A stretch of 64,000 bases of DNA from an uncultured Gammaproteobacteria bacterium (GTDB taxonomy: Bacteria > Pseudomonadota > Gammaproteobacteria > JASBUN01), in NCBI GenBank assembly GCA_963773585.1, contig CAVZBR010000004.1, positions 429,941 through 493,940 of the forward strand, written 5' to 3'. The translations under genes were made by a program, and so were the position numbers. This document shows positions 1 to 64,000 of this stretch, one piece after another. A model generated the notes under the pieces. It was not told the origin of the DNA. It did no database searches and saw nothing but the letters and a program-made list of their open reading frames with translations. Position 1 is the stretch's first letter, and every line of letters begins with the position of its first letter.

Positions 1-62
1 CCAGATTGTGACCCCGGATCAGGCCGTGGACGCTGACCAGTACGATATAAAGGCCCGCCCGC

Positions 63-971
63 TCAGTCATGCTGCCAACGTTCCTTTTCGTTGCGATACA
101 AATCCGGATCGGCGCAGGTGGCGCCACGCATTTCACAGACCCGCGCAGCGAAGTCGAGCGCGCGGCGCAGCGTCACGGAATAAGGCCAGCCATGTACCAG
201 ACCGCAGATACAGACTGCAGCGAATGCGTCGCCTGCGCCGACCGTGTCGACCAGTTGTTGCACAACGGCTGGTCGATCCGAGTAAACCTCGTCGCCGGTA
301 ACGAACGAAGCGCCCCGTTCCCCTTCGGTCACGATCAACAGCTCGAGTTGCCGCGCCCGGCAAAGGCTGCGTGCCCGATCCAGCAATTCCGCCGGGCCTG
401 CGAACGGGTGCTGCTCGAGTTCTGCCAGTTCTTCATTGTTGAGTTTGACCCAATGAGCGGCAGCGAGCACGCGCTCGATCAGTGGCCGCTGCCACCAGGG
501 CGCGCGCAGATTCACATCCACGAATACCGGCAGCGAACCAGCTTCGATGCAAGCGAACAGGGCGTCGCGGGACGTAGCGCTGCGCGCGGCCAGTGTACCG
601 TGATACAGCATCGCGCCGTTAACACGCGCCAGGACACTGCGCGCCTCATCGCCGTCGATAAAGTCATACGCCTGGTTCGGCAAGATCGTGTAGCTCGGTT
701 GACCGTTTCGAAGCGCGACTTCCACCGCGCCGGTGGGATGCGCGCGGTCGATTTGCAGACCGGCGAGCTCCATCCCCCAGGCGCGCATTGTTTCCCGGAC
801 TTCAGCGCCCGCCGGATCGTCACCGACACGGCTGATGAAAAGCGGTTGCAAGTCGAAGCCCTGCAGATGCCAGGCGACATTGAACGGCGCTCCGCCCAAC
901 ACCGCGGCATCTTCGAAGCGGTCGAACAAGGCTTCACCGTATACTACCGGACGAGCGGCGTTCCGTGTCAT
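63..971 (-). CDS. PfkB-family carbohydrate kinase (fructokinase-like)
   Basis: GEALFD, GGAPFNVA, VKLNNEEL and C-terminal DTVGAGDAF PfkB signatures. Confidence 0.9.
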   Translation of the reverse strand: MTRNAARPVVYGEALFDRFEDAAVLGGAPFNVAWHLQGFDLQPLFISRVGDDPAGAEVRETMRAWGMELAGLQIDRAHPTGAVEVALRNGQPSYTILPNQAYDFIDGDEARSVLARVNGAMLYHGTLAARSATSRDALFACIEAGSLPVFVDVNLRAPWWQRPLIERVLAAAHWVKLNNEELAELEQHPFAGPAELLDRARSLCRARQLELLIVTEGERGASFVTGDEVYSDRPAVVQQLVDTVGAGDAFAAVCICGLVHGWPYSVTLRRALDFAARVCEMRGATCADPDLYRNEKERWQHD

Positions 972-1024
972 GCCACAACCTTATTGCTCAACCTAGTTGC
1001 CCAACGTTGGGATCTACTTGCGCG

Positions 1025-2032
1025 CTACTTGGCCTTCGTCAAGTCGAGCCCCTTGCGCAGTTCTTGCGCCAACTGGTAGGCGTCCCCCACTTTCAGCTGA
1101 TGCGAAAAATACAACTGCGGATGCTCACCCGTTTCCTGGTTGTACAGACAACCCACAAACCAATTCATCTGATTCGCCATAAGCTTGAACACGGGATCGA
1201 TTGCATGGGTCAGCATGGAGAAGTCCATCACCGCCACTGCATTTGATCCGTCGCCGGTTGGCTTGAACGACACGTGGCTGGAAATATTTGTCTGCGGCTT
1301 CACGTCGATTCCCGAGATCGTGATCTGGTCCGTCCGCGGTATCATCACCTCGACCACGCCATCATCGCCTACTTCGAAGTCTCCATGAAGAATCTTTGCC
1401 AATCGATCGGCGTCGAGAGGCGTCTTTGGGTTCTTGGCAGCTGGCTGCGGCAACGGCGCACCAGTCACATCCACCGCCGCACGGGTTGCCTTTGCAAGGG
1501 CGATCGGATCACCGCTACCACGAAAATGCACGAACCAGATCTGCGGGTCCATCATGGGCAGATGCTGATGGAACGACTGCACAGACAGTCCGTTTTTCAA
1601 CAGTGCAGAAATGAACGGGTTCACTTCGCTGGCAAGCAGCGCCATATCTGCATTCAGGAACGCCTGACCCTGACCCGCGGGCTGAATGGATATTCCGCCG
1701 TGCACAACGAAGTTGGGAGTAAAGGTGATGTTTTGCGGACCTGTGACGTCTCCGATGTCGGTGCGCGCCACTTTCAAGCCCAACACGGAATTCGATACGT
1801 GCCCATCCTTGATCCCGATAATCTGTTTCATGTCCTCCACCGGCAGGTTCGCGCCGCCAGCCGACGCGTGGTTCGATTCCTGCGACCCCGGATCCGCAGA
1901 ACCTGCCGTACCACCCGACCCGTCACTGCGTGCGGACACGATACCAGGCACGGCAAGACTGCCAAGAAATGCAGCACCCATTCCGAGCGCCTGCCGCCTC
2001 GTCATGACGACATGATCCCTTTCGTTTTTCAT
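1025..2032 (-). CDS. Tat-exported DUF1259-like protein
   Basis: ATG at 2032 with AAGGAG RBS; twin-arginine signal TRRQALGMGAAFLG; two related halves with HQH...WFVHF and YNQE..EHPQLYFSH motifs. Confidence 0.75.
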   Translation of the reverse strand: MKNERDHVVMTRRQALGMGAAFLGSLAVPGIVSARSDGSGGTAGSADPGSQESNHASAGGANLPVEDMKQIIGIKDGHVSNSVLGLKVARTDIGDVTGPQNITFTPNFVVHGGISIQPAGQGQAFLNADMALLASEVNPFISALLKNGLSVQSFHQHLPMMDPQIWFVHFRGSGDPIALAKATRAAVDVTGAPLPQPAAKNPKTPLDADRLAKILHGDFEVGDDGVVEVMIPRTDQITISGIDVKPQTNISSHVSFKPTGDGSNAVAVMDFSMLTHAIDPVFKLMANQMNWFVGCLYNQETGEHPQLYFSHQLKVGDAYQLAQELRKGLDLTKAK

Positions 2033-2260
2033 GTGGACTCCTTTCCGCATTTTCCGTTGATGTTTACCCGCTGGAAGGGTGGCGCAGAGTTGCGCCAGCG
2101 CTGACTCGTAATTCACGCTGCGACGACTGCACGTGGCATGGGGCTCGCCGCACGCGCGGTGCAGTTCAGTTACGCAGTCGGGTTAAAGTTCGCGCTACCA
2201 GCCGCGCACTTCAAAGACGCGCTCGCAGACGGCGCCACGTTCGGCGCCTGTGGCATCAGT

Positions 2261-3640
2261 TTAGGCGATGAGTGCGGAGTCGCACATGGCGCGGAATTCC
2301 GTCTCGTAGAAAAATTCCGGTTCACCGAACGCAGGCTGCAGCTGATCGAGCCAAGTGGCGTGCTCGTCGTAACGGGCGAAAAACGGCCGTTGTACCCAGT
2401 CCGGATTGCGGCCCTGGATGAACCGCAATGCCATCACCTTTTCGCCGGCGACTTCTGTGATGCCCTGGATTTCGACCTTGCCGGGACCGGCACTCATACT
2501 TGGGCCGCGGGCCGTACGCGCCAGACCGGAGACTCGCTGCATCGCGTCGCGGTAGATACTCGACGCGCGCACCAGCGGCACTTCAAAATAATGCCTCGCG
2601 CCGGTATCGCGTTCGACGAACATGTAATAGGGGATGATCCCCAACCGCACCTGGGCGCGCCACATTCGCGCCCAGACATCAGCAGAATCGTTGATATGTG
2701 CAACCAGCGGCGACTGGCTGCGGATCTCGGCGCCGGTGTCTCGGATGCGGCGAATCGCTTCCCGAACGACAGGTGTTTCCAGTTCCCGCCAATGATTGAA
2801 GTGCGCCATGAACGCCACATGCTTGCCGGCTCGCACCAGGCGATCCAGCAGGCGCAGCAAATCGTCGGCGTCGGCGTCGGTGACGAATCGATAGGGCCAG
2901 AAGGACAGCGCCTTGCTTCCGATGCGTACCGTCTGGATATGTTCCAGCGCCGGGCTGGTCAGCGGCGACAGATACTGTTCCAGATTTTTGGTTTTCATCA
3001 CCATCGGATCCCCGCCGGTAATCAACAGGTCAGAGACTTCGCCGTGCTGCTTCAGATAGCGGTGCAGATGGTCGGCTTCCTTGGCTGCAAAGCGCAGATC
3101 CTTGTCGCCAACGAATTGCGCCCAGCGAAAGCAGAAACTGCAATAGGAATGACAGGTCTGGCCCTGGCTCGGGAAGAACAACACCGTTTCGCGGTACTTG
3201 TGTTGGATGCCTTGCAACGGCTCACCATCGAGCAGCGGTACATTGAGCTGTTGCTGCGCGGCAGGGTGAGGGTTGAGTTCATTGCGGATGTCCCAGGCGA
3301 TTGCGTTGCGCTTGGCCTTTTCGGCGCCGTCGCGCAGCGCCGATGCCATGCGCTGAAAATGAGACTCCTGCAGCATGCCCCGCTGGGGAAAGGTGAGCTG
3401 GAAGATCGGATCGTCCGGAACCCGGTCCCAGTCGATCAGATTGTCGATGACGTATTGATTGACCCGGAAAGGCAATACGCTGGCTACCGCGCGCATCTCG
3501 AACCGTGTTTCGTCCGACAACTGCTGCAGGGGTTCAATACTCTCCAGCTGGCGCTCGGTGTACACCTGGAACCGCGCGGGTTCGATGGTGGATTGACGTT
3601 CGGCCCGTGCCAAGTTGTTTAGCTTGATGACCCTCGACAT
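2261..3640 (-). CDS. KamA-family radical SAM protein (lysine 2,3-aminomutase-like)
   Basis: CHSYCSFCFRW (CxxxCxxC), LITGGDP, HFNH, MSAGPGKV; ATG at 3640 with GGAGA RBS. Confidence 0.85.
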   Translation of the reverse strand: MSRVIKLNNLARAERQSTIEPARFQVYTERQLESIEPLQQLSDETRFEMRAVASVLPFRVNQYVIDNLIDWDRVPDDPIFQLTFPQRGMLQESHFQRMASALRDGAEKAKRNAIAWDIRNELNPHPAAQQQLNVPLLDGEPLQGIQHKYRETVLFFPSQGQTCHSYCSFCFRWAQFVGDKDLRFAAKEADHLHRYLKQHGEVSDLLITGGDPMVMKTKNLEQYLSPLTSPALEHIQTVRIGSKALSFWPYRFVTDADADDLLRLLDRLVRAGKHVAFMAHFNHWRELETPVVREAIRRIRDTGAEIRSQSPLVAHINDSADVWARMWRAQVRLGIIPYYMFVERDTGARHYFEVPLVRASSIYRDAMQRVSGLARTARGPSMSAGPGKVEIQGITEVAGEKVMALRFIQGRNPDWVQRPFFARYDEHATWLDQLQPAFGEPEFFYETEFRAMCDSALIA

Positions 3641-3776
3641 AGCTTGTCTCCAGCTGTGGTGATGGGCAGCGCACGCCGTTCGGCGCCTGTTCGCTACGCT
3701 CATGATTTGCAGGCGGCCCGTAGCGGCGCCCGCGGCTGCGTTGATCGAAATTGAAGAAGCAAAACCGGGGTCCGGC

Positions 3777-4304
3777 TCAAGTGTCGGACAACGGTTCCAG
3801 TGCCGCTTCGTGATCGGCCAAGTCCATCGCCTTGACCAAGGCGGCGATATTGTCGTTGAGTCCTGCCAGTACCGAATCCGGCAACGCCATTAGCCCGCTG
3901 CTCAATGCTCCCTGGGCGGGTCTCGGCGCCTGCTCCACGAGCGACCGCCCGGCGGCGGTGAGATACAAACGCACCACCCGGTGGTCCGGTCCACGCCGCT
4001 CCCGCTGGATCAACCGCTTGCGCTCCAGCTTGTCGAGCAGATTGCTGGCCGTGGACTGGTGGATTGACAGCGCCCGGGATAACTCCGACACCCGCAGACC
4101 CGGCCGGGAATGCAGCTCCGACATGGTCCACAGTTGCGCGGCGCTGACACCGCATTGTTTTTCCACCCAGCGCGAATGCTCCTGAATTGAGCGAAACACC
4201 AAGCGGAATCCCTGTACTACGGAGCCCATCTGCCGCTCCCGGTCGCGACCGTCTGCGGCCCCGGGTTGCGGCTCGCCGGATTCGGGGTTTCTTAGTTCGC
4301 TCAC
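3777..4304 (-). CDS. MarR-family transcriptional regulator (start uncertain)
   Basis: LSIHQSTASNLLDKLERKRLIQR..DHRVVRLYLT winged-helix pattern. Confidence 0.85.
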   Translation of the reverse strand: MSELRNPESGEPQPGAADGRDRERQMGSVVQGFRLVFRSIQEHSRWVEKQCGVSAAQLWTMSELHSRPGLRVSELSRALSIHQSTASNLLDKLERKRLIQRERRGPDHRVVRLYLTAAGRSLVEQAPRPAQGALSSGLMALPDSVLAGLNDNIAALVKAMDLADHEAALEPLSDT

Positions 4305-4339
4305 GGCTACGCTCAGTGTGGAAATGTTGGCAGCAATTA

Positions 4340-4353
4340 TATTTGCGCAAATA
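4340..4353. promoter_or_regulatory. Perfect 14-bp palindrome TATTTGCGCAAATA, candidate MarR operator
   Basis: Palindrome in the AT-rich gap between the divergent marR and hydrolase genes. Confidence 0.55.
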
Positions 4354-4422
4354 CATTTAGCAACCCGTAACTCGGCTAGGATGTTGGTTTCCCGCACCTG
4401 TTCCGCAAAGAGTACGAATTTC

Positions 4423-5193
4423 GTGCGCTATCTATCATTAGTCGTATCTCTAATTCTGGCCGCTTGTACAGCCTTCGGGACCGGAGAAAAGCGATTAAAA
4501 ACCGTAACCTATCAAACTGCAAAACAACCCTCCGACACATTACTGGTGCTGCTTCCGGGACTCTACGATCGGCCCGGGGATTTTAACCGTGCTCATTTCA
4601 TGGATAGCGCCCGAGCGGCTTCCGTGCCCGCCGATCTGATGACGGTGAACGCGAGTTACGCCTATTATCGGTCCCGAACCATACTTTCCCGGCTGCAGAC
4701 GGACGTAATCGGCCCAGCTCGGCGCGCCGGCTACAAACAGATCTGGCTGGTGGGCATATCCTTGGGCGGCCTGGGCGCTCTGTTGTACCTCAAAGCCCAC
4801 CCGCAAGACCTGGCCGGCGTGGTACTGATGTCGCCTTACCTCGGCGAAGACAAATTGATCGCCCGGATCGCGGCGTCTGGCTCCCTGACCGACTGGCAGC
4901 CCGACCCCGAATGCAGCGCGGACTCGATCTGCGCGTTATGGGAATGGCTGCGCGAATTCAGCAAGCACCCGCCCGACCAGCGCACCCCGGTCCTGCTTGG
5001 CTATGGCGACCGGGATCGATTTGCCACGGCGCACCGATTGCTCGCCGAAGCGCTCGGCCGGAAGCGCACTGTCACGGTGGCAGGCGGCCATGACTGGCAG
5101 ACCTGGCAACAGCTTTGGCGGCAGTTTCTCGCCGGGCCGTGGGCTGGTGCGTTGACTGCGCAGGCGGTGGTGAATCGCAAGCTGAAAAAATGA
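4423..5193 (+). CDS. Alpha/beta hydrolase lipoprotein (esterase-like)
   Basis: GTG start, lipobox LAAC, nucleophile elbow GISLGG, GDRD and GGHDW (Ser-Asp-His triad). Confidence 0.8.
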   Translation: MRYLSLVVSLILAACTAFGTGEKRLKTVTYQTAKQPSDTLLVLLPGLYDRPGDFNRAHFMDSARAASVPADLMTVNASYAYYRSRTILSRLQTDVIGPARRAGYKQIWLVGISLGGLGALLYLKAHPQDLAGVVLMSPYLGEDKLIARIAASGSLTDWQPDPECSADSICALWEWLREFSKHPPDQRTPVLLGYGDRDRFATAHRLLAEALGRKRTVTVAGGHDWQTWQQLWRQFLAGPWAGALTAQAVVNRKLKK

Positions 5194-5215
5194 AAGGGCC
5201 CGCTGGGGCCCTTTC
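5192..5215. terminator. Hairpin between convergent genes
   Basis: GAAAGGGCCC-GCTG-GGGCCCTTTC perfect 10-bp stem with an A-run on the left. Confidence 0.7.
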
Positions 5216-5241
5216 GCTGCATACCGTGGCAACCGTTCTGG

Positions 5242-5634
5242 CTACATGGCGACCAACCGGGACTGAATCGCGCGGTCGAGATTTTGCACCCAGCCGTTGT
5301 AGTTGGAGTGAATGACGGATCCGTCGTACTTCAGGTTGGCGCTGTTCTTGTACTGGATGCTATAGGCTTTGGCGCTATAGGGAATGTCCACTTGCGCCAT
5401 GTGCTCGCGCAAATTCAGGGTGCCGACGATATGCCCTGGTCCGACTTCCTTCATAACCCAGCCCAGCGACGTACCCGCCTGCATGATGGCGTTGCGCACA
5501 TCATCCTGCGATACCTTGCCACTGGTGGTCGACACGGGGGCCTTTTCGACGTTGTATACCGGCGCCGTACGGCAACCGGTCACCACGGCCATGGCCGCTA
5601 CCAATGCAATGATCGCCAGTGATCTGAATTTCAT
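5242..5634 (-). CDS. Small lipoprotein of unknown function
   Basis: GGAGG RBS; signal MKFRSLAIIALVAAMAVVTG-C; C-terminal IHSNYNGWVQNL. Confidence 0.75.
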   Translation of the reverse strand: MKFRSLAIIALVAAMAVVTGCRTAPVYNVEKAPVSTTSGKVSQDDVRNAIMQAGTSLGWVMKEVGPGHIVGTLNLREHMAQVDIPYSAKAYSIQYKNSANLKYDGSVIHSNYNGWVQNLDRAIQSRLVAM

Positions 5635-5777
5635 ATTGAACATCCTCCCGGTTTGTACGTTTCCAGTTATTATCGGTTTGCATACCCATGCGCGAGGGCA
5701 CGGAAAATTCGCGTCGAGTTTAGCTAAATCCGCGTCAAAATAATACAATCTCCGTGGTTAAACACGCGGTGCAACTC

Positions 5778-7167
5778 ATGAATCAATACGCGGTCGTCAT
5801 TGCGGCCTACAACGAAGCGCGCACCATCCGCGACATCGCTACAGCCGCGCTGCACTGGTGTTCACTCGTGTATGTGGTCGACGACGGCTCGAGCGACGAC
5901 ACCGTGGCGGCGCTTGCCGGACTGCGACGTCGAAGTGCTGCGCCACGCCCACAACGAGGGCAAGGGCGCCACACTCTGGGACGGCATGCAGGCGGCGCTG
6001 AAGGCGGGCGTCGACGCAGTCATTACCCTGGATGGTGATGGCCAACACGATCCCGACGATATCCCGCGTTTGCTCGAACGACACCGCCGCAACCCGCAGC
6101 AATTGGTGATCGGCGCGCGCCTCGCCGAGGGTTCGGCCTTCCCGCGCGCACGTTACTACGCCAATCGTTTTGCCAATTTCTGGATTTCCTGGGCCGCCGG
6201 TTATCCCATTTCAGACAGTCAGTCCGGATTTCGCGTGTATCCGGCGGAACTGCTGCGACGTCTGCACGCACGCCCGCGCAAGTCGCAGGGATTCGTATTC
6301 GAAAGCCAGGTTCTGATCGAAGCCGCGCGCTTGGGTTTTCGCGCCAGCAGCGTGCCGATCGCCGCCGTGTACCGCACCGACGCGCGGCCGAGCCACTTCC
6401 GCGCAGTGACCGACGTGCTGCGTATCACCCGCATGGTGGCCGGCAAGTTGTTGCGCCGCGGGTTGTATCCGCAAGGATTATGGAACGCCCTGACGGAAGG
6501 ACACGTGCAGCGTCTGCGCGTCCTCGGCCGCGGCGCGCTGACCACATTGCTGCTGTCGGCAGCCGTCATGTTGCTGAGTCTCGGCATCACCTGGTGCTGG
6601 GCTTTCGTACGTGTCTTGTATTTCGCGTTGCGGGTAGCGCCGCGCGCCAAAGACAGTAACGCCGTCCTGGTGCTGGGATTGCAATTGCGCGACGGCGCCG
6701 TCACCGAACCCTATATCGAACGCCTGGAGCGCGCGCGGCAGTTGTACCTCAGCCGCTGCGCGCCCCACATCGTGGTGTTGGGCGGCCGGGCCGAGACCGG
6801 CGCAGGCATATCGGAAGCAGCGGCAGGTCGTGACTATCTGCTCGGCAAAGGTTTGCCGACCAGCCATCTCATGCTCGAGGACCGCTCGCGCAATACCCTG
6901 GAAAACCTGCGCAACGGGCGCGCGCTGTTGGCGCCCGGCGATCACATTACGATTGTCAGCAGCCGCTCGCATCTTGCGCGCTGCCAGGCGCTGGCGTCAG
7001 TGCTGGGCCTGAGATTCCAGCTCTGCGCCGCAGAGTCCCGATGGTGCTGGAGTGTGGCGTCGGTATGGGCGCTGGTAAAGGAAAGTCTGCACCTGCACTG
7101 GTATTACACTGGCAGGTTGTGGGCGCGCATCACAGCCGATCCGGAACTGCTGAGCAAGACCAGTTGA
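5778..7167 (+). CDS. Glycosyltransferase family 2 fused to a DUF218 (YdcF/ElyC-like) domain; +1 frameshift near 5925
   Basis: VIAAYNEA and VVDDGSSD in one frame; GKG, TLDGDGQH and DSQSGFR in the next; C-terminal VLVLG, SEA, EDRSRNTLEN and SSRSHLAR. Confidence 0.8.
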
Positions 7168-7168
7168 C

Positions 7169-7888
7169 TTACACCATGGCGCCGTTGATGCCGATCACCT
7201 GGCCGGAAATATAACCGGCCTGCTTCGACGCCAGGAACGCCACCAGGTCCGCCACTTCTTCCGGCTTGCCGGCGCGCTGCATCGGCACCATGGCTTTGAG
7301 CTGGTCCTTACTGAACGCACCGGCGCTCATGTCGCTCTCGATGATACCGGGCGCCACCACGTTCACCGTCACGCCACGCGACGCCAATTCGATCGCCAGA
7401 CTTTTGCTGGCACCGTGGAGTCCCGCCTTTGCGGCAGCATAATTGGCCTGCCCGCGGTTCCCCACGATGCCGGCAACCGAACTGATGCTGATGATGCGCC
7501 CCCAGCGGGTACCCATCATCGGCAACAGCAGGGGTTGGGTGACATTGAAAAATCCAGTCAGATTCACGTCCAGCACCCGCTGCCATTGTTGCAGGCTCAT
7601 GCCCGCCATGGGTGCATCGTCGTGGGCACCGGCATTGTTGACCAATACCTGGATCGGACCTGGTTCCAACAGCGACGCCATGGCCGAGGCGCATTGCGCT
7701 TCGTTGCTGACGTCGAACGCGCACGCCCGGGCAGTGCTGCCATGGTCACGCAGTTCCGCGGCCAGCGCTTCGGCGCGATCGAGATTGCGATTGGCGTGCA
7801 CCAACACTTCACAGCCGGCCGCGGCGAGGGCACGGCAAATGGCGCTGCCGATGGCCCCGCTGCCGCCGGTAACCAGGGCACGGATCAT
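7169..7888 (-). CDS. fabG: 3-oxoacyl-ACP reductase
   Basis: TGGSGAIG, NNAG, YAAAK, VAPG short-chain dehydrogenase motifs; cluster context. Confidence 0.9.
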   Translation of the reverse strand: MIRALVTGGSGAIGSAICRALAAAGCEVLVHANRNLDRAEALAAELRDHGSTARACAFDVSNEAQCASAMASLLEPGPIQVLVNNAGAHDDAPMAGMSLQQWQRVLDVNLTGFFNVTQPLLLPMMGTRWGRIISISSVAGIVGNRGQANYAAAKAGLHGASKSLAIELASRGVTVNVVAPGIIESDMSAGAFSKDQLKAMVPMQRAGKPEEVADLVAFLASKQAGYISGQVIGINGAMV

Positions 7889-8334
7889 GGCGCTTCTCCC
7901 GGAACGATGACCGTGGCCCGGGCGCTCGCCACCAGGCACTGATCGAGGTAGACCTCGAAGCTGTACAGGAAACTATCGCCGCTGACCATCAGCCGCTGCG
8001 CTTCCACCCGCAACAACGCTTCGCGGTCATCGAGCCGCGCGGCGTACAAGCGAACGTCGCGCAATCCCGCCAAGACCCCCGGCCGCACTGCCAAGCCGGT
8101 GTCGCGCGCCAACAGGCCGCCGTGTACCGCCATCGCTTGAGCGCCGTATTCCAGCGCATGCACGACCGCCAGTGCGCCGCCTTCGCGCAGCGGATTGTCC
8201 ATCGCCAAATGACTGCGGCTATGGCATCGGATCCGGTCGGCGTCCCAGAAATCCACGCCGTCTAGCAGGCACATGGCGCCGCTATGCGGGATCAGCGCGC
8301 ACAGTGCCGGTTTGTCGATCAACGCTTGTGGCAT
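7885..8334 (-). CDS. Hotdog-fold 3-hydroxyacyl-ACP dehydratase subunit
   Basis: LIPHSGAMCLLD and EYGAQAMAVH motifs typical of aryl-polyene clusters. Confidence 0.8.
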   Translation of the reverse strand: MPQALIDKPALCALIPHSGAMCLLDGVDFWDADRIRCHSRSHLAMDNPLREGGALAVVHALEYGAQAMAVHGGLLARDTGLAVRPGVLAGLRDVRLYAARLDDREALLRVEAQRLMVSGDSFLYSFEVYLDQCLVASARATVIVPGEAP

Positions 8335-9110
8335 CGCACCGAAAGCAAGTGAGTTGCGGAATAGGGCAGGTGAACCTGTCCCTCGGCGGCAGCCGCAATG
8401 ATAGCCGCAAGCGGCAAACTGCGTGCTGCGGGATTGTCGCACCGTAGCGCTTCGAGACCGGCGTCCGCCATCGTGCTGGCTTTGCGGCCGCGCTCAAGAT
8501 GCAGATCGAGCCCGACGGCCGCCCCGGCGGTCGGCCGAGGCGTGAGCAACAGCGCCACCGCAAATGGTTGCGTCAGCGGCCAATGGTCAAGCAAGGGCGC
8601 CGGCGGCGGCCAGTCATACGCCACCAGCAATACCGGTGCCGCTTCGGTTTCGACCATGGTCCATGCTTCCAGCAGCCCGGCTGCGAAACTGAATCCATGG
8701 GCCGCGATACTGGTGGATGGCATGCGCGTCGCCGCGCCCAGGGACCAATAGCCGGCGGGCGCGTTATGGACGGAATTATGAAACTGGGTCGGCGATACCG
8801 GTCGCTCGGGCATGCTCAATGCGGTACAGATCTTGTCGACAATCTCCAAATCGCCGGACGCGGATGCAAACACCGAGCACAGTTCCGCCGGCGCGATGCG
8901 CGCCTCGCGCAACGCATCTTCCGCGGTCTGCAGCGCCAGGCGAATCGCCGCCGTGGTGCGGCGGCGCTCATTGGCGGCCAGCAGACTGGTGCTCGGTGGC
9001 GGCAGCGGCTCGCTCCGGTAGCCTTGCGCGCCCGACAATACGCTCCGGGCTTGGTCCCAGTTCACCAGGCCGGGAGCGCCAATCCCGATCGCGTCCACCC
9101 AGGCGGTCAT
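8319..9110 (-). CDS. Beta-ketoacyl synthase chain-length factor
   Basis: ERRR and SPTQFHNSVHNAPAGY; no catalytic Cys motif; overlaps the KS stop codon. Confidence 0.85.
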   Translation of the reverse strand: MTAWVDAIGIGAPGLVNWDQARSVLSGAQGYRSEPLPPPSTSLLAANERRRTTAAIRLALQTAEDALREARIAPAELCSVFASASGDLEIVDKICTALSMPERPVSPTQFHNSVHNAPAGYWSLGAATRMPSTSIAAHGFSFAAGLLEAWTMVETEAAPVLLVAYDWPPPAPLLDHWPLTQPFAVALLLTPRPTAGAAVGLDLHLERGRKASTMADAGLEALRCDNPAARSLPLAAIIAAAAEGQVHLPYSATHLLSVRCHKR

Positions 9111-10297
9111 CGGCGCCGACCCAGAATCAGGCTGCAGTTGCTGCCGCCGAAGCCGAACGAATTGCTCATTACCGTGCGCACCGCGGCGGCGCGGTTGCGC
9201 AGCGCCACGTCGGCGCGCAGTTCGGGGTCGAGTTGTTCGGTATTGCAGCTGCCCGGAATCAAATCGTGCTGCAGGCACAAGGTACTGAGCAACGCCTCGC
9301 AGATGCCGGCGGCGCCCAGCGTGTGCCCGGTGTAGCCCTTGGTGGAACTGCACGGCACCCGGTCTGCGAACACATCGACAACAGCGCGATCTTCGGCGCG
9401 ATCGTTGGACACGGTGGCAGTGCCGTGCAGGTTGATGTAGTCGAGCTCATCGGCTCGGAGACCGGCGCGAGTCAGCGCCCGCGTCATGGCCAGGGCCGCG
9501 CCGGCGCCTTCGGGATGGGGCGTGGACATGTGATATGCATCGCTGCTTTCGCCATAGCCGAGCAGCAGCGGAACATCGGAACGGTCACCGGATTGCGGCC
9601 GCTCCAGCAGCGCGAAGCCGCCGGCCTCACCGATATTGATGCCGCTGCGTTGTACGTCCCATGGCCGGCACGGCACCTTCGACACCAGATCCAAAGCGCT
9701 GAAGCCGTACAACGTCATCAGGCACAGGCTATCCACGCCGCCCACCACGGCGGCATCGCACAAACCCGCTTGCATGTGCCGGTGCGCGACGGCAAACACC
9801 TTGGCACTGGAAGAACACGCCGTCGACACCACCAGCGCCGGACCCTCAAGTGCCAATTCGCGACCGACAAAGTCCGCCAGGGAAAACGTGTCCTGGGTCT
9901 GTCGATAGTGAAAAGAACGCGGCAAGCGGCCATCGGTGTCGCGCTGGGCGTAGGCACGTTCGGTCTCGCGTATGCCGGAGGTGCTGGTGCCGAGAAACAA
10001 GCCGACGCGCGCCGCGCCGTAGCGGCCTACCGCTACAGCGACCCGTTCGGCGAAGCCGTCCTGTTGCAGCGCCAGCCGCGCCAGGCGGTTGTTTCTGCAA
10101 TCGTATTCGGACAACTGTCCGCCGATGACCAGATCCTCGAGGCCGTCGACGCGACCGATCCAGGTCTCCAGCGCGGCGTCGTCGAAGTCGTTGGGACGCA
10201 GACCCGAATGACCCTGCGACAGCGCTTGCAGGGTCGGCGCAATGCCGCGACCCAAGGCGCTCGTCAGCGTGTAGGAAGGCAGTGATAAAGGCTGCAT
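9107..10297 (-). CDS. Beta-ketoacyl-ACP synthase (aryl-polyene KS)
   Basis: STACSS, NLHGTAT and GHTLGAAG (Cys-His-His); SNSFGFGGSN. Confidence 0.92.
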   Translation of the reverse strand: MQPLSLPSYTLTSALGRGIAPTLQALSQGHSGLRPNDFDDAALETWIGRVDGLEDLVIGGQLSEYDCRNNRLARLALQQDGFAERVAVAVGRYGAARVGLFLGTSTSGIRETERAYAQRDTDGRLPRSFHYRQTQDTFSLADFVGRELALEGPALVVSTACSSSAKVFAVAHRHMQAGLCDAAVVGGVDSLCLMTLYGFSALDLVSKVPCRPWDVQRSGINIGEAGGFALLERPQSGDRSDVPLLLGYGESSDAYHMSTPHPEGAGAALAMTRALTRAGLRADELDYINLHGTATVSNDRAEDRAVVDVFADRVPCSSTKGYTGHTLGAAGICEALLSTLCLQHDLIPGSCNTEQLDPELRADVALRNRAAAVRTVMSNSFGFGGSNCSLILGRRR

Positions 10298-10347
10298 GAA
10301 CGGAGTGCGCGTCGGTGGAGGATGGGCGGCGGATAGCAAACGCTTCG

Positions 10348-12675
10348 TCAGCGAACGTCCGCCGGCGACCGGCGCCGGGCCAGCAGCAACGCGAATACGA
10401 AGCTGGCGCTGACGCCGATGGCAACGGTGCTGCCGATGGCCCTCAATACGGGAATTTCGGACCAGGCAAGGATACCAAAGACTGCGACGGTCGAGGTAGC
10501 GCACACCAACAGCGCGTGGAGCGTTCGCCGACGCTCATTGCGGTCGCCGCCGGCGCGATTGAAAAACAGACTGTAATCGACGCCCGCACCGAGCACCATC
10601 AACAGAGCCACCAGATGGAACAGGGAAATATGCTGGCCCATGGCCCACAACGACCCCAAATCCACCAGACCCGCCAGCAACATCGGAAACAGCACCCGCG
10701 CCACGACCGGCAGCGAACGCAGCGCCAACGCCAGCACCGCTACGATCACCGCCGCGCTCCACGCGGCCCGGCTCAGTCCCTCCTGCCGAAAGCGGGTCAT
10801 CAGCTCCCGTGCCACCAGGCGCTGGTTCAAGTAGTGCACGTCGCCGCCCGCTTGTTGCGCCCAGTTTTCCAGCGCCTCGGGGTCGCGTACTCCGGCCAGG
10901 GGGATGACCGACGTCCAACCCGAAGCGCCGGCGAACAACTGCGATGCGATCCGCGCTCCGAGATTGGTATGGTGCAGCTGCTCGAGGGTCAGCGGCGCTT
11001 GTTGACGGGCGGCAGCCACCGCCGCCAGGAAGGGTGCGAAGGTGCCACTGCGAAACGGCAGTTGCGAGGTGGCGTGGCTGAGACTGGTTTCCAGCGCGGC
11101 GGCGCTGGGCAACTGCCGCTGCCGCGCGCGCTGGGTTTCGGCACTCGGCAAATAGCGGCTGGCTGGGGTGAAGCCCTGCAATGCACCCCGCGACACCAGC
11201 GCATCGAGCCCCCGCGCCGCCTGCTCGGTACGGCGCAGGGCGGTTTGCGGGTCAGGCGCGCCGATCACGACTGCCTGACTGACTTCCGGCGCCCCCAAGG
11301 CCCGACGAAGCTCGTGATCGAGCCGACGCGCGCTGTCGGGAATCGGGCTGAGGGCCGCCAGATCGTCCTCCCAAGGAAAGGGGCCGGGCGTCAGCACCGC
11401 CAGCAGCGCTGCAGCCAGAATCGCCGCTGGCACCAAACCCAACCTACCGCGCACCCTTTGCGCCAGGTCGAGCAACCGCGACGAGCCGGCCTGAGGCGGG
11501 TGCCAGGTGGCGGGCAACAGCGCGGGCAACAGCCAGCGGGTCACGGCCGCGGCGGTCAGCAAGCCGCACACGGCAAACAGACCAAGCTGCGCCAAGCCGG
11601 TGAAGCCGGCACCGATCAAGGCGCCAAAACCCAGGGTCGTGGTCAGCACGCCCAAGCCCATGGTCGGCCAGATCCGCCTCATCGCCGCCGCCACTCGGGT
11701 GCCGGCCTGCAAGTGACTGAACAGATGAATCGGATAATCGACCGCAATGCCCAACAGCGTGGTCCCGAATGCCAGGGTCAAACCGTGGATACCGCCGAAC
11801 CAGGCGCTGACCGCCGCCGTCGCCACCAGCAGACCGCTCGCCAACGGCAACGCCGCCAACAGCACCACCGCCAGATTCCGGTACGCGAACAGCAGAATCA
11901 GCGCCACCGCGACGGACGCCGCTGCGCTCAGCAACTGGGTCTCATGACGGGTGACATCCCGGGACGTGACGGCGTAGAGCCCGGGTCCTGCCAACAGCAG
12001 TTGCGCATGGGATTCACCGCGCACCTGCGCGAACGCCGAACGAATCGTTTTCAGCGCGCGCGCCTGAGCGTCGATGTCGTAAACGCTGGCATTGGTTTCC
12101 ACCAGCAACAAGGCACGCTCGACATCCCGTTGAAACCACACGCCGTGGCGGATCGCGGGCGCGCGGGCATCACGCCACGACTGCAACAGGCTGCGAAACT
12201 CGGCCGTAGGATCGGCTGGAATCGATTCCTTTTCGACGCTGCTCAGCGGCGATGCGAGCTCCCGCAGGCGCTGCTGCAGCGCCTGCTCGAGTCCTGCTGC
12301 GCTGAAGCGCCGCGCCGACACGCTGGGACTGAGCAGGTAACGATGGGCGAACAGCATCGACTGTTCCTCGGGCGCCAGCAATTGCGCACCGTTGGCCACC
12401 CGCGCAAAACCGGGCGCAGCGCGCAACCGTTGCGCGAGGCCATTGCTCAGCGCCGCGAGTTGCTGCGGGTCCGCGCCTTGAATACCGATCATGACGATGC
12501 GCGCGGCCGGTCCGGTGCGCAGTTCGTCCAACAGCAGTTGTTCGGTGGGCGTCTGCGCCCGGGGCAGAAACGCGGTGAGATCGGTGGCAACGGAAGTCTT
12601 GAATGCGATCCACCAGCCGCTGAGTACCAGCACCGCAAGCCAGACCGCGATCGCTGTGGCGCGGCCCTTACTCAC
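10348..12675 (-). CDS. MMPL-family exporter
   Basis: Two transmembrane bundles with GIAVDY and GAGVDY motifs and two large loops. Confidence 0.85.
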   Translation of the reverse strand: MSKGRATAIAVWLAVLVLSGWWIAFKTSVATDLTAFLPRAQTPTEQLLLDELRTGPAARIVMIGIQGADPQQLAALSNGLAQRLRAAPGFARVANGAQLLAPEEQSMLFAHRYLLSPSVSARRFSAAGLEQALQQRLRELASPLSSVEKESIPADPTAEFRSLLQSWRDARAPAIRHGVWFQRDVERALLLVETNASVYDIDAQARALKTIRSAFAQVRGESHAQLLLAGPGLYAVTSRDVTRHETQLLSAAASVAVALILLFAYRNLAVVLLAALPLASGLLVATAAVSAWFGGIHGLTLAFGTTLLGIAVDYPIHLFSHLQAGTRVAAAMRRIWPTMGLGVLTTTLGFGALIGAGFTGLAQLGLFAVCGLLTAAAVTRWLLPALLPATWHPPQAGSSRLLDLAQRVRGRLGLVPAAILAAALLAVLTPGPFPWEDDLAALSPIPDSARRLDHELRRALGAPEVSQAVVIGAPDPQTALRRTEQAARGLDALVSRGALQGFTPASRYLPSAETQRARQRQLPSAAALETSLSHATSQLPFRSGTFAPFLAAVAAARQQAPLTLEQLHHTNLGARIASQLFAGASGWTSVIPLAGVRDPEALENWAQQAGGDVHYLNQRLVARELMTRFRQEGLSRAAWSAAVIVAVLALALRSLPVVARVLFPMLLAGLVDLGSLWAMGQHISLFHLVALLMVLGAGVDYSLFFNRAGGDRNERRRTLHALLVCATSTVAVFGILAWSEIPVLRAIGSTVAIGVSASFVFALLLARRRSPADVR

Positions 12676-13273
12676 CGATGGTTCGGATCCGCATCATGCT
12701 TTGATCGCCATCGGTTTCCCTGATCAGGATGCTGAACAAGTGCGCGCCATTGCCGTTGACTTCGATGCGCTCGACATGGGCGGCCATGTTCGCGTCGCGG
12801 GGCGTCAGTCGCAGCAGCCAATCGTCCGCGGTACCGGAAAGTCGCAGGGTGTAGAAGCGTCGCAAGGCGTCGACATCGCCGCCCAAGGTCGCACGGAAAG
12901 CTTCCGCGAAGGCACGCAAGGCCGGATGGCGGTCGAGGTTCAAGGTGCGCGTGCTGCCATCTGCGGATTGGATATGCACCACGTCGCCGGTGATTTCATA
13001 GTCTTCGTGATCCGGTGAGATGACTTCTTTGCGCAAATAATCCGGTGCGCGATAGAAGAGTTTTCCTGTTAAGCGCAACGGGCGCTGCAACATCGCCATG
13101 GTCTTGGTTTCGACGAATTCGGCCTCGGACTGTCGAATCCCCGACAACAGTTTGCCAAGATCCTGGACACTGAAAGAGTCTCCCCGCGCCGCCGCGCACG
13201 ACAGGGAGACCGTCACCAACAACGCGCTGGCGAATCTAATCCGCCACGGCGCTTTGATCGTTCCAGAAGTCAT
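12668..13273 (-). CDS. LolA-like periplasmic carrier protein
   Basis: Signal-like N-terminus; FVETKTMAMLQRPLRLTGKLFYRAP and WLLRLTP. Confidence 0.75.
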   Translation of the reverse strand: MTSGTIKAPWRIRFASALLVTVSLSCAAARGDSFSVQDLGKLLSGIRQSEAEFVETKTMAMLQRPLRLTGKLFYRAPDYLRKEVISPDHEDYEITGDVVHIQSADGSTRTLNLDRHPALRAFAEAFRATLGGDVDALRRFYTLRLSGTADDWLLRLTPRDANMAAHVERIEVNGNGAHLFSILIRETDGDQSMMRIRTIGE

Positions 13274-14144
13274 AAAAGTTGAACCAATTAAAAGGCGCTG
13301 AGCGCGTGAAATACTCGAGCCGCTCGACGTAGCGACCGATCCACTGCTGCAATTCCTGGTCGCGCCGAGCACGATTGATGTGCACGCATTCGCTGAGCAG
13401 CTCGAAATGAATTTCGTAGCGATTGCCGCCGCGATAGAGTGCAAAGCACAAAATCACTGGGACCTTGAAGGTGGCCGCCATCAACATCGGGCCCGCCGGA
13501 AAATGAGCCGGCGTACCGAGAAAATCGCACACCACTGTCTTGTCGCTTTCCGCAACCCGGTCGCCGAGCACACCCACCAGGGCGCCATCCTGCAATGCTT
13601 CCTGCACTTTGAACAGCGTTTCCGGACCGCCCAATGAAATGACCGACTGCGCCACCTCCGGATTCAACAAGTCGAGCAGTTCGGTCAGCAGCCGGTTCTG
13701 GTGGCGGTACATGAGGATCTTCAATGGGAAATGCTGCTGACTGATCGCCAATGCCCGCATGGCCTCGAAGCTGCCCAGATGGGAACCCAACAGCATGCAA
13801 CCCTGTCCGGCCCGGATGCGTGACAACAACACTTCGGCATTATGCAGTTTGACGTCGAATCGACGTTCCTGTCCGGCCAGAAAATATACCCGGTCGAGAA
13901 TCGTTGCCGAGAACGTGAAGAAATGCCGTGTGCGTTCTGCCCACCGGGGCGGCCGGCCGAGCAGTCGGTGCAGATAATTACGCGAGGCGCGTCGTGCCCG
14001 CGCTCCGGTCAACAGGAAATACCAGCTGATGGGGTGCAGCAGCAGGCGTGCCGGAGTGCGTCCCAGACGCAGTGCAATCCAGACGATCAGCTTCATCGCC
14101 GAGCGCGAGCCGCGTTCGCGCTGCTGAAACCACGCCCGGCTCAC
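13236..14144 (-). CDS. LpxL-like lipid acyltransferase
   Basis: GSHLGSFE, LGDR, PFNWFNFYDFW. Confidence 0.85.
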   Translation of the reverse strand: MSRAWFQQRERGSRSAMKLIVWIALRLGRTPARLLLHPISWYFLLTGARARRASRNYLHRLLGRPPRWAERTRHFFTFSATILDRVYFLAGQERRFDVKLHNAEVLLSRIRAGQGCMLLGSHLGSFEAMRALAISQQHFPLKILMYRHQNRLLTELLDLLNPEVAQSVISLGGPETLFKVQEALQDGALVGVLGDRVAESDKTVVCDFLGTPAHFPAGPMLMAATFKVPVILCFALYRGGNRYEIHFELLSECVHINRARRDQELQQWIGRYVERLEYFTRSAPFNWFNFYDFWNDQSAVAD

Positions 14145-14452
14145 TGGTGTTCACCTGTGCCCTCGACCTGGAAGCGTCCGGTCGCGATCAACCGCTCTCC
14201 CACTGCGCAGTCAAAGCGCACGGTACCGGCCGCGGTACGCTTCAAAACCATTTGCGCGGTTTCATCCGGCGCCAGTGGCGACAAAAACTTCACTTGCGGA
14301 ATTCCGCTTATGCGGCAATCACAGAACGCGTCGGTCAGCGCGGCTGCCGCATGTTGCAGAATGATCACGGCAGGGATCAACGGACGGCCGGGAAAATGGC
14401 CCGGCAGGCACGGATGATCGGCGGGTATGCGCAATTCACGTACGGCTCTCAC
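14141..14452 (-). CDS. FabA/FabZ-like dehydratase
   Basis: HPCLPGHFPGRPLIPAV and VKFLSPL. Confidence 0.8.
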   Translation of the reverse strand: MRAVRELRIPADHPCLPGHFPGRPLIPAVIILQHAAAALTDAFCDCRISGIPQVKFLSPLAPDETAQMVLKRTAAGTVRFDCAVGERLIATGRFQVEGTGEHQ

Positions 14453-15783
14453 GCATTGCGCCCCAGACGTTCGAGCAGCGGCAGCAAGACCGAGCGCGGC
14501 AGCTTGCCGGTTTCAGCGCGGGGCAGATATGGCACCAGATGCAGCGGTCGCGGCATGAACGCCGGATCGATGCGTGCGGCGAGCGCCTCCAGTAGCGCCG
14601 CCTTGTCCATGCCCGGCGCCACCACCAGTGCGCTGAGCCGCGCGACTTTGCCGCCTTCCGCATCGTGGGGTACGAATACGCAGTCCTCGACGCCGTCGAT
14701 CTGCAGCAGCTTCTGCGTCAAATCCATCAACGAAGCACGCTTGCCGGCGATATTGACCAAATCCGAGTTGCGGCCGAGCAGCTCGAACACCGAATCGTCG
14801 CGAACGCGGACCTGATCGTTCAATTGCACCGGACCGGGCAGATGGCCGCCGGAGATCGTCGCCCCGACGGTCGCAGTCTGCAATCGCAGCCCTTGGTACA
14901 ACCGCCATTGCGGCCCCCTGATGGTGCGCCGGCTGGCAATGGAACCGGTTTCGGTCGAACCGAAGATCTCAAGCACCGGCGCTTTAAGGATCTGCTCCGC
15001 CTGCTGGGCGAGTTCGAAGGACAGCGGCGCGGTGGCTGAAATCACGAAGTTGGGCGCCGGCCAAGCCAGGCCCGCACCGACGCAAGTACGCAAATGCACC
15101 GGCGTGGTCACCAGAATGCGGGCTGCGCCGGCTTGCTGCAGACAGCGTTGGATGTCGGCTGCGAAAAACGGCCGCTCGGCATTGGCGATCACCCCGGCCA
15201 CCAGCGGCAGCAGGATCGAGGTTTCCAGGCCATACATATGCTGCGGCGGTACTGTGGCGATTACTTCGCTGCCGGCGTGGATGTCGAACCGGCGCTGCGC
15301 CAGCAACGATCCCTGGACCAGGTTGCGCCAGCGCTTCCAGTTCGGACATGGTTTGCCGGTACTGCCGGAGGTGAATACCACCGCCACCGGATGCTCCGCC
15401 GCGATCTGCGGTACGGCGTCGCACTCGGTCCGTTGCGCCTCCAGATCCGGCATCACGAACTGTTGCAAAGGCAGATCGCCTGCCCGCTGTTCGACGATAC
15501 ACACACAAGGCGAGAATTCCTCGGCCACCTCGGCCACTACCGCCGGAACGCGGGTCGGCGGCAACAAATTGGTAAGGCCGCGGGCCATCACCGCTGCGAA
15601 TGCCACCAGGAACAGGTAGCGGTCTTCGCAAAGATTGATCGCGAAGGTGCGTTCCGGCAACTGTGCCGCAACCAAGTCGACGTGGGCCATGAACTGCGCG
15701 CGCGAGATCAACCGTCCATGCCAGCGTGCCACCGGGGCGTCGACCGCGTGGTTATGCAGGATGGGCAGCGTTGTCGGCGTCAT
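14449..15783 (-). CDS. AMP-dependent aryl/acyl ligase (XanA2-like, probable hydroxybenzoate loading)
   Basis: FTSGSTGKP, HMYGLE, FGSTETG, LPRAETGK. Confidence 0.85.
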   Translation of the reverse strand: MTPTTLPILHNHAVDAPVARWHGRLISRAQFMAHVDLVAAQLPERTFAINLCEDRYLFLVAFAAVMARGLTNLLPPTRVPAVVAEVAEEFSPCVCIVEQRAGDLPLQQFVMPDLEAQRTECDAVPQIAAEHPVAVVFTSGSTGKPCPNWKRWRNLVQGSLLAQRRFDIHAGSEVIATVPPQHMYGLETSILLPLVAGVIANAERPFFAADIQRCLQQAGAARILVTTPVHLRTCVGAGLAWPAPNFVISATAPLSFELAQQAEQILKAPVLEIFGSTETGSIASRRTIRGPQWRLYQGLRLQTATVGATISGGHLPGPVQLNDQVRVRDDSVFELLGRNSDLVNIAGKRASLMDLTQKLLQIDGVEDCVFVPHDAEGGKVARLSALVVAPGMDKAALLEALAARIDPAFMPRPLHLVPYLPRAETGKLPRSVLLPLLERLGRNA

Positions 15784-16439
15784 GTGGACTGCTTCCGCAG
15801 GCGCCGAAAATCAGTGCGCAGAAGATTAGCCAGAAAGCGCATGAAACCGGGATGCCGGCGGTTGCGCAGCACCCGGCGGCGGATGCGATATTCCACGGCG
15901 AACAGAGCCAGCACGAACAGATAGTTGAGACAGTTGGTGAACAGCGACCAGACTTGCGCTGGCGCGAATAGCGCCAACAGCAGGCTTTGCAGCGCAATGA
16001 TGGCAAAGAAGCCCGACCACACCACGGTCACACGCCGGGTATAGCGGCGCATTTCGGGTGTCACCGAATCGTATTGCAGTTCCACGTACGCCGTAATCAA
16101 TGGTGTGTTGCCGGGCAACAGCGTGCTGCCGAACAAGGCGCACAAGGACACGTTGATCGCGACCGGCACCGCGTACAGCAGCGAAAAGGCGCCGAACAAC
16201 CAACCCAGTAATGCGATCGTCGCCACCGCTACCACCAAAGGCAAGTAGCGGCCGCCGCGCATATTGGCAAGCACCACGGGCAGCAGGAACACCGCAATGC
16301 CGCCCAAGGCGATCAACGGCTCGTGGTACACGACGCCGACATGGGTCGCCACCGGGAGAATGAGCAGTGTGATTGCGGTGAGAACGACGCGGCGCAGCGG
16401 CACTGCGCTATTTGGTTCGGTGTTGCTCAACGTATGCAC
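15780..16439 (-). CDS. Aryl-polyene cluster membrane protein (COG4648-like)
   Basis: Multiple TM helices; YTRRVTVVW, WSLFTN, EYRIR. Confidence 0.75.
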   Translation of the reverse strand: MHTLSNTEPNSAVPLRRVVLTAITLLILPVATHVGVVYHEPLIALGGIAVFLLPVVLANMRGGRYLPLVVAVATIALLGWLFGAFSLLYAVPVAINVSLCALFGSTLLPGNTPLITAYVELQYDSVTPEMRRYTRRVTVVWSGFFAIIALQSLLLALFAPAQVWSLFTNCLNYLFVLALFAVEYRIRRRVLRNRRHPGFMRFLANLLRTDFRRLRKQST

Positions 16440-16689
16440 TCAGTGCGCGCAGCGACGAGAAGATGCGGACATTTTCCACATCGTCGGAGCGCAGTTGGCA
16501 CCCATAGCGCTGGCTCAATGCCAACGCGAGTTCCAGTGCATCAATGGAATCCAACCCGAGGCCTTCCCGGAACAGGGGCTGATCGGGCTCGATCCCATCG
16601 GCCGCCACCTCTTCCAGATTCAGCGTATCGATGATGAGTTGAGCGATTTCCGTTTCGAATGGAGAATGTCTCGCCAGTGCTTGTGCCAC
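16408..16689 (-). CDS. Acyl carrier protein
   Basis: GLGLDSIDALEL phosphopantetheine attachment site. Confidence 0.92.
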   Translation of the reverse strand: MAQALARHSPFETEIAQLIIDTLNLEEVAADGIEPDQPLFREGLGLDSIDALELALALSQRYGCQLRSDDVENVRIFSSLRALSAYVEQHRTK

Positions 16690-16857
16690 GCTGCCCCCTG
16701 GAACCCTGGTTCGGTCGTATCATACCTGGCGCTGGCGCCAGACCCACTTATCGACCGTAATTTACGTTCTTTTAACGCACATATGATACTTTGAGCGGCG
16801 GCCAGATCAAGCGTTCTGGGCCGCCACAGAAGGCCAACTAAATCTAGGGCGAATGGC

Positions 16858-18198
16858 ATGATGGAAGCGCAGGTCGCGTCGCACGATTGCGACGTCTTGG
16901 TGATTGGCGGCGGTCCCGCGGGATCGACCGTCGCGGCTTTGCTGGCCGAGAAGGGACGCCGGGTAGTGGTGTTGGAAAAGGAACGTCATCCGCGCTTTCA
17001 CATCGGCGAATCGTTGCTGCCCATGAATCTGCCGCTGCTGGAGCGCCTTGGGGTGCTCGACCAAGTCCGTGCGATCGGTGTGGTGAAATACGGGGCTGAG
17101 TTCAATTCCGACCGCCACCATAACGGTGTCAGTACGTTCTATTTCGCCGAAGCCTTGGATAAGCGACATCCTTATGCATTCCAAGTCCGGCGCTCGGAGT
17201 TCGATCACATTCTGTTGCAAAACGCGCAAGCCAAGGGCGCCGAAGTCCACCAGGAAACCCGAGTAAAGGATGTTGAATTCGAGCAGGGCCGACCGGTGTG
17301 CGTGCGAGCCCAGGACGCATCCGGACAGTCGCGCTCTTGGCGGCCCCGCTTTGTGATCGATGCCTCCGGCCGCGATACCTTCCTGAGCAAACGGTTGCGG
17401 CTCAAGCAGCGCAGCCCACGGCATCAGACTGCTGCCATCTTCAGTCATTTCGAAAACGTGTCCCGGCGCGAAGGCCGCGATGAAGGCAATATCAGCATCT
17501 GCTGGTTCGCTCAGGGCTGGTTCTGGATGATCCCGCTACGGGATGGCTCCATGAGTGTCGGCGCGGTGTGTTGGCCGGAATATCTGAAACAGCGCGACTG
17601 TTCGCCGGAGGATTTTCTTTGGCGCACCATCGCCCAGTGCCCGGCCGTGGCGCAGCGCATGGCCGAGGCGCGCATGATCGCGCCGGCGCGGGCGACGGGG
17701 AATTATTCCTATAACGCTTCGACCATGTATGGCGATGGCTTTCTGTTGGTCGGCGATGCGTACGCATTCGTCGATCCAGTATTTTCCAGCGGCGTATTCC
17801 TGGCCATGAACGGTGCGGTTGGGAGCGCCGAAGTGGTGGAGCACTGTCTGCGGGAGCCGCGTAAGGAACGCCAGTTGTTGGCGCGCCACCAGCGCAAGAT
17901 CGACCGTGGCATCCGCACCATTTCCTGGTTCATTCATCGTTTCAACTCGCCGGTGATGCACAGCTTGTTCATGGCGCCGCGCAACGTCGCCCATATCCAG
18001 GAAGCCGTCATTTCGGTGCTCGCCGGCGACCTGTACCGGGACACGCGCATCCGTCTACCTTTGGCGCTGTTCAAGGCTTTGTATTACGGTGCGAACGTAG
18101 TCAAATTTCGCCAGGCATGGAACTTTGCACGCCGGCGCGCGCGAAGCGCCCAAACCCGATTCACGGGCGGCACCACGCCCCAGGACGCCGAAACCTGA
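16858..18198 (+). CDS. Flavin-dependent halogenase-family protein (xanthomonadin brominase-like)
   Basis: GGGPAG, HIGESL, WFWMIP (WxWxIP), GDAYAFVDPVFSSG. Confidence 0.85.
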   Translation: MMEAQVASHDCDVLVIGGGPAGSTVAALLAEKGRRVVVLEKERHPRFHIGESLLPMNLPLLERLGVLDQVRAIGVVKYGAEFNSDRHHNGVSTFYFAEALDKRHPYAFQVRRSEFDHILLQNAQAKGAEVHQETRVKDVEFEQGRPVCVRAQDASGQSRSWRPRFVIDASGRDTFLSKRLRLKQRSPRHQTAAIFSHFENVSRREGRDEGNISICWFAQGWFWMIPLRDGSMSVGAVCWPEYLKQRDCSPEDFLWRTIAQCPAVAQRMAEARMIAPARATGNYSYNASTMYGDGFLLVGDAYAFVDPVFSSGVFLAMNGAVGSAEVVEHCLREPRKERQLLARHQRKIDRGIRTISWFIHRFNSPVMHSLFMAPRNVAHIQEAVISVLAGDLYRDTRIRLPLALFKALYYGANVVKFRQAWNFARRRARSAQTRFTGGTTPQDAET

Positions 18199-18210
18199 CC
18201 GAGGCACTGC

Positions 18211-19266
18211 ATGGGACATGAGCGACCCGCCCGTCGCGAACGCAGCGAGCCGGCACCCGCAATCACCGTATGCTACCTCCCCCGGTCAGATGCTGAGGCA
18301 TTGCGCGACGACCCGCACGTTCTTGCCGCCGTGCATTTCGCCTGCGATCACTGGGTACGCGAAGATCGGCCACGATCCTTTGGCGTCGGCGTACCGTTGC
18401 TGGATGCCTCGGCCGACACGGTCGAGGTGTGGCGATCCGCCGCACCCAGCCGGGCAACGCAAATCGACGGCGTCGTCCTGTTGGAAACCGACATCTGCGT
18501 GTTCGGCCATTTGCTCGTGGATGAATCGCGCGAAGGCGGTTTGCAGGCGGCCACCCGCAGTGCTTATGAACGGATCCTGACAGCCCTTCGCGCCAGGGGC
18601 TATCCATACTTGTTGCGTATCTGGCATTTTTTCCCCCGGATCACGAGCGTCGCGCACGACATGGAGCGCTACCAGACATTTTGCGTCGGCCGGCACCAGG
18701 CGCTCAGTAGTGCCGCCGAATTCGAAAGGTCGTTGCCGGCTGCGACGGCCATCGGCTGCCAGGGCGATGGCCTGCTGCTGTATTTCATTGCCGCGACCAG
18801 CCCCGGTCTGCAAGTGGAAAACCCGCGCCAAGTCAGCGCTTTCGACTACCCTCGTCAATATGGGCCGGAGAGCCCTTCGTTCTCTCGGGCAATGTTGCAG
18901 CATTGGCCACAGGGCGACGCCTTATACATTTCCGGAACCGCCAGTGTGGTCGGCCACGCTAGCCGCCATCGCCACGATCTTGCAGCCCAGGTCGACGAGA
19001 TCGCCCGTAACTTGCGCGCGCTGACCGAAGGTACTGACGAACGGTCAGCACGGCGCGGGTGGCTCGCGCCGGAAAATTGCGCGGCGAAAGTCTACGTTCG
19101 CAAGCCCCAGGACCAGCCCAGGATCGCAGCCTTGCTGACCGAACGCCTCGGACATGAGTTACCGACGCTCTATCTGCAAGGCGACATTTGCCGCTCGGAG
19201 CTGCTATTGGAAGTGGAAGCAACCTGCACCGGATTTGCGCAAGGGAGCTCGGTTTTTTCGTCTTGA
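18211..19266 (+). CDS. Chorismatase (XanB2/FkbO/Hyg5 family)
   Basis: YQTFCVGR, PAATAIG, ENPRQVSAFDYP, PSFSRA, ISGTASVVGH, ICRSELLLEVE. Confidence 0.88.
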   Translation: MGHERPARRERSEPAPAITVCYLPRSDAEALRDDPHVLAAVHFACDHWVREDRPRSFGVGVPLLDASADTVEVWRSAAPSRATQIDGVVLLETDICVFGHLLVDESREGGLQAATRSAYERILTALRARGYPYLLRIWHFFPRITSVAHDMERYQTFCVGRHQALSSAAEFERSLPAATAIGCQGDGLLLYFIAATSPGLQVENPRQVSAFDYPRQYGPESPSFSRAMLQHWPQGDALYISGTASVVGHASRHRHDLAAQVDEIARNLRALTEGTDERSARRGWLAPENCAAKVYVRKPQDQPRIAALLTERLGHELPTLYLQGDICRSELLLEVEATCTGFAQGSSVFSS

Positions 19267-19421
19267 ACCCTGACCTTTTCTGCCCGGCTTTGCCAAACCG
19301 CGTCCGGGCACACGGACGGCCTGCCCGCTGTCCCAAAATCAACCCAAAGCACCGCACCGTATTCCATCACCTGTCGATTGGCCGTAGCAACGCTGTACGA
19401 CCGTTTTACAGCGTTGGGACC

Positions 19422-19783
19422 ATGACATTTGGACATCGATTTCAAAGCTCTGTTTGACGTTTTACCGACCCCCCTTTTTGGTGGTCGACAGAGATCTGTG
19501 TATCGTTTACGTGAACAAGGGCATATTTGCGAACCACGCAACGCACGCTCGAAGACTTGAACGGCCGCTATGTCTTCGATGCTTTTCCGGAAAGCGGCGA
19601 TCGCCTGCAGCGTTTCAAAGACGCATTCGAGCGAGCACGCGACGGCGAAGACAATGTAGCGGCCTTCGCCCCCTATGCGCTTCCAAGACCGAAAGGGAAG
19701 GCGCCGGCAAAGGCAGCGAATTTGATGTGCGGCTACCGCTGGCAGAGGAATCCGAGGCTGCGATGGATGATCGGTCGAGCTAG
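19422..19783 (+). pseudogene. Collapsed PAS sensor kinase relic
   Basis: Reading across three +1 shifts gives DIDFKALFDVLPTPFLVVDRDLCIVYVNKAYL...VFDAFP (PAS), joined to EGAGKGSEFDVRLPL (HATPase C-terminus). Confidence 0.7.
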
Positions 19784-19817
19784 CACAGTTGATTGCTCGT
19801 AGAGCACTGACGCCCGC

Positions 19818-21197
19818 TCAGGTACCGACCATCAGGGATTCGATTTCGGTAGCAAGCGCATCCAGCAATTCCGGCTCCAGATTTTCTTGTTTACGCAGTC
19901 TGGCAAAGATTTTTTCCAGGCGCTTACGGCTGGCGAATTCGAATTTTTGCAGATCCTGCGGGTCCGAGCGCAGTTCCAGCGGGCCCCGGTAAGCATGCGT
20001 GCGATCTTCGATCATCTTGTGATGCAGTAGTGCCCGGCTCAGCACGACGTAGGGAAAGTTGATGTTGCGCATGGGACCCACCGCTATCGCCTGTCCCCCC
20101 AACGGCAGACCCATGATCTTGGTTTCGGCGATCTGGTCGGCGCCGATCCAGGTGGACAGCCCGCCAAGCAGCGCACCGATACCGGCGCCCAAAAACAAGG
20201 AATGACCGGCGACCGCCACATCGATGACGCCGCCCGCCGCCGCACCGCCCAGACTTCCGGTTGCAATCAACTGCTGTTTGCTGAGACCGAACAGGCTCCA
20301 GGTTTGGGTCGCGAACAAATCCTGATCGAGCACGTTCATCACCGATTCGTGCCGTTGCAGGTGTTTGTAGTCGTACACGCCCTCGACTTCGGTCCTGCAA
20401 TTTTGCTCCAACTCGATCAAGTCCTTCTTGTATTTTTCACGCAACGTTGCCAACACGCTGTCTTCGGCACTTTCGCTCAGCAACCGTTGTTCGCGGGTGT
20501 GCATGATCATGGCACTGATCGCCTCCGCGATCAGCCGCGCGGCGATGCGTCTGCGCCTACCCTGCTCCTGCTCCAAAATGGCGACGGCGTTCTCCAGGGG
20601 CGCGCGCCATTCGTCGCTGATTTGCCCGAACGCCAGCAACAGACGAATACGTTTGTCGAAATCCGCGGTCAGTGCGTTGAACACCCGCACGATGCGAAAA
20701 TATTGCCCGAGCGCCTTTTGCCATTGATCCGTGAAATCGCCGGCTCCGATTTGATTGATCAGGGCCAGGCTCGGCTGCCCGGTCCAGCGCAAAATCTCCA
20801 TCTCCGCTTCGTATTCCTCGCCGAAGGGTCGCGAACCGTCGACAACGTATAGAATGCCCGCACCGTCGAGGATCGGCTCCAGCAAACGGCACTCGGCACC
20901 GAAGCGGGGGTCTTGCCGGTATTGCTCGACGAACGCGCGCACCACGTCGGGTCGTTGCACTGAAGATGTGCTTTGTTGTTGCATCCATTCCAGAGCCGCC
21001 CGGGCGCGCTGGAATCCAGGCGTGTCGACCAATACATACAGCGTTTGGTCATCGACGCGCATCGGGTACTCGCGCTTTTCCACCGTGGTTCCGGGCAGCG
21101 GCGAAATCGCGACGGTTTCGTCCCGGGCGAGCGTTGCGACGATGCTGCTCTTGCCTTTGTTCGGATGTCCGACGATGGCAAACACCGGTACGGTCAC
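19818..21197 (-). CDS. P-loop GTPase with DUF3482 domain
   Basis: GHPNKGKSS, PGTT, DTPG, YVVDG; glycine-rich hydrophobic hairpin GGAAAGGVIDVAVAGHSLFLGAGIG. Confidence 0.8.
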   Translation of the reverse strand: MTVPVFAIVGHPNKGKSSIVATLARDETVAISPLPGTTVEKREYPMRVDDQTLYVLVDTPGFQRARAALEWMQQQSTSSVQRPDVVRAFVEQYRQDPRFGAECRLLEPILDGAGILYVVDGSRPFGEEYEAEMEILRWTGQPSLALINQIGAGDFTDQWQKALGQYFRIVRVFNALTADFDKRIRLLLAFGQISDEWRAPLENAVAILEQEQGRRRRIAARLIAEAISAMIMHTREQRLLSESAEDSVLATLREKYKKDLIELEQNCRTEVEGVYDYKHLQRHESVMNVLDQDLFATQTWSLFGLSKQQLIATGSLGGAAAGGVIDVAVAGHSLFLGAGIGALLGGLSTWIGADQIAETKIMGLPLGGQAIAVGPMRNINFPYVVLSRALLHHKMIEDRTHAYRGPLELRSDPQDLQKFEFASRKRLEKIFARLRKQENLEPELLDALATEIESLMVGT

Positions 21198-22672
21198 GAC
21201 AGCGCCTCGATGTGCAGATCAGGATCTTTCAACTGGCGCAGCGTCTGGTACCAGACTTCCGCATCGGTTTTGCTGACCGCCTCGCCGCCGCCCCACAGCA
21301 GCACCACGATCGGTTGGTGATGACCGCATCGGTCGCGAAGGACGCGCAGGAAATCCACGAAATCCAGGAGCGGCGGTTCCCACGCTTTCGCCACTACGGC
21401 CACACCTTCGTTACGCTCCCTGCAAACAGCGGCGATGGTCGTCGCATCCTGGCCGGTGGAGAGCGCGCCGCCGGCCTGCCGCCAGCCGGCGGGCTCGATA
21501 CCAAGATCCGGCAGCCGCCGCGCTATGGACTCGGGGTCCGGTACGCTTCCGGACCAGGCGATCACCGCGCAGCGGGTCATTGCGCCGCTCGCGAGTTCCA
21601 ACGTGTAGGCGTCGCCACCGCTGTCGGGTAGAGCTGTCGATTCCGGTTGCGGCGCCGCAGTACTGACCAGCGGCGAATTCATGCGCGCCAGCAACTCCGG
21701 CGCGCCGGGCAAACGCGGCAGCGCACGACGCAGGTGGGCATGAAAGCGTTGCCAGGAAACCAGGAGCGTCAACAGTCGCGGCAGCAAACCATAGCAAACC
21801 ACTGCGGCAATCAGAAACGGCCACCAACTGCCGAGCAGCGCGGCTCGCTGGGCATCCGGGTTGACGCCGAAGGCACCGTTCTCCAGGCGAAAATAACGGC
21901 TTGCTTCGACCAACTCGGTACTTGGCACCGCGGCGGGCACAAGGCCGTGCCAGGGCCAGGACAGGCTCGCCACGAAGCGGTGAAAGGTTTCGTTGTCCAG
22001 GGTGAGTGTGGTGCTCCATGCAAACGCGAGATCGGAGAATGTAATGAGATACAAAACCGCCAGCAGCACGCCGACGTTGAAGGCAAATGCAAACAGTTGC
22101 GACCAGAACGAAAACAACCAGCGCGCCGCCGATGCCAGCACGACGGCATTTTCCGGGTCCCAAACGATCTGCAGCTGGCGTTCAGCTGGACCGGGGAAGC
22201 GTTGCACCACCAGCCGCATCAGGCGGCCGGGATGCAGAAAGCGCAACGTGGAATGCAATCCACGCACCAGCGGCAAACTCCTGGGAAACGCCGCCAACAG
22301 CCAGAACAACAGCAAGATCAACTGCGGCAGGATCAAAACCATCAGGGCGCTGACGATGTTGATGGGGGCGTCGCCGGTATAGTGCAACGCGGTCTGCGCC
22401 ATACCCCAGCCGGACAGTACGCCCAGCAGTACCAAGACGAAGCCAAGCACGTGATACAACTTCGTGCCGCTGCGACCGGTTCGCCTCCAGGAAGGAATCT
22501 CCACTCGATCGAGCCAGGCGCGGATCTGTTTGGCAGGGCGGGTTTTGGCTTTCTTCAAGACAGCGCCGATTCTGCGGTCGCGCCTTTTTTTTTGCTCCAG
22601 CTCCGTCCCGCGATCGGCACGGAGCGCGGCATGCAAGTCGATCAAATCGTTCAATAAGGAGTGGCCTGCCAT
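21194..22672 (-). CDS. DUF2868 membrane protein
   Basis: Four TM segments, FAWSTTL, YGLLPRL, WEPP; stop overlaps the GTPase start. Confidence 0.75.
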   Translation of the reverse strand: MAGHSLLNDLIDLHAALRADRGTELEQKKRRDRRIGAVLKKAKTRPAKQIRAWLDRVEIPSWRRTGRSGTKLYHVLGFVLVLLGVLSGWGMAQTALHYTGDAPINIVSALMVLILPQLILLLFWLLAAFPRSLPLVRGLHSTLRFLHPGRLMRLVVQRFPGPAERQLQIVWDPENAVVLASAARWLFSFWSQLFAFAFNVGVLLAVLYLITFSDLAFAWSTTLTLDNETFHRFVASLSWPWHGLVPAAVPSTELVEASRYFRLENGAFGVNPDAQRAALLGSWWPFLIAAVVCYGLLPRLLTLLVSWQRFHAHLRRALPRLPGAPELLARMNSPLVSTAAPQPESTALPDSGGDAYTLELASGAMTRCAVIAWSGSVPDPESIARRLPDLGIEPAGWRQAGGALSTGQDATTIAAVCRERNEGVAVVAKAWEPPLLDFVDFLRVLRDRCGHHQPIVVLLWGGGEAVSKTDAEVWYQTLRQLKDPDLHIEALS

Positions 22673-22789
22673 GGTGCTATTTAACCATAAGGCCGGCAGT
22701 AGGGTCATTTGCGACTGATGTGCAGGACCGCTAAGGTCGGGACTGAGGTCAGCCGCAAACCGCCAGCACCCGGGCGCGGGGTATACCGC

Positions 22790-23947
22790 ATGAGCATGTC
22801 GGAGTTCATCAAGCAACACATGGAACTGATCTTGACGGATTGGGAGGAGTTCGCGGCCTCCTTGCATCCGGCCGCGGGGCAGCTCAGCCCGGAGGAACTG
22901 CGCGACTACGGCAAAGAAGTGCTCACCACGGTCGCGGACGATATGGAAACGCGCAAAAGCAGCGTCGAGCAGGGCGAGGGTGCGCGCACCGATGAAGGCC
23001 ATACGCCCGAAGTCACCGAAAGCGCACGCAAACATGCCGCCGACCGGTTACACGAGGGGTTCACCCTCATTCAGATGGTCAAGGAATACCAGGCGTTGCG
23101 CGCCAGCGTCACCCGGCGCTGGGCGGCACAGTTGTCGATCGATGATGCCGCCGCGCTGCGCGACCTGGCACGCTTCAACGAAGCCCTTGATCAATCAATG
23201 ATCGAGGCGGTCGCGTGGTACTCGGACCGGATGGATGAAGCGCGCGATCTTTTCACCGGCGCGCTTGCGCACGACTTGCGAAATCCGTTGGGTGCCATCA
23301 TCATGCTCGCCGACACGCTGCTAGCCGCAGAAGGACTGGAAAGTCAGTACATCAAATCGATAGCGCGGATTCGCAATAGCGGGAGTCGCATGGCCCATAT
23401 GGTCGGCGACCTGCTCGATTTCACGCGCGCTCGTCTGGGAACGGGACTGCGGATCGTTCCGACCGCCACTGATCTTGCGCAACATTGCAAAGCTGTGATA
23501 GACGAGCTGCGCGCTTCCCATCCGGACCGCGTTTTTGAAACGCAGTTCTTCGGCGATCTCAATGGTAGTTGGGATGCACCGCGCCTGGACCAAATGCTGT
23601 CCAACCTGCTCGGCAACGCCGTCACGTTCGGGCATCGCGATACACCGATCGCGTTGACTGCTCGGCAGACAGGCGAAGAAGTGTCGATCACCGTGCATAA
23701 CGACGGACCACATATTCCCGTTGAAACACAGCGCACGATCTTCGATCCACTCGTGCGTGTCGCTTCCGAGGACAGTCCAGCCGAACGGCATACGGACGGC
23801 TTGGGCCTGGGTCTTTACATCGCCGATCAGATCGCCAGTGCGCACGGCGGCTCGATCGAGCTGCACTCCACGGCTGGGGATGGCACGACGTTTACGGTTC
23901 CTGCCCCGTACGGCCACGGGATAGAGCGCCGACACCGAAACGGTTGA
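22790..23947 (+). CDS. Soluble sensor histidine kinase with RsbRD_N-like N-terminus; probable frameshift in the last codons (true stop near 23924)
   Basis: LAHDLRNPL, SNLLGNA, GLGLGLYIA; after FTV the expected LPR lies in another frame. Confidence 0.85.
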   Translation: MSMSEFIKQHMELILTDWEEFAASLHPAAGQLSPEELRDYGKEVLTTVADDMETRKSSVEQGEGARTDEGHTPEVTESARKHAADRLHEGFTLIQMVKEYQALRASVTRRWAAQLSIDDAAALRDLARFNEALDQSMIEAVAWYSDRMDEARDLFTGALAHDLRNPLGAIIMLADTLLAAEGLESQYIKSIARIRNSGSRMAHMVGDLLDFTRARLGTGLRIVPTATDLAQHCKAVIDELRASHPDRVFETQFFGDLNGSWDAPRLDQMLSNLLGNAVTFGHRDTPIALTARQTGEEVSITVHNDGPHIPVETQRTIFDPLVRVASEDSPAERHTDGLGLGLYIADQIASAHGGSIELHSTAGDGTTFTVPAPYGHGIERRHRNG

Positions 23948-24627
23948 GGCATTGCCCGTCGCTTTTTCGGCAAAGGGCTCGACATCACGCAGCGGCGCTT
24001 TTCTTTGCGGACTTCGGTTTGCGATCGTCCCGTGGGCGGCTGCTTCCATAATCGCCTATGCATCCGCCTTCGGCAGCAGACCATCCACGACCAGGTGCCC
24101 AGCTGCATGACGGACCTGCGACATATAGGTACCACGCGTCGGGAAGCGTTCCTCAACGGATAGGTACGGAAAGGCGCGAATTCCCGCAGCCCATACGCGC
24201 AGCTTTTGAAGCGGCCAAAGTAAGAAAAGATCCGGAAGGCGAACAGACTTCGTTTTCGGCATGGCCGGGCGCACGCACACCCCATCCCTTACAGGCGACG
24301 ATTGATACTTCAGCTGCGGCACGTGAATTCCCCCGAGCGCGGCCCGTGGGTTGACCTTCCACAGAAGGCCCGGTATCGCGGTAGTTGGAATCGTACAGAT
24401 AATCAAAGTACCGTCTAGTGCCGTAGGATAACGGGTCGCCGGCGACCACTTGGCTTCGCGATCCCCGCGTTGAGCGCGGGCACCGCAGGTGGAAGCGCAT
24501 TGCAGTTCTACTTATGCAGCCCCGGAAGACGGCGTGGGCAAGGTGACGCAGCAACGGTCGCTTGCCTGTAGTGAAGGCTACCTTGCCGGCGATGCCCCGC
24601 GAGCGGCAGCCCTGCCCGAACGCAATA

Positions 24628-24649
24628 CGGAGCGGCGTGCGCCGCTCCG
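24628..24649 (-). terminator. GC hairpin downstream of catalase
   Basis: CGGAGCGGCG-TG-CGCCGCTCCG, 12 nt past the stop; weak U-tail. Confidence 0.5.
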
Positions 24650-24661
24650 CAATACACCGCG

Positions 24662-26116
24662 TCAGGCTTTTTTGTAGGCTTTGACGATACGCTCGCCGAT
24701 GTCCTTGTCGACGTTGCGCCAATATTCGAAGGCGCGTTCGAGCACCGGCTGAGACACGCCGTCTTTCAGATGACCCACCACATTGCTCACCAAGCGCTCG
24801 CGCGCGCCGTCGTCCATGACCTCACGCACCAAAGTCCCGGGCTGAATGAAGTCGTCGTCGTCCTTGCGCGGGGTATAGGCGGCATGGATGAATTCGCCGC
24901 TGGCTTCCCATTTCTCCGTATAGGGATAACGCTCGGGGTCGGCTTGTGGTCCGCCCTTTGAATTGGGCGCATACACCGGGTCGGATACATTCTGCACTCG
25001 CATGGCCCCGTCTTTGCTGTAGCTGTGCACCGGCACCTTGGGCGCATTGACCGGGATCTGCTTGTAGTTCACGCCCAGGCGGTGGCGATGGGCGTCAGCG
25101 TAGGAGAACACGCGCGCCAGCAACATTTTGTCGGGGCTCACGCCGATGCCCGGCACCAGGTTGTTGGGCTCGAACGCCGCCTGCTCGATTTCAGTGTGAA
25201 AATCGGTCGGGTTGCGGTTCAGAGTCAGTTTGCCGACCTCGATCGGCGGGTAATCACTGTGGGGCCAGACCTTGGTAAGGTCGAACGGGTTAAAGCGATA
25301 GGTCTGGGCGTCCTCGAACGGCATGATCTGCATCTGCAGCGTCCAGCTCGGATAATCGCCACGGGCGATCGCCTGGAACAGATCGCGCCTGTGATAATCC
25401 GAATCGGCACCGGCCATGTGATCGGCGTCTTCCTGGGTCAAGAAGTCGTTGCCCTGGTCGGTTTTGAAATGATATTTGACCCAGAATCGCTTACCCTTGG
25501 CATTCACCCACATATAAGTGTGGCTGGAATAGCCGTTCATGTGCCGGTAGGTCTTGGGGATACCGCGGTCACTCATCAGGATGGTGACCTGATGGGCCGA
25601 TTCCGGCGAAAGTGTCCAAAAATCCCATTGCATGTCGTGGTCGCGCAAGCCGGAATCCGCGCGCCGCTTCTGCGAGCGGATGAAGTGCTGAAACTTCATC
25701 GGATCGCGAACGAAAAACACCGGCGTATTGTTCCCCACCATGTCGTAGTTGCCTTCACTGGTGTAGAACTTCAACGCAAAACCGCGTGGGTCGCGCCAGG
25801 TGTCGGGGCTACCGCGTTCACCGGCGACCGTGGAAAATCGGATCAGGGTATCGGTCTTGGTGCCGGGCTGAAACACCGCCGCCTTGGTGTACTGACTGAC
25901 ATCGTGGGTCACTTCGAAATAGCCGAAGGCACCGGAGCCTTTGGCGTGTGGCTGGCGCTCGGGGATGCGCTCACGATTGAAGTTCGCCATTTGCTCGATG
26001 AGATAGTGATCGTGCAGCAGGATCGGACCGTCGGGCCCGACAGTAAGCGAATACTCATCGCTGGGGACCGGAATTCCAGCGTCCGTGGTAGTAGGTGCGC
26101 GGTCGTCGTCTTTCAC
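24662..26116 (-). CDS. katA: Small-subunit monofunctional heme catalase
   Basis: [38 protein letters not shown]; GTG start with GGAGG RBS. Confidence 0.93.
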
Positions 26117-27513
26117 GGAAATACCTCCATGCGTTCGTGCAATTCGACAATGGTGGGCAAAGCCGGCGGGGTAGGAGCCGCGCGCAACGCGCCCTTGCCA
26201 CAGCGGAGTCTTCATCAGTTCTGCGCGTCTCCGGAACAGCGTAGCAGAATTCCAACTACGTGACGGCGGTGGCCTTACGGGGGCCGTGACGGCTCTTTCG
26301 GTACGTATCGGGCTGATCGAGGTCAACCGCCTTCAATATGCGGGCCGATCGGCAGCGACTATAAGAATGGTGCGACGGTCGTGCGCCCGCGCGCATATAT
26401 CGTTTCGACTTCGTCGCCGTTTCTGCCTAGTCGCAAGCCTGCACTTCGATCCGTTTCGCCTCAGGTTCAATGACTGCTTTCCAGCACGGACAACAGGATC
26501 GGCGAGGTGCCTCCGGAGTTCCCTGTGCATCACTTTGCGGTCAGTACCACAGAAAAGGATGTACAGCGGGATTGTGGTTTACGATTCGCCGGGCAAACGG
26601 TACGCCATAGAATTCGAACGTGTAGCTACTCTGAACGGCACCGTTGATAACTGACGTCACGCGATTTGCGTTTACGAAGATGCGATATGTCACTTGCTCT
26701 CGTTTGGGCGGGCTCAGTCGCTGCGCCCGTTCACTTCGCGCTTGATGAAGAGAAGTTCGCGATGTGTATTCTCGACGTCCCTTGGTTGTCATCCTTGGAA
26801 TATTTTTGAAAGCCACTCAGCGACAGTGCGCGAGTGTCCCGGACTGAATTCACCTCCGGCGCGGTGTCTCGGAATACACCGGTTTACCGTGCCCATACGT
26901 TGAACCGTCCGCCTTCAGCCAAGTCCAGACATATTCCCACAAACTTGTAGTGTCCGGTAGGTGACTTACCATTCAGAATGCTTTTGATTGGTGCCGATGG
27001 GAAATTGTGATGATTGTCCTCCCTGGCATGCCGGCGATCGTTGCCTGACAAATGCACTGCCCAAGTTGAATTGCGCCATCGCATTTGTCGCAGGTTCTTT
27101 CCGTTCCGCTTCGCCGTTGAGTCTTGACCCTTTATGCTACGTGTCCGCGCGGCTTCACTTGCGACTCGCGTTGTTGCCGACATCCACGGACTGAGACCAA
27201 CGCACTGCGTTTTCGTGGATTAGCACTGCGTCGGCGAGCGTTCTACTGTAGAGGAAACCATGGCGGAAATGACGCCCAGACAGTATGGCAGTGGAGCGCA
27301 GGACATCGCAGTTCAAGCAACCCGTGTGCTTCCAGCCGTCACAGCAACAACGCCAAGCAGCAAGATTTGGGGGCTCAATGTGCCGCATATTGAGTAGAGT
27401 GGGCGGGGATTGTCTATCGAAGTGTATCGACGTAGTGCAAAGGTAAAAAATTCACGCGGCCGACCAAACAGAAGCCATTTTGGAATGACGATACAAGTTG
27501 CAAGACATTATGC

Positions 27514-28710
27514 ATGCTCGTGCACCGCGAGCCAATCGTGAAAAACGGGACCCTGACACTCGTTTTGGCCGGGTTGACCATGGTCGGACCGTTTGCGATC
27601 GATACGTTCCTGCCATCTTTTCCCGCCATCGCCCAGCACTTCGATGTCAGCATGGCGGTGGTTCAACAGACACTGAGCGCGTATCTGCTCGCGTTCGCAT
27701 TGATGAGCCTGTTCTACGGAACCATCTCCGACTCGTTTGGCCGTCGTCCGGTCATACTCGGCTCGTTACTTCTTTTTACGTGCGCCTCAGTCGGTGCCGC
27801 CCTGGCGCCGAGCTTTGGCTGGTTGCTTGGGTTTCGCGTGCTGCAGGGGCTTTCGGCCGGTGGCGGGCGGGTGATCGGCCAGGCGATCATTCGCGACCGC
27901 TTCGAAGGCCCGGCGGCACACAGATTGATGTCTCAGGTCACCATGGTGTTCGGACTTGCACCCGCGGTCGCACCGATTCTGGGGGGTTATCTGCATGCCG
28001 GGTTCGGGTGGCGCTCGGTGTTCGTTTTCATGGCGATGTTCGGGCTCGTATTATTGGTCGCGACTTGCCGCTACCTCGACGAGAGCCTGCCCCGCGACGC
28101 ACGGACGCGATTTCACCCGGCGACGCTCGCAACGAATTACGGTGCTGCGCTGCGCCATGGAACATTCGTCGCCCGCGCCCTGGCGGTCGGCTTTGCCTTT
28201 GGCGGACTCGCGCTGTACATCGCATCTGCGGCGAGCTTTGTGATGCGCATACTCGGTCTTCCGGAAACCGCGTTCGCCTGGCTGTTCGTGCCGATGATCG
28301 GCGGCATGGTGCTGGGGTCGGCGTTGGGCGCACGCTTGGCGCGTCGTGCTCAACCCGCGGCGGTGTTCCGCTTGGGCTTCAGCTGTATGGCGATCGCGGT
28401 CGCAGCCAATCTCGCCTACAACAATTTCTTGGCAGCGGCGGCGCCGTGGGCGGTCCTGCCCATCATGCTTTACACGTTTGGCGTCGGTCTCACCATGCCC
28501 GGCATGACGGTGAAAGCGTTGGACGTTTTCCCCACCATGCGCGGGCTTGCGGCTTCACTGGTGACGTTCGTGCAGATGCTGGTGTTTTCGTTGGTTTCCG
28601 GTGTGATCGCGCCGATGGTGTACGACAGCGCCATGAAACTGGCTGCGGGGTTGGCGACGTTTTTTCTGCTGACGCTGATCTGCTGGAGCGCGGGTCGGAA
28701 AACGCGGTAG
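27514..28710 (+). CDS. Bcr/CflA-family MFS drug efflux transporter
   Basis: PFAIDTFLPSFP, GTISDSFGRRPV, APILGG; about 12 TM helices. Confidence 0.9.
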   Translation: MLVHREPIVKNGTLTLVLAGLTMVGPFAIDTFLPSFPAIAQHFDVSMAVVQQTLSAYLLAFALMSLFYGTISDSFGRRPVILGSLLLFTCASVGAALAPSFGWLLGFRVLQGLSAGGGRVIGQAIIRDRFEGPAAHRLMSQVTMVFGLAPAVAPILGGYLHAGFGWRSVFVFMAMFGLVLLVATCRYLDESLPRDARTRFHPATLATNYGAALRHGTFVARALAVGFAFGGLALYIASAASFVMRILGLPETAFAWLFVPMIGGMVLGSALGARLARRAQPAAVFRLGFSCMAIAVAANLAYNNFLAAAAPWAVLPIMLYTFGVGLTMPGMTVKALDVFPTMRGLAASLVTFVQMLVFSLVSGVIAPMVYDSAMKLAAGLATFFLLTLICWSAGRKTR

Positions 28711-29101
28711 GCGATGAACCGCGACGCGAAACTTCGCGGTCATGTCACTGCTTCGCGCGTCCCGGTCACTGGCAAAAGGCGTTTTGTACATTCCTGCTTT
28801 CGTCGGTAGCGGACGTGCCTGCGCCGCCCAGGTTGCGCTTCGGAGTCGCGCCGCACCCGAGCGCAGCGTCACGCGCGGCGAGCAATTGCCGCGGGTTCCT
28901 CTCAGCGCGCTGCTATGGACGCCACTACTTTCGGCCGAGGAGTGCGCTGGACTAGGTTATTGCCCTGGATACCACCGCTCCCGCAAGGAATTGGCCCCGC
29001 CTGTTGCCGCACGCGCGCTGGCGCCATTCCGACGGCGGTGAGTCGCCACGCCAGCCGGCGGTCGTTTGGAGAATCGGGACGCGCGTTCGTTGCTGCGACG
29101 G

Positions 29102-29509
29102 TCACCCGCCGATGGAGAAAAAGAAACAGCCGCCGCCGGCCGGATCGCAAAACCGGAACATCAGATGTCCGTGATCCCGGTAGTAGTGGCCGTGGTCCCG
29201 GATGCGGGGATGATTACGCGCATAGTCATTCCAAGCATCCCAGGAACGCCAATGTCCCCGGTAGTCGTAGCGATGACGGTCGTGGCTGTATCGGTCAAAA
29301 TGACGGTCGTGACCGTAGGGCTGCGCGCGATACCCCCGATACCGACCGTAGTCGGAATCGCCGCGGCGCTCATGCCCTCGGTCGCGGTCGTAAGCGCGGC
29401 TGTGTTCGTGTCCGCGGTCGCGATCATGGTTGCGGTCTGCGGACGCCGCACCACTTAGCGTGCACAGCGCCGTAAACATACAGGCGAAGACAACTGTCGA
29501 TTTATTCAT
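29102..29509 (-). CDS. Small secreted His/Arg/Asp/Tyr-rich low-complexity protein
   Basis: Signal peptide ending ASA-D; DRDRGHE repeats; C-terminal FRFCDPAGGGCFFFSIG. Confidence 0.7.
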   Translation of the reverse strand: MNKSTVVFACMFTALCTLSGAASADRNHDRDRGHEHSRAYDRDRGHERRGDSDYGRYRGYRAQPYGHDRHFDRYSHDRHRYDYRGHWRSWDAWNDYARNHPRIRDHGHYYRDHGHLMFRFCDPAGGGCFFFSIGG

Positions 29510-29770
29510 AACGTTACCTTGTTCAGTCGTTGAATGCCGACGCCCCCGCCGGGGTTTACGCGATTCACAGTCGGGTGAGGCATATTGTAGTAGACCGATG
29601 GCAACAGCAACCTCTCCCGAAAGCCAGCCGCAACGCGCGGACTTTCCGAAATTGGACGCGGTTGCTTTGCTAGGACAATGGCCTGGCGGAGTCAGCTCTT
29701 TTTCATCCCCAAAGGTGATGTACCGCGGCGAGATAGGAACGTGCCGTAGCTGGCGGCCCTCCGTTGACAT

Positions 29771-30103
29771 TCAAACAGGGGGCGCACACCGCTTAATAGC
29801 AATGCCACGCCGACGAAGCTCGGCAGCACACATGCCTTCACCGCGGTTCGAAAAGCTTTTTCCCTGGATCATCACTGTCACCGTGTCTGAGCTTTCCTCA
29901 TGAAAGCGAGGTGGAGCATGTTCGTTCGAATACACGTGGACCTCAATGCCGCGGACACGTTCGACCAACTGCTTGACGTTGTAGAGACGGCCATCCACCC
30001 ACACGGAATAGCCACCGCGAAGCAGTTCGGAAACCCCACCTGCCGCGTCTTGCAGCGAGCTCGCTTCTACGAGCGACTGCTCAAGCTGTTGGTACGGGTT
30101 CAT
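29771..30103 (-). pseudogene. DUF4160-like protein, apparently truncated after the HxPPxFH motif
   Basis: GIEVHVYSNEHAPPRFH followed by unrelated-looking sequence; ATG a few nt after an attC-like end. Confidence 0.55.
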
Positions 30104-30107
30104 CGCG

Positions 30108-30179
30108 TTCTAAAGCCCGGCTTCAACTGACGGCTGCGAGCGCAGCGAGTGGCCGATTGGCTGGAAGCATTTGTGATGC
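30108..30179 (-). repeat. Degenerate integron attC-like site
   Basis: Minus strand GCATCAC...CTTCCAGCCAAT-CGGCCAC-TCGCTGCGCTC-GCAGCCG-TCAGTTGAAG...TTTAGAA; imperfect hairpin with an extrahelical base; both core sites mutated. Confidence 0.55.
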
Positions 30180-30192
30180 ACCGGCGAGTGCT

Positions 30193-30687
30193 CTACCTAC
30201 TAATAAACGTGTCCTTTCGGTTACCTCTGCGACCCGGTGAGAACGCGTACATCAGAAGCGTAGCGTCCTCCGTGGCCACCGCCGTGACCTCACGGCTCAC
30301 TGCCCGCACCTGCTCCGGCGCGAGACTGTGTACGACACCAAAGTCCAGGATCAGGCGAAATCCTGAGCCTATGCCCGCCGCCGTGAGCGCCGTAACGCTC
30401 CTCTCGACGAATAGAACCTCCACGCCAGCTCCGCGTGCGCGTTCGCGAGCAGCCCGCACCGCCCTCGGTACGATGTCGACGCCGATTACCTCCCACCCGC
30501 GTCGAGCCAGACGAACCGACCAGAACCCGGTGCCGCATCCGAGATCGAGTGTGCGCCCGTAGGTCGGTTCTCGAACTCTTTCTTCTCGCTCAAGGAGCGC
30601 GACGGCCTGATCGCCTATAGGAAGCGTCGGCATACGTTCCCAGGACGTTAAGCCGACCAGGTACTGGAATTTGGAGAAAAGGCTCAC
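30193..30687 (-). CDS. Class I SAM-dependent methyltransferase (C-terminus possibly truncated)
   Basis: LDLGCGTG, VIGVDIV, ILDFGVVH. Confidence 0.75.
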   Translation of the reverse strand: MSLFSKFQYLVGLTSWERMPTLPIGDQAVALLEREERVREPTYGRTLDLGCGTGFWSVRLARRGWEVIGVDIVPRAVRAARERARGAGVEVLFVERSVTALTAAGIGSGFRLILDFGVVHSLAPEQVRAVSREVTAVATEDATLLMYAFSPGRRGNRKDTFISR

Positions 30688-30711
30688 TCGCCGCCCTGAC
30701 GACGCCTCGGC

Positions 30712-30748
30712 GGCTAACGTTTCCGATGACTCAACCAGCTAGCTAGGC
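30712..30748 (-). repeat. Internally deleted attC-like site
   Basis: Minus strand GCCTAGC (overlapping the hicB stop) ... TCATCGGAAAC-GTTAGCC; only 37 bp long. Confidence 0.45.
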
Positions 30749-30955
30749 TGACACCTGCAAGTATTCAGCGAAGGTATGCGGCCGCGGGATCTCGTAGCCT
30801 TCCTGCTTCAATCCCTCGATGTGGAAATCGATGGCTTCCTTCATCGCCTTTTCGACTACCTCCTTAGTCGGCCCAGTGGCCACGCAGCCTTCGAGGTCCG
30901 GGGAGTATGCCGAATAACCCGAGTCCGTTTCCTCGATCACAATCCGGTATCTCAT
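30743..30955 (-). CDS. hicB: HicB-family antitoxin
   Basis: YSAYSPDLEGCVATGPT..EAIDFHIEGL. Confidence 0.88.
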   Translation of the reverse strand: MRYRIVIEETDSGYSAYSPDLEGCVATGPTKEVVEKAMKEAIDFHIEGLKQEGYEIPRPHTFAEYLQVSA

Positions 30956-31139
30956 TTCTTCAGCTCCGCTTGCTTCAGAATGCTATTCAGTGTCCTGCGG
31001 CGAGATCGTCGCCGGGCTTCCCAGCAACTGTAACTAGGCCACGCTTCGTCGGGTGTTTGTACTGCCGGTGGCTCCCCTTCATCCGCGCTAGGCGCCACCC
31101 GTCCTCTTCGATAGATGCGATCACGTCCCTGACCTTCAT
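30952..31139 (-). pseudogene. hicA: HicA-family toxin with a -1 frameshift near 30993
   Basis: MKVRDVI..DGW..KGSHRQYKHPTKRGLVTVAG; tail TLNSILKQAELK in another frame. Confidence 0.85.
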
Positions 31140-31201
31140 GTGCCTCCCTTCTGTGGCTTCCTTCCCAACGATGGCACTCAGCCACGCGGCGTCGCCGGGT
31201 C

Positions 31202-31560
31202 TGGCCTTGCTCCGAAAAACATGGACACTTTCATCACGCGGCCTTGGAATCGGATTCGACAGGTGACATGTATCCCAGACTCGAGTGTATACGTCCGTGG
31301 TCATAGTAGCGGCCAATGCAACCACTGTCCCCGAACGCGTATACAGGTCGTATCACCAACCCATAATTCATCGAATCCTTCCGGCGATTGTCTCGACAGG
31401 CGTACTGCATTTAGCTTGAAGTCTATGTCATGTTGCGCGTGTTTTCTTTCCTGAATACTTCAGCTCTCCCAGCTTTGGCGACATCTTCGTTGACAGTGAT
31501 AGCTGCGTTGAGTTGCTTCAAGCCCGTAGAGTTTGTCTTCGCCGGAGAGCCGCGGATCCA
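31202..31560 (-). mobile_element. Internally deleted IS3-family relic
   Basis: Minus-strand pieces in order: FKLNAVRLSRQ (OrfA start), ELWVGDTTCIRVRGQWL (rve start), LGYMSPVE..KAA-stop (OrfB end), then an IR-like GTGTCC...GGAGCAAGGCCA; the 31560 boundary is uncertain. Confidence 0.65.
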
Positions 31561-31766
31561 AACCCTGCGGCGGCGTCGGACCGCTACGCGGTCAAGGTGG
31601 ACGTCTTAGGTGTCGCTTTCCGTTCGAAGCCGCCGCGGCAGGCGCAGAACACCTGCAAAGATGGCCCCTCGTGCAGCCGCTATATTATGGAAACGAAGCG
31701 CCGCTGAACGCTATATGAGCGGTTAGCGCGGAAAGGTTGGCGGGCGCCTTTTTAATCGAGGCTGGA

Positions 31767-34553
31767 ATGGGCAGAGCTTGGCCGACCCGCGTCTATCTAC
31801 TGTTGCTGGTGGCTGCGGTCATGTTGCCGCTTGCCGCGCTGCATGGCTACGTGGTTTATACACACATCGCCAGCGACGCCAGCAAGGCCCGCGAAACGGT
31901 GCTGCGCTTCGCGAAGCTGGCTGCATCCGACACTCGGCATTTTCTTTTCGACACCGAGATGACGCTCAAGTGTGTCGCCGAACGCGATGAATTTCAGTCG
32001 CTCACGCCTGCTGGCTGTCACCCGCTGCTCAAGTCGTTCGCCGACGCCAACTCGGATTTCACTGCGGCCCGTCTCGTGTCCAGTGACGGTCGGGTCATCT
32101 GCGCCGCCGACGGTTCACCCCTCTCGGCAGGAGCAGCACGCTCTTGGCCCGGCGCGTTGCCTGCCGAACTGTTTCGACAGAAGGGGCTGTCCATCAGCGA
32201 CCTGTTTATCAATCCCGCCAATGAACATTGGTCGATCGCGCTGTTGTATCCAGTGCCGAACCGAGCCGACGGCGAAGCTGCGGCTGTCGCCATGCCGGTT
32301 GACCTGCTGGATCACAACTCGGTTCACTACAGGACGGGGCTAGCCGGCGGGACGCTGCCGCCCGGCAGCACAGTCACCATTGTCACCGAGAAAGGGCAGA
32401 TTCTCGCCCGCTGGCCGGATGCCGATGTCTGGGTGGGGCGCGACGCCAAAACGGTACCGATCGTTCGGCATGTGCTTTCGAATCCACAGGGCTACACGGA
32501 GTCCGTCGGTTTGGACGGCACACGAAAGGTCTACGGATTCACCTCGATCGCGCAGAGTACCTGGCATCTCTATATTGGCGTGCCGTCGGCGTACGTCGCC
32601 GAACCCGCGCAACGGTTTCTGCTGACCAACGTCTTCCTCATCGCGAGTGCTGTATTACTGATTGCGTTGATGACAATGTTCTTCAACCGCCGCTTGCTCA
32701 GGCCGATGCAACGCCTGGCCGACGCCTCCCGCGATGCCGCAGGTGGTGACCTAAGCGCCCGCGTTGCGGTGGAGGGTCCGGCGGAAATACAGTCCGTGAC
32801 CCGGCAGTTCAACGCGCTGCTTGAAGCTCGCGCCGCCGCCGAAGAAACATTGTACCGGCAGAAGGAACAAGCGGAAATCACGCTGCACTCCATAGGCGAT
32901 GCCGTTCTCACCACCGACGCCCAGTTCAATGTGACCTATCTGAACCCGGTGGCGGAGCAGCTCACCGGCGTGCCGTCCGTGGAAGCGATCGGACACAATC
33001 TATTCCAGGTCGCGAATCTCGTGAACGCAGTCACCCGCGAGACGGTAAACAAGAGCATTGAAGCGACGCTTGAGGACGGTTACGTGGTCAGCGTCGCGGA
33101 GAATACCGTTCTGATCAGTCGTACCGGCAAGGAACACCACGTTGCCGACAGCGCAGCGCCGCTGCGCGATCAAGCGGGAAACCTGATCGGAATGGTGATC
33201 GTGTTGCGCGATGTCACCAAGACCCGTGAGCTGGAGCAAACCCTGTCGTGGCAAGCCTGGCACGATCATCTGACAGGGCTGATCAACCGATTCGAATTTG
33301 AACGACGTGTCGAGCAGGCGCTCGCGAGCGCGCGCGCTGAGAGCCGCCACCATGTTTTGCTTTACCTCGATCTGGACCAGTTTAAGATCGTCAACGATAC
33401 ATGCGGCCACGCCGCGGGCGACGAATTGCTGCGGCGCTTGGTTGACGTGCTTCAGCCTCAGATTCGAACCGACGATCCTGTCGCGCGCCTGGGCGGCGAT
33501 GAGTTCGGGCTGCTCCTAACGGATTGTCCGATAGACCAAGCCCTGCGTATTGCGGACCAGTTGCGCGAAAACGTACAGGACTTTCGGTTTGCGTGGCGAG
33601 GACGCAGCTTCACGATCGGTGTAAGTATCGGCGCGCTGCCGATTACCGAAGCAAGCGGCACCGTCGCCCAGGTGATGCACGCTGCCGACGTGGCGTGCTA
33701 CGCCGCAAAGGAAAAAGGCCGCAACCGCGTGCATCTGTTGACGCCCGGAGATCACGAAGTGTCCGAACGGCTGGGCGAGATGCAGTGGATCGATCGGATC
33801 TCCACGGCTTTCGAGGAAGAACGGTTCCGCCTCTACGCACAGCCCATCGTCCCGGTTTCCGACGAGACCGGCGACGCGTGGTCCTATGAAATCCTGATCC
33901 GCATGCTCGACGAAAACGGGCAAGTGCTTACACCGGGGTCGTTCTTGCCAGCGGCAGAACGCTACAACCTAATGCCGACGATCGATCGCTGGGTGATCCG
34001 TACACTGTTTTGCCGTCTCGGAGAGCATACGGAAAATGAGCTGCCCGGGATGTTCTGCATCAACGTCAGCGGGCACTCTCTGGCCGATGACCGCTTTCTG
34101 GACTTTATCATCGAACAGTTTCAGCAGCACCAGATAGCGCCGAAAATGATCTGCTTCGAGATCACAGAGAGCGCCGCCGTAGCAAACCTCACCCGCGCCG
34201 TTCATTTCATTACCGTGCTTCGCGCGATGGGGTGCCGCTTTGCGCTGGACGACTTTGGATCGGGGCTGTCGTCGTTTGCTTATCTGAAGACGTTTCCCGT
34301 GGATTTGCTGAAGATCGACGGGTCGTTCGTACGGCAAATGGGAGGCGATTCGTTTGATCACGCCATTGTGAAGGCAATAAATCAGCTGGGCCATGAAGCC
34401 GGGTTGAAAACCGTGGGTGAGTTCGTCGAAACCGCCGAGATATTGGCCAAGCTGAAGACGCTTGCAGTGGACTACGCGCAGGGCTTTGGCATTCATAAGC
34501 CGGCGCCGCTCGAGCGCTGGCTCGACAATGGCGGCGACAGCGCTGACACTTGA
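31767..34553 (+). CDS. Cache-HAMP-PAS-GGDEF-EAL c-di-GMP enzyme
   Basis: Two TM helices, TLHSIGDAV, DLDQFKIVNDTCGH, RLGGDEF, YEILIRM, LDDFGSG, LKIDGSF. Confidence 0.92.
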   Translation: MGRAWPTRVYLLLLVAAVMLPLAALHGYVVYTHIASDASKARETVLRFAKLAASDTRHFLFDTEMTLKCVAERDEFQSLTPAGCHPLLKSFADANSDFTAARLVSSDGRVICAADGSPLSAGAARSWPGALPAELFRQKGLSISDLFINPANEHWSIALLYPVPNRADGEAAAVAMPVDLLDHNSVHYRTGLAGGTLPPGSTVTIVTEKGQILARWPDADVWVGRDAKTVPIVRHVLSNPQGYTESVGLDGTRKVYGFTSIAQSTWHLYIGVPSAYVAEPAQRFLLTNVFLIASAVLLIALMTMFFNRRLLRPMQRLADASRDAAGGDLSARVAVEGPAEIQSVTRQFNALLEARAAAEETLYRQKEQAEITLHSIGDAVLTTDAQFNVTYLNPVAEQLTGVPSVEAIGHNLFQVANLVNAVTRETVNKSIEATLEDGYVVSVAENTVLISRTGKEHHVADSAAPLRDQAGNLIGMVIVLRDVTKTRELEQTLSWQAWHDHLTGLINRFEFERRVEQALASARAESRHHVLLYLDLDQFKIVNDTCGHAAGDELLRRLVDVLQPQIRTDDPVARLGGDEFGLLLTDCPIDQALRIADQLRENVQDFRFAWRGRSFTIGVSIGALPITEASGTVAQVMHAADVACYAAKEKGRNRVHLLTPGDHEVSERLGEMQWIDRISTAFEEERFRLYAQPIVPVSDETGDAWSYEILIRMLDENGQVLTPGSFLPAAERYNLMPTIDRWVIRTLFCRLGEHTENELPGMFCINVSGHSLADDRFLDFIIEQFQQHQIAPKMICFEITESAAVANLTRAVHFITVLRAMGCRFALDDFGSGLSSFAYLKTFPVDLLKIDGSFVRQMGGDSFDHAIVKAINQLGHEAGLKTVGEFVETAEILAKLKTLAVDYAQGFGIHKPAPLERWLDNGGDSADT

Positions 34554-34590
34554 TTGATCTTGGGCGGTCGTTGTCGGCCGAAGAGCCAGA

Positions 34591-35580
34591 TCAGCCAGAT
34601 CGATCACTTGCGCTGCGTGTCCGCCACACGCCCGGCGCGATTCCGGTGCAGCGTTTGAATGTGCGACTGAATGCCGCCTCTGATTGGTAGCCTACTTCCG
34701 ACGCGACCTTTGCGACGGTCGTGCCGCCATTGACCAACATGCCTGCTGCGATCTGCATGCGCCAGTTGCTCAAATACGTCATCGGCGCAACCCCAAGATG
34801 ATCGGCGAACCGGCTCACCAGAACCGAACGGGATGCACCGACTTCCCTCGCCAGCAGGTCGAGCGTCCACGCTCGTTGCGGATGGTCGTGCAACAACTGT
34901 ATTGCCCGTCCCACATGGCGATCGGCCAGCGCCGCCAACCAGCCGGTCGCGTCCCTCGGTAAGGTCTCCATGTAGCTACGCACCACCTCGACAAACAGCA
35001 GCTCGCTCAGCTTTCCCAGGACGCTGGGCGCCCCAACGCGTTGTTTGCGGCTCTCCTTCATGATCGCTTTGATCAGGCTGCTCAACCAACCATCCCCAGC
35101 CGTGTAACCGTCGGGTATGTGAATCATGCGCGGCAGGGCTGCGATCACGGGGTTGAACGGTCGCACGTCGCAGCCGAGAAACCCGCAGATCAACCGCGTT
35201 TCGTCCGGACCGCCGCCGAATTGCTCAATGTAAAAGGGCGGAGACCGGTCCGCTGGCTGGTCAAAGATTCCCAGGTTGGGCTGGGCCCGCATTTGCGGTT
35301 CGCTGGAGAGCACATGCCGGTCGCCCTGCGGGAACATGATCACGCTCCCTGGGGAAAGACGCACGGGATCTTCGTCCGAGTCGATCAGCGTGGCCCAGCC
35401 AGCGCCGCTCGTGACCACGTGATACTCGACCACGTGCTGGGCGCCGGGCATCACCCGAGGTGCCAACGATGCAGCCTTCGGTGCTTCGGCAACCCAGGGC
35501 GAAGAGGCGGTCACATTGAAGAAGATCGCGCCCGACAATCGAACTGACCGCAGTACGTCAGAAAGAATGTCCTGGCTCAT
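34591..35580 (-). CDS. AraC-family regulator with N-terminal cupin
   Basis: DILSDVL, LICGFLGCD, VGYQSEAAFSRTFKR. Confidence 0.9.
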   Translation of the reverse strand: MSQDILSDVLRSVRLSGAIFFNVTASSPWVAEAPKAASLAPRVMPGAQHVVEYHVVTSGAGWATLIDSDEDPVRLSPGSVIMFPQGDRHVLSSEPQMRAQPNLGIFDQPADRSPPFYIEQFGGGPDETRLICGFLGCDVRPFNPVIAALPRMIHIPDGYTAGDGWLSSLIKAIMKESRKQRVGAPSVLGKLSELLFVEVVRSYMETLPRDATGWLAALADRHVGRAIQLLHDHPQRAWTLDLLAREVGASRSVLVSRFADHLGVAPMTYLSNWRMQIAAGMLVNGGTTVAKVASEVGYQSEAAFSRTFKRCTGIAPGVWRTRSASDRSG

Positions 35581-35855
35581 AGGTCACTCCCGCACCCCTG
35601 CCGCTGCATCGGCCGCCGGATCGGTGGCTTCAACTTTAGGCCGATCGAGCAAAAAACACGGCAGCGCAGTCATATGCCGAGCCTGCGCCCGGCCTAATCT
35701 CAGTATCGCAGAGTATGGCACGCTCCCGAGGCTGGCGCCGGAGGGGGCTCGCCGGCCTTCTGTAAACATGCGCCTCGGCGACATGCCGGGAGCGCACGAG
35801 CTGAGCGCCGAGCCCGACATCGCGGGCGCGGCCAACACAATGGAGGCGACGCAGC

Positions 35856-36935
35856 ATGAATACTGCAACACAAAACCTTGAACCGGACCCGGATCGACTC
35901 GAAGCTTTCGCCGGAAAAGTGATGGGCGACATCGGCGGCTCGTTTGCAGTGCTGCTTTCGTTCATGGGCGATCAGGCCGGTGTCTACCGCGCGTTACGCG
36001 ATATCGGGCCCTGCAGCACAACCGAGCTGGCGAGACTGAGCCAGGTGGATGAGCGCTACTTGCGTGAATGGCTGAGTGCGCAGGCGGCAGCAGGCTATGT
36101 CTGCTATCACGAGGAAGACGATACATTCTCGCTTGGTCCGGAACAGGCGCTCGTGCTGGCGCAGGAAGGCCATCCAGCGTGCCTGCAGGGGCTGTTTCAG
36201 CTTCTGGTTTCGCAGTTCACCGCCCATGACAGGGCGGTCGATACGTTTCGTACCGGTGCGGGCAGGCCCTGGGGCGAGCATCACGGGTGCTGCTTTTGCG
36301 GTACCGATCGGTTCTTCCGGCCCGGGTATGCCGCAAATCTATTGGAGTCATGGCTCCCGGCGCTTGACGGAGTCACTGCGAGGCTCACGCAGGGCGCGAA
36401 GGTGGCCGACGTCGGATGCGGGTACGGATCGTCTACGGTGCTGATGGCGCAGGCATTTCCGAACTCGACTTTCGTGGGCTACGACTTTCACGAACCATCG
36501 ATCAAAGCTGCCGAGGACAAGGCCCGCGGAGCCGGCGCTGACTTCAACACGCGCTTCGTAACCTCGAGCGCGAAGGAAATCGACGAAGGAGAGTTCGATT
36601 TGATCTGCATGTTCGATGCCCTGCACGACATGGGCGATCCCGTCGGCGCAGCCCGGCACCTGCGATCCCGCCTGACTCCGAATGGGACCCTGATGTTGGT
36701 CGAGCCGCTGGCCGGGGACGATTTGACGGACAACCTCCACTTGCTGGGGCAGATCTTCTATTCGGCGTCGACGCTCATTTGTACGCCGGCGTCGCGAGCG
36801 CAGGAAGTGGGGCTGGCTCTGGGGGCGCAGGCTGGCGAGAAGAGAATTTCCGCTGTGTTGCAGGAGGCCGGGTTCACGCGAACCCGTCGCGCGACCGAGA
36901 CCGACACCAACATGGTGCTTGAGGCGCGACCGTAG
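35856..36935 (+). CDS. SAM-dependent methyltransferase with N-terminal winged helix (Rv2258c-like)
   Basis: ERYLREWL, VADVGCGYG, FDALHDMGDP; GGAGG RBS; divergent from araC. Confidence 0.88.
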   Translation: MNTATQNLEPDPDRLEAFAGKVMGDIGGSFAVLLSFMGDQAGVYRALRDIGPCSTTELARLSQVDERYLREWLSAQAAAGYVCYHEEDDTFSLGPEQALVLAQEGHPACLQGLFQLLVSQFTAHDRAVDTFRTGAGRPWGEHHGCCFCGTDRFFRPGYAANLLESWLPALDGVTARLTQGAKVADVGCGYGSSTVLMAQAFPNSTFVGYDFHEPSIKAAEDKARGAGADFNTRFVTSSAKEIDEGEFDLICMFDALHDMGDPVGAARHLRSRLTPNGTLMLVEPLAGDDLTDNLHLLGQIFYSASTLICTPASRAQEVGLALGAQAGEKRISAVLQEAGFTRTRRATETDTNMVLEARP

Positions 36936-37952
36936 CATCGGTCTTGGAGGTTCGCGGGAACCGATTCAGGACAGTCATTGAAAAGCGAGAGCGTCCGCGC
37001 TCGGTTGGCTGAGCCGAGGGATCTGGTTACCGGAAAGTGCCTGTCTTCGCTGGACAAGGCCGGCGGCGTGTGCCGCAGCCGGTTGCCAACCTTACTGCTC
37101 GATGGTTTGGACGGGCGACGCGATCAAGCACCTGTGGCGCGCGGTGGCATTGGCGGGTCGAATGGTTGTTCGCGCCAGTAACGGGCACGAGACGGTCCGG
37201 TTTTGCGAATGGAGCGACCAGAACTGTTCCGGCGGCAGGCACCAGACCGTGCCCTGGAGCAGTTGAAGATCGGCGCCGCGGAATGGCCAGAAGGCGGCAT
37301 ACCAGGCGATGCTTTCCCAGCCGTCTCGCCGGATAGGCACGGATATGCCACACCACGATCACCTTCAAAAAAAGCCGCTGCCGATCAGGCGGTTCCAGCA
37401 GGCCCGGGCCCGGTCACTAGCCAGATGGCCACCAGCCCGCGCGCTTGAAGTGCCTCAAGAAATTCTACCGGTTGTTCCGAGTGTCACATCTCTTCACGAG
37501 CAACTGAAAGATTTCACGAATTCAATTTGGCGCGCGATGGGTCTACCTTTAGGTCCGGCACAAAAAACGGGGGAGATCGAGGCAGTGCCCTGGCGCCACA
37601 AAAAAGGTCAATCGGCATCTATCCCGCCTGCCCTTGCCCCTGACCCTGTGCGCTGCGGCGGCTCCCACGGCAACTGGCTGGACGCCCCGAACGCATCGAC
37701 CTCGCGAGATAGAGGACCGGGCGAAGGGCGTTTCCCCAGCGGCTCGACGGCGAAAGACACCAGTTGCGAAATTCTGTTCCCCGACATCGAAGACATGGTT
37801 GAGGTAACCGACCCGCAAAAATTCATCTTCCAGGCCGCCGTCGATCCCCGCTCGGTGGCCGACATGGGATCTTGCGGAGAACTGCGCTGCAACGGCACTC
37901 GAACCCCGGGTTTATGCCAGTGACGTAACACTCGCGAGAGAAGGAGGCATCC

Positions 37953-39239
37953 ATGAAGCCGCAAAGGGCTATTACTGTACTTGTCCTGTTGATTCTCAGC
38001 ACACCGCTCTACGCAGGCATAACGAATCCGGGTTGCGGCAAGATGGAAGAATGGGCCGCGAGCTACAATACCACCGATATCTGGCAGCTTACTCCCTATG
38101 TCCGTTTCCCAATGGTTGCACGGGATGAGGAAGTAGCGCCCTTGTTTGGAAAGTCAGTAACCGCGTGGTCGACTGAGGATTTTGCGAACTTCCGCCAGTG
38201 GATGCACGCCTGCCAGCAGGCAGCGGCGCGACAAGGGAAACATCAAACCGTAACAGCGCTTAGTAATTCCGGTCGCGCCATATCGAACGTTTCACGCTAT
38301 GTAGAGCGCATCCAGCGTTCGCGCACGAGTCTGGACGCGGCAATCGGGGAATTGGAGAAACTGCCGGATACCGCGGACAAGAAGAACGTCGTCAATCTGT
38401 CAGAGCGGGCCGTGCGCGGCAGGTTCGATCGCAGGAAGTTGAGCGAACTGCCCACTCAGATGCAGACGAATATAAATGCCATCGTGAATGCTAAGAAATA
38501 TCTTCCCAAGGAAGAACTCGACCGTTATTCGAAAACACTGGCTGCCATGTACCATGCCGCAGAAGCAATCGGCAGCGAGGAAAGAATTGCGGCTATATCG
38601 GAGAAAGCCAAGACTGCAGAACATCAGACGATCCAGCTGGACCCTCCGACTCTGGCGAAAGGCCCCAATATCCTGTCAACCCAGTTTGAAGATGTCGCGA
38701 TCGGCATGAACATGAAAGCGGCCATCAAAACCCTGGAGAGCAAGGGATACAAGGTGGAACGCCATGCAATCACAATACAAAGATTGACCATGGCGAAGGA
38801 GTACCCCGTTGATATGGCCAGCCTGAAAAAAGGATCGGTGACGCCATTTCCCGGTGGCAAGATGACGAAAGCCCAGGCCCGGGAATATCAAACGCTGCTG
38901 GCGATAGACGACATCAAGACCAAGAGCGCCAGCTTAGCTGCGTTCGAGGGTCGCGTAGCCAATATCAGTATGCATGGAGCAAGCTTTGAACAGGTCGATG
39001 ATTACAAGCGTCACGTCGTCGAGATGCTCGGTAAGCCGAACAATGAATCCGGCGCTCCGCAGGCATACTGGAGTATGACGTATTACATGGATCCGAAAGA
39101 GACGAAATCCACCGATGCACACGTGCGCATCAAGCTTTCCACACGGAATTTATCCAACCTGACGACAGGAAAGAGCGTCCCCTACACTTTTATCCAATTC
39201 ATTGCGGCAAAGTGCCAACCCTATCCAACGTGCAAATAA
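37953..39239 (+). CDS. Secreted hypothetical protein
   Basis: AGGAGG RBS, signal peptide ending PLYA, 428-aa ORF with lower GC than its neighbours. Confidence 0.75.
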   Translation: MKPQRAITVLVLLILSTPLYAGITNPGCGKMEEWAASYNTTDIWQLTPYVRFPMVARDEEVAPLFGKSVTAWSTEDFANFRQWMHACQQAAARQGKHQTVTALSNSGRAISNVSRYVERIQRSRTSLDAAIGELEKLPDTADKKNVVNLSERAVRGRFDRRKLSELPTQMQTNINAIVNAKKYLPKEELDRYSKTLAAMYHAAEAIGSEERIAAISEKAKTAEHQTIQLDPPTLAKGPNILSTQFEDVAIGMNMKAAIKTLESKGYKVERHAITIQRLTMAKEYPVDMASLKKGSVTPFPGGKMTKAQAREYQTLLAIDDIKTKSASLAAFEGRVANISMHGASFEQVDDYKRHVVEMLGKPNNESGAPQAYWSMTYYMDPKETKSTDAHVRIKLSTRNLSNLTTGKSVPYTFIQFIAAKCQPYPTCK

Positions 39240-39831
39240 CCTAGAAACAAACCGAAGCTTGCTCGTTTTTTAAATTTACGCGCCTAAGCGACATTAACTG
39301 CCGAAAAAAGGGGCGGTGGGGCCAACAAATTCACTGCACAATATTCAATCCCGCTGCCCCCTTTGGATCGCGAGCAGCGATTGACGATCCGCCATCATTT
39401 GACCGCACGTTGCGATGCCGCGCAGATGGCCCAGAGAAATAAGGCGGTGCCGTCGCACCGCGCCGCGTCGGGTCTTGAAATACGCGCCTTGCTGAACACC
39501 GACGAGAATGTTGGATTGCAAGACCTGACCTCGAGCTCAGCCTCAGAAGTACAACCCGACCGCGGGCTCGTGCATTGTCGGTGTTGAAAAGCACCGCGGA
39601 TGGATGCCCGGTCCAAGCCCTTTCGAGGCGGCAAGCCTGGATTCTTTACTGGATCGATGTCACTATATCGGCCCTTTCTTATATTCCAGAATATCTCTCG
39701 CAACAGTGACTCACTTTAAGCATTCGATCACGCCGCCATAGCGCTCTCCCTGGCACTCGTATCACGTTGCTTTCGCTCTCTGTATACATCGGCCGCGCCG
39801 GGCGTGGTCGTTATGGCTGATAGGAAATTGT

Positions 39832-41310
39832 ATGGTTCACGCTATCCGTGCCCAGTGGTTCGCCAATGTCCGCGGCGATCTGCTCGCCGGTACCGTCGTC
39901 GCACTGGCCCTGATCCCTGAGGCGATTGCCTTCTCGGTGATTGCAGGAGTCGATCCCAAAGTGGGCCTGTACGCGTCATTCTGCATTGCCGTGGTCATTG
40001 CCTTTGTCGGCGGAAGGCCCGGCATGATCTCCGCCGCCACCGGCGCCATGGCGTTGCTGATGGTGACCCTGGTCAAGGAGCATGGCCTGCAATATCTGCT
40101 GGCCGCAACGCTGCTCACCGGCGTGCTGCAAATTCTGGCAGGGTATCTGAAGCTCGGTTCTCTGATGCGTTTCGTGTCGCGCTCGGTGGTCACCGGCTTC
40201 GTCAATGCGCTGGCCATCCTCATCTTCATGGCGCAGTTGCCGGAGCTGACCGGCGTGAGCTGGCAGGTCTACGCCATGACCGCGGGCGGTCTGGCGATCA
40301 TTTATCTCTTTCCCTACGCGACCAAATCCGTGCCTTCGCCACTGGTCACCATCGTCGTGTTGACGGCCATCGCGATGTACTTGCACCTGGACATCCGTAC
40401 GGTGGGCGACATGGGCGCACTACCCGATACCCTGCCCATATTTCTCTGGCCCGACACGCCCCTGAACTTCCAGACCTTGGCGATCATCTTTCCCTATGCG
40501 GCATCCATGGCGATCGTGGGCCTGCTGGAATCGCTGATGACGGCGACCATCGTCGACGACCTGACCGATTCACGCAGCGACAAGAACCGCGAGTGCAAAG
40601 GTCAGGGCGTGGCCAATATCGCCGCCGGACTGCTGGGCGGCATGGCGGGCTGCGCCATGATTGGCCAGACGGTGATCAACATTAAATCCGGCGGGCGTAC
40701 CCGGCTCTCTACACTCACGGCCGGTGTTTTCCTACTCATCCTGGTCGTCTTTCTCGGCAAATGGGTGGCACAGATCCCAATGGCAGCGCTGGTCGCGGTA
40801 ATGATCATGGTCTCCATCGGTACATTCAGCTGGGAATCCGTGCGCAATCTGAAAACGCACCCCAAGAGCACCAGCGTGGTCATGATCACGACCGTCGTTG
40901 TGGTGGTTGCGACCCACAATCTTGCCTGGGGCGTGTTCGTCGGTGTTTTGCTGGCAGCCATGTTCTTCGCCAACAAGGTTGCCCAGTATAAGTACGTCAG
41001 TTCTCAAATGAATGAGGAAGGCACCACGCGCACCTACAAGGTGGTAGGCCAGGTATTCTTCGCCTCGGCGGATAAGTTCGTGGAGTTTTTCGATTTCAAG
41101 GAAGCGCTGGACAAGGTCGTCATCGATCTGACCCAGGCGCACTTCTGGGACATCACTGCCGTGGCCGCGTTGGATAAAGTGGTCCTCAAATTTCGCCGCG
41201 AAGGCACCGAGGTTGAACTCATCGGCCTCAACGAGGCCAGCACCACCATCGTCGATAAATTTGCCGTGCACGATAAGCCGGACGCGGTGGAAAAACTGAT
41301 GGGTCACTGA
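39832..41310 (+). CDS. SulP-family anion transporter with STAS domain
   Basis: [43 protein letters not shown]. Confidence 0.92.
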
Positions 41311-41327
41311 GCGCGAGGGGAGTCGCC

Positions 41328-42176
41328 ATGAGCAAGACCAATGTTATCGCCTGCATCGACGGCACCGAAGTCTCCACCGCCGTCAGCGACTACGCCGCGT
41401 GGACCAGCCTGCGCCTGGGAGCGCCGCTGATTCTGCTGCACATACTCGATAAGTCGGCCTACCCCGTAAAGAGCAACCTCAGCGGCAACATTGGCCTCGG
41501 GAGCCGCGAGGCCCTGCTGCAAGAGTTGGCGGAGCTTGATGAAAAGCGTGGCCGGGTTGCACTGGAGCAGGGACGTCTCATGCTCGAGGCGGCACGCCAG
41601 CGCGCTCTCGCCGACGGCGTCAACGATCCCATCGTGCACCAGCGTCACGGCGATCTGCTCGATTCGCTGCTCGCTATCGAAGAAGATACCCAGCTACTGG
41701 TGCTCGGCAAGCACGATGAGAACCTAGGCCCGCATGTAGGCAGCCGACTCGAAACCCTGGTCCGAAGTCTGCATCGGCCCATGCTGGTTTGCCCGCCGGT
41801 CTACAAGAAACCCGAGCGGGTCATGATCGCGTTCGACGGCAGCGACACGACCCGAAAGGCGGTGGATTTCGTTGCCGGCAGCCCGCTCTTCCGTGGGACG
41901 TCATGCCACGTGGTGTTGGTCGGTCACGATGACGACGCAAACCGCGGACCACTCCAATGGGCTAAACATACGCTGGCGTCGTCGAACCTGGAAGTGAACG
42001 CCGTCCTGCAACAAGGCGATGTCGAGGAAGCGCTTTGCGACTATCGGCGCGAACAGGACATTGACATCATGGTAATGGGCGCCTATGGCCACTCGGTGAT
42101 CCGCCGCTTCCTGGTCGGCAGCACCACCACCGCCGTGATTCGCAACGCGCAGATACCGGTGTTGTTGCTCCGTTGA
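41328..42176 (+). CDS. Tandem universal stress protein
   Basis: IACIDG, IAFDGS, MGAYGHS..FLVGSTT. Confidence 0.9.
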   Translation: MSKTNVIACIDGTEVSTAVSDYAAWTSLRLGAPLILLHILDKSAYPVKSNLSGNIGLGSREALLQELAELDEKRGRVALEQGRLMLEAARQRALADGVNDPIVHQRHGDLLDSLLAIEEDTQLLVLGKHDENLGPHVGSRLETLVRSLHRPMLVCPPVYKKPERVMIAFDGSDTTRKAVDFVAGSPLFRGTSCHVVLVGHDDDANRGPLQWAKHTLASSNLEVNAVLQQGDVEEALCDYRREQDIDIMVMGAYGHSVIRRFLVGSTTTAVIRNAQIPVLLLR

Positions 42177-42560
42177 TTCGCCAACAACTGCTCTCTCGCT
42201 TTTGCAATCCACGCGCCACATCGTTTCGAGAGGTAGCGGCAAGCTTCCACTGGAAAAACCAAAAAGGGGCCGGTGAACATGTGAATCGTTGGTGTTCCCA
42301 GGGGTCACCGAACCCCTTTCGCTGGTCAAAAACTTGGGGAGATTCACTCTGACCCGGTTTTCTCGAGTACGAGGGGCGAGATCACGACGGACTCGGCGGA
42401 AACCCTGCAGCGCCCAATGCGCCATTCGAGCCCTTCATCTCTTGTATTACGTTTTTCTTTTACTTCGTATACGCTTCGGATTGGCGGCGGCCAGCGCGGT
42501 TCCGGATTGAGATAGCGCCCGCCTCAGCCAGCCCGGAAAAACCCGACGAGAGGAGCAGGT

Positions 42561-43541
42561 ATGAAGATCTCATGTTACACGTTGTTTTTAGGCAGCTTGC
42601 TGGTCGCAGGCAATGCGCTCGCCGCGACCGTCCCTGGACCCGTAGTCGACGCGGACTGGTTGAAAGCACACGCCGACGAAGTCACCGTTCTGCAATTGTC
42701 GGCGTCGCAAAAGAATTTCGAGGCTGCGCCGAGCTACGCGACCGTCGATGGTAAGAAGAAGCTCACCGGCGTGGCGGGGCACGTACCGGGCGCGCACTAT
42801 GTGAATTTCGAAAAGATCCGAGTGACTCGCAAAGTGGACGGCAAAAACATTAAAGCGCTGATCCCCGAGAAGGCGGATTTCCAGAAGCTTGCGCGGTCGT
42901 GGGGCGTCGATCAAGGGGACACGATCGTGATCGTGCCTACGGGCAGCACGCCGCTCGATGTTGACGAGGCAACACGCCTGTACTGGCAATTCAAATACTT
43001 CGGCCAGACCGACATGGCGATTCTCGACGGCGGCATGCACGCCTGGATCGCGGCCGGCAACTCGGTGGCCACCAATGCCCCAAAGTCCACCACCGGCAAC
43101 TGGACGGCCACGGCCGGAGACAAGTCGCTGCTCGCCAGCCGCCAGGACGTGGAGAAGGCGCTTTCCGAAAAGAACGTCGAGATGGTCGACGCGCGACCCC
43201 AGAATCAGTACATGGGCGTGTTCACAAAGCCGCATGAAAAATCCGGCCACCTGCCGGGCGCCAAGGACTTTTCGCCAGACCTGCAGGTCACGGCAGGCGG
43301 CCCTGCCAAGTTCCTGTCTCCAGCGAGCTACTCAGCGATGATGAAGAGCAAGGGCATCAACCCGACGTCTCCTACGATCAGCTATTGCAATACTGGGCAC
43401 CTCGCTTCCGGGACTTGGTTTATCAGCCACGAAGTGTTGGGCAACCATGACTCCAAGCTGTATGACGGATCGATGGTCGAATACAGCGAGTTCCCTGGCG
43501 ACACGGACAACCCTGCCGGCAATCAATCGGACAAAAAATGA
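42561..43541 (+). CDS. Exported tandem rhodanese (sulfurtransferase)
   Basis: Signal peptide, GHVPGA and GHLPGA, active-site YCNTGHLAS, LYDGSMVEY. Confidence 0.9.
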   Translation: MKISCYTLFLGSLLVAGNALAATVPGPVVDADWLKAHADEVTVLQLSASQKNFEAAPSYATVDGKKKLTGVAGHVPGAHYVNFEKIRVTRKVDGKNIKALIPEKADFQKLARSWGVDQGDTIVIVPTGSTPLDVDEATRLYWQFKYFGQTDMAILDGGMHAWIAAGNSVATNAPKSTTGNWTATAGDKSLLASRQDVEKALSEKNVEMVDARPQNQYMGVFTKPHEKSGHLPGAKDFSPDLQVTAGGPAKFLSPASYSAMMKSKGINPTSPTISYCNTGHLASGTWFISHEVLGNHDSKLYDGSMVEYSEFPGDTDNPAGNQSDKK

Positions 43542-43545
43542 ATGA

Positions 43546-43600
43546 CCGGGCGGGGTCGATTGTTTGCTTCATTGGCAAGCAATCGTCTCCCCCGGATTTA
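43546..43600 (+). terminator. Long hairpin after the rhodanese gene
   Basis: CCGGGG..CGATTGTTTGC-loop-GCAAGCAATCG..CCCCGG followed by ATTTAT. Confidence 0.5.
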
Positions 43601-43649
43601 TCGCGTAAACAAGACAGAATTGATTTCCAATTGATTCGCGCTCGGTGGC

Positions 43650-43970
43650 CATCCGAAAAAATAGATCTGTCACTTCTCGTCGTGGCGCAAACGGAGCTTG
43701 CTCGCAGTAACTTCTATACCGAACCTTGTTCGGCGCCGTTGCGCCGGGTCATCAGCGAACAGATCGGCGCTCGAAAGGCTCGTTCATATTAGCGCCGACT
43801 CTGATCCGACCCAGGTCTTTGTCTTCTTGGCCGACTTCGCTCGGCACAATGTATCGGAGATCGCGGACCGGTTGCGCAGCCGCGGCATCCTGATCTAGCC
43901 GCTCAACCCGCCCGCACTGGACCGAGGATGCACGCGTAGCACCACTGCACTACCGGTAGACAACCACCGG
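43650..43970 (+). pseudogene. Collapsed class I/II aminotransferase (HisC-like) relic
   Basis: KIDLSL and ELARSNFYTEPCSAPLRRVISEQIG (N-terminal motifs) adjoin PTQVFVFLADF..IADRLRSRGILI-stop (C-terminal motifs). Confidence 0.55.
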
Positions 43971-44001
43971 TCAATCGACGCCCGTCGTGAGGTCCTGTCC
44001 C

Positions 44002-44637
44002 ATGCCTAGAATGGTCCCCTTCGAGGCCCACCATGAACGCTACGAAGCGTGGTTCGAAAAGCACGAGGCCGCTTATGTCTCGGAGCTGCTTGCCTTGCGT
44101 CCGTTCGTGCCATGGGAAGGACGGGGCATCGAAATCGGCGTGGGCAGCGGTCGCTTCGCCGCCCCGTTGGGCGTGCGTGTGGGCGTGGATCCTTCACACT
44201 CGATGCTTGCCCACGCGGCTGCCCGCGGCGTAGAAGGCGTGGAAGGCGCGGCGGAAAACCTGCCCTTCGCGGACGCCAGTTTCGACCATGCGTTGGTGGT
44301 GACCACGATCTGCTTTGTCGATTCACCTGCGGAGATGCTTGCCGAGGCGCGGAGAGTGCTCAAACCGGGTGGACGCCTGGTCATCGGCTTCATCGACCGC
44401 GAGAGCGCTTTGGGACAAGACTATCTTGTGCATCAGGCGGAGAGTGTGTTCTACCGCGAGGCCACCTTCTATTCCGCTGACGAGGTGGCGCAGCTTCTAT
44501 CGGAAACCCGCTTTGCGATTCGCGCATGGGCCCAGACGCTCCCGCACCTTTTGGCACAAACCCGCGACATTGAACCCCTACGTCCAGGACACGGCCAATG
44601 TGCATTTGTGATTGTCGCGGCAACGAGGATGACTTGA
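44002..44637 (+). CDS. Class I SAM-dependent methyltransferase
   Basis: YEAWF, IEIGVGSGRF, AENLPF, TTICFVD, RVLKPGG. Confidence 0.88.
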   Translation: MPRMVPFEAHHERYEAWFEKHEAAYVSELLALRPFVPWEGRGIEIGVGSGRFAAPLGVRVGVDPSHSMLAHAAARGVEGVEGAAENLPFADASFDHALVVTTICFVDSPAEMLAEARRVLKPGGRLVIGFIDRESALGQDYLVHQAESVFYREATFYSADEVAQLLSETRFAIRAWAQTLPHLLAQTRDIEPLRPGHGQCAFVIVAATRMT

Positions 44638-44649
44638 CCCGCTTTCAGT

Positions 44650-44866
44650 ATCGAAGCGCCTTTTGTGCTTGAGTGAATCCATCCGTTGGAATGACGCTAC
44701 CGCTTTTTTCCTTAGCGCCTCGCGCAGGATCTCGGCATCCGTCGGACTCGGTCTCTTTCAGGATCGCCAGGAGCTGGCTGTCTGTGACTCGCGGTTTCTT
44801 CACCGTAGAATCTCCCTTCGGGAAAAACTTCTACTGCTAATCGCGGCCATTTTGCCGGTGGTTGCC
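44650..44866 (-). mobile_element. IS3-family (IS407-like) relic
   Basis: GTG-KKPRVTDSQLLAILKE joined to AEILREALRKK with the GGAAAAAAG frameshift window; IRL-like end near 44866. Confidence 0.7.
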
Positions 44867-45034
44867 CATAGTCGCCGAATTTAGCCCATTAGCCTTTCGT
44901 CGCAAACGAAAAAGTAGGCGGAGGGATGAACGAATGAGCAGCACAATAGTGAATCTCTCTGTCTCTTCCTCCTTTCTCTTTGAACCAGGCCATCTCTGTG
45001 ACGGTCATGTGTTCATTCAACCAGGAGGGATTCG

Positions 45035-45886
45035 TTGCCACTGCCGCCTCTAGTACTGGTCCTGGTGCTAAGTTCTGCGGCAATGCACGCTGCCTGGAAC
45101 GCGCTGGTGAAAGCGGGCGGGGACCGTCTCGTGCTGACCACACTGGTGATGATGGGGCCGGTTCCCGTCTGTATCGTGGCTCTTTTCTTCCTGCCCGATC
45201 TCCCGTCGGCGGCATGGCCGTTTCTGTTGGCATCGACGGTCATTCACTACGCCTATTACGTACTGCTGATCGCGGCGTACGGTCATGGGGACCTGAGTCA
45301 GGTTTATCCGATTTCACGAGGTGCCGCGCCGGCGCTAGTGGCGTTAGCGGCGTGGATATACGCGCGCGAAAACCTGAGCGCGGTGGAAACCGCAGGCGTG
45401 CTGATCGTTTCCCTAGGAGTCATGAGCCTCGCATGGCGCCGCGGCGTACGCCCGCGCGCAGAATCCACAGCGCTGGCGCTCGCCCTGCTCAACGCGATAG
45501 TGATCGCCAGTTACCTAGTTGTTGATGGTACAGGCGTGCGGCGCGCTGCGGATCCGCTGACTTATATTGCTTGGCTATTCGTACTGGAAGGAGTGCCGTT
45601 GCTTGGTTTTACGCTTTGGCGCCGGCGACACTGCATTTCCGCCGCTTTCTCCCCTTATTTAGCGCAGGGTACGATCGGCGGCGTCATTGCCGGAATTTCT
45701 TATGCCATTGCCGTTTGGGCGATGAGCCTTGGGCCGATGGCGCACGTTGTCGCGCTGCGCGAGACAAGCGTGCTGATGGGCGCTGCGATAGGCGTCGTGA
45801 TGCTCAAGGAATCCTTCGGATTGCATCGAATCGTATCCGCCGCCGTGGTTGCGGTGGGCGCCGTATTGCTGAACTCCGGGTTGTAG
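45035..45886 (+). CDS. EamA/DMT-family transporter
   Basis: HAAWNALVK, GDLSQVYPISRG, ALRETSV; about 10 TM helices. Confidence 0.9.
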   Translation: MPLPPLVLVLVLSSAAMHAAWNALVKAGGDRLVLTTLVMMGPVPVCIVALFFLPDLPSAAWPFLLASTVIHYAYYVLLIAAYGHGDLSQVYPISRGAAPALVALAAWIYARENLSAVETAGVLIVSLGVMSLAWRRGVRPRAESTALALALLNAIVIASYLVVDGTGVRRAADPLTYIAWLFVLEGVPLLGFTLWRRRHCISAAFSPYLAQGTIGGVIAGISYAIAVWAMSLGPMAHVVALRETSVLMGAAIGVVMLKESFGLHRIVSAAVVAVGAVLLNSGL

Positions 45887-45994
45887 AGGCCGTCGCCGCG
45901 AACCGGGCATGACGCTGAACCCACAGCGGCCTGCATCCGCAGCCGGCACCTGGTTGGCAAATGCAACGGAGTACAAGTTACCGCGCCCGAACTT

Positions 45995-46165
45995 CGAGCG
46001 TGCGGCATACTCAGTTCGTGCCCGTCGGGATCGGTAATGTGAAATTAGCGTTCGCCTCCGTCGGAATTCCGCAGCCGAGTGCTGGGTTACTGTTGGGAAG
46101 TGCGGATGGGCGCTCGTGAAATTGCGGGGAACCGCAGAGAGAATAACAAATGAACTGCACAATAT
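45995..46165 (-). pseudogene. VOC/glyoxalase relic
   Basis: GER-stop-FHITDPDGHELS C-terminal motif near 46010-46056. Confidence 0.55.
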
Positions 46166-46504
46166 TTAATCCCTCCGTCCCCTTTTGACGCCTAAAGCGC
46201 CGCGCCCGCCTGGCGATGGCCCCGTTGATTTGGCGCAGCCGCGCCACCGGCTTAGCAGGACTCGTCTGCGGCGCGCAGCGCCAGCCAGGATGATCCCAGG
46301 CACCCTGGACGTTTTATCTTCGCTGGCATATGCTGATCTCGAACCGCGCCCGGGCGCGATTTCAACGTGAATTCTAGGGCCGACGCCGACAATTCGGTGT
46401 CCGCGCCCTTCTAGCCGCAAGGCCGGAACCATACTGAAATCACACCGCACGTACAGGTCGCGGTCTGGCAACCCCGGGTAGAGCGACGACAGGCAGCCTC
46501 GATC

Positions 46505-48229
46505 ATGTACCAACGCGAACCAGCGGCGGCGGACACCGCCCACACCCTTCCCATCCTGGAGAAGGCGCATTCCGGGATTCCCGGCTTTGACGAAATCACC
46601 GAGGGCGGGCTGCCCCGGGGACGGACCAGCCTCGTGTGCGGCGGCGCAGGTGCGGGCAAGACGCTGTTCGGCATGCAATTCCTCGTCCGCGGAATCCTGG
46701 AGCACGACGAACCCGGCGTATTCATCGCCTTCGAGGAGACCGAGGAGGATCTGGCCGAGAACGTGGCGTCCCTGGGTTTCGATCTCGGGGACCTGGTGGA
46801 CACGGGCAAGCTGGCCATGGACCACATCCGCGTGGAGCGCAGCGAGATCGAAGAGAACGGCGAGTACAACCTCGACGGGCTGTTCATCCGCTTGAACCTC
46901 GCGATCCAATCGGTGGGCGCGAAGCGGGTGGTGATCGATACCCTCGAGACCCTGTTCGGCGGTCTCCAGAATTACACCGTCCTGCGTTCCGAGTTGCGGC
47001 GCCTGTTCCGTTGGCTCAAGGACCAGGACGTGAGCGCCATCATCACCGCGGAACGGGGCGAGGGTGCGCTCACCCGCCATGGGCTCGAGGAATACGTATC
47101 GGATTGCGTCATCCTTCTCGACCACCGTGTCAGCGACCAAGTCTCCACCCGCCGGTTGCGGGTGGTGAAGTATCGCGGCACGACCCACGGCACCAACGAG
47201 TATCCATTCCTCATCGACGCGGACGGGATCACCGTGATGCCGATCACCTCCGCCGGTCTGCACCACGCGGTCAGCGACGAACGGGTCAGCAGCGGCATCG
47301 CTGCCCTCGATGCCATGCTGGGTGGGCCCGGATATTTCCGCGGCAGCACAGTGCTCGTCTCCGGCACCGCCGGCGCGGGCAAGAGCAGCCTGTCGGCACA
47401 TTTCGCCGATGCAGCCTGCCGCCGGGGGGAGCGCTGCGTCTATTTCTCGTTCGAGGAATCCCCGGAGCAGATCATCCGCAACATGCGCTCCATCGGCATT
47501 GACCTCGCTCGACATCGCGACGCAGGGCTGTTGAAGTTCGTGGCGGCGCGGCCGACCACGCATGGCCTGGAGACTCATCTGGCGCTGATGCACAAGTGTG
47601 TGCGGGATTTCGAGCCGCAGGCCGTGGTGGTCGACCCCATCGGCAATCTCATCGCGTCCGGAAACCGGCAGGAAGCACACCTGATGGTGGTGCGCCTGAT
47701 CGATTTCCTGAAGATGCACAATATCACGGTCGTCGTCTCCAGCCTGACCGGCGGCGGACAGGCCCAGGAAGAGACCGACATTGCGATATCCTCGATTGTC
47801 GACACGTGGCTTCTGGTACGCAGCGTCGAGAACAATGGCGAGCGCACTCGTGGCCTCTACGTGCTCAAGTCCCGCGGCATGAATCATTCAAACCAGGTGC
47901 GAGAATTCATCATCACCCCAAGCGGCATCGACCTGGTGGAGGTATACATCGGCCCCGAGGGCGTGCTCACCGGTTCGGCGCGCGCGCAGCAGGAGAGTAG
48001 AGAGCGCGCCGCGCGCCTCGCCCGCGAACAGACGATCGAGCGACAGAAGCTCGAACTCACGCGCAAACGTGCCGCCATGGAGCTACAGATCCAGGCCCTG
48101 CGCGACGAGTTCGAGGCCGAGGCGGCGGAACTCGACCGTAGCATCGCTCAGGAGAACGCCACCGAGGAGCAGATGCATCACGAACGTAGCGCCATGGCCA
48201 GGAGCCGGAGTGCGACAAAACCCGAATGA
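46505..48229 (+). CDS. kaiC: Circadian clock protein KaiC homolog (two ATPase domains)
   Basis: GGAGAGKT and GTAGAGKS Walker A motifs, FEE in both domains, KYRG and KSRG, phosphosite region ISSIVDT, C-terminal coiled coil. Confidence 0.93.
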   Translation: MYQREPAAADTAHTLPILEKAHSGIPGFDEITEGGLPRGRTSLVCGGAGAGKTLFGMQFLVRGILEHDEPGVFIAFEETEEDLAENVASLGFDLGDLVDTGKLAMDHIRVERSEIEENGEYNLDGLFIRLNLAIQSVGAKRVVIDTLETLFGGLQNYTVLRSELRRLFRWLKDQDVSAIITAERGEGALTRHGLEEYVSDCVILLDHRVSDQVSTRRLRVVKYRGTTHGTNEYPFLIDADGITVMPITSAGLHHAVSDERVSSGIAALDAMLGGPGYFRGSTVLVSGTAGAGKSSLSAHFADAACRRGERCVYFSFEESPEQIIRNMRSIGIDLARHRDAGLLKFVAARPTTHGLETHLALMHKCVRDFEPQAVVVDPIGNLIASGNRQEAHLMVVRLIDFLKMHNITVVVSSLTGGGQAQEETDIAISSIVDTWLLVRSVENNGERTRGLYVLKSRGMNHSNQVREFIITPSGIDLVEVYIGPEGVLTGSARAQQESRERAARLAREQTIERQKLELTRKRAAMELQIQALRDEFEAEAAELDRSIAQENATEEQMHHERSAMARSRSATKPE

Positions 48230-48576
48230 AACAATTGGCGGGGTCTCCCGGACCCGGAGTTGATGAAATGAATGTGGAGCGAGCGGATACAGATGAAGTG
48301 TGGACCATGCGCCTGTATGTTGCGGGCGAAAACCGAAAGTCGCGCGAAGCACTGAGCAACCTGGAGCGACTCTGCGACGCGCACATTGGCGCCGGGCGCT
48401 ACGAGATCGAAGTGATTGACCTGATGCGCCACCCCCACTTGGCCAAGGCCGACCAGATCCTCGCCATCCCTACGCTGGTGCGCCGGGTCCCGGAGCCGGT
48501 GAAGCGCGTCATCGGTGACCTGTCCAACGCGGATCGGGCGATGGTCGCGCTGGACCTGAAGGAATTCGGGGACTGA
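48226..48576 (+). CDS. kaiB: KaiB homolog
   Basis: MRLYVAG, EVIDL..P.LAKADQILAIPTLVR..PEP...IGDLS. Confidence 0.9.
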   Translation: MKQLAGSPGPGVDEMNVERADTDEVWTMRLYVAGENRKSREALSNLERLCDAHIGAGRYEIEVIDLMRHPHLAKADQILAIPTLVRRVPEPVKRVIGDLSNADRAMVALDLKEFGD

Positions 48577-48581
48577 GTCAG

Positions 48582-48863
48582 ATGGAGACCGATGGAACGG
48601 TCGTGCTGGAGCTGTTCGTGCAGGGGCAATCCGCCCGCTCCAGCGCTGCCCTGGATGTCGTGCGCAAGGTCTGCGATGCGCACCTCGCCTCCCGCTACCG
48701 CCTCGAAGTCATCGACGTCCAGCAGCAGCCGGAGCGCACCCGCGGAGCGTCCATCGTGGCCGCGCCTGCGCTGATCCGCCGGTCGCCGGAGCCCGTCCTA
48801 CGCATCACTGGCCTGCTCACGGAGGAACGCATCCTCACCACCCTCGGACTTGGCCGTGTCTGA
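48582..48863 (+). CDS. kaiB: Second, divergent KaiB-like protein
   Basis: LELFVQG, LEVIDVQQQPE, IVAAPALIRRSPEP. Confidence 0.8.
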   Translation: METDGTVVLELFVQGQSARSSAALDVVRKVCDAHLASRYRLEVIDVQQQPERTRGASIVAAPALIRRSPEPVLRITGLLTEERILTTLGLGRV

Positions 48864-50520
48864 GCCGGACGCCGGATTCAGTCCCGCGCTGCAGCGCCGC
48901 CTCCAGGATGCGGAGGAAACCCTGGAGGCGATCCGCGCCGGGGAAGTGGACGCGGTGGTCGTCGACGGCCGCAATGGCCAGCAGGTCTACACGCTCGAGA
49001 GTCCCGACGAGCCCTTTCGGCTGTTCGTCGAGCAGATGCAGGAGGGGGCCCTCACCGTCAGCGCAGACGGGATCATCGTTTACTGCAACCCCTTCTTCGC
49101 AGATCTCGTAGGACGGCCCCTGGAACAGGTGCGCGGTCGCTCGATTTACCCATTGCTCGATCAGGAGTGCCAGGACCGCTTTCGAGCCCTGTTGCACCAG
49201 TCCGCTGCGGGCGTCGCGCACAGCGAGTGCAGTCTGCTTAGCGCCAATGGCGAAACGATACCCGCGCAGCTTGCACTCAACCGGCTTCCCGATGAGGCCA
49301 CCCGGATGTTCGGCATCGTCGTCACCGACCTCGCCGCCCGCGAGCGCGCACAGCAGCTGGATGCCAAACGGCGGACCGCCGAGCAGGCCAACGCCGCCCG
49401 GGACCAATTCCTGGCGGCCGTCAGCCATGAATTGCGCACGCCGCTGAACGCGATCCTGGGTTGGGCCCAGGTGCTGCGTCGGCGCAACGACATTCCCGAG
49501 TCCTTCCAGACCGCGCTGGAGGTGATCGAGCGCAACGCATGGTCACAGGCTCAGCTGATCGACGACCTCCTGGACGTCTCCCGTGTACTTGCCGGGAAGC
49601 TTCGTCTCGAGTTGAAGCGGCTCGAACTGCACGACGTGATCAACGCTGCCGTGGCCACGGTCCAACCGTCGGCGGATGCCAAAGGTGTAGAAATCAGGGC
49701 CGAGATCGGCCCCGGCGATATCCAGGTGCAGGGCGATGCCGACCGACTCCAGCAGGTGGTCTGGAATCTGATTTCCAACGCGGTGAAGTTCACGCCCGAG
49801 GGTGGCGAGGTGTGTGTGCGGCTGTCGCGGCAGGAAGCCTTCGCGCAGGTCGAGGTATGCGACACCGGCATCGGCATCCCTCCAGAATTCGTGCCGCACC
49901 TGTTCGAGCTCTATCACCAGATCGAGGGCGCCACCACCCGCCGCTCCGGCGGCCTCGGACTCGGACTCGCCATCGTCAAGCAGCTCACCGAACTGCATGG
50001 GGGCGAAGTGTGGGCCGAAAGCGGAGGCGAGGGTCGCGGTGCCACGTTTCTGCTCCGGTTGCCCGGAGCCCCTCCTGCCGGCGCAACGGGCCCCGGCAGG
50101 GAGTCGCTCGGTCGCGGCCTCGTCCCGGAACTCGATGGTGTCCGCGTCTTGCTGGTCGAAGACGAGGACGATGCCCGGGAAGTGCTCGGGCAGCTGCTGA
50201 AGAACGCGGGGGCGGAGATCGTCGCAGCCGTGGCCAGCGCGGCTGAAGCGTTGGCCGCCCTCGAGCAAAGCTCGGTCGATCTCCTGGTCAGCGATATAGG
50301 CCTTCCCGGCGTCGACGGCTACGAACTCATCCGTCGGGTGCGGGCCACCGGTCGATCCGAGAAGGATCTTCCGGCCATGGCGGTCTCGGCATTTGCCGCC
50401 GAAGGGGATCGCCGCGAGGCCATGCGCGCCGGCTATCAGGCCCATGTATCCAAGCCCGTGAATCAGGACGAGTTGTACGCGGTCGCCGCGCGCCTGACGG
50501 GTCAGGCAATGAGACGGTAA
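48850..50520 (+). CDS. PAS hybrid histidine kinase with receiver domain
   Basis: EETLEAIRAGEVDAVVV, SHELRTPL, NLISNAVKFT, GLGLGL, VEDE, SDIGLP, KP. Confidence 0.92.
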   Translation: MAVSEPDAGFSPALQRRLQDAEETLEAIRAGEVDAVVVDGRNGQQVYTLESPDEPFRLFVEQMQEGALTVSADGIIVYCNPFFADLVGRPLEQVRGRSIYPLLDQECQDRFRALLHQSAAGVAHSECSLLSANGETIPAQLALNRLPDEATRMFGIVVTDLAARERAQQLDAKRRTAEQANAARDQFLAAVSHELRTPLNAILGWAQVLRRRNDIPESFQTALEVIERNAWSQAQLIDDLLDVSRVLAGKLRLELKRLELHDVINAAVATVQPSADAKGVEIRAEIGPGDIQVQGDADRLQQVVWNLISNAVKFTPEGGEVCVRLSRQEAFAQVEVCDTGIGIPPEFVPHLFELYHQIEGATTRRSGGLGLGLAIVKQLTELHGGEVWAESGGEGRGATFLLRLPGAPPAGATGPGRESLGRGLVPELDGVRVLLVEDEDDAREVLGQLLKNAGAEIVAAVASAAEALAALEQSSVDLLVSDIGLPGVDGYELIRRVRATGRSEKDLPAMAVSAFAAEGDRREAMRAGYQAHVSKPVNQDELYAVAARLTGQAMRR

Positions 50521-50630
50521 TTTCCCCGGGAACTGGTCGCGGTGAGAAGTAGAATTTCCTACCAAAAGGAGATTTTGCGGTCAAGAAATCGCGATTCACA
50601 GACAACCAGATCCTGACGATCCTGAAAGAC
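50518..50630 (+). mobile_element. IS3-family (IS407-like) left-end relic
   Basis: IRL-like TAATTTCCCCGG, AAGGAG RBS, KKSRFTDNQILTILK; visibly homologous to 44750-44866. Confidence 0.7.
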
Positions 50631-50749
50631 GTAGTCGCGAGACGTTTCCGTCGGGAAATTCGTATCCAGCCTGGAAAACAGTTGGAGGATCGCGGAGATA
50701 TGCTGCTAGCGTTATCGCGCTCGTTGTAGCGGTCAGTATCACAAGCTCT

Positions 50750-50809
50750 ACGGAACGCCGAAGGCACACGCCGCGCAATGTTCGCGTCGGCTTTACGAGC
50801 TGGTTAGAA
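50750..50809 (-). repeat. Degenerate attC-like site after higA
   Basis: Minus strand TTCTAAC-CAGCT-CGTAAAGCCGACGCG..CGCGGCG..GGC-GTTCCGT, 8 nt past the higA stop. Confidence 0.4.
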
Positions 50810-50817
50810 CTCGCGCT

Positions 50818-51117
50818 CTATGCGGCATGGGGTGTGACTTCTTTTTCCAACCGGTGATCGAGCTCCGCCTCCGCACGCAAGAGATCGTAACGAAACTGAA
50901 GATTGAGCCAAAATTGCGCCTCCATACCGAAGTACCGGCCGAGGCGCAGTGCCGTGTCGGCGGAAATAGAACACTTGCCTTGGGTAATCTCACTGATACG
51001 GCGCTGCGGCACGCTGATGTCCTTCGCCAGACGGTATTGTGATACGCCCAGAGGACGCAAAAATTCCTCCAGCAGAATCTCGCCAGGACGAATCGGATCG
51101 AAATGTCGCTTAGCCAT
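50818..51117 (-). CDS. higA: HigA-family antitoxin
   Basis: PGEILLEEFL, ISADTALRLGRYFG..AQFWLNLQ. Confidence 0.9.
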   Translation of the reverse strand: MAKRHFDPIRPGEILLEEFLRPLGVSQYRLAKDISVPQRRISEITQGKCSISADTALRLGRYFGMEAQFWLNLQFRYDLLRAEAELDHRLEKEVTPHAA

Positions 51118-51128
51118 GACTCACACCT

Positions 51129-51251
51129 CTAGTGATAATCAACAATCTCCACGTCATGGGCGTCACCAGCTTTCCAAACAAAACAGATACACCACTGATC
51201 GTTGATACGTACACTGTGCTGCCCCGCCCTGTCACCCTTGAGTTTCTCCAC
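51129..51251 (-). pseudogene. higB: HigB toxin, C-terminal half only
   Basis: EKLKGDRAGQHSVRINDQWCICFVW...VEIVDYH-stop; N-terminal half absent. Confidence 0.85.
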
Positions 51252-51278
51252 CGCTTCCTAATTCATTCAACTTTCTGC

Positions 51279-51412
51279 GTATAACGTTGTCCATGAGGGA
51301 ATGAGACGGGCGCGACGCGTCGCAGCGGCAATGGCATATCAGCGATATCTTTTTAGCAGAAATATAAAGGCATGAGTGTCCGAGCCTAGCGGTCCGAAAC
51401 CGGTGGTTAGGC
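51279..51412 (-). repeat. attC-like site (possibly chimeric)
   Basis: GCCTAAC overlapping the DUF1272 stop at one end and CCCTCATGGACAAC-GTTATAC at the other; interior pairs poorly. Confidence 0.45.
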
Positions 51413-51655
51413 TGCATTGTTGCACCCTGCCGGTTTATAAAGACGCTCTGTCGAAGCCGGATACTTGGCCAGTTTGTTTGCTGGGCGACGAGGACGGTTC
51501 TCAAGCTCGCCACCACAGTTTGGGCACTTGCCACCTAATACATTCTCGGCACAAGAAGAACAGAACGTGCACTCAAACGAACAGATTCGTGCTTCAGTGG
51601 ACTCCGGCGGAAGATCCTTATTGCAGCACTCACAGTTTGGGCGTAGTTGAAGCAT
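51407..51655 (-). CDS. DUF1272-family Cys-rich protein
   Basis: MLQLRPNCECC..ICSFECTFC..C..CPNCGGEL..RP; own AAGGAGG RBS. Confidence 0.85.
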   Translation of the reverse strand: MLQLRPNCECCNKDLPPESTEARICSFECTFCSSCAENVLGGKCPNCGGELENRPRRPANKLAKYPASTERLYKPAGCNNAA

Positions 51656-52099
51656 TTTTCTCCTCCTTGTCTTGCGTGCATCGTTGTCTTTGCTCTTGTC
51701 TGGGTCAAGGAGGAGGATAATCTGGAGCTGTTCTTGTTTAGTGTTTCCGCCATGTGCCACGTATTCGTGTCGTAAATGCATCAAGCGATCATGGCTGGAT
51801 CTTGCTTCGGCTGTACCAAAGATGTCCTTGGCCGCTAATGTTATCCTACGATCCTTTGCCTGGGTAAAGCATTTTCCGTAAAGCGCTAGCGCGCCGAACA
51901 TGAGCGCGCGATTGCCCACCGAGTCATGTTGATGCGGATCGAGGCGCGAAAGAATTTCCTGAACGTCCCGAATATCCCGGCTTATTAATGACAGGCCTGC
52001 CACTCGCTTGGCCAAAGGCCCTTCGACGACAACGTAGGGGCATGGCTTTCCGTCGAGCCGTGGACTGAACTCCAGTTTGTAGGTCCCACGATCTTTCAT
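51656..52099 (-). CDS. Hypothetical protein with HEPN-like RxxxxxH motif, running in frame into DUF1272
   Basis: GAGG RBS; helical YGKCF..HDRLMHLRHEYVAH; no stop codon of its own. Confidence 0.5.
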
Positions 52100-52287
52100 T
52101 CTTCACCTCACCGACTAGAACCAGCGACATGGAGCACCGCTTCGCGTCCACAGTATGGTAGTCAGCACACTTGTTGCGATGAGGCGAGTGGCGGGCGAAA
52201 CATCGTCACTTTTAAAGCGAGTGGTCCACGCAAAGCGTGGCCGATGCTTGATAACCTGGTGTGTCTAGAATTCATTGTTATGGCCAG

Positions 52288-52599
52288 TCACGCCGACACC
52301 CTTCGAAGCTTTGTTTCCATCTTTTCGTAATCACCCAAATGGACCCGCATGAGGCTCTTCCAGAGTTTGCCGTGGTTAGGGACGAAGAAATGAAGCAGTT
52401 CGTGGACGATGACGTAGTCCCATATCTCGGCGTCCAAGCTGAGCAATGCATCATTGAAATTCAGGTGACCCGCCGTGGAACAAGACGCCCACTTGTTGTT
52501 CATGTGGCGAACGCCCAGCCAGACGATCTTTACATCCAGCTTATCTGCCCAATACCGGACGCGCTGCTTGAACTCGTTCTTCTTGTCCGTGGCGCGCAT
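52288..52599 (-). CDS. Short YgjP/M48-like zinc metalloprotein
   Basis: KWASCS, YVIVHELLH, NHGKLWK; directly after hsdR. Confidence 0.85.
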   Translation of the reverse strand: MRATDKKNEFKQRVRYWADKLDVKIVWLGVRHMNNKWASCSTAGHLNFNDALLSLDAEIWDYVIVHELLHFFVPNHGKLWKSLMRVHLGDYEKMETKLRRVSA

Positions 52600-52601
52600 G
52601 G

Positions 52602-55600
52602 CTAAATTCGGTCCGCCCGATCCAACAGCGTAAATAACTCATCCACAATCGCGGTGACACGGTCCAGGTCATCGTTCTCGGCAAAGATGGCGAAGGTGAC
52701 CTGCTTGCGCAGTTCGCGCAACGCATTCTCGCTGCGCTTCCAGTTGGGAAAATCCGCGAAAGCATGGCGAATCTTTCGGCTGACCGCCTCCGCATTCTGA
52801 ATCTTCGCATCCAGCAAACTGCGATAGACGAAATACGTCAACCCATCGAACGACTTCTCCGCCTGTTCCTTTTTGCGAGCCTCGTTCGTTGCCACTTCCT
52901 TGAGTAACGCCTCCAGCGCCTCGGCGGTGCTGACCTGGCGGCCTTCGAAGGTTTCCTGCACGGCGCGTGCCCGCTCGGCCATGGCAATCAGGTACGGATC
53001 ATCGCTTTGCTCGTCCGCCAGCTTCTCGATGCTTTTTACTAGGTTGATCACTTTGGTGCCATCGCCGCCCTGCTTGTTCTTGATCAACTCGATGGTGTCG
53101 GCGTTGATCTCAACTAGCTCGCCCACTTGGGAGACCCCATAGCTGCCCACCTGATCCTGGACGAGCTGGTTAGTCTTTCGCTGGAAATCGCGGTCTACGT
53201 ACACCCGTTTTGCATAGGCGTTGCGAACAACGTGATAGATCGATGACAGTGTCCCATAGTCCTGGATGAACGGGCGCAGGAATGCGTCCGGCGAGATGAT
53301 CTCGTAGAGCATCTCGATTTCCTTGTACTCCTTGAAGAATTCCTTGCGTCGCCCGGGATCGCGGAAATGTTCGATGAGCGTCTCCACGTCCTTGTCGTTG
53401 AAATTGCGCTCGATCAGGCCAAGATATTCCGGCGCCTTGGATTCCATCTTGTTCTTGAACAGCACCTTCAGGAGCTTGAGATCCTTGACGATGGCGTTGA
53501 TCTCATCGCTGTCGAACGCCAGCGCCTTTTCCAGCTTGTCGAAAATGCCGACGAAATCGAGCACGAAGCCGTGGGGCTTCACCATCTCCTGCGCCTCGTT
53601 TTCGTAGGGACGGTTCACACGCGCAATGGCCTGCAGTAACGTGTGGTCGCGCATGGGCTTGTCCAGATACATGGCATAGAGCACGGGCGCATCGAAACCC
53701 GTAAGCAGCTTTTCGGTCACGATCAGAACCTTCGGCTTCTCTTCGAGCTTGCCGAAGCTCTTACGGATCTGCCTTTCTTTCTTGGGATCGAGATGGAATT
53801 CCTTCAATAGCGCCGAGTCGTTATTACTGCCGGTATACACCACCTCGGAATACTCCGGCGGAAGAAATTCGTCGAGCGCGTGCTTGTACCGGGCACACGC
53901 TTCGCGGTCCACCCCAACAAGGAATGCCTTGTAACCGAGTGGCTCGACATTCTGGCGGTAATGTTCGGCGACGAACTGCGCGACCTTTCGGATACGCTCT
54001 TCGCCCTTGAGAAAGTTCTTCAGGTTCACCGCCCGCTCGAGGATCTTGTTCAACTCCTCGATGTCGGCCACGCCCTCTGCTTCGGCCAGCGAAAGAAACT
54101 CCTTGTCGAGTGTTTCGTGCGGCACCAGCATCTCGTTGGGCGCGAGCTGATAGTAAAGCGGCAACGTGGTGCCGTCCTCGATGCTGTCGGCGATGGAATA
54201 CTTATGTAGGTAGCCCTGATCGTCCTCGCAGCCGAACGTTTTGAAGGTGCCCTTGCCGTAAACCGTCTTGTCCACCGGGGTCCCGGTGAAACCGAGGAAG
54301 GTCGCGTTCGGCAGACCGGCCATGAGGAAGTTACCCAGATCACCGCCGGTGGTGCGGTGTGCTTCGTCGATGAGCACGTAGATATTCGAGCGCGTATTGA
54401 GGTCCGCCGGCATGTCGCGGAACTTGTGGATCATCGTCACGATGATGCCCCGGTAGTCGTCCTTCAGCAGCTTGTTGAGTCGGGCGATGCTGCTGGCATG
54501 CTCCAGATTGCCCAGGCCGAGCGCGGCCAGGTTCTTGAGCATCTGGTCTTCCAGCTCGTTGCGGTCGATCATCAGTAGGATGGTTGGCTTCTCGGCTTCC
54601 TGTGCGCGGAACAGTCGTTCAGCCGCCTTGATCATGGTGTAGGTCTTGCCGCTGCCCTGGGTGTGCCAGACCAGCCCGCGGGTACGCTTGGGATCGAGCG
54701 CGCGGCCGACGGTCGCCTCCACCGCGCCGGTCTGGTGCTGGCGCAGGACGTACTTGTGCAGCTCCTCGTCCTTTTCGGCAAAGACGATGTAGTCCTTGAG
54801 AAACGACAGGATGTTCGGAATCGAACAGAACGACTTCACCTTCTGTTCCAGACGACCGGGGATATCTTTAACCGCAGATGACGCAGATTGACGCAGATTG
54901 CCTTCCGAAGTGGTTTCATCTGCGCCCATCTGCGCAATCTGCGGTTTCAAAATCTTCCAGTTGAAAATGTTTCGCCGCACCGTATTCCAGCTCACTCCGT
55001 AGGAAAAGCCGATGGCGTCGGTGGCGGAGAAAAGCTGCTGCGACACGAACAGCTCGGGCGTCTCGCGGTGGTAACGGCGGATCTGGTCCACCCCTAGCGC
55101 TATCGCCTCGTCCTTGTTGGCGTTCTTGCACTCGATCACCAGCACCGGGATGCCGTTGATGAGAAAGACCACATCCTCCCGCGTGCCGTAGTGGCCGTTG
55201 TGAAAGGCCCACTCCTCGGTGACCTCGTAGACGTTTTTCGACGGATCGTCGTAATCGATCAGGATCAGGTCGCGCTCGCGGTTCTCCTCGTGATCGAAGA
55301 ACGTGCCCCGGTTGCGCAGTTGATCGACAAAATCGCGGTTGCCGTAGATGTCGGTGTGGAGATGGCGGAACTGGCCGAGCAAGGCGCCCTCGGCCTCTGC
55401 GTAGCGCGGATTGAACTCCCGCACCTTGGCGTCGAGCAGGTCGTCGAAGAACAGCGAGCGGTTTTTGGCGCGCTCGGCGGGTGGCGACCTCGGGATCGAA
55501 CCCGCGCCGCTGCTCGGCTTCCTCGCGGGGCACAAACGTCCAACCGATGGCCTCGGCGTATGCGAGGATGCGGGCTTGGACGGTTTTGCGCTCGCCTGGC

Positions 55601-55605
55601 TTCAT
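52602..55605 (-). CDS. hsdR: Type I restriction subunit HsdR; +1 frameshift near 55486
   Basis: D..INGIP..IECK nuclease motif, HTQGSGKT, DEAHR, GFTGTP, LLTGFDAP, QAIARVNR; N-terminus MKPGERKTVQARIL in an adjacent frame. Confidence 0.92.
54870..54946. repeat. 77-bp palindromic MITE-like insert in frame within hsdR
   Basis: Arms AACCGCAGATGACGCAGATTGACGCAGAT and ATCTGCGCCCATCTGCGCAATCTGCGGTT (25 of 29 complementary) with a 19-nt spacer. Confidence 0.85.
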
Positions 55606-56911
55606 GAATAGGATTTCAGATTCAAGGTGCGCTGAATTTGTTCGCGCACGACATCAGGCACGCCCGCCTTTTCTGCAAACGATCTCCATTTCGATACCGT
55701 CGCCTGCACTTCGGCAACGATCTTCGCAGCGCGCCCCCGTTTCATCGAAGCAGTCTTTGCGCAGGCGTTGAAGTCCTCCATCGTGAAATTGTCGCGTTTT
55801 CCGTTCATCGTCATCTGATGGCTTGCCGTCCACGCACCCGCGGGATTAAAGCTGTAGGTCATATCAAAGGCCGGCGACAGCGACCACTCACCGGATTTAT
55901 TCATCAGGAAGGCAATATTCTTCACGTGGTCATCCTGATTGCGCGCCACGATGTTAAATACCATGCGCCGAAACAGTTGCTCGATGGCCTGCATCGGCAA
56001 CTGCAGTTGCCGCATCACCAGCAACGCCTGCTCGTAGCTATAAGCGCCTGCCATATTGAAATCGTAGTGCGCCAGGGCGCAGAGTGACTGCATGTGAAGT
56101 TTTTCGCCGGCAGCAAGACGATCAAAGCGGCGCGTCATGAAATGCGACCGACCATTCTCTTTAAACAGCCGGCATTCGCTGATTTCAATGCCGCATTCAA
56201 GCGCCATCAGGTAATACGCATACTCGATCACCCCGTAGCCTTTTGGGTCTTCCAGTTCCTTGTCCTTGTTGCCACTAACGCCGTCAAATTTCAGCAGCCA
56301 GTATTCAAATCCCTTGCCGGCTTTGACCTGGCCCGACCGCACTTCATTGGTTTTCGGGTTCCATGCGATGACCGCCTTCGCCCTGCGCGCCACCGGCGGA
56401 TGTGCCCACGCGCAGAATATCCCTTAGCGCATCCTCTCTGCCTTCATCCGCAAAAGACGCCTGCAGGTTATTCCGGTGGGTCAATATCTCCGATGCAAGC
56501 TCAACCAACTTGCCGACCTCAATGTGTGTTGATCTGCTTTGCCCTGGGGCCGATGGCGGGGGCAAATTCCAGCGCACCCATGCCGCGTTCACCGGTATAG
56601 CAAAGCCGCTCAACCGCGTTGAAGGAACCCGGTTGCCGCCCCTGCGATGCCAGCCAGGCATCGATCAGCGCGTTGCCAAATTTGTCGGGCAGCGAGTCGG
56701 CCAGCAGGCCGGGCAGCCCGAGAAAAGTCGGGCGAGAAAGCTCGGGGAAGCGGTACACGCGCCGGGAAAGCGGCATCACAATCGGCGCGACTTGAATACC
56801 GCTTTGCGCGAATTCGGCATCGTATTCAAAGCTGGCGACTTCCTCCCCATCCTGTAGTGAGACAGCGCCGATGGTTTTGCCCCACAGCCTGACTTCGGCA
56901 AGCGTGCTCAT
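55602..56911 (-). CDS. hipA: HipA-family Ser/Thr kinase toxin; two +1 frameshifts (near 56532 and 56386)
   Basis: DSLPDKFG, GMGALEF, SAGGA then RAKA, WLLKFD, RFDR, NQDDHVKN, LSPAFD spread over three frames. Confidence 0.88.
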
Positions 56912-57258
56912 GGCTTCTCATCCCAGCGCCATGGTTTGCCAGTCGCCTTTGCGGCACGTCGACCCGAAGCCCGTTGTCGGACCTTGCCTTTTCGCTTTAA
57001 CAAATCCATCGGTCTGGGCCCGGACTCCGGAATCAGGCTATCCAGCCCTGATGCGGCGTCCAGCACCCGCAGCACACGAACCAGGGTGGCCAACTGTGAC
57101 GTTTGCCCTGCCTCCATACGCTCAAGGGTGCGCTTGGCGATACCCGCCTGTTCGGCCACAGCCGCCTGGGTCAGCTGCAATTCAACCCGGCGACCGGCAA
57201 TCCGTGCGCCCAATTCGGCCAGCACGGCATCATCTGTGAGTAAGCCAGTGATTTTCAT
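56908..57258 (-). CDS. XRE/HipB-like HTH antitoxin
   Basis: LTQAAVAEQAGIAKRTLERMEAG; ATGA overlap with hipA. Confidence 0.85.
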   Translation of the reverse strand: MKITGLLTDDAVLAELGARIAGRRVELQLTQAAVAEQAGIAKRTLERMEAGQTSQLATLVRVLRVLDAASGLDSLIPESGPRPMDLLKRKGKVRQRASGRRAAKATGKPWRWDEKP

Positions 57259-57260
57259 AG

Positions 57261-57444
57261 TCGTAATATATTGCGAATATGTCGGCTAAGTTGCCATATA
57301 TCGTCACATATTGCGATATATAGCTTATTAATTGAATTTCGTCAAGTCGCAATAAATAGCGAGATATCGGCTGTATTAGTCATTATTCGCAATCTGTTAC
57401 GATCTATTCGGTTATCTCAGAGGCCATATCGACATATAAAGCGC
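57261..57444. promoter_or_regulatory. Five TCG-N10-CGA operator-like boxes upstream of hipBA
   Basis: Boxes start at 57261, 57301, 57347, 57387 and 57429 (the last ends CGC); AT-rich region. Confidence 0.65.
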
Positions 57445-57526
57445 TCTATTTGTCGTGCATTCTCTGTTGTGTCGCTGAAGAGGCCTTTTTGTCGCGAATG
57501 CCCGTCACGACGATCCTTTCGTCGCC

Positions 57527-58180
57527 TCATGCGTCTCGAACAGGAAAACCGTCAAGGTAGAGGCCGCCCCGACGGCCAGACTCACCTGGCGGGCGGTCCG
57601 CCCGGTTGCCGAGCCGTGCGAACAGCTCCGGCATTTCGCGGTGGTACCGGCGGATCTGGTCTACCCCGAGGGCAATCGCCTCGCCGTTGTTGGCGTTCTT
57701 GCACTCGATCACCAGTACCGGGATGCCGTTGATGAGAAAAACCACATCCTCCCGTGTGCCGTAGTGACCGTTGTGAAAGGCCCACTCCTCGGTAACTTCG
57801 TAAATGTTATTCGACGAATTGTTGTAATCAATCAGGATCAGGTCGCGCTCGCGGTTGTCCTCATGATCGAAGAACGTGCCCCGGTTGCGCAGTTGCTCGA
57901 CGAAGTCCCGGTTGCCGTAGATGTCGGTGTGGAGATGGCGGAACTGCCCGAGCAAGGCGCCCTCGGCTTCTGCGTAACGCGGATTGAACTCCCGCACCTT
58001 GGCGTCGAGCAGGTCATCGAAGAACAGCGAGCGGTTCTTGGCGCGCTCGGCGGGCGGGACCTCGGGATCGAAGCCGCGCCGCTGCTCGGCTTCCTCGCGG
58101 GACACAAACGTCCAACCGATGGCCTCGGCATATTCGAGGATGCGGGCTTGGACGGTTTTGTGTTCTCCGGGTGTGGGCAT
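57527..58180 (-). pseudogene. hsdR: Truncated second copy of the hsdR 5' end
   Basis: 57619-58172 closely matches 55046-55600; homology stops after PELF. Confidence 0.9.
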
Positions 58181-58186
58181 GGATGC

Positions 58187-60188
58187 CTAGTGCTTCCATT
58201 TGGTGACAACTTGATTCACCGCATCGATCAGCTTACGGAATGAAGCGACTGTGTCCTTGTCGACAGCGGTAAGATCGCTCTTGCCGAGTTCCGTCATGAT
58301 TCGCTTTGCGACTCGCCCCTTGTTGAAAGTCCCGAGTCTCGCCTTTCCAAAGGCGTCCTCGACTCGGTGAACCAACGACTTAGTTCCGGCCGTCTTCTGT
58401 TCGAGCGATAGGGTTTTCCCGGCCAACTCCTTGGAATATGCTTCCTCCACTTTCGCGATATAGTAGGTTTCGCCGAAGAGGTCCTCCAACGCGCACGGTT
58501 TCGAGCCAATGGTATCTCCAACCATGACCACGAGCTTCTCGTCCAAAATCCACTGATGAACGAGTTGTTCAAGCGCCTGCTCACCTGCGGGATCGGACTC
58601 GAGTAGCACCGCCACGTGCAATTCTTGCCCGTGAAGTATTGTGCCAACATAGGCGACCTTGCTTGCACCGCCGGCTGGCGTAACCACCAAGTCCGCATCT
58701 AGCCCGTGCTGACCGGCTTCCTCGAATAAAGTCGAGAAAGTCGTGAGAAACCAAAAATCATCAACGCCCTCCACCACAAGGTTGTATTGGCCAACGAAGA
58801 GAGACTGGCTCCATGACATCCCGAGTGCAGCTTGCAGCGTGAATCGAGCGTCTTTGTCAGCGGTTGCCCAATTGGTATGAATCTTTGTCCCTTCTTTCTG
58901 AATATCTTCTGCAACGTAGATGTTGTCCAGTCGCTTGAAGTCGATCATAAATGGCAAGTGCGTCGTATAAACAAGCTGATTTTCTTTCGCATAGGCCTTC
59001 ATCCTCTCAAGCAAGTCCCTCTGCGCTGCGGCGTGGAGATGGAGACCTGGTTCGTCCAGTAAGATTATTGCGTTGCTGAAGTTGCCCTCGGTTTCGTACA
59101 TGAAGTGCATGTCGAAGGAAAAGAACCACTGAAAACCCTTTGAGCGCTCCTCTAGCAGAACTAGTCCCTTGTCGTTTTGATCCTTCACGAATGTCATAAA
59201 ATGCTGTCCGTCAGCTTGAAACACGACCTGATATCTACGCTGAGACCATCGCTCTGCAATCAATTCTGTCAGGGTATTGCTTGCATCGTTCATATCGAGC
59301 ATTCGCTGCTCTCTATCCTCTTCATTCCCTTTTGACACCTCGTCATCCAAGTCCAAGCCGGCCATATTCATGATCATGATGATCGTTTCTTCTTCGGGCT
59401 TGAGCTTCTTCTCCTTCTTATGCTTTTGCACCTCATCCAGTTGCGCCGACCCAACAAACGTCCGGTAGTCATCCATATAGACGAAGGTTGGCATGTGTTT
59501 ATGGACATAGTCGACGACACGCAGAAGAGGCGTCGTCTCAATCTCTTCGACAACGTCATCAATTAGGGTGATGAGGGGAGTGATCGCATTCCGATCTTGT
59601 TGCTGAGGAGGTTCTGTCGGCGCTACAAACGTGGGAAGCGTTTCTCTCAAATCGCGAAGCCCCTCCACCGCACGGCCGCTTCCCCCGCCGTTTCGGACTT
59701 CTTCCAACAGAGTCGAAAATGTAACCGCAAATTGCGTCTTGAAGTGATCAGAAAATGTCTCCGGAAGATTTTCCAGCAGCTTTTGGAGAAGATCCGCAAC
59801 CCACTCCACGGCGTGCTCGGTGCTGGGATTTTTGGGTGAAAATTGATGCTTGTATCTTCCCGCGTAATTCCAGCTTACCTCGACCGCCTCAATGCCTTTG
59901 GCGGATTCATGAAGCGCAGCAATCTCTGCTTGCTCCTCTGACGAGAACGAGAATACGGCTTCAACCACGACCTTCTCAGGGCTCTTCTCTTTCCTGCGGC
60001 CGCTCGGCCATTCCCGGTCGATGTTGTATCCGGTATTGTGATAGGGATTGAGACGCAACAGCGCCTTGAGGAACGATGTTTTTCCGGATTCGTTCCGGCC
60101 TACGATCACGGCGATGTCGTCAAAGTTCACCCATCCCGAATCGGTGATGCAGCGATAGTTTTGAATTCTGCATTTTTTCGAGTTTCAT
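58187..60188 (-). CDS. OLD-like ABC ATPase-TOPRIM nuclease; +1 shift in an A6 run near 60175
   Basis: MKLEK then CRIQNYRCI.DSG, GRNESGKT, RSKGFQWFFSF, LLDEPGLHLH, TTHLPF, VVEGVDD; ATGA overlap with the hsdS stop. Confidence 0.8.
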
Positions 60189-61543
60189 ATGGCTCTTCTC
60201 TTAATTATGTTGGAGTCCATGGCAACGGAGGGTAAATCAAGTTCGTGAACGCGGGTCTTCGCAGTCATCAACTCGTGAAGGAGGGTGCGGAACAGGTTTT
60301 GTAGCGTATTCCGTTTCGAAGTCGCCAGATTGTGCTTCGAGTCGATCAATTCGAGATGTGCGACAATCTCGTCTTGCTGCTCCATCGGCGGGAGAGGTAT
60401 CCGAGTATTTTTCACTGCTCCCACATTGAAATGCTGCTGGGCTAGCCCAATCTTCCCCGCCTGAACTTGAACTTTGGCGGCGTCTGAGTTGAAGAATCGG
60501 CTCAGGTAATGGCTGCGCAGTTTCGCCCTATTGGGCCGGACGAAAATCAAATCTATGCAGTTGCTGCCGTCGAACTCCGGCGGAACGACGCACGAGGTTC
60601 CAGGGTAGCCGGTCCGCACAATCAGAACATCTCCCGCCGACAACTTTGATTTCTTTACCGGGCCGTTGTTCGCCTCTTCGGATATATAAACCATCGGCTC
60701 AGGCTGAATCCGATCTTCCCTGACGTTCTGTGAACGAAACGCAGGAACGCCATCGGCCACGTAGTAGCTGGATGGCTTCACAACGATCCCGACGCTGATC
60801 GAATCGCATACATCCTCGCACCGCACCACCTCCCAGCTTTCGGGGACGGGGCCGATTGCGGTTTGTTTTTGTGGTTCGTTGCGGAGGCCTTCGGTGAAGA
60901 GCTTGTGCATGATGGCCTTTTTCAGCTCGGTGGTGCTCTGGATGATCCGCTCCTGCGCTTCGATCGCCCGCTGTACCGTCGAAAGGATATGCGCGATCTT
61001 CTTCTGCTCGGGGAGTGGGGGGAGCGGGATCAAGCGGTCACCAAGAACCGTTTTGCGTAACCGCTGCCGTCCTGTGCTTCCTTCCATCTTGCCTGCAAGG
61101 TCGGAGCGCACTTCCGGGTGCAAGAGATAGAAGAACAGGAACAGCGTGTCCGATTCTTCTTTCCGGCCACGTATGGGGATAACCTCGGTCGTGGCATAGG
61201 CGAAATCGCTCTCGATATCGACGATGGCCTGTTTGCCGTTCTCGAATGAGGGCGTGATCTTCGCGACCATGAGGTCGCCGTTTTCGACGTAGGTGCCGCT
61301 TCCGAGCTGGGCCAAGGGCTTTGGCGTGAATACAGACACGTGAATACGACCCAACGGAATTTGATCCATTGGGAAGAACGGGATTTCGTCGCCATTCTTC
61401 GAAAGGTCGAGACCACGAGGCTTACCAGTAAAGTCAAACGACTCGGCGATCGGACCGAGCTTCCAATCGGAAGGAAATTGGAACTGTTCGATCTTCATAC
61501 CCCAATCTTCTCCTGAATCTCCTTTAACACCGTAACTGAACAT
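60185..61543 (-). CDS. hsdS: Type I R-M specificity subunit (start may be 61498)
   Basis: Two TRDs; IPLPPLPEQKKIA and IPLPPMEQQDEIV; GPVPESW linker. Confidence 0.92.
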   Translation of the reverse strand: MFSYGVKGDSGEDWGMKIEQFQFPSDWKLGPIAESFDFTGKPRGLDLSKNGDEIPFFPMDQIPLGRIHVSVFTPKPLAQLGSGTYVENGDLMVAKITPSFENGKQAIVDIESDFAYATTEVIPIRGRKEESDTLFLFFYLLHPEVRSDLAGKMEGSTGRQRLRKTVLGDRLIPLPPLPEQKKIAHILSTVQRAIEAQERIIQSTTELKKAIMHKLFTEGLRNEPQKQTAIGPVPESWEVVRCEDVCDSISVGIVVKPSSYYVADGVPAFRSQNVREDRIQPEPMVYISEEANNGPVKKSKLSAGDVLIVRTGYPGTSCVVPPEFDGSNCIDLIFVRPNRAKLRSHYLSRFFNSDAAKVQVQAGKIGLAQQHFNVGAVKNTRIPLPPMEQQDEIVAHLELIDSKHNLATSKRNTLQNLFRTLLHELMTAKTRVHELDLPSVAMDSNIIKRRAI

Positions 61544-61553
61544 AACTCAGCAA

Positions 61554-61859
61554 TCATCCTCCGCTCCTTTCTCCACCTGCAATCTGTTCCAGTTTCTGCA
61601 AATCCTCTGCATCGGCCTGCCGGGCCATGGTCCTGTAGCGCTTGCCGTCTGCGGCAGTTGTCAAGGAATCCCTGACAACTGAATCATCGATCAACTCCCC
61701 GTCTTTAAAGATATTTTTGGCGTGGAGGCTGACGTTCTGCTTGGTGGTCTGGAAGAGTTCGGCGATTTCAAGCTGGGTGAGCCAGACGGTCTGGCCATCG
61801 ACGCGGAGATCGAGCCGGGTGCGGCCGTCGTCTGAGGTGTAAAGAATCAGTTCGCTCAC
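61554..61859 (-). CDS. RhuM-like protein with a large in-frame internal deletion
   Basis: TVWLTQLEIAELFQTTKQNVSLH..NIF..GEL..TAADGKRY joined directly to a short tail; 101 aa. Confidence 0.7.
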   Translation of the reverse strand: MSELILYTSDDGRTRLDLRVDGQTVWLTQLEIAELFQTTKQNVSLHAKNIFKDGELIDDSVVRDSLTTAADGKRYRTMARQADAEDLQKLEQIAGGERSGG

Positions 61860-62296
61860 GCTTCGCCTCTTGATTGAAGGTTAACCGCAGATGGCGCAGA
61901 TTTGCGCAGATGGCTCACTGACTGGATGAAGCGTTTGTAGTCGAGACGCAGCGTGGCGAAATTGATCAGGAGGGCGCGCTCGAAACCGGTGGCTTTGAGG
62001 TAGTGGAGTGCTTGGGCGGATTCGATATCGGTGAGAGTCCTAACCGCCTTGGGTTCGACGATAATTGAGCCATAGCAGACGAAATCCGCGCGGTAAGGCG
62101 TGCCCAAAGTGCATCCCTTGTAGAGAACGGGGATCGAGTGCTCGCGAGTGAATGGAATGTCACGGTGGGCAAATTCGATCTCCAGGGCATCCTGATACAC
62201 CCCTTCCAGAAAGCCATTTCCCAGCTCCCTATGCACCTCCATGGCCGCGCCAATAATGGCGTACGTTTCCGGGTCTCTCTGTGAATCTGCGTTCAT
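61856..62296 (-). CDS. GxxExxY protein (PD-(D/E)XK-like nuclease family)
   Basis: IIGAAMEVHRELGNGFLEGVYQDAL, YRADF..IIVEPKA, YLKATG..LLINF. Confidence 0.9.
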   Translation of the reverse strand: MNADSQRDPETYAIIGAAMEVHRELGNGFLEGVYQDALEIEFAHRDIPFTREHSIPVLYKGCTLGTPYRADFVCYGSIIVEPKAVRTLTDIESAQALHYLKATGFERALLINFATLRLDYKRFIQSVSHLRKSAPSAVNLQSRGEA

Positions 62297-62313
62297 CTGC
62301 GCCAGATGCGGTT
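61883..62313. mobile_element. Candidate element: GxxExxY ORF between 29-nt inverted CGCAGAT-triplet arms
   Basis: Arms at 61883-61911 and 62285-62313 share the architecture of 54870-54946. Confidence 0.6.
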
Positions 62314-63922
62314 ACACTCCGATCTTCTTGAGGATGTCCCGGAGCGCCTTGTCCGTCTCCCGCGCCTCGGCTTCTACGGCCCTCAGTTCCTCGACGATCT
62401 CCGCAATCGGCCGATAGGTTTCGGCATCTGAGGTATGGATGTAGCGGCTGGGGGAGATGTTGTAGTCGTTCTTCTTCAGCTCAGCGTGATCGACGATGCG
62501 GCTGAGTTTTTCCTCTTCCTTCCAGCCGATGAGGGTGTCGGCGATGCGCTGGATACCCGCGCCGGGGATGAAGTTCTTGGGGTCGCCCTTTTCAAAGACC
62601 TGGCTGGCGTTGACGAGGAAGACCTTGCCCTTGCGCTCCTTCCGCTTGGCCTTGTTCAGGAACAGCACGATGCCCGGGGCGGTGGTGTTGTAGAAGAGGT
62701 TTTCCGGCAGGTAGAGGACGCTCTCGATCAGGTCGTGGTCGACGAACCACTGGCGGACGGTCTTTTCCTTGTTGGTGCCGGCATTGCCCGAGCCGCGGGA
62801 GGCGGCGCCGGTGTCGAGGACGACGGCAGCGCGGCCTTTGTCATTGAGGCTGGCGTGCATATGCTGGACCCAGCCCCAGTCGGCGGAGGCTTTGCCGGGG
62901 AAGCCCGCGCCGGCGGGGAAGCGGTCGAGTTCGTCGTTGTCGTAGTCGGCCTCGGTGAACCAGTCCTGGTTCCACATGGGATTGGCGACGACGCGGTCAA
63001 AGGTGCGGAGTTTGCCCTGCTTGTTGCGGAATTTGGGATTTTTGAAGGTGTCGCCGATCTCGATCTCGCCTTCCATGTCGTGGATGATCATGTTCATGTT
63101 GGCCATGGCCCAGGTGTCGGCGGTGTATTCCTGGCCGTAGAGCTTGAGCGGGGCGACGGTGCGCTTCTTGCCTTTGGCCGCCTCTTCCATTGCGATCTCG
63201 CATTTGATGAGCAGGCCGCCGGAGCCGCAGGTGGGGTCGTAAATCTCCATGCCGGGCTCCGGCTGGAGCACCTTCGACATGATGGTGCCGACTTCCGGTG
63301 GCGTGTAGAACTCGCCGGCGCTCTGGCCGCCGCCCTCGGCGAACTTGCGGATGAGGTATTCGTAGCTCTTGCCGATGATGTCGGCTTCGACGTCCTCGAG
63401 TCCGAGGCGTTTGGTGCTGATCGCTTCGATCAGGTTGGAAAGTCGGTCGTCGTCGATATCCCGCTGACCGTGGGTGGTGGCGTTGAAGTCGACGCGGTCG
63501 ATGATGCCCTGTAAACGGGGGTTTTGCTTTGCGATGGCGCGCATGTGGGTGGTGACGCCTTCGCCGATCTTGTCGGAGAGTTTGCGGATGATGGACCAGA
63601 CCGATTCTTCCGGGTCTTCCGGCAGCAGGGGGAGATAGAAGCGCACCAGCTTGTGATCGGCCTTGACGAACTGGAAGGCCTTTTTGCGCGAGCCGACTTC
63701 GGCCGCGATGCGGTTAACCTCGTCATCGAAGACATCGCACAGCCGCTTGGTAAAGATCAACGGCAGGATGTAATCCTTGTACTTCGGTGCATCTTTGGCA
63801 CCACGGATGGAGCAGGCCGCATCCCAGATCCAGGATTCGAGCGATTTTCCGTTGGTGCGTTCGATGCCGTTGGCAGCGGTTTTCCTGGTCGATTTTTTCT
63901 TTTTGGCGGCCACTTCTCTCAT
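62312..63922 (-). CDS. hsdM: Type I R-M N6-adenine methyltransferase
   Basis: GEFYTP, YDPTCGSGG, YGQE, VANPMW, LPENLFYNT. Confidence 0.93.
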   Translation of the reverse strand: MREVAAKKKKSTRKTAANGIERTNGKSLESWIWDAACSIRGAKDAPKYKDYILPLIFTKRLCDVFDDEVNRIAAEVGSRKKAFQFVKADHKLVRFYLPLLPEDPEESVWSIIRKLSDKIGEGVTTHMRAIAKQNPRLQGIIDRVDFNATTHGQRDIDDDRLSNLIEAISTKRLGLEDVEADIIGKSYEYLIRKFAEGGGQSAGEFYTPPEVGTIMSKVLQPEPGMEIYDPTCGSGGLLIKCEIAMEEAAKGKKRTVAPLKLYGQEYTADTWAMANMNMIIHDMEGEIEIGDTFKNPKFRNKQGKLRTFDRVVANPMWNQDWFTEADYDNDELDRFPAGAGFPGKASADWGWVQHMHASLNDKGRAAVVLDTGAASRGSGNAGTNKEKTVRQWFVDHDLIESVLYLPENLFYNTTAPGIVLFLNKAKRKERKGKVFLVNASQVFEKGDPKNFIPGAGIQRIADTLIGWKEEEKLSRIVDHAELKKNDYNISPSRYIHTSDAETYRPIAEIVEELRAVEAEARETDKALRDILKKIGV

Positions 63923-64000
63923 TCTCTTGATATTTGATACGTGGTGATTATTTGGTGTCTATTTTGAGTGAAGGCCATGCCGCGGATTCTGGGTCCACTT

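What the first reader, a model, noticed from the sequence alone, without database searches (positions are those of the whole stretch)
54870..54946. Gene-less copy of the same arms inserted in frame inside hsdR
Seen: the same arm architecture and orientation as at 61883-62313, but enclosing only 19 nt. It has no stop in the hsdR frame and gives KPQIAQMGADETTSEGNLRQSASSAVK between NIFNWK and GRLEQKVKSFC, in the region between the nuclease and helicase motifs. NLRQSASSAV parallels HLRKSAPSAV in the GxxExxY protein. AAGAT occurs on both flanks on the minus strand, a weak hint of a target duplication. Inference: a non-autonomous MITE-like derivative that adds a peptide to a host protein, comparable to Rickettsia palindromic elements, 7 kb from its putative mobiliser.
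Basis: partly seen in the sequence, partly recalled or inferred. Interest (0 to 1): 0.85.

Follow-up and report, generated by a model that had tools for sequence, protein, structure and literature searches.

The report
In-frame palindromic repeat inside hsdR
A 77-base palindrome sits in frame inside a restriction-enzyme gene and belongs to a widespread repeat family whose arms also flank small GxxExxY nuclease genes, which points to a possible function for that uncharacterised nuclease family.

Summary
Window 54870-54946 is a 29+19+29-nt palindrome with three CGCAGAT heptamers per arm. The same arms enclose the GxxExxY gene at 61883-62313.

It is a real in-frame insert. The same-genus ortholog (G002) and 75 of 120 homologs have 4 residues where G000 has 32.

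It did not hop locally. It arrived with about 60 nt of foreign 3' flank, which fits allelic recombination. The proposed AAGAT target duplication is not supported.

The arms are a dispersed repeat found in many bacterial and archaeal phyla. Copies also lie in frame in dnaE and at a second hsdR site.

Heptamer-array arms (roughly CRCRRAK x3) flank most GxxExxY genes examined. In a 301-genome sample, 24 of 29 arm-bearing genomes carry GxxExxY, against 31 of 272 without arms. At a trpD|trpC junction, arms and gene are present or absent together.

That GxxExxY mobilises the arms remains an inference (about 45%). One genome has 65 arms and no GxxExxY.

The same hsdR site holds other heptamer variants and in-frame RAYT genes in other homologs.

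G000's hsdR also has a +1 frameshift at 55485.

Verdict: a new variant of a known kind (similar to RPE and REPIN elements).

The parts
54870..54946 (.). Gene-less palindrome: left arm 54870-54898, 19-nt centre 54899-54917, right arm 54918-54946. Each arm is AACC followed by 3 x CGCAGAT at 9-10-nt spacing.
   Evidence: RNA fold z = -7.8
54858..54953 (-). The 96 nt (32 codons, ILKPQIAQMGADETTSEGNLRQSASSAVKDIP) that stand where empty hsdR alleles have 12 nt (4 codons, DEAV/DEEV). Net gain is 28 residues.
   Evidence: DNA and protein alignment with the same-genus ortholog; 75 of 120 homologs have 4 residues here
54798..54857 (-). Flank imported with the insert (GRLEQKVKSFCSIPNILSFL). It is very divergent from the G002 ortholog but matches insert-bearing alleles.
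   Evidence: Contigs of relatives stop matching at 54797 and resume at 54954, and their loose ends read the empty allele.
52602..55535 (-). Main frame of hsdR (TIGR00348 466.5 bits; HSDR_N residues 38-176, SWI2_SNF2 residues 267-486). The insert lies at residues 195-226, between these two domains.
55485..55605 (-). Conserved first 40 codons of hsdR (MKPGERKTVQARILAYAEAIGW...) lie in another frame. There is one extra base at 55485 relative to G002, so this hsdR copy is frameshifted or mis-assembled.
61883..62313 (-). Gene-bearing element with the same arms (61883-61911 and 62285-62313) around the GxxExxY ORF 61856-62296. The ATG lies inside one arm and the C-terminal tail HLRKSAPSAV is encoded by the other.
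   Evidence: about 120 close homologs share the MNAD... start and ...HLRxSAxSAV end
62312..63922 (-). hsdM. Its TAA stop overlaps the terminal AA of the arm. In G002, hsdM and hsdS overlap by ATGA with nothing between them.

Best explanation
The 77-nt palindrome is a gene-less member of a dispersed family of palindromic repeats. Each arm is an array of three heptamers (here CGCAGAT; family consensus roughly CRCRRAK) at about one helical turn of spacing, usually preceded by ACC. The same kind of arms flanks small PD-(D/E)XK nuclease genes of the GxxExxY family. Shown: the palindrome is inserted in frame in the linker between the nuclease and motor domains of HsdR. Shown: in this genome it was acquired as part of a roughly 156-nt patch (insert plus 3' flank) from an insert-bearing hsdR allele. 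This fits homologous recombination and not a fresh transposition from the GxxExxY element 7 kb away. Shown: insert-bearing alleles occur widely, and the site has been occupied repeatedly, by at least four heptamer variants and by RAYT genes. Inferred (about 45%): the GxxExxY nuclease binds the heptamer arrays and mobilises both its own element and the gene-less palindromes in trans, as RAYT does for REPINs. Inferred: in HsdR the 28 extra residues are a tolerated, probably disordered loop, and only in-frame, stop-free copies survive in coding DNA.
For: Insertion:
- The G002 ortholog is 96-97% identical but has DEAV where G000 has 32 residues.
- 75 of 120 homologs have 4 residues at this position.
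- 67 of 80 metagenomic hsdR loci have 12 nt there, and all 13 longer segments are multiples of 3.

Recombination import:
- The 5' flank is 97-100% identical to G002.
- The 60 nt 3' of the insert are very divergent from G002 and carry the R/S/N/I/S residues of insert-bearing alleles.
- Loose ends of relatives' contigs at 54797 and 54954 read the empty allele.

Dispersed family:
- 70 of 142 arms have an inverted partner within 3 kb, and 60 of these lie within 250 nt.
- Single genomes hold 169, 65 and 35 arms, against 0 for the reversed control pattern.
- One arm is covered at depth 260-530 in a mangrove metagenome.
- Other in-frame cases: dnaE (the HHH_6 match is stretched to 135 residues for a 90-position profile) and a second hsdR site in 7 of 120 homologs.

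Link to GxxExxY:
- The roughly 120 closest homologs of P0002 start and end in arm-encoded peptides.
- 23 of 31 GxxExxY loci from a phylum sample, plus 3 of 5 from other genomes, have flanking heptamer-array inverted repeats.
- Arm type clusters on the protein tree: 17 changes against a shuffled mean of 23.5, with 0 of 200 shuffles as low. The T-ending arms form one clade with 92/96 support.
- In one 301-genome sample, 24 of 29 genomes with exact triple arms are GxxExxY-positive, against 31 of 272 without arms. Family f42 has both arms and gene only in G292.
- At the trpD|trpC junction of genus g104, 5 genomes are pristine (ATGA overlap, no arms), 10 carry arms plus gene, and 5 carry remnants.

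Nuclease:
- E31, E81 and K83 are invariant and D71 nearly invariant.
- The AlphaFold2 model has pLDDT 86 and matches PD-(D/E)XK nucleases: Cas4 SSO0001 (E = 5.7e-4), lambda exonuclease and Hjc.
Against: - 0 of 120 arm-bearing 8-kb loci contain a GxxExxY homolog.
- G337 has 65 arms and no GxxExxY. G340 has 4 arms and none. In G341 the three GxxExxY genes have G-type or no arms although the genome holds 35 T-type arms.
- 5 of 14 genomes with T-type arms in the phylum sample lack GxxExxY.
- Genome-level counts are phylogenetically non-independent, because most positives are in one family (f67).
- Co-inheritance of a gene and its flanks would by itself cluster arm types on the tree.
- No nuclease activity or DNA binding has been reported for this family in the literature I could search.
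- G000 has only two copies, so there is no sign of activity in this genome.
- The HsdR model was too poor to show that the insert is a surface loop.
- G000's hsdR is frameshifted at 55485, so tolerance by a working enzyme is shown only indirectly, through full-length insert-bearing homologs.
Confidence: 0.7

Rival explanations
1. The palindromes are the targets and not the cargo. GxxExxY would be a homing-type endonuclease gene that invades the centre of pre-existing palindromes and splits its own recognition site. Gene-less palindromes would then be uninvaded sites, spread by some other means.
For: The gene sits exactly between the two arms, with its start and stop in or next to them. Gene-less palindromes vastly outnumber genes and exist in genomes without GxxExxY. 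The centres of gene-less copies show no remnant of the gene. In G338 the gene lies beside a complete palindrome. Foldseek lists a PD-(D/E)XK homing endonuclease (I-Bth0305I) among weak matches.
Against: At trpD|trpC the 5 pristine sites carry no palindrome, while 10 filled sites carry arms and gene together. No orthologous pair 'palindrome only versus palindrome plus gene' was found among the 20 loci compared at that junction.
Confidence: 0.15
2. The palindrome is a REP/REPIN mobilised by a RAYT (IS200-like Y1 transposase), and GxxExxY is a bystander.
For: 9 of 120 hsdR homologs carry a PF01797 gene in frame at exactly this site, flanked by its own palindromic arms. G000 has 6 PF01797 matches. 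Intragenic REPs in DNA-metabolism genes are described in PMC3733652 (passages read).
Against: None of the 20 PF01797 loci fetched from five arm-bearing genomes carries CGCAGAT arms. The arms have no GTAG or CGTC head. The RAYT copies in hsdR have unrelated arms (peptides GGHSCPP/GQECPPS). Arm presence tracks GxxExxY.
Confidence: 0.07
3. No dedicated enzyme exists. The palindromes spread only by host recombination, replication slippage at hairpins and horizontal transfer of alleles. Their link to GxxExxY would reflect a shared preference for the same permissive sites (operon junctions, restriction-modification loci).
For: The G000 copy demonstrably arrived by allelic replacement. hsdR alleles that are 83-91% identical carry labels from different phyla. 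23S-IVS-type and RAYT genes occupy the same operons.
Against: This does not explain 169 near-identical arms in one genome with 0 for the control pattern. It does not explain the same heptamer in all six repeats of a copy. It does not explain the repeated independent occupation of two hsdR sites and dnaE.
Confidence: 0.08

Closest known systems
Rickettsia palindromic elements (RPE) and intragenic GTAG/CGTC REPs
   Same: They are short palindromic repeats found in frame inside genes that probably remain functional, often DNA-metabolism genes including dnaE (PMC3733652, passages read). Here the hosts are hsdR, dnaE and a DNA methylase.
   Different: The sequence architecture differs: three heptamers per arm, with no GTAG or CGTC tag. 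The family occurs in many phyla and in archaea. It is associated with a PD-(D/E)XK gene, whereas RPEs have no known partner (recalled) and GTAG REPs pair with RAYT.
REPIN/RAYT system
   Same: Inverted doublets are dispersed in tens to hundreds of copies. A low-copy gene is flanked by the same repeats. Repeat type tracks the protein clade.
   Different: The partner is a roughly 120-residue PD-(D/E)XK nuclease and not a HUH Y1 transposase. 0 of 20 PF01797 loci carry these arms. The mobilising role is untested.
MITEs (e.g. Correia/NEMIS, Nezha)
   Same: They are small, non-coding and bounded by inverted repeats shared with a gene-bearing element. They show presence/absence polymorphism between close relatives.
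   Different: No target-site duplication is detectable. The partner gene belongs to no known transposase family. Only two copies exist in this genome.
23S rRNA intervening-sequence elements carrying small ORFs (PF05635)
   Same: They are small selfish-looking ORFs that lodge in permissive spots. One PF05635 gene sits just upstream of hsdR in G002.
   Different: The protein fold is different, and no shared arms were examined. The statement that IVS stems are cut by RNase III is recalled, not tested.

Membership tests
MITE | Terminal inverted repeats bounding a short non-coding unit | tested here: met
   29-nt arms, 86% complementary, 19-nt centre
MITE | Target-site duplication | tested here: not met
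   AAGAT is absent from empty alleles and from other filled alleles. No direct repeat is clear at the trpD|trpC junctions.
MITE | Gene-bearing element with the same ends that encodes a transposase | tested here: inconclusive
   The same arms flank GxxExxY, but GxxExxY is not a known transposase and its activity is untested.
MITE | Multiple copies per genome | tested here: inconclusive
   There are 2 arm pairs in G000, but 35-169 arms in other genomes.
REP/REPIN-RAYT | GTAG (or CGTC) head on each REP | tested here: not met
   The arms start AACCGCAGAT. The tag definition is taken from PMC3733652.
REP/REPIN-RAYT | Same repeats flank a RAYT (PF01797) gene | tested here: not met
   0 of 20 PF01797 loci in five arm-bearing genomes carry these arms.
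RPE-like in-frame palindromic insert | In-frame, stop-free insertion absent from close orthologs | tested here: met
RPE-like in-frame palindromic insert | Sequence homology to Rickettsia RPE families | not tested
   No RPE sequence was available from a tool, so this is a functional analogy only.
GxxExxY (TIGR04256 / PF13366 PDDEXK_3) | Score above the curated cut-off | tested here: met
   138.8 bits against a cut-off of 35; PF13366 130.5 bits against 22
GxxExxY (TIGR04256 / PF13366 PDDEXK_3) | PD-(D/E)XK catalytic residues and fold | tested here: met
   E31, E81 and K83 invariant, D71 at 90% or more; model pLDDT 86 with Cas4, lambda exonuclease and Hjc among the matches
HsdR (TIGR00348) | Score above cut-off and domain order nuclease then SF2 motor | tested here: met
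   466.5 bits against 284.55; HSDR_N, SWI2_SNF2 and T1R_D3 in order. The reading frame is broken at 55485.

The most novel reading that the evidence does not exclude
GxxExxY proteins (PF13366/TIGR04256), an orphan family with no assigned function, are the dedicated nucleases of a class of heptamer-array palindromic mobile elements found across bacteria and archaea. This would be a PD-(D/E)XK counterpart of the RAYT/REPIN system. Its gene-less copies colonise operon junctions and, in frame, genes such as hsdR and dnaE. At hsdR they overwrite one another, so that a single linker site records successive element families.
Probability: 0.4. Interest if true: 0.85.

Novelty: new variant of a known kind. 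Interest (0 to 1): 0.66.

Why it matters
In-frame palindromic decoration of proteins is known from Rickettsia and from REPs. For most such repeats no mobilising enzyme is known.

Here a precise architecture (ACC plus three CRCRRAK heptamers per arm) ties gene-less palindromes from many bacterial and archaeal phyla to one small nuclease family of unknown function. The link is directly testable: binding and cleavage of arm DNA, and excision in trans.

The work also shows:
- Such an insert can move between genomes by allelic recombination within a horizontally shared hsdR.
- One inter-domain linker of HsdR is a recurrent landing pad for several kinds of palindromic element, including whole RAYT genes in frame.

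Tried and rejected
Steps that led nowhere or were rejected:
- AlphaFold2 model of HsdR built from a 53-row alignment. Mean pLDDT was 48.7 and residues 91-271 were all below 50, so it cannot answer the surface-loop question. The only structural hint is that the insert falls in an unaligned gap of the EcoR124I HsdR alignment, after the NW(A)K motif.
- Homodimer prediction for GxxExxY. The tool's verdict was 'no answer', so it is not evidence either way.
- Rfam scan of 50000-64000. There was only a chance miRNA-hairpin hit (24.4 bits against a gathering score of 82).
- 'The element is designed to be stop-free'. Rejected: 3 of 6 frames of the 77-mer are open, against 2.08 for shuffles (p = 0.35). 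53 short palindromes average 1.85 open frames against 1.25 for shuffles.
- AAGAT as a target duplication. Rejected.
- Full-length GxxExxY in frame inside host genes. The long open frames upstream of several genes are Arg/Pro-rich alternative frames. At trpD the junction is an ATGA overlap and not a fusion. Two loci where the frame runs on into a downstream cobH-like sequence were not followed up.
- A clean empty site for the G000 GxxExxY element. G002 lacks it, but the whole segment from the hsdM 3' end to hsdS is replaced, so no boundary could be read.
- Long-distance arm pairs (more than 190 nt apart) in GTDB loci. They enclose ordinary genes or nothing recognisable.
- Read laying showed no joints that skip the insert. 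All four runs are kept as contigs, so rare excision variants could not be seen.
- Whether insert-bearing hsdR and GxxExxY share contigs elsewhere. Only equal contig lengths hint at it (15038 and 21236 nt), and the records could not be opened.
- Literature. Searches for GxxExxY, PDDEXK_3, PF13366/TIGR04256, four arm strings, and palindromic-element/in-frame and REPIN/RAYT term sets found nothing on GxxExxY mobility or on these arms. From PMC8934634, PMC3424549 and PMC3733652 I read only the passages returned by 'find'. Supplements were not opened; Additional file 3 of PMC3733652 lists intragenic REPs and could bear on novelty.
Full report
**1. What is there**

Window 54870-54946 is a palindrome with arms of 29 nt (86% complementary) and 19 nt between them. 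Each arm reads AACC followed by three CGCAGAT heptamers spaced 9-10 nt apart. The triple-heptamer pattern matches three times in the window, against 0.00 expected from shuffles. The third match is one arm of the pair 61883-61911 / 62285-62313, which encloses a 146-residue ORF. In the whole 3.84-Mb genome only these two arm pairs exist.

The ORF is a GxxExxY protein (TIGR04256 138.8 bits against a cut-off of 35; PF13366). Its host operon is a type I restriction-modification system: hsdM, the GxxExxY gene, a 101-residue ORF, hsdS, an AAA ATPase, an hsdR N-terminal fragment, a HipA-like ORF, then hsdR. The hsdR frame runs through the palindrome without a stop and reads NIFNWK-ILKPQIAQMGADETTSEGNLRQSASSAVKDIP-GRLEQKVKSFC. 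The insert lies between the HSDR_N domain (residues 38-176) and the SWI2_SNF2 domain (residues 267-486).

**2. It is an insertion**

- A same-genus genome (G002) has an hsdR that is 96-97% identical, but with DEAV where G000 has 32 residues. That is 12 nt against 96 nt.
- Among 120 database homologs, 75 have 4 residues here, 25 carry the same kind of palindrome peptide, 11 carry other inserts and 9 carry a 238-330-residue insert containing a PF01797 (RAYT-type) domain. This list was ranked by similarity to a query that includes the insert, so the proportions are biased upward.
- In 80 metagenomic hsdR loci retrieved with the flanking region, 67 have 12 nt at the site and 13 have longer segments. 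All 13 are multiples of three.

**3. How it got into this genome**

Against G002, the 5' coding flank is 97-100% identical right up to the WK codons. The 60 nt 3' of the insert (54798-54857) are very divergent, and identity then returns to about 95%. In that patch G000 shares the residues R, S, N, I and S with insert-bearing alleles, whereas G002 shares K, A, Q, V and A with empty alleles.

Contigs of relatives in public runs stop matching at 54797 and resume at 54954. Their loose ends read the empty allele (DEDV-GKLEAK). So a patch of about 156 nt was imported, most simply by homologous recombination with an insert-bearing allele.

The two arm pairs in the window differ in all spacers. AAGAT is absent from empty alleles and from other filled alleles. 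A local hop with a target duplication is therefore not supported. Labelled homologs show insert-bearing alleles in Candidatus Accumulibacter, Kiritimatiellia and Chthoniobacterales records, so the allele travels widely.

**4. The site, and a second site, are recurrent landing pads**

At the same codon position other alleles carry palindromes built from different heptamers: CACGGAA, CACGAAT and CGCAGAG. In each, both arms carry the same variant, and each begins GAACC[GA]C and ends G[CT]GGTT. Nine alleles carry whole RAYT genes between unrelated arms (peptides GGHSCPP / GQECPPS).

Nearly all filled alleles of every type share the right junction ...P-GR (44 of 46). Nearly all of the 75 empty alleles read ...V-GK; 72 of them begin GKLE, 2 GNLE and 1 GRLE. 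Some share an extra CEPHGHS motif across heptamer types. Both points suggest turnover of elements within one allele lineage as well as new arrivals.

A second position near the N-terminus (between REEAExRR and SLFFDD) holds CGCAGAT-type palindromes in 7 of 120 homologs. Three of these are empty at the first site.

**5. The arms are a dispersed repeat family**

These come from Verrucomicrobiota, Planctomycetota, Chloroflexota, Acidobacteriota, Cyanobacteriota, Nitrospirota, Bacteroidota, Proteobacteria and three archaeal records.
- Of 142 arms, 70 have an inverted partner within 3 kb, and 60 of those lie within 250 nt. Most lie at gene ends or between genes.
- Five genomes hold 169, 65, 35, 4 and 2 arms, with 0 for the reversed control pattern.
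- Other internal in-frame cases are a dnaE (the HHH_6 match is stretched to 135 residues for a 90-position profile, holding a CGCAGAT arm nested in CACGGAT arms), an archaeal DNA methylase (a solo arm) and a BT4734-like protein.
- The palindromes are not notably stop-free. In-frame survival therefore looks like a selective filter and not like design.

**6. Link to GxxExxY**

- The roughly 120 closest homologs of the window's protein (68-84% identical) begin (MTQ)MNAD and end NHLRxSAxSAV. They therefore sit in the same arms.
- In a phylum sample, 55 of 301 genomes have the family.
- Of 31 loci examined, 23 show flanking inverted arrays of two or three heptamers. The variants are CGCAGAG, CACAGAG, CGCAGAT, CGCGGAT, CACGAAG, CACAAAG, CGCAAAG and CGCGAAG, mostly preceded by ACC. 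Three of five further loci do too.
- On a maximum-likelihood tree of 37 proteins, arm type is clustered: 17 changes against a shuffled mean of 23.5, with 0 of 200 shuffles as low. The T-ending arms form one clade with 92/96 support. Linked DNA would cluster in this way even without recognition by the protein.
- In the same 301 genomes, all 20 with exact CGCAGAG triple arms and 9 of 14 with CGCAGAT triple arms are GxxExxY-positive. Overall 24 of 29 arm-bearing genomes are positive, against 31 of 272 without arms. In family f42 only G292 has the gene, and only G292 has arms (105 of them). These counts are not phylogenetically independent.
- At the trpD|trpC junction of one genus, 5 genomes have the pristine ATGA overlap with no arms, 10 have arms plus gene, and 5 have remnants. 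There, arms and gene are gained or lost as a unit.

**7. Evidence against an obligate link**

- None of the 120 arm-bearing 8-kb loci holds a GxxExxY homolog.
- One genome has 65 arms and no GxxExxY, and another has 4 arms and none.
- In G341 the GxxExxY genes carry G-type or no arms while 35 T-type arms are dispersed.
- None of 20 PF01797 loci carries these arms, so RAYT is not a better candidate.

**8. The protein**

E31, E81 and K83 are invariant and D71 nearly invariant across 45 sequences. The AlphaFold2 model is confident (pLDDT 86, core above 90), with the arm-encoded tail (residues 125-146) disordered. Foldseek places it among PD-(D/E)XK nucleases: Cas4 SSO0001 (E = 5.7e-4, TM 0.5), lambda exonuclease and Hjc resolvase. 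No solved sequence relative exists. It therefore looks like an active minimal nuclease. Its substrate is unknown.

**9. Caveats for this locus**

G000's hsdR has one extra base at 55485 relative to G002. This puts the conserved first 40 codons in another frame. This copy may be a pseudogene or an assembly error. That an insert-bearing enzyme is functional rests on full-length insert-bearing homologs only. The HsdR structure model failed.

**10. Comparison with what is known**

The element works like RPEs and intragenic REPs, that is, in-frame palindromic decoration, often of DNA-metabolism genes (PMC3733652, passages). In its gene-plus-dispersed-doublet organisation it resembles REPIN/RAYT. 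It fails the defining features of REPs (no GTAG or CGTC head, no RAYT) and of classical MITEs (no target duplication, no known transposase).

Six literature searches found nothing that links GxxExxY to repeats or to mobility. The library lacks most subscription journals, and supplements were closed.

I rate the finding as a new variant of a known kind. The bolder reading, GxxExxY as the nuclease of a class of palindromic elements found across bacteria and archaea, I put at about 40%.

Noticed in passing
proteins P0036, P0040, P0043, P0049, P0059, P0073, P0087, P0105, P0109 (hsdR homologs): Whole PF01797 (RAYT/IS200-like) genes of 238-330 residues lie in frame inside hsdR at exactly the site of the window's palindrome. 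They are flanked by arms that translate as GGHSCPP / GQECPPS.
   Followed up: partly
window 55485 (hsdR 5' region, 55485-55605): There is one extra base relative to the same-genus ortholog. It puts the conserved first 40 codons of hsdR in another frame, so the gene may be broken or mis-assembled.
   Followed up: partly
hsdR homologs P0003, P0004, P0022, P0031, P0042, P0044, P0110: A second in-frame CGCAGAT-type palindrome site lies near the HsdR N-terminus, between REEAExRR and SLFFDD. Three more homologs carry REP-like inserts there.
   Followed up: partly
window 57527-58180 (-): A 217-residue ORF duplicates the hsdR N-terminal domain (HSDR_N 83.7 bits; 90% identical to residues 11-164 of the main gene). 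It is also present in G002. Between it and hsdR lie a roughly 1.1-kb stretch that I did not annotate (56394-57526) and a HipA_C ORF (55602-56393).
   Followed up: no
window 58187-60130 (-): An AAA_15/AAA_21 ATPase with weak PtuA and retron-effector similarity is embedded in the restriction-modification operon between hsdS and the hsdR fragment.
   Followed up: no
window 61554-61859 (-): A 101-residue ORF has a GTG start that overlaps the GxxExxY stop (GTGA). It has no Pfam family. From memory its N-terminus resembles RhuM-type proteins, which often lie between hsdM and hsdS; this was not confirmed by any search.
   Followed up: partly
L212:11447-11818 (G002, just upstream of hsdR): A 23S rRNA-intervening-sequence protein gene (PF05635, 94.7 bits) sits where G000 has nothing. 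It is another small cassette in the same operon.
   Followed up: partly
L034:4507-7815 (-), Anaerolineae record: dnaE carries an in-frame insert of about 48 residues in its HHH_6 domain. The insert is built from nested arms: outer CACGGAT arrays and an inner CGCAGAT array.
   Followed up: partly
L225 and L274-L295 (genus g104): The trpD|trpC junction exists in three states: a pristine ATGA overlap, arms plus GxxExxY (with the trpD stop overlapping the GxxExxY ATG), and decayed remnants. Arm heptamers differ between species at the same locus.
   Followed up: yes
L270:1212-2351 (+) and L230:772-1803 (-): The GxxExxY frame runs on without a stop into a downstream sequence that looks, from memory, like precorrin-8X methylmutase (cobH). 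This was not checked with a family scan.
   Followed up: no
run X2 (mangrove metagenome) on window 54851-54904: Contig depth is 260-530 on one arm only, with many different loose ends. The arm is therefore a high-copy dispersed repeat in that community.
   Followed up: no

What the first reader, a model, noticed from the sequence alone, without database searches (positions are those of the whole stretch)
61883..62313. GxxExxY nuclease gene bracketed by 29-nt inverted arms: candidate undescribed mobile element
Seen: left arm AACCGCAGATGGCGCAGATTTGCGCAGAT (61883-61911) and right arm ATCTGCGTTCATCTGCGCCAGATGCGGTT (62285-62313) enclose 373 bp. Each arm has three CGCAGAT units at 9- and 10-nt spacing and an outer AAC end; one unit is CGCATCT. 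The arms are part of the gene: the upstream arm supplies the ATG (M-N-A-D) and overlaps the hsdM TAA, and the downstream arm encodes HLRKSAPSAV. Known: GxxExxY proteins are small PD-(D/E)XK-like proteins with no function I know of. Inference: the ORF plus arms is an autonomous selfish element whose protein recognises the CGCAGAT arms and inserts at gene junctions without breaking the operon. The E-P-K motif, where E-L-K is usual, may mean this copy is impaired.
Basis: partly seen in the sequence, partly recalled or inferred. Interest (0 to 1): 0.88.

Follow-up and report, generated by a model that had tools for sequence, protein, structure and literature searches.

The report
Nuclease gene cassette inserted between operon genes
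A small nuclease gene flanked by two mirror-image repeat arms has been inserted exactly between two genes of a restriction operon without interrupting either, and it looks like one copy of a widespread, apparently undescribed kind of mobile DNA.

Summary
The two 29-nt arms (61883-61911 and 62285-62313) are 24/29 complementary. They bracket a 146-aa GxxExxY/PDDEXK_3 gene, 61856-62296 on the minus strand.

The arms are not a genome-wide repeat. This 3.84-Mb genome holds only two arm pairs: this one, and a gene-less 77-nt hairpin lying in frame inside hsdR at 54870-54946.

- Homologs: 59 of 81 loci from many phyla carry comparable periodic inverted arms, against 5-6 for the reversed or complemented controls.
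- Empty sites: hsdM|rhuM junctions without the element exist. So do empty sdhA|sdhB junctions for a relative and empty hsdR sites for the hairpin.
- Linkage: the arms are tied to the gene.

The inserted unit is 456 nt (61859-62314), not 431. It brings its own stop codon for hsdM and a ribosome-binding-like tail, and its last base completes the rhuM start codon.

My reading is a DNA-level selfish cassette, built like REPIN/RAYT but with an unrelated PD-(D/E)XK nuclease. That the nuclease acts on the arms is inferred, not shown. This copy looks decayed: one degenerate unit, and a unique E-P-K motif (1 of 67).

The parts
61859..62314 (-). The inserted unit, 456 nt (152 codons). On the gene strand it begins with TAA, which stops hsdM, and ends with the base that completes the GTG start of the rhuM fragment.
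   Evidence: A contig of run X4 joins 61858 to 62345 with 30 other letters between, so the net difference is 456 nt. Abutting hsdM|rhuM junctions in L136, L149 and L150.
62285..62313 (.). Arm at the 5' side of the gene. It holds three heptamer units (the outer one degenerate, CGCATCT on the gene strand), the ATG at 62294-62296, and two bases of the hsdM stop.
61856..62296 (-). GxxExxY / PDDEXK_3 ORF, 146 aa. D71, E81 and K83 are present, with P82 where relatives have L. Residues 1-5 and 131-146, which include the 3'-arm-encoded segment and the tail, are predicted disordered.
61883..61911 (.). Arm at the 3' side of the gene. It holds three CGCAGAT units (read on the + strand) and encodes HLRKSAPSAV.
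61859..61882 (-). 24-nt tail beyond the 3' arm. It encodes NLQSRGEA and carries a purine-rich Shine-Dalgarno-like stretch. The ORF's TGA (61856-61858) overlaps the GTG of the next gene.
   Evidence: Sequence read. The tail is conserved as xLQSGGxA in relatives from other contigs.
62312..63922 (-). hsdM (N6_Mtase + HsdM_N), the upstream host gene.
61554..61859 (-). rhuM fragment, 101 aa. Only the first ~77 aa match RhuM-family proteins of ~333 aa.
   Evidence: no Pfam or NCBIfam hit of its own
61495..61531 (-). Remnant copy of the hsdM 3' end (..IQEKIGV*) directly before the hsdS ATG. It marks the older hsdM|hsdS junction.
   Evidence: G002 has hsdM|hsdS directly overlapping
54870..54946 (.). 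Gene-less copy of the arms: 3 + 3 CGCAGAT units with a 19-nt loop. It lies in frame in hsdR, a net +84 nt (28 codons) against two related genomes.

Best explanation
This is one copy of a family of DNA-level insertion cassettes. Each cassette is a ~120-aa-core PD-(D/E)XK (GxxExxY) nuclease gene bounded by inverted arms. Each arm is made of three heptamers spaced 9-10 nt apart, about one helical turn.

Shown. The cassette is present or absent as a unit at otherwise conserved gene junctions. It sits co-oriented between tightly packed operon genes. Gene-less arm pairs (hairpins) of the same kind exist, one of them in frame inside this locus's hsdR.

In this window the 456-nt unit lies between the last sense codon of hsdM and the TGA that, in empty alleles, overlaps the rhuM ATG. 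The unit supplies a TAA for hsdM. Its own ORF runs in the hsdM frame and ends on the host TGA. Its tail carries a Shine-Dalgarno-like stretch and the base that re-forms a start codon (GTG) for rhuM. Both neighbours therefore stay translatable.

Inferred. The nuclease binds the phased heptamers of both arms as an oligomer, brings them together and cuts at or near the ends, or at empty targets. It would mobilise itself and, in trans, the gene-less hairpins, in the manner of REPIN/RAYT and without a target-site duplication.

This particular copy probably arrived together with the hsdM 3' end by recombination between type I R-M loci, and it is likely decaying.
For: Family and motifs: PF13366 at E 5e-38 and TIGR04256 at E 9e-41. 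G28, E31, Y34, E41 and E81 are invariant, and D71 and K83 are kept in 66 of 67. The AF2 model has pLDDT 86.8. Foldseek hits are Cas4 SSO0001 (E 6e-4), lambda exonuclease and Hjc.

Arms are a family trait: 59 of 81 loci beat all 30 shuffles, against 5 (reverse-only) and 6 (complement-only). 4 of 7 viral-contig loci do so as well.

Presence/absence:
- The X4 contig lacks exactly 456 nt.
- L136, L149 and L150 have abutting hsdM|rhuM, and 0 of 77 rhuM loci carry the element.
- sdhA|sdhB is filled in G337, G351 and G353, and empty in G342, G343, G347, G350 and G352.
- The hsdR hairpin is absent in G002 and G038, with a net difference of exactly 84 nt.

Operon-junction habit: 38 of 59 loci have a same-strand ORF ending within -60..+12 nt of the arm, 37 of 59 have one starting within -10..+90 nt, and 27 have both. 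The contexts are hsdM|DUF4062, sdhA|sdhB, gatA|gatB, V-ATPase B|D, M16|M16 and OTCase|EngA.

Hairpin populations: there are tandem solo hairpins beside gene copies. The query stretch, mostly through its arms, matches 44 places in G337, 30 in G353 and 26 in G351.

Units rather than pairing are conserved: the two arms agree at 89-93% in units but only 40-44% in spacers.

Unit type clusters on the protein tree: 21 changes against a shuffled mean of 30.4, with 0 of 200 shuffles as low.

Genome-level link: among 20 genomes with 3 or more arm-pattern hits, 11 have PF13366, against 42 of the other 281.
Against: - No biochemical link between the protein and the arms was shown.
- 9 of 20 genomes with 3 or more arm-pattern hits had no PF13366 match (G041, G065, G073, G075, G111, G113, G182, G200, G277). 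Arms can therefore persist, or be moved, without this gene. Some of those hits may be chance in GC-rich DNA.
- 22 of 81 homolog loci showed no arm pair above the shuffles.
- No target-site duplication is visible at any of the three junction types. At sdhA|sdhB the whole spacer differs between filled and empty alleles. That also fits spread by homologous recombination.
- The same-genus genome G002 lacks the cassette together with rhuM, so it is not a clean empty site.
- The X4 evidence is one 180-nt contig at depth 7.4, laid at a threshold of 88% or more.
- One of the six peptide patterns used to sample loci is partly arm-encoded, which biases the closest loci. Kin share labels, so the tree and genome counts overstate independence.
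- In this genome there is only one gene copy and one hairpin, so there is no sign of current activity.
Confidence: 0.68

Rival explanations
1. The arms are an independent REP/MITE-like repeat family moved by some other host or element enzyme. GxxExxY genes are only frequent neighbours or passengers, for example because the repeats land at the same operon junctions.
For: Arms occur in genomes where no PF13366 was found: 9 of 20 genomes with 3 or more pattern hits. G073 has 16 hits and G111 has 20. Solo hairpins far outnumber genes in G337, which has 44 matching places, most of them arm-only, against 3 genes.
Against: The gene and both arms are gained or lost together at hsdM|rhuM and sdhA|sdhB. 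59 of 81 genes are bracketed, in the same outer-to-inner orientation. In the close subfamily the start codon and the C-terminal peptide are built into the arms. Unit type follows the protein tree.
Confidence: 0.14
2. The arms act mainly at the RNA level. They would pair in the polycistronic mRNA to control translation of the small ORF or to direct processing or stability. The gene would then be an ordinary host-useful accessory that spreads only by horizontal transfer of whole operon segments and homologous recombination.
For: - The element is always co-oriented with, and packed between, operon genes.
- The start codon lies inside an arm.
- The solo hairpin folds strongly as a single strand: -26.5 and -24.2 kcal/mol (DNA parameters), z -7.6 and -6.4.
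- There is no target-site duplication, and the whole spacer is replaced at sdhA|sdhB.
- In the window the cassette came as a block with a foreign hsdM 3' end.
Against: - Spacers between units are not kept complementary (40-44%) while units are (89-93%). This points to sequence recognition rather than selection for a stem.
- The same cassette type sits in many unrelated operons across phyla, which homologous recombination alone cannot explain.
- Gene-less hairpins form tandem arrays, and one lies in frame in a coding region.
- No Rfam family matches.
Confidence: 0.13
3. The arms are chance similarity or a by-product of conserved N- and C-terminal peptides of the protein, with no role as DNA or RNA.
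For: In the close subfamily the arms are translated: MNAD.. at the start and ..HLRxSAxSAV at the end.
Against: The arm-encoded C-terminal segment and tail (131-146) and the first 5 residues are predicted disordered. In many lineages the arms lie outside the ORF. Gene-less arm pairs exist. Shuffle and orientation controls fail to reproduce the signal.
Confidence: 0.02

Closest known systems
REPIN / RAYT systems (REP doublets and their REP-associated tyrosine transposase)
   Same: A small enzyme gene is flanked by inverted copies of a short repeat. The same repeat also occurs as gene-less inverted doublets (hairpins), singly or in clusters. No target duplication is seen. The description of REPINs is taken from the abstract starts listed (PMC3337134, PMC3116915).
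   Different: The protein is a PD-(D/E)XK GxxExxY protein, not an HUH/Y1 transposase. Each arm is three phased heptamers rather than a REP palindrome. The gene sits inside operons, co-oriented and translationally linked. Some genomes have several gene copies, with 8 matches in G339. The elements occur across many phyla.
Free-standing homing endonuclease genes (intergenic nuclease genes of phages and bacteria)
   Same: A lone small nuclease gene is wedged between two conserved genes, with presence/absence polymorphism and no transposase. The Foldseek list includes the I-Bth0305I catalytic domain, weakly, at E 0.033.
   Different: Homing genes are not known to me (from recall) to carry periodic inverted arms or to leave gene-less hairpin derivatives. 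Here the occupied junctions are many and unrelated, rather than one cognate site.
MITEs and in-frame palindromic elements such as Rickettsia palindromic elements (recalled, not checked in a call)
   Same: The solo hairpin at 54870-54946 is a short inverted-repeat insertion that keeps the hsdR frame open, at +84 nt.
   Different: Those elements have no linked PD-(D/E)XK gene, and their arms are not three phased heptamers.
IS200/IS605-type elements (recalled)
   Same: Insertion without target duplication, and dependence on hairpin-forming ends.
   Different: Those have separate subterminal hairpins at each end and a Y1 TnpA (plus or minus TnpB). Here the two ends are inverted copies of each other and no such protein is encoded.
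Multicopy hairpin-like 'global regulator binding sites' with tandem heptanucleotide repeats in Geobacter metallireducens (PMC2700814; passages read)
   Same: They are multicopy, mostly paired elements built of tandem heptanucleotide repeats, and they are found between and within genes.
   Different: The consensus given there (MTYCTGA, GGACCGG) differs. The authors proposed IHF/HU sites or regulatory RNAs. The passages I read state no link to a nuclease gene.

Membership tests
GxxExxY / PDDEXK_3 (TIGR04256, PF13366) | Profile match above the curated cut-off | tested here: met
   PF13366 130.5 bits (cut-off 22) and TIGR04256 138.8 bits (cut-off 35).
GxxExxY / PDDEXK_3 (TIGR04256, PF13366) | G-x-x-E-x-x-Y motif | tested here: met
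   G28, E31 and Y34 are invariant in 67 of 67 sequences, including the window.
GxxExxY / PDDEXK_3 (TIGR04256, PF13366) | PD-(D/E)XK catalytic D ... E-x-K | tested here: met
   D71, E81 and K83 are present. The middle residue is P, unique among 67 (L 55, T 6, C 3, M 1, V 1). The effect on activity was not tested.
GxxExxY / PDDEXK_3 (TIGR04256, PF13366) | Restriction-endonuclease-like alpha/beta fold | tested here: met
   The AF2 model has pLDDT 86.8. The best Foldseek hits are Cas4 SSO0001, ACE1, lambda exonuclease and Hjc, with modest TM-scores of 0.34-0.54.
REPIN/RAYT | The enzyme is an HUH/Y1 (IS200-like) transposase | tested here: not met
   The only Pfam hit of the ORF is PF13366.
REPIN/RAYT | The gene is flanked by inverted copies of the repeat, and the same repeat occurs as gene-less inverted doublets | tested here: met
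REPIN/RAYT | A single gene copy per genome with vertical descent | tested here: inconclusive
   G000 has one copy. G339 has 8 matches, G341 has 4, and G337 has 3. The protein tree mixes phyla.
Classical IS / transposon with terminal inverted repeats | Encodes a DDE, serine or tyrosine transposase | tested here: not met
   The 456-nt unit holds one ORF, the PF13366 protein.
Classical IS / transposon with terminal inverted repeats | Target-site duplication at the ends | tested here: not met
   No duplicated flank appears in filled versus empty comparisons at hsdM|rhuM, sdhA|sdhB or hsdR. The flanks near the joints have diverged, so a 1-3-nt duplication cannot be excluded.
Free-standing homing endonuclease gene | Cleaves the empty allele of its own insertion site | not testable with these tools
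   This needs an enzyme assay on the empty hsdM|rhuM or sdhA|sdhB junction.
Known RNA family | Match to an Rfam model | tested here: not met
   The only match is a sub-threshold chance hit (mir-5892, 24.4 bits against a gathering score of 82) on the solo hairpin.

The most novel reading that the evidence does not exclude
GxxExxY cassettes are a new class of autonomous mobile DNA whose only protein is a minimal PD-(D/E)XK nuclease. The nuclease would read three helically phased heptamers in each of its own inverted arms. It would move both itself and gene-less hairpins (a REPIN-like population) without target duplication. It would land precisely at stop/start junctions of operons, or in frame within genes. 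It carries its own stop codon, ribosome-binding stretch and start-codon base, so the host operon keeps working. This would explain the large paralogous GxxExxY families, and many unexplained periodic-heptamer hairpins, in Verrucomicrobiota, Planctomycetota, Bacteroidota, Chloroflexota and some Proteobacteria.
Probability: 0.4. Interest if true: 0.92.

Novelty: new variant of a known kind. Interest (0 to 1): 0.85.

Why it matters
GxxExxY/PDDEXK_3 is a large protein family found in many phyla, often in several copies per genome, with no function in print. The papers I could search list it as unknown.

The link shown here gives the family a testable role. It ties together phased-heptamer inverted arms, joint presence/absence at conserved operon junctions, and gene-less hairpin derivatives. 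It would also add a mobile-element type that does not rely on any known transposase.

Three further consequences follow:
- It would explain stray in-frame peptide insertions and odd N- and C-terminal peptides in annotated proteins.
- It would explain small 'extra' genes found between housekeeping partners such as sdhA/sdhB, gatA/gatB or V-ATPase B/D.
- An element built to be translationally neutral could become a tool for polar-effect-free insertion into operons.

For this window alone the biology is modest. It is a probably decaying copy in a type I R-M locus.

Tried and rejected
- A PDB sequence search gave nothing relevant: one hit at E 0.74 to a LacI regulator.
- Rfam gave one chance sub-threshold hit.
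- G002, of the same genus, looked at first like an empty site. It lacks the rhuM fragment as well (hsdM overlaps hsdS directly), so it shows only that an 813-bp block is an insertion.
- I looked for target-site duplications at three junction types and found none.
- I looked for a different cargo gene between arms. The one candidate, L021 with 625 nt between the arms, was a second GxxExxY copy interrupted by a run of N. Other cargo was not searched systematically.
- My automatic unit labels for the tree were crude: 38 of 81 loci came out as 'none', although many of these have arms. The tree test is therefore only a rough indication.
- No public run held the whole 1401-nt stretch (best share 0.28). 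Parts without cover are not evidence. In X5 the high depth on the left arm, and loose ends that read like an hsdM end followed by a gene-less arm pair, were seen in single contigs only and were not followed up.
- In the gatA|gatB relatives, G380 has 102 nt where the query has 535, and G379 has a larger insert. I did not align these.
- Of the 7 viral-contig loci, 4 exceed the shuffles (L128, L129, L132, L133) and 3 do not (L127, L130, L131).
- Complex prediction, the protein atlas and the search of protein representatives were not used.
- The supplementary figures of PMC2700814, which may show related hairpins, were closed.
Full report
1. WHAT IS IN THE SEQUENCE

Read outer to inner, each arm starts with AAC and holds three heptamers separated by 2 and 3 nt. 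The arms agree at 24 of 29 positions. The mismatches are the degenerate outer unit of the right arm and the 3-nt inner spacer.

A two-unit pattern occurs 4 times in the window against 0.07 expected from shuffles. Two of the four matches lie elsewhere, at 54882-54934.

The ORF between the arms (61856-62296, minus strand, 146 aa) matches PF13366 PDDEXK_3 at E 5e-38 and TIGR04256 GxxExxY at E 9e-41. Its ATG lies in the right arm. The hsdM TAA overlaps that arm's outer end. The left arm is translated as HLRKSAPSAV. The ORF then runs on for 8 codons and ends in a TGA that overlaps the GTG of the next ORF.

The neighbours on the minus strand, read in order, are as follows:
- hsdM
- the cassette
- a 101-aa fragment of rhuM, whose first ~77 aa are up to 95% identical to ~333-aa RhuM proteins
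- hsdS
- an AAA_15/AAA_21 ATPase
- an hsdR 5' fragment
- a three-gene HipA-like module
- hsdR

2. A SECOND, GENE-LESS COPY

At 54870-54946 the same arms face each other across a 19-nt loop, with all six units intact. This 77-nt palindrome lies inside the 977-aa hsdR frame and is translated.

Both the hsdR of a same-genus genome (G002, flanks 91-94% identical) and that of another family (G038, 75-81%) lack it. The net difference is exactly 84 nt, or 28 codons.

As a single strand it folds into three short helices separated by small internal loops, at -26.5 and -24.2 kcal/mol with z -7.6 and -6.4.

In the whole 3.84-Mb assembly these are the only two arm pairs, and there is only one PF13366 gene. 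The arms are therefore not a genome-wide repeat here.

3. ARE ARMS A TRAIT OF THE GENE FAMILY?

I fetched 80 loci encoding relatives (48-79% identity) from species-representative genomes. They come from Verrucomicrobiota, Kiritimatiellota, Lentisphaerota, Planctomycetota, Chloroflexota, Bacteroidota, Pseudomonadota, Acidobacteriota and others.

For each locus and for the window, I scored the best ungapped inverted match between the 110 nt before the conserved domain and the 110 nt after it. In 59 of 81 the score exceeded all 30 shuffles. The same test gave 24 for direct repeats, which are explained by extra hairpins on both sides. It gave 5 for reverse-only and 6 for complement-only.

Nearly all arms are periodic at 9-10 nt. 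The unit differs by lineage: CGCAGAT/CACAGAT, CACAGAA, CACGAAT/ACGAATT, AAGATTT, CACTAAT and ACGGATT.

One caveat on sampling. One of the six peptide patterns used for fetching is partly arm-encoded. The more distant loci, however, matched only from residue 8-10 onward.

Among 62 forward-reverse arm pairs of the C[AG]C[AG]GAT type, the two arms agree at 89% (solo pairs) and 93% (gene-bearing pairs) in units. This figure is biased upward by how I found them. In spacers they agree at only 40% and 44%, and the spacer lengths are mostly 2 and 3 in both arms. The heptamers and their phasing are conserved, not a perfect stem.

Unit type clusters on the protein tree: 21 changes against a shuffled mean of 30.4, with 0 of 200 shuffles as low. 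My labels were crude and kin share labels.

4. IS IT GAINED AND LOST AS A UNIT?

(a) This junction.
- A 180-nt contig of the coded run X4 (depth 7.4) joins window 61858 to 62345 with 30 other letters between. These letters encode the end of an hsdM (..LKKILEKIGV), followed by a TGA that overlaps an ATG opening the rhuM reading frame. The window is thus 456 nt longer, at 61859-62314.
- Among 80 metagenome loci fetched with the RhuM fragment, 77 had 120 nt or more upstream, and none of these carried a GxxExxY gene there.
- L136 and L149 (classed as abutting) and L150 (read by eye) show an hsdM end of the window's type meeting rhuM in an ATGA overlap. L135 shows a 5-nt gap.

(b) A relative with the same unit. 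In Gallionellaceae (L038, 57% identity) the cassette lies between sdhA and sdhB.
- The junction is filled in G337, G351 and G353.
- In G342, G343, G347 and G350 the two flanks lie 11-15 nt apart, and in G352 they touch.
- The alignment shows the whole cassette missing in L118, L119 and L120.
- In the same search the query, mostly through its arms alone, matched 44 places in G337, 30 in G353 and 26 in G351. G337 has 3 PF13366 matches.

(c) The hairpin in hsdR, described in section 2.

I see no target-site duplication at any of the three junction types. At sdhA|sdhB the short spacer differs entirely between filled and empty alleles, and the stop codon is TAA in the three filled alleles but TAG in the three empty ones aligned.

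5. HOW THE INSERT FITS THE OPERON

In empty alleles the last hsdM codon ends in A, which together with the following TG forms the rhuM ATG inside ATGA. In the window:
- The insert begins with TAA, which now stops hsdM.
- The cassette's ORF is in the hsdM frame and ends on the old TGA.
- The 24-nt tail after the 3' arm holds a purine-rich Shine-Dalgarno-like stretch.
- The last inserted base re-forms a start codon, GTG, for rhuM.

The tail is conserved (xLQSGGxA, then an ATGA or GTGA overlap) in relatives that lie before different downstream genes.

Across the 59 loci with arms, 38 have a same-strand ORF of 80 aa or more ending within -60..+12 nt of the 5' arm. 37 have one starting within -10..+90 nt of the 3' arm, and 27 have both.

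The neighbour pairs I annotated are hsdM|DUF4062, sdhA|sdhB, gatA|gatB, V-ATPase B|D, M16|M16 peptidases, OTCase|EngA, carbamoyltransferase|nucleotidyltransferase and MR_MLE|amidohydrolase. This is what 'inserts at gene junctions without breaking the operon' predicts.

6. HISTORY OF THIS COPY

G002 has hsdM overlapping hsdS directly. In the window a 37-nt remnant of that hsdM end still precedes hsdS (61495-61531). The present hsdM tail from about 62344 downward is diverged and resembles the hsdM ends that precede cassettes in L017, L018 and L020.

The simplest reading is that hsdM tail + cassette + rhuM reached this locus by recombination with another type I R-M locus, not by a fresh insertion here.

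The copy has one degenerate unit and a P at the E-x-K middle position, which is unique among 67 sequences. It has no sister copies. The ORF is intact.

7. THE PROTEIN

G28, E31, Y34, E41 and E81 are invariant. D71 and K83 are kept in 66 of 67. The AF2 model (pLDDT 86.8) has two helices, then a mixed sheet with one further helix. Residues 1-5 and 131-146, which include the 3'-arm-encoded segment and the tail, are predicted disordered.

Foldseek finds Cas4 SSO0001 (E 6e-4), ACE1, lambda exonuclease, Hjc, splicing endonuclease and the I-Bth0305I catalytic domain. The TM-scores are modest. This is a generic PD-(D/E)XK fold and points to no specific relative.

8. ARMS WITHOUT THE GENE

In 301 genomes of the phylum sample:
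- The two-unit pattern occurred in 85 genomes, with 253 matches: 150 listed and 103 not listed. The same pattern read backwards gave 6 matches.
- PF13366 occurred in 53 genomes.
- Of the 20 genomes with 3 or more pattern hits, 11 have the gene, against 42 of the other 281.
- Nine have none. These include G073 (16 hits), G111 (20) and G065 (8), where I saw gene-less arm pairs and MITE-like hairpins.

Arms can therefore outlive the gene or be moved without it.

9. READING, AND WHAT IS KNOWN

Three things are shown: a cassette of gene plus arms that is present or absent as a unit, its operon-junction habit, and its gene-less derivatives. That the nuclease acts on the phased heptamers is inferred.

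The closest architecture is REPIN/RAYT (abstract starts listed), but the enzyme class fails that membership test. It also resembles free-standing homing nuclease genes, which to my recollection lack arms and hairpin offspring.

I found nothing in print linking this family to flanking repeats.
- Searches for 'GxxExxY' (3 papers hold the term, 2 listed), 'PDDEXK_3' (1) and 'PF13366' (2) gave only passing mentions. I read the passages found in PMC8934634 and PMC3424549, and the latter lists the function as unknown.
- A search on IVS-protein and TIGRFAM names gave 24 listings, none relevant by title or abstract start.
- Four arm strings matched 0 papers.
- A Geobacter genome paper describes multicopy paired elements of tandem heptanucleotides, interpreted there as regulator sites (passages). 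Its supplements were closed.

Subscription journals are not covered by these searches.

10. VERDICT

The boundaries are revised to 61859-62314. Whether the element is autonomous, and how it works enzymatically, remains open.

Noticed in passing
window 52602-58180: The 5' end of hsdR is present twice. A 217-aa N-terminal fragment lies at 57527-58180, and the long gene at 52602-55605. Between them sits a three-gene HipA-like module: HTH at 56908-57258, HipA N-domain at 56519-56911 and HipA_C at 55602-56393. This resembles a split tripartite hipBST arrangement (the name is recalled). G002 also shows a second match to this hsdR 5' part.
   Followed up: partly
window ~55480-55540: The long hsdR copy changes frame after ..GFDPEV, about codon 41. 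The ATG-started ORF 54916-55605 and the 977-aa ORF 52602-55535 overlap in different frames. hsdR may be a pseudogene here, or the assembly may have an indel.
   Followed up: no
window 61495-61859: rhuM is reduced to 101 aa, against ~333 aa in relatives. It is followed by a 37-nt duplicate of the hsdM 3' end before hsdS. rhuM cassettes seem to enter the hsdM|hsdS overlap carrying a copy of the hsdM end.
   Followed up: partly
window 58187-60130: A 647-aa AAA_15/AAA_21 ATPase gene lies between hsdS and the hsdR fragment. It is a likely accessory defence gene inside the type I R-M island.
   Followed up: no
L020 3596-3887; L022 948-1751; L026 2872-3561: Tandem arrays of gene-less arm pairs lie directly beside gene-bearing cassettes in Akkermansiaceae-labelled MAGs. 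Loops are about 29-49 nt, and L020 shows a 132-nt period.
   Followed up: partly
protein P0002 (200 aa): This protein starts with about 48 aa of one GxxExxY copy and then restarts with the arm-encoded KPQMSQMNAD and a full copy. It looks like one cassette inserted into another, or a recombination at an arm.
   Followed up: no
L097, L104 (G111): A different phased repeat (CACGAAA units, with an inverted partner about 17 nt away) lies near CGCAGAT-type hairpins in a genome with no PF13366 match.
   Followed up: no
L133 (viral contig) around 1390-1500 and 1845-1900: A GxxExxY relative on a predicted viral contig is flanked by arms with the same AACCGC...GCGGTT ends but with CGCGAAAAG-type units. 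Phages may carry these cassettes between hosts.
   Followed up: no
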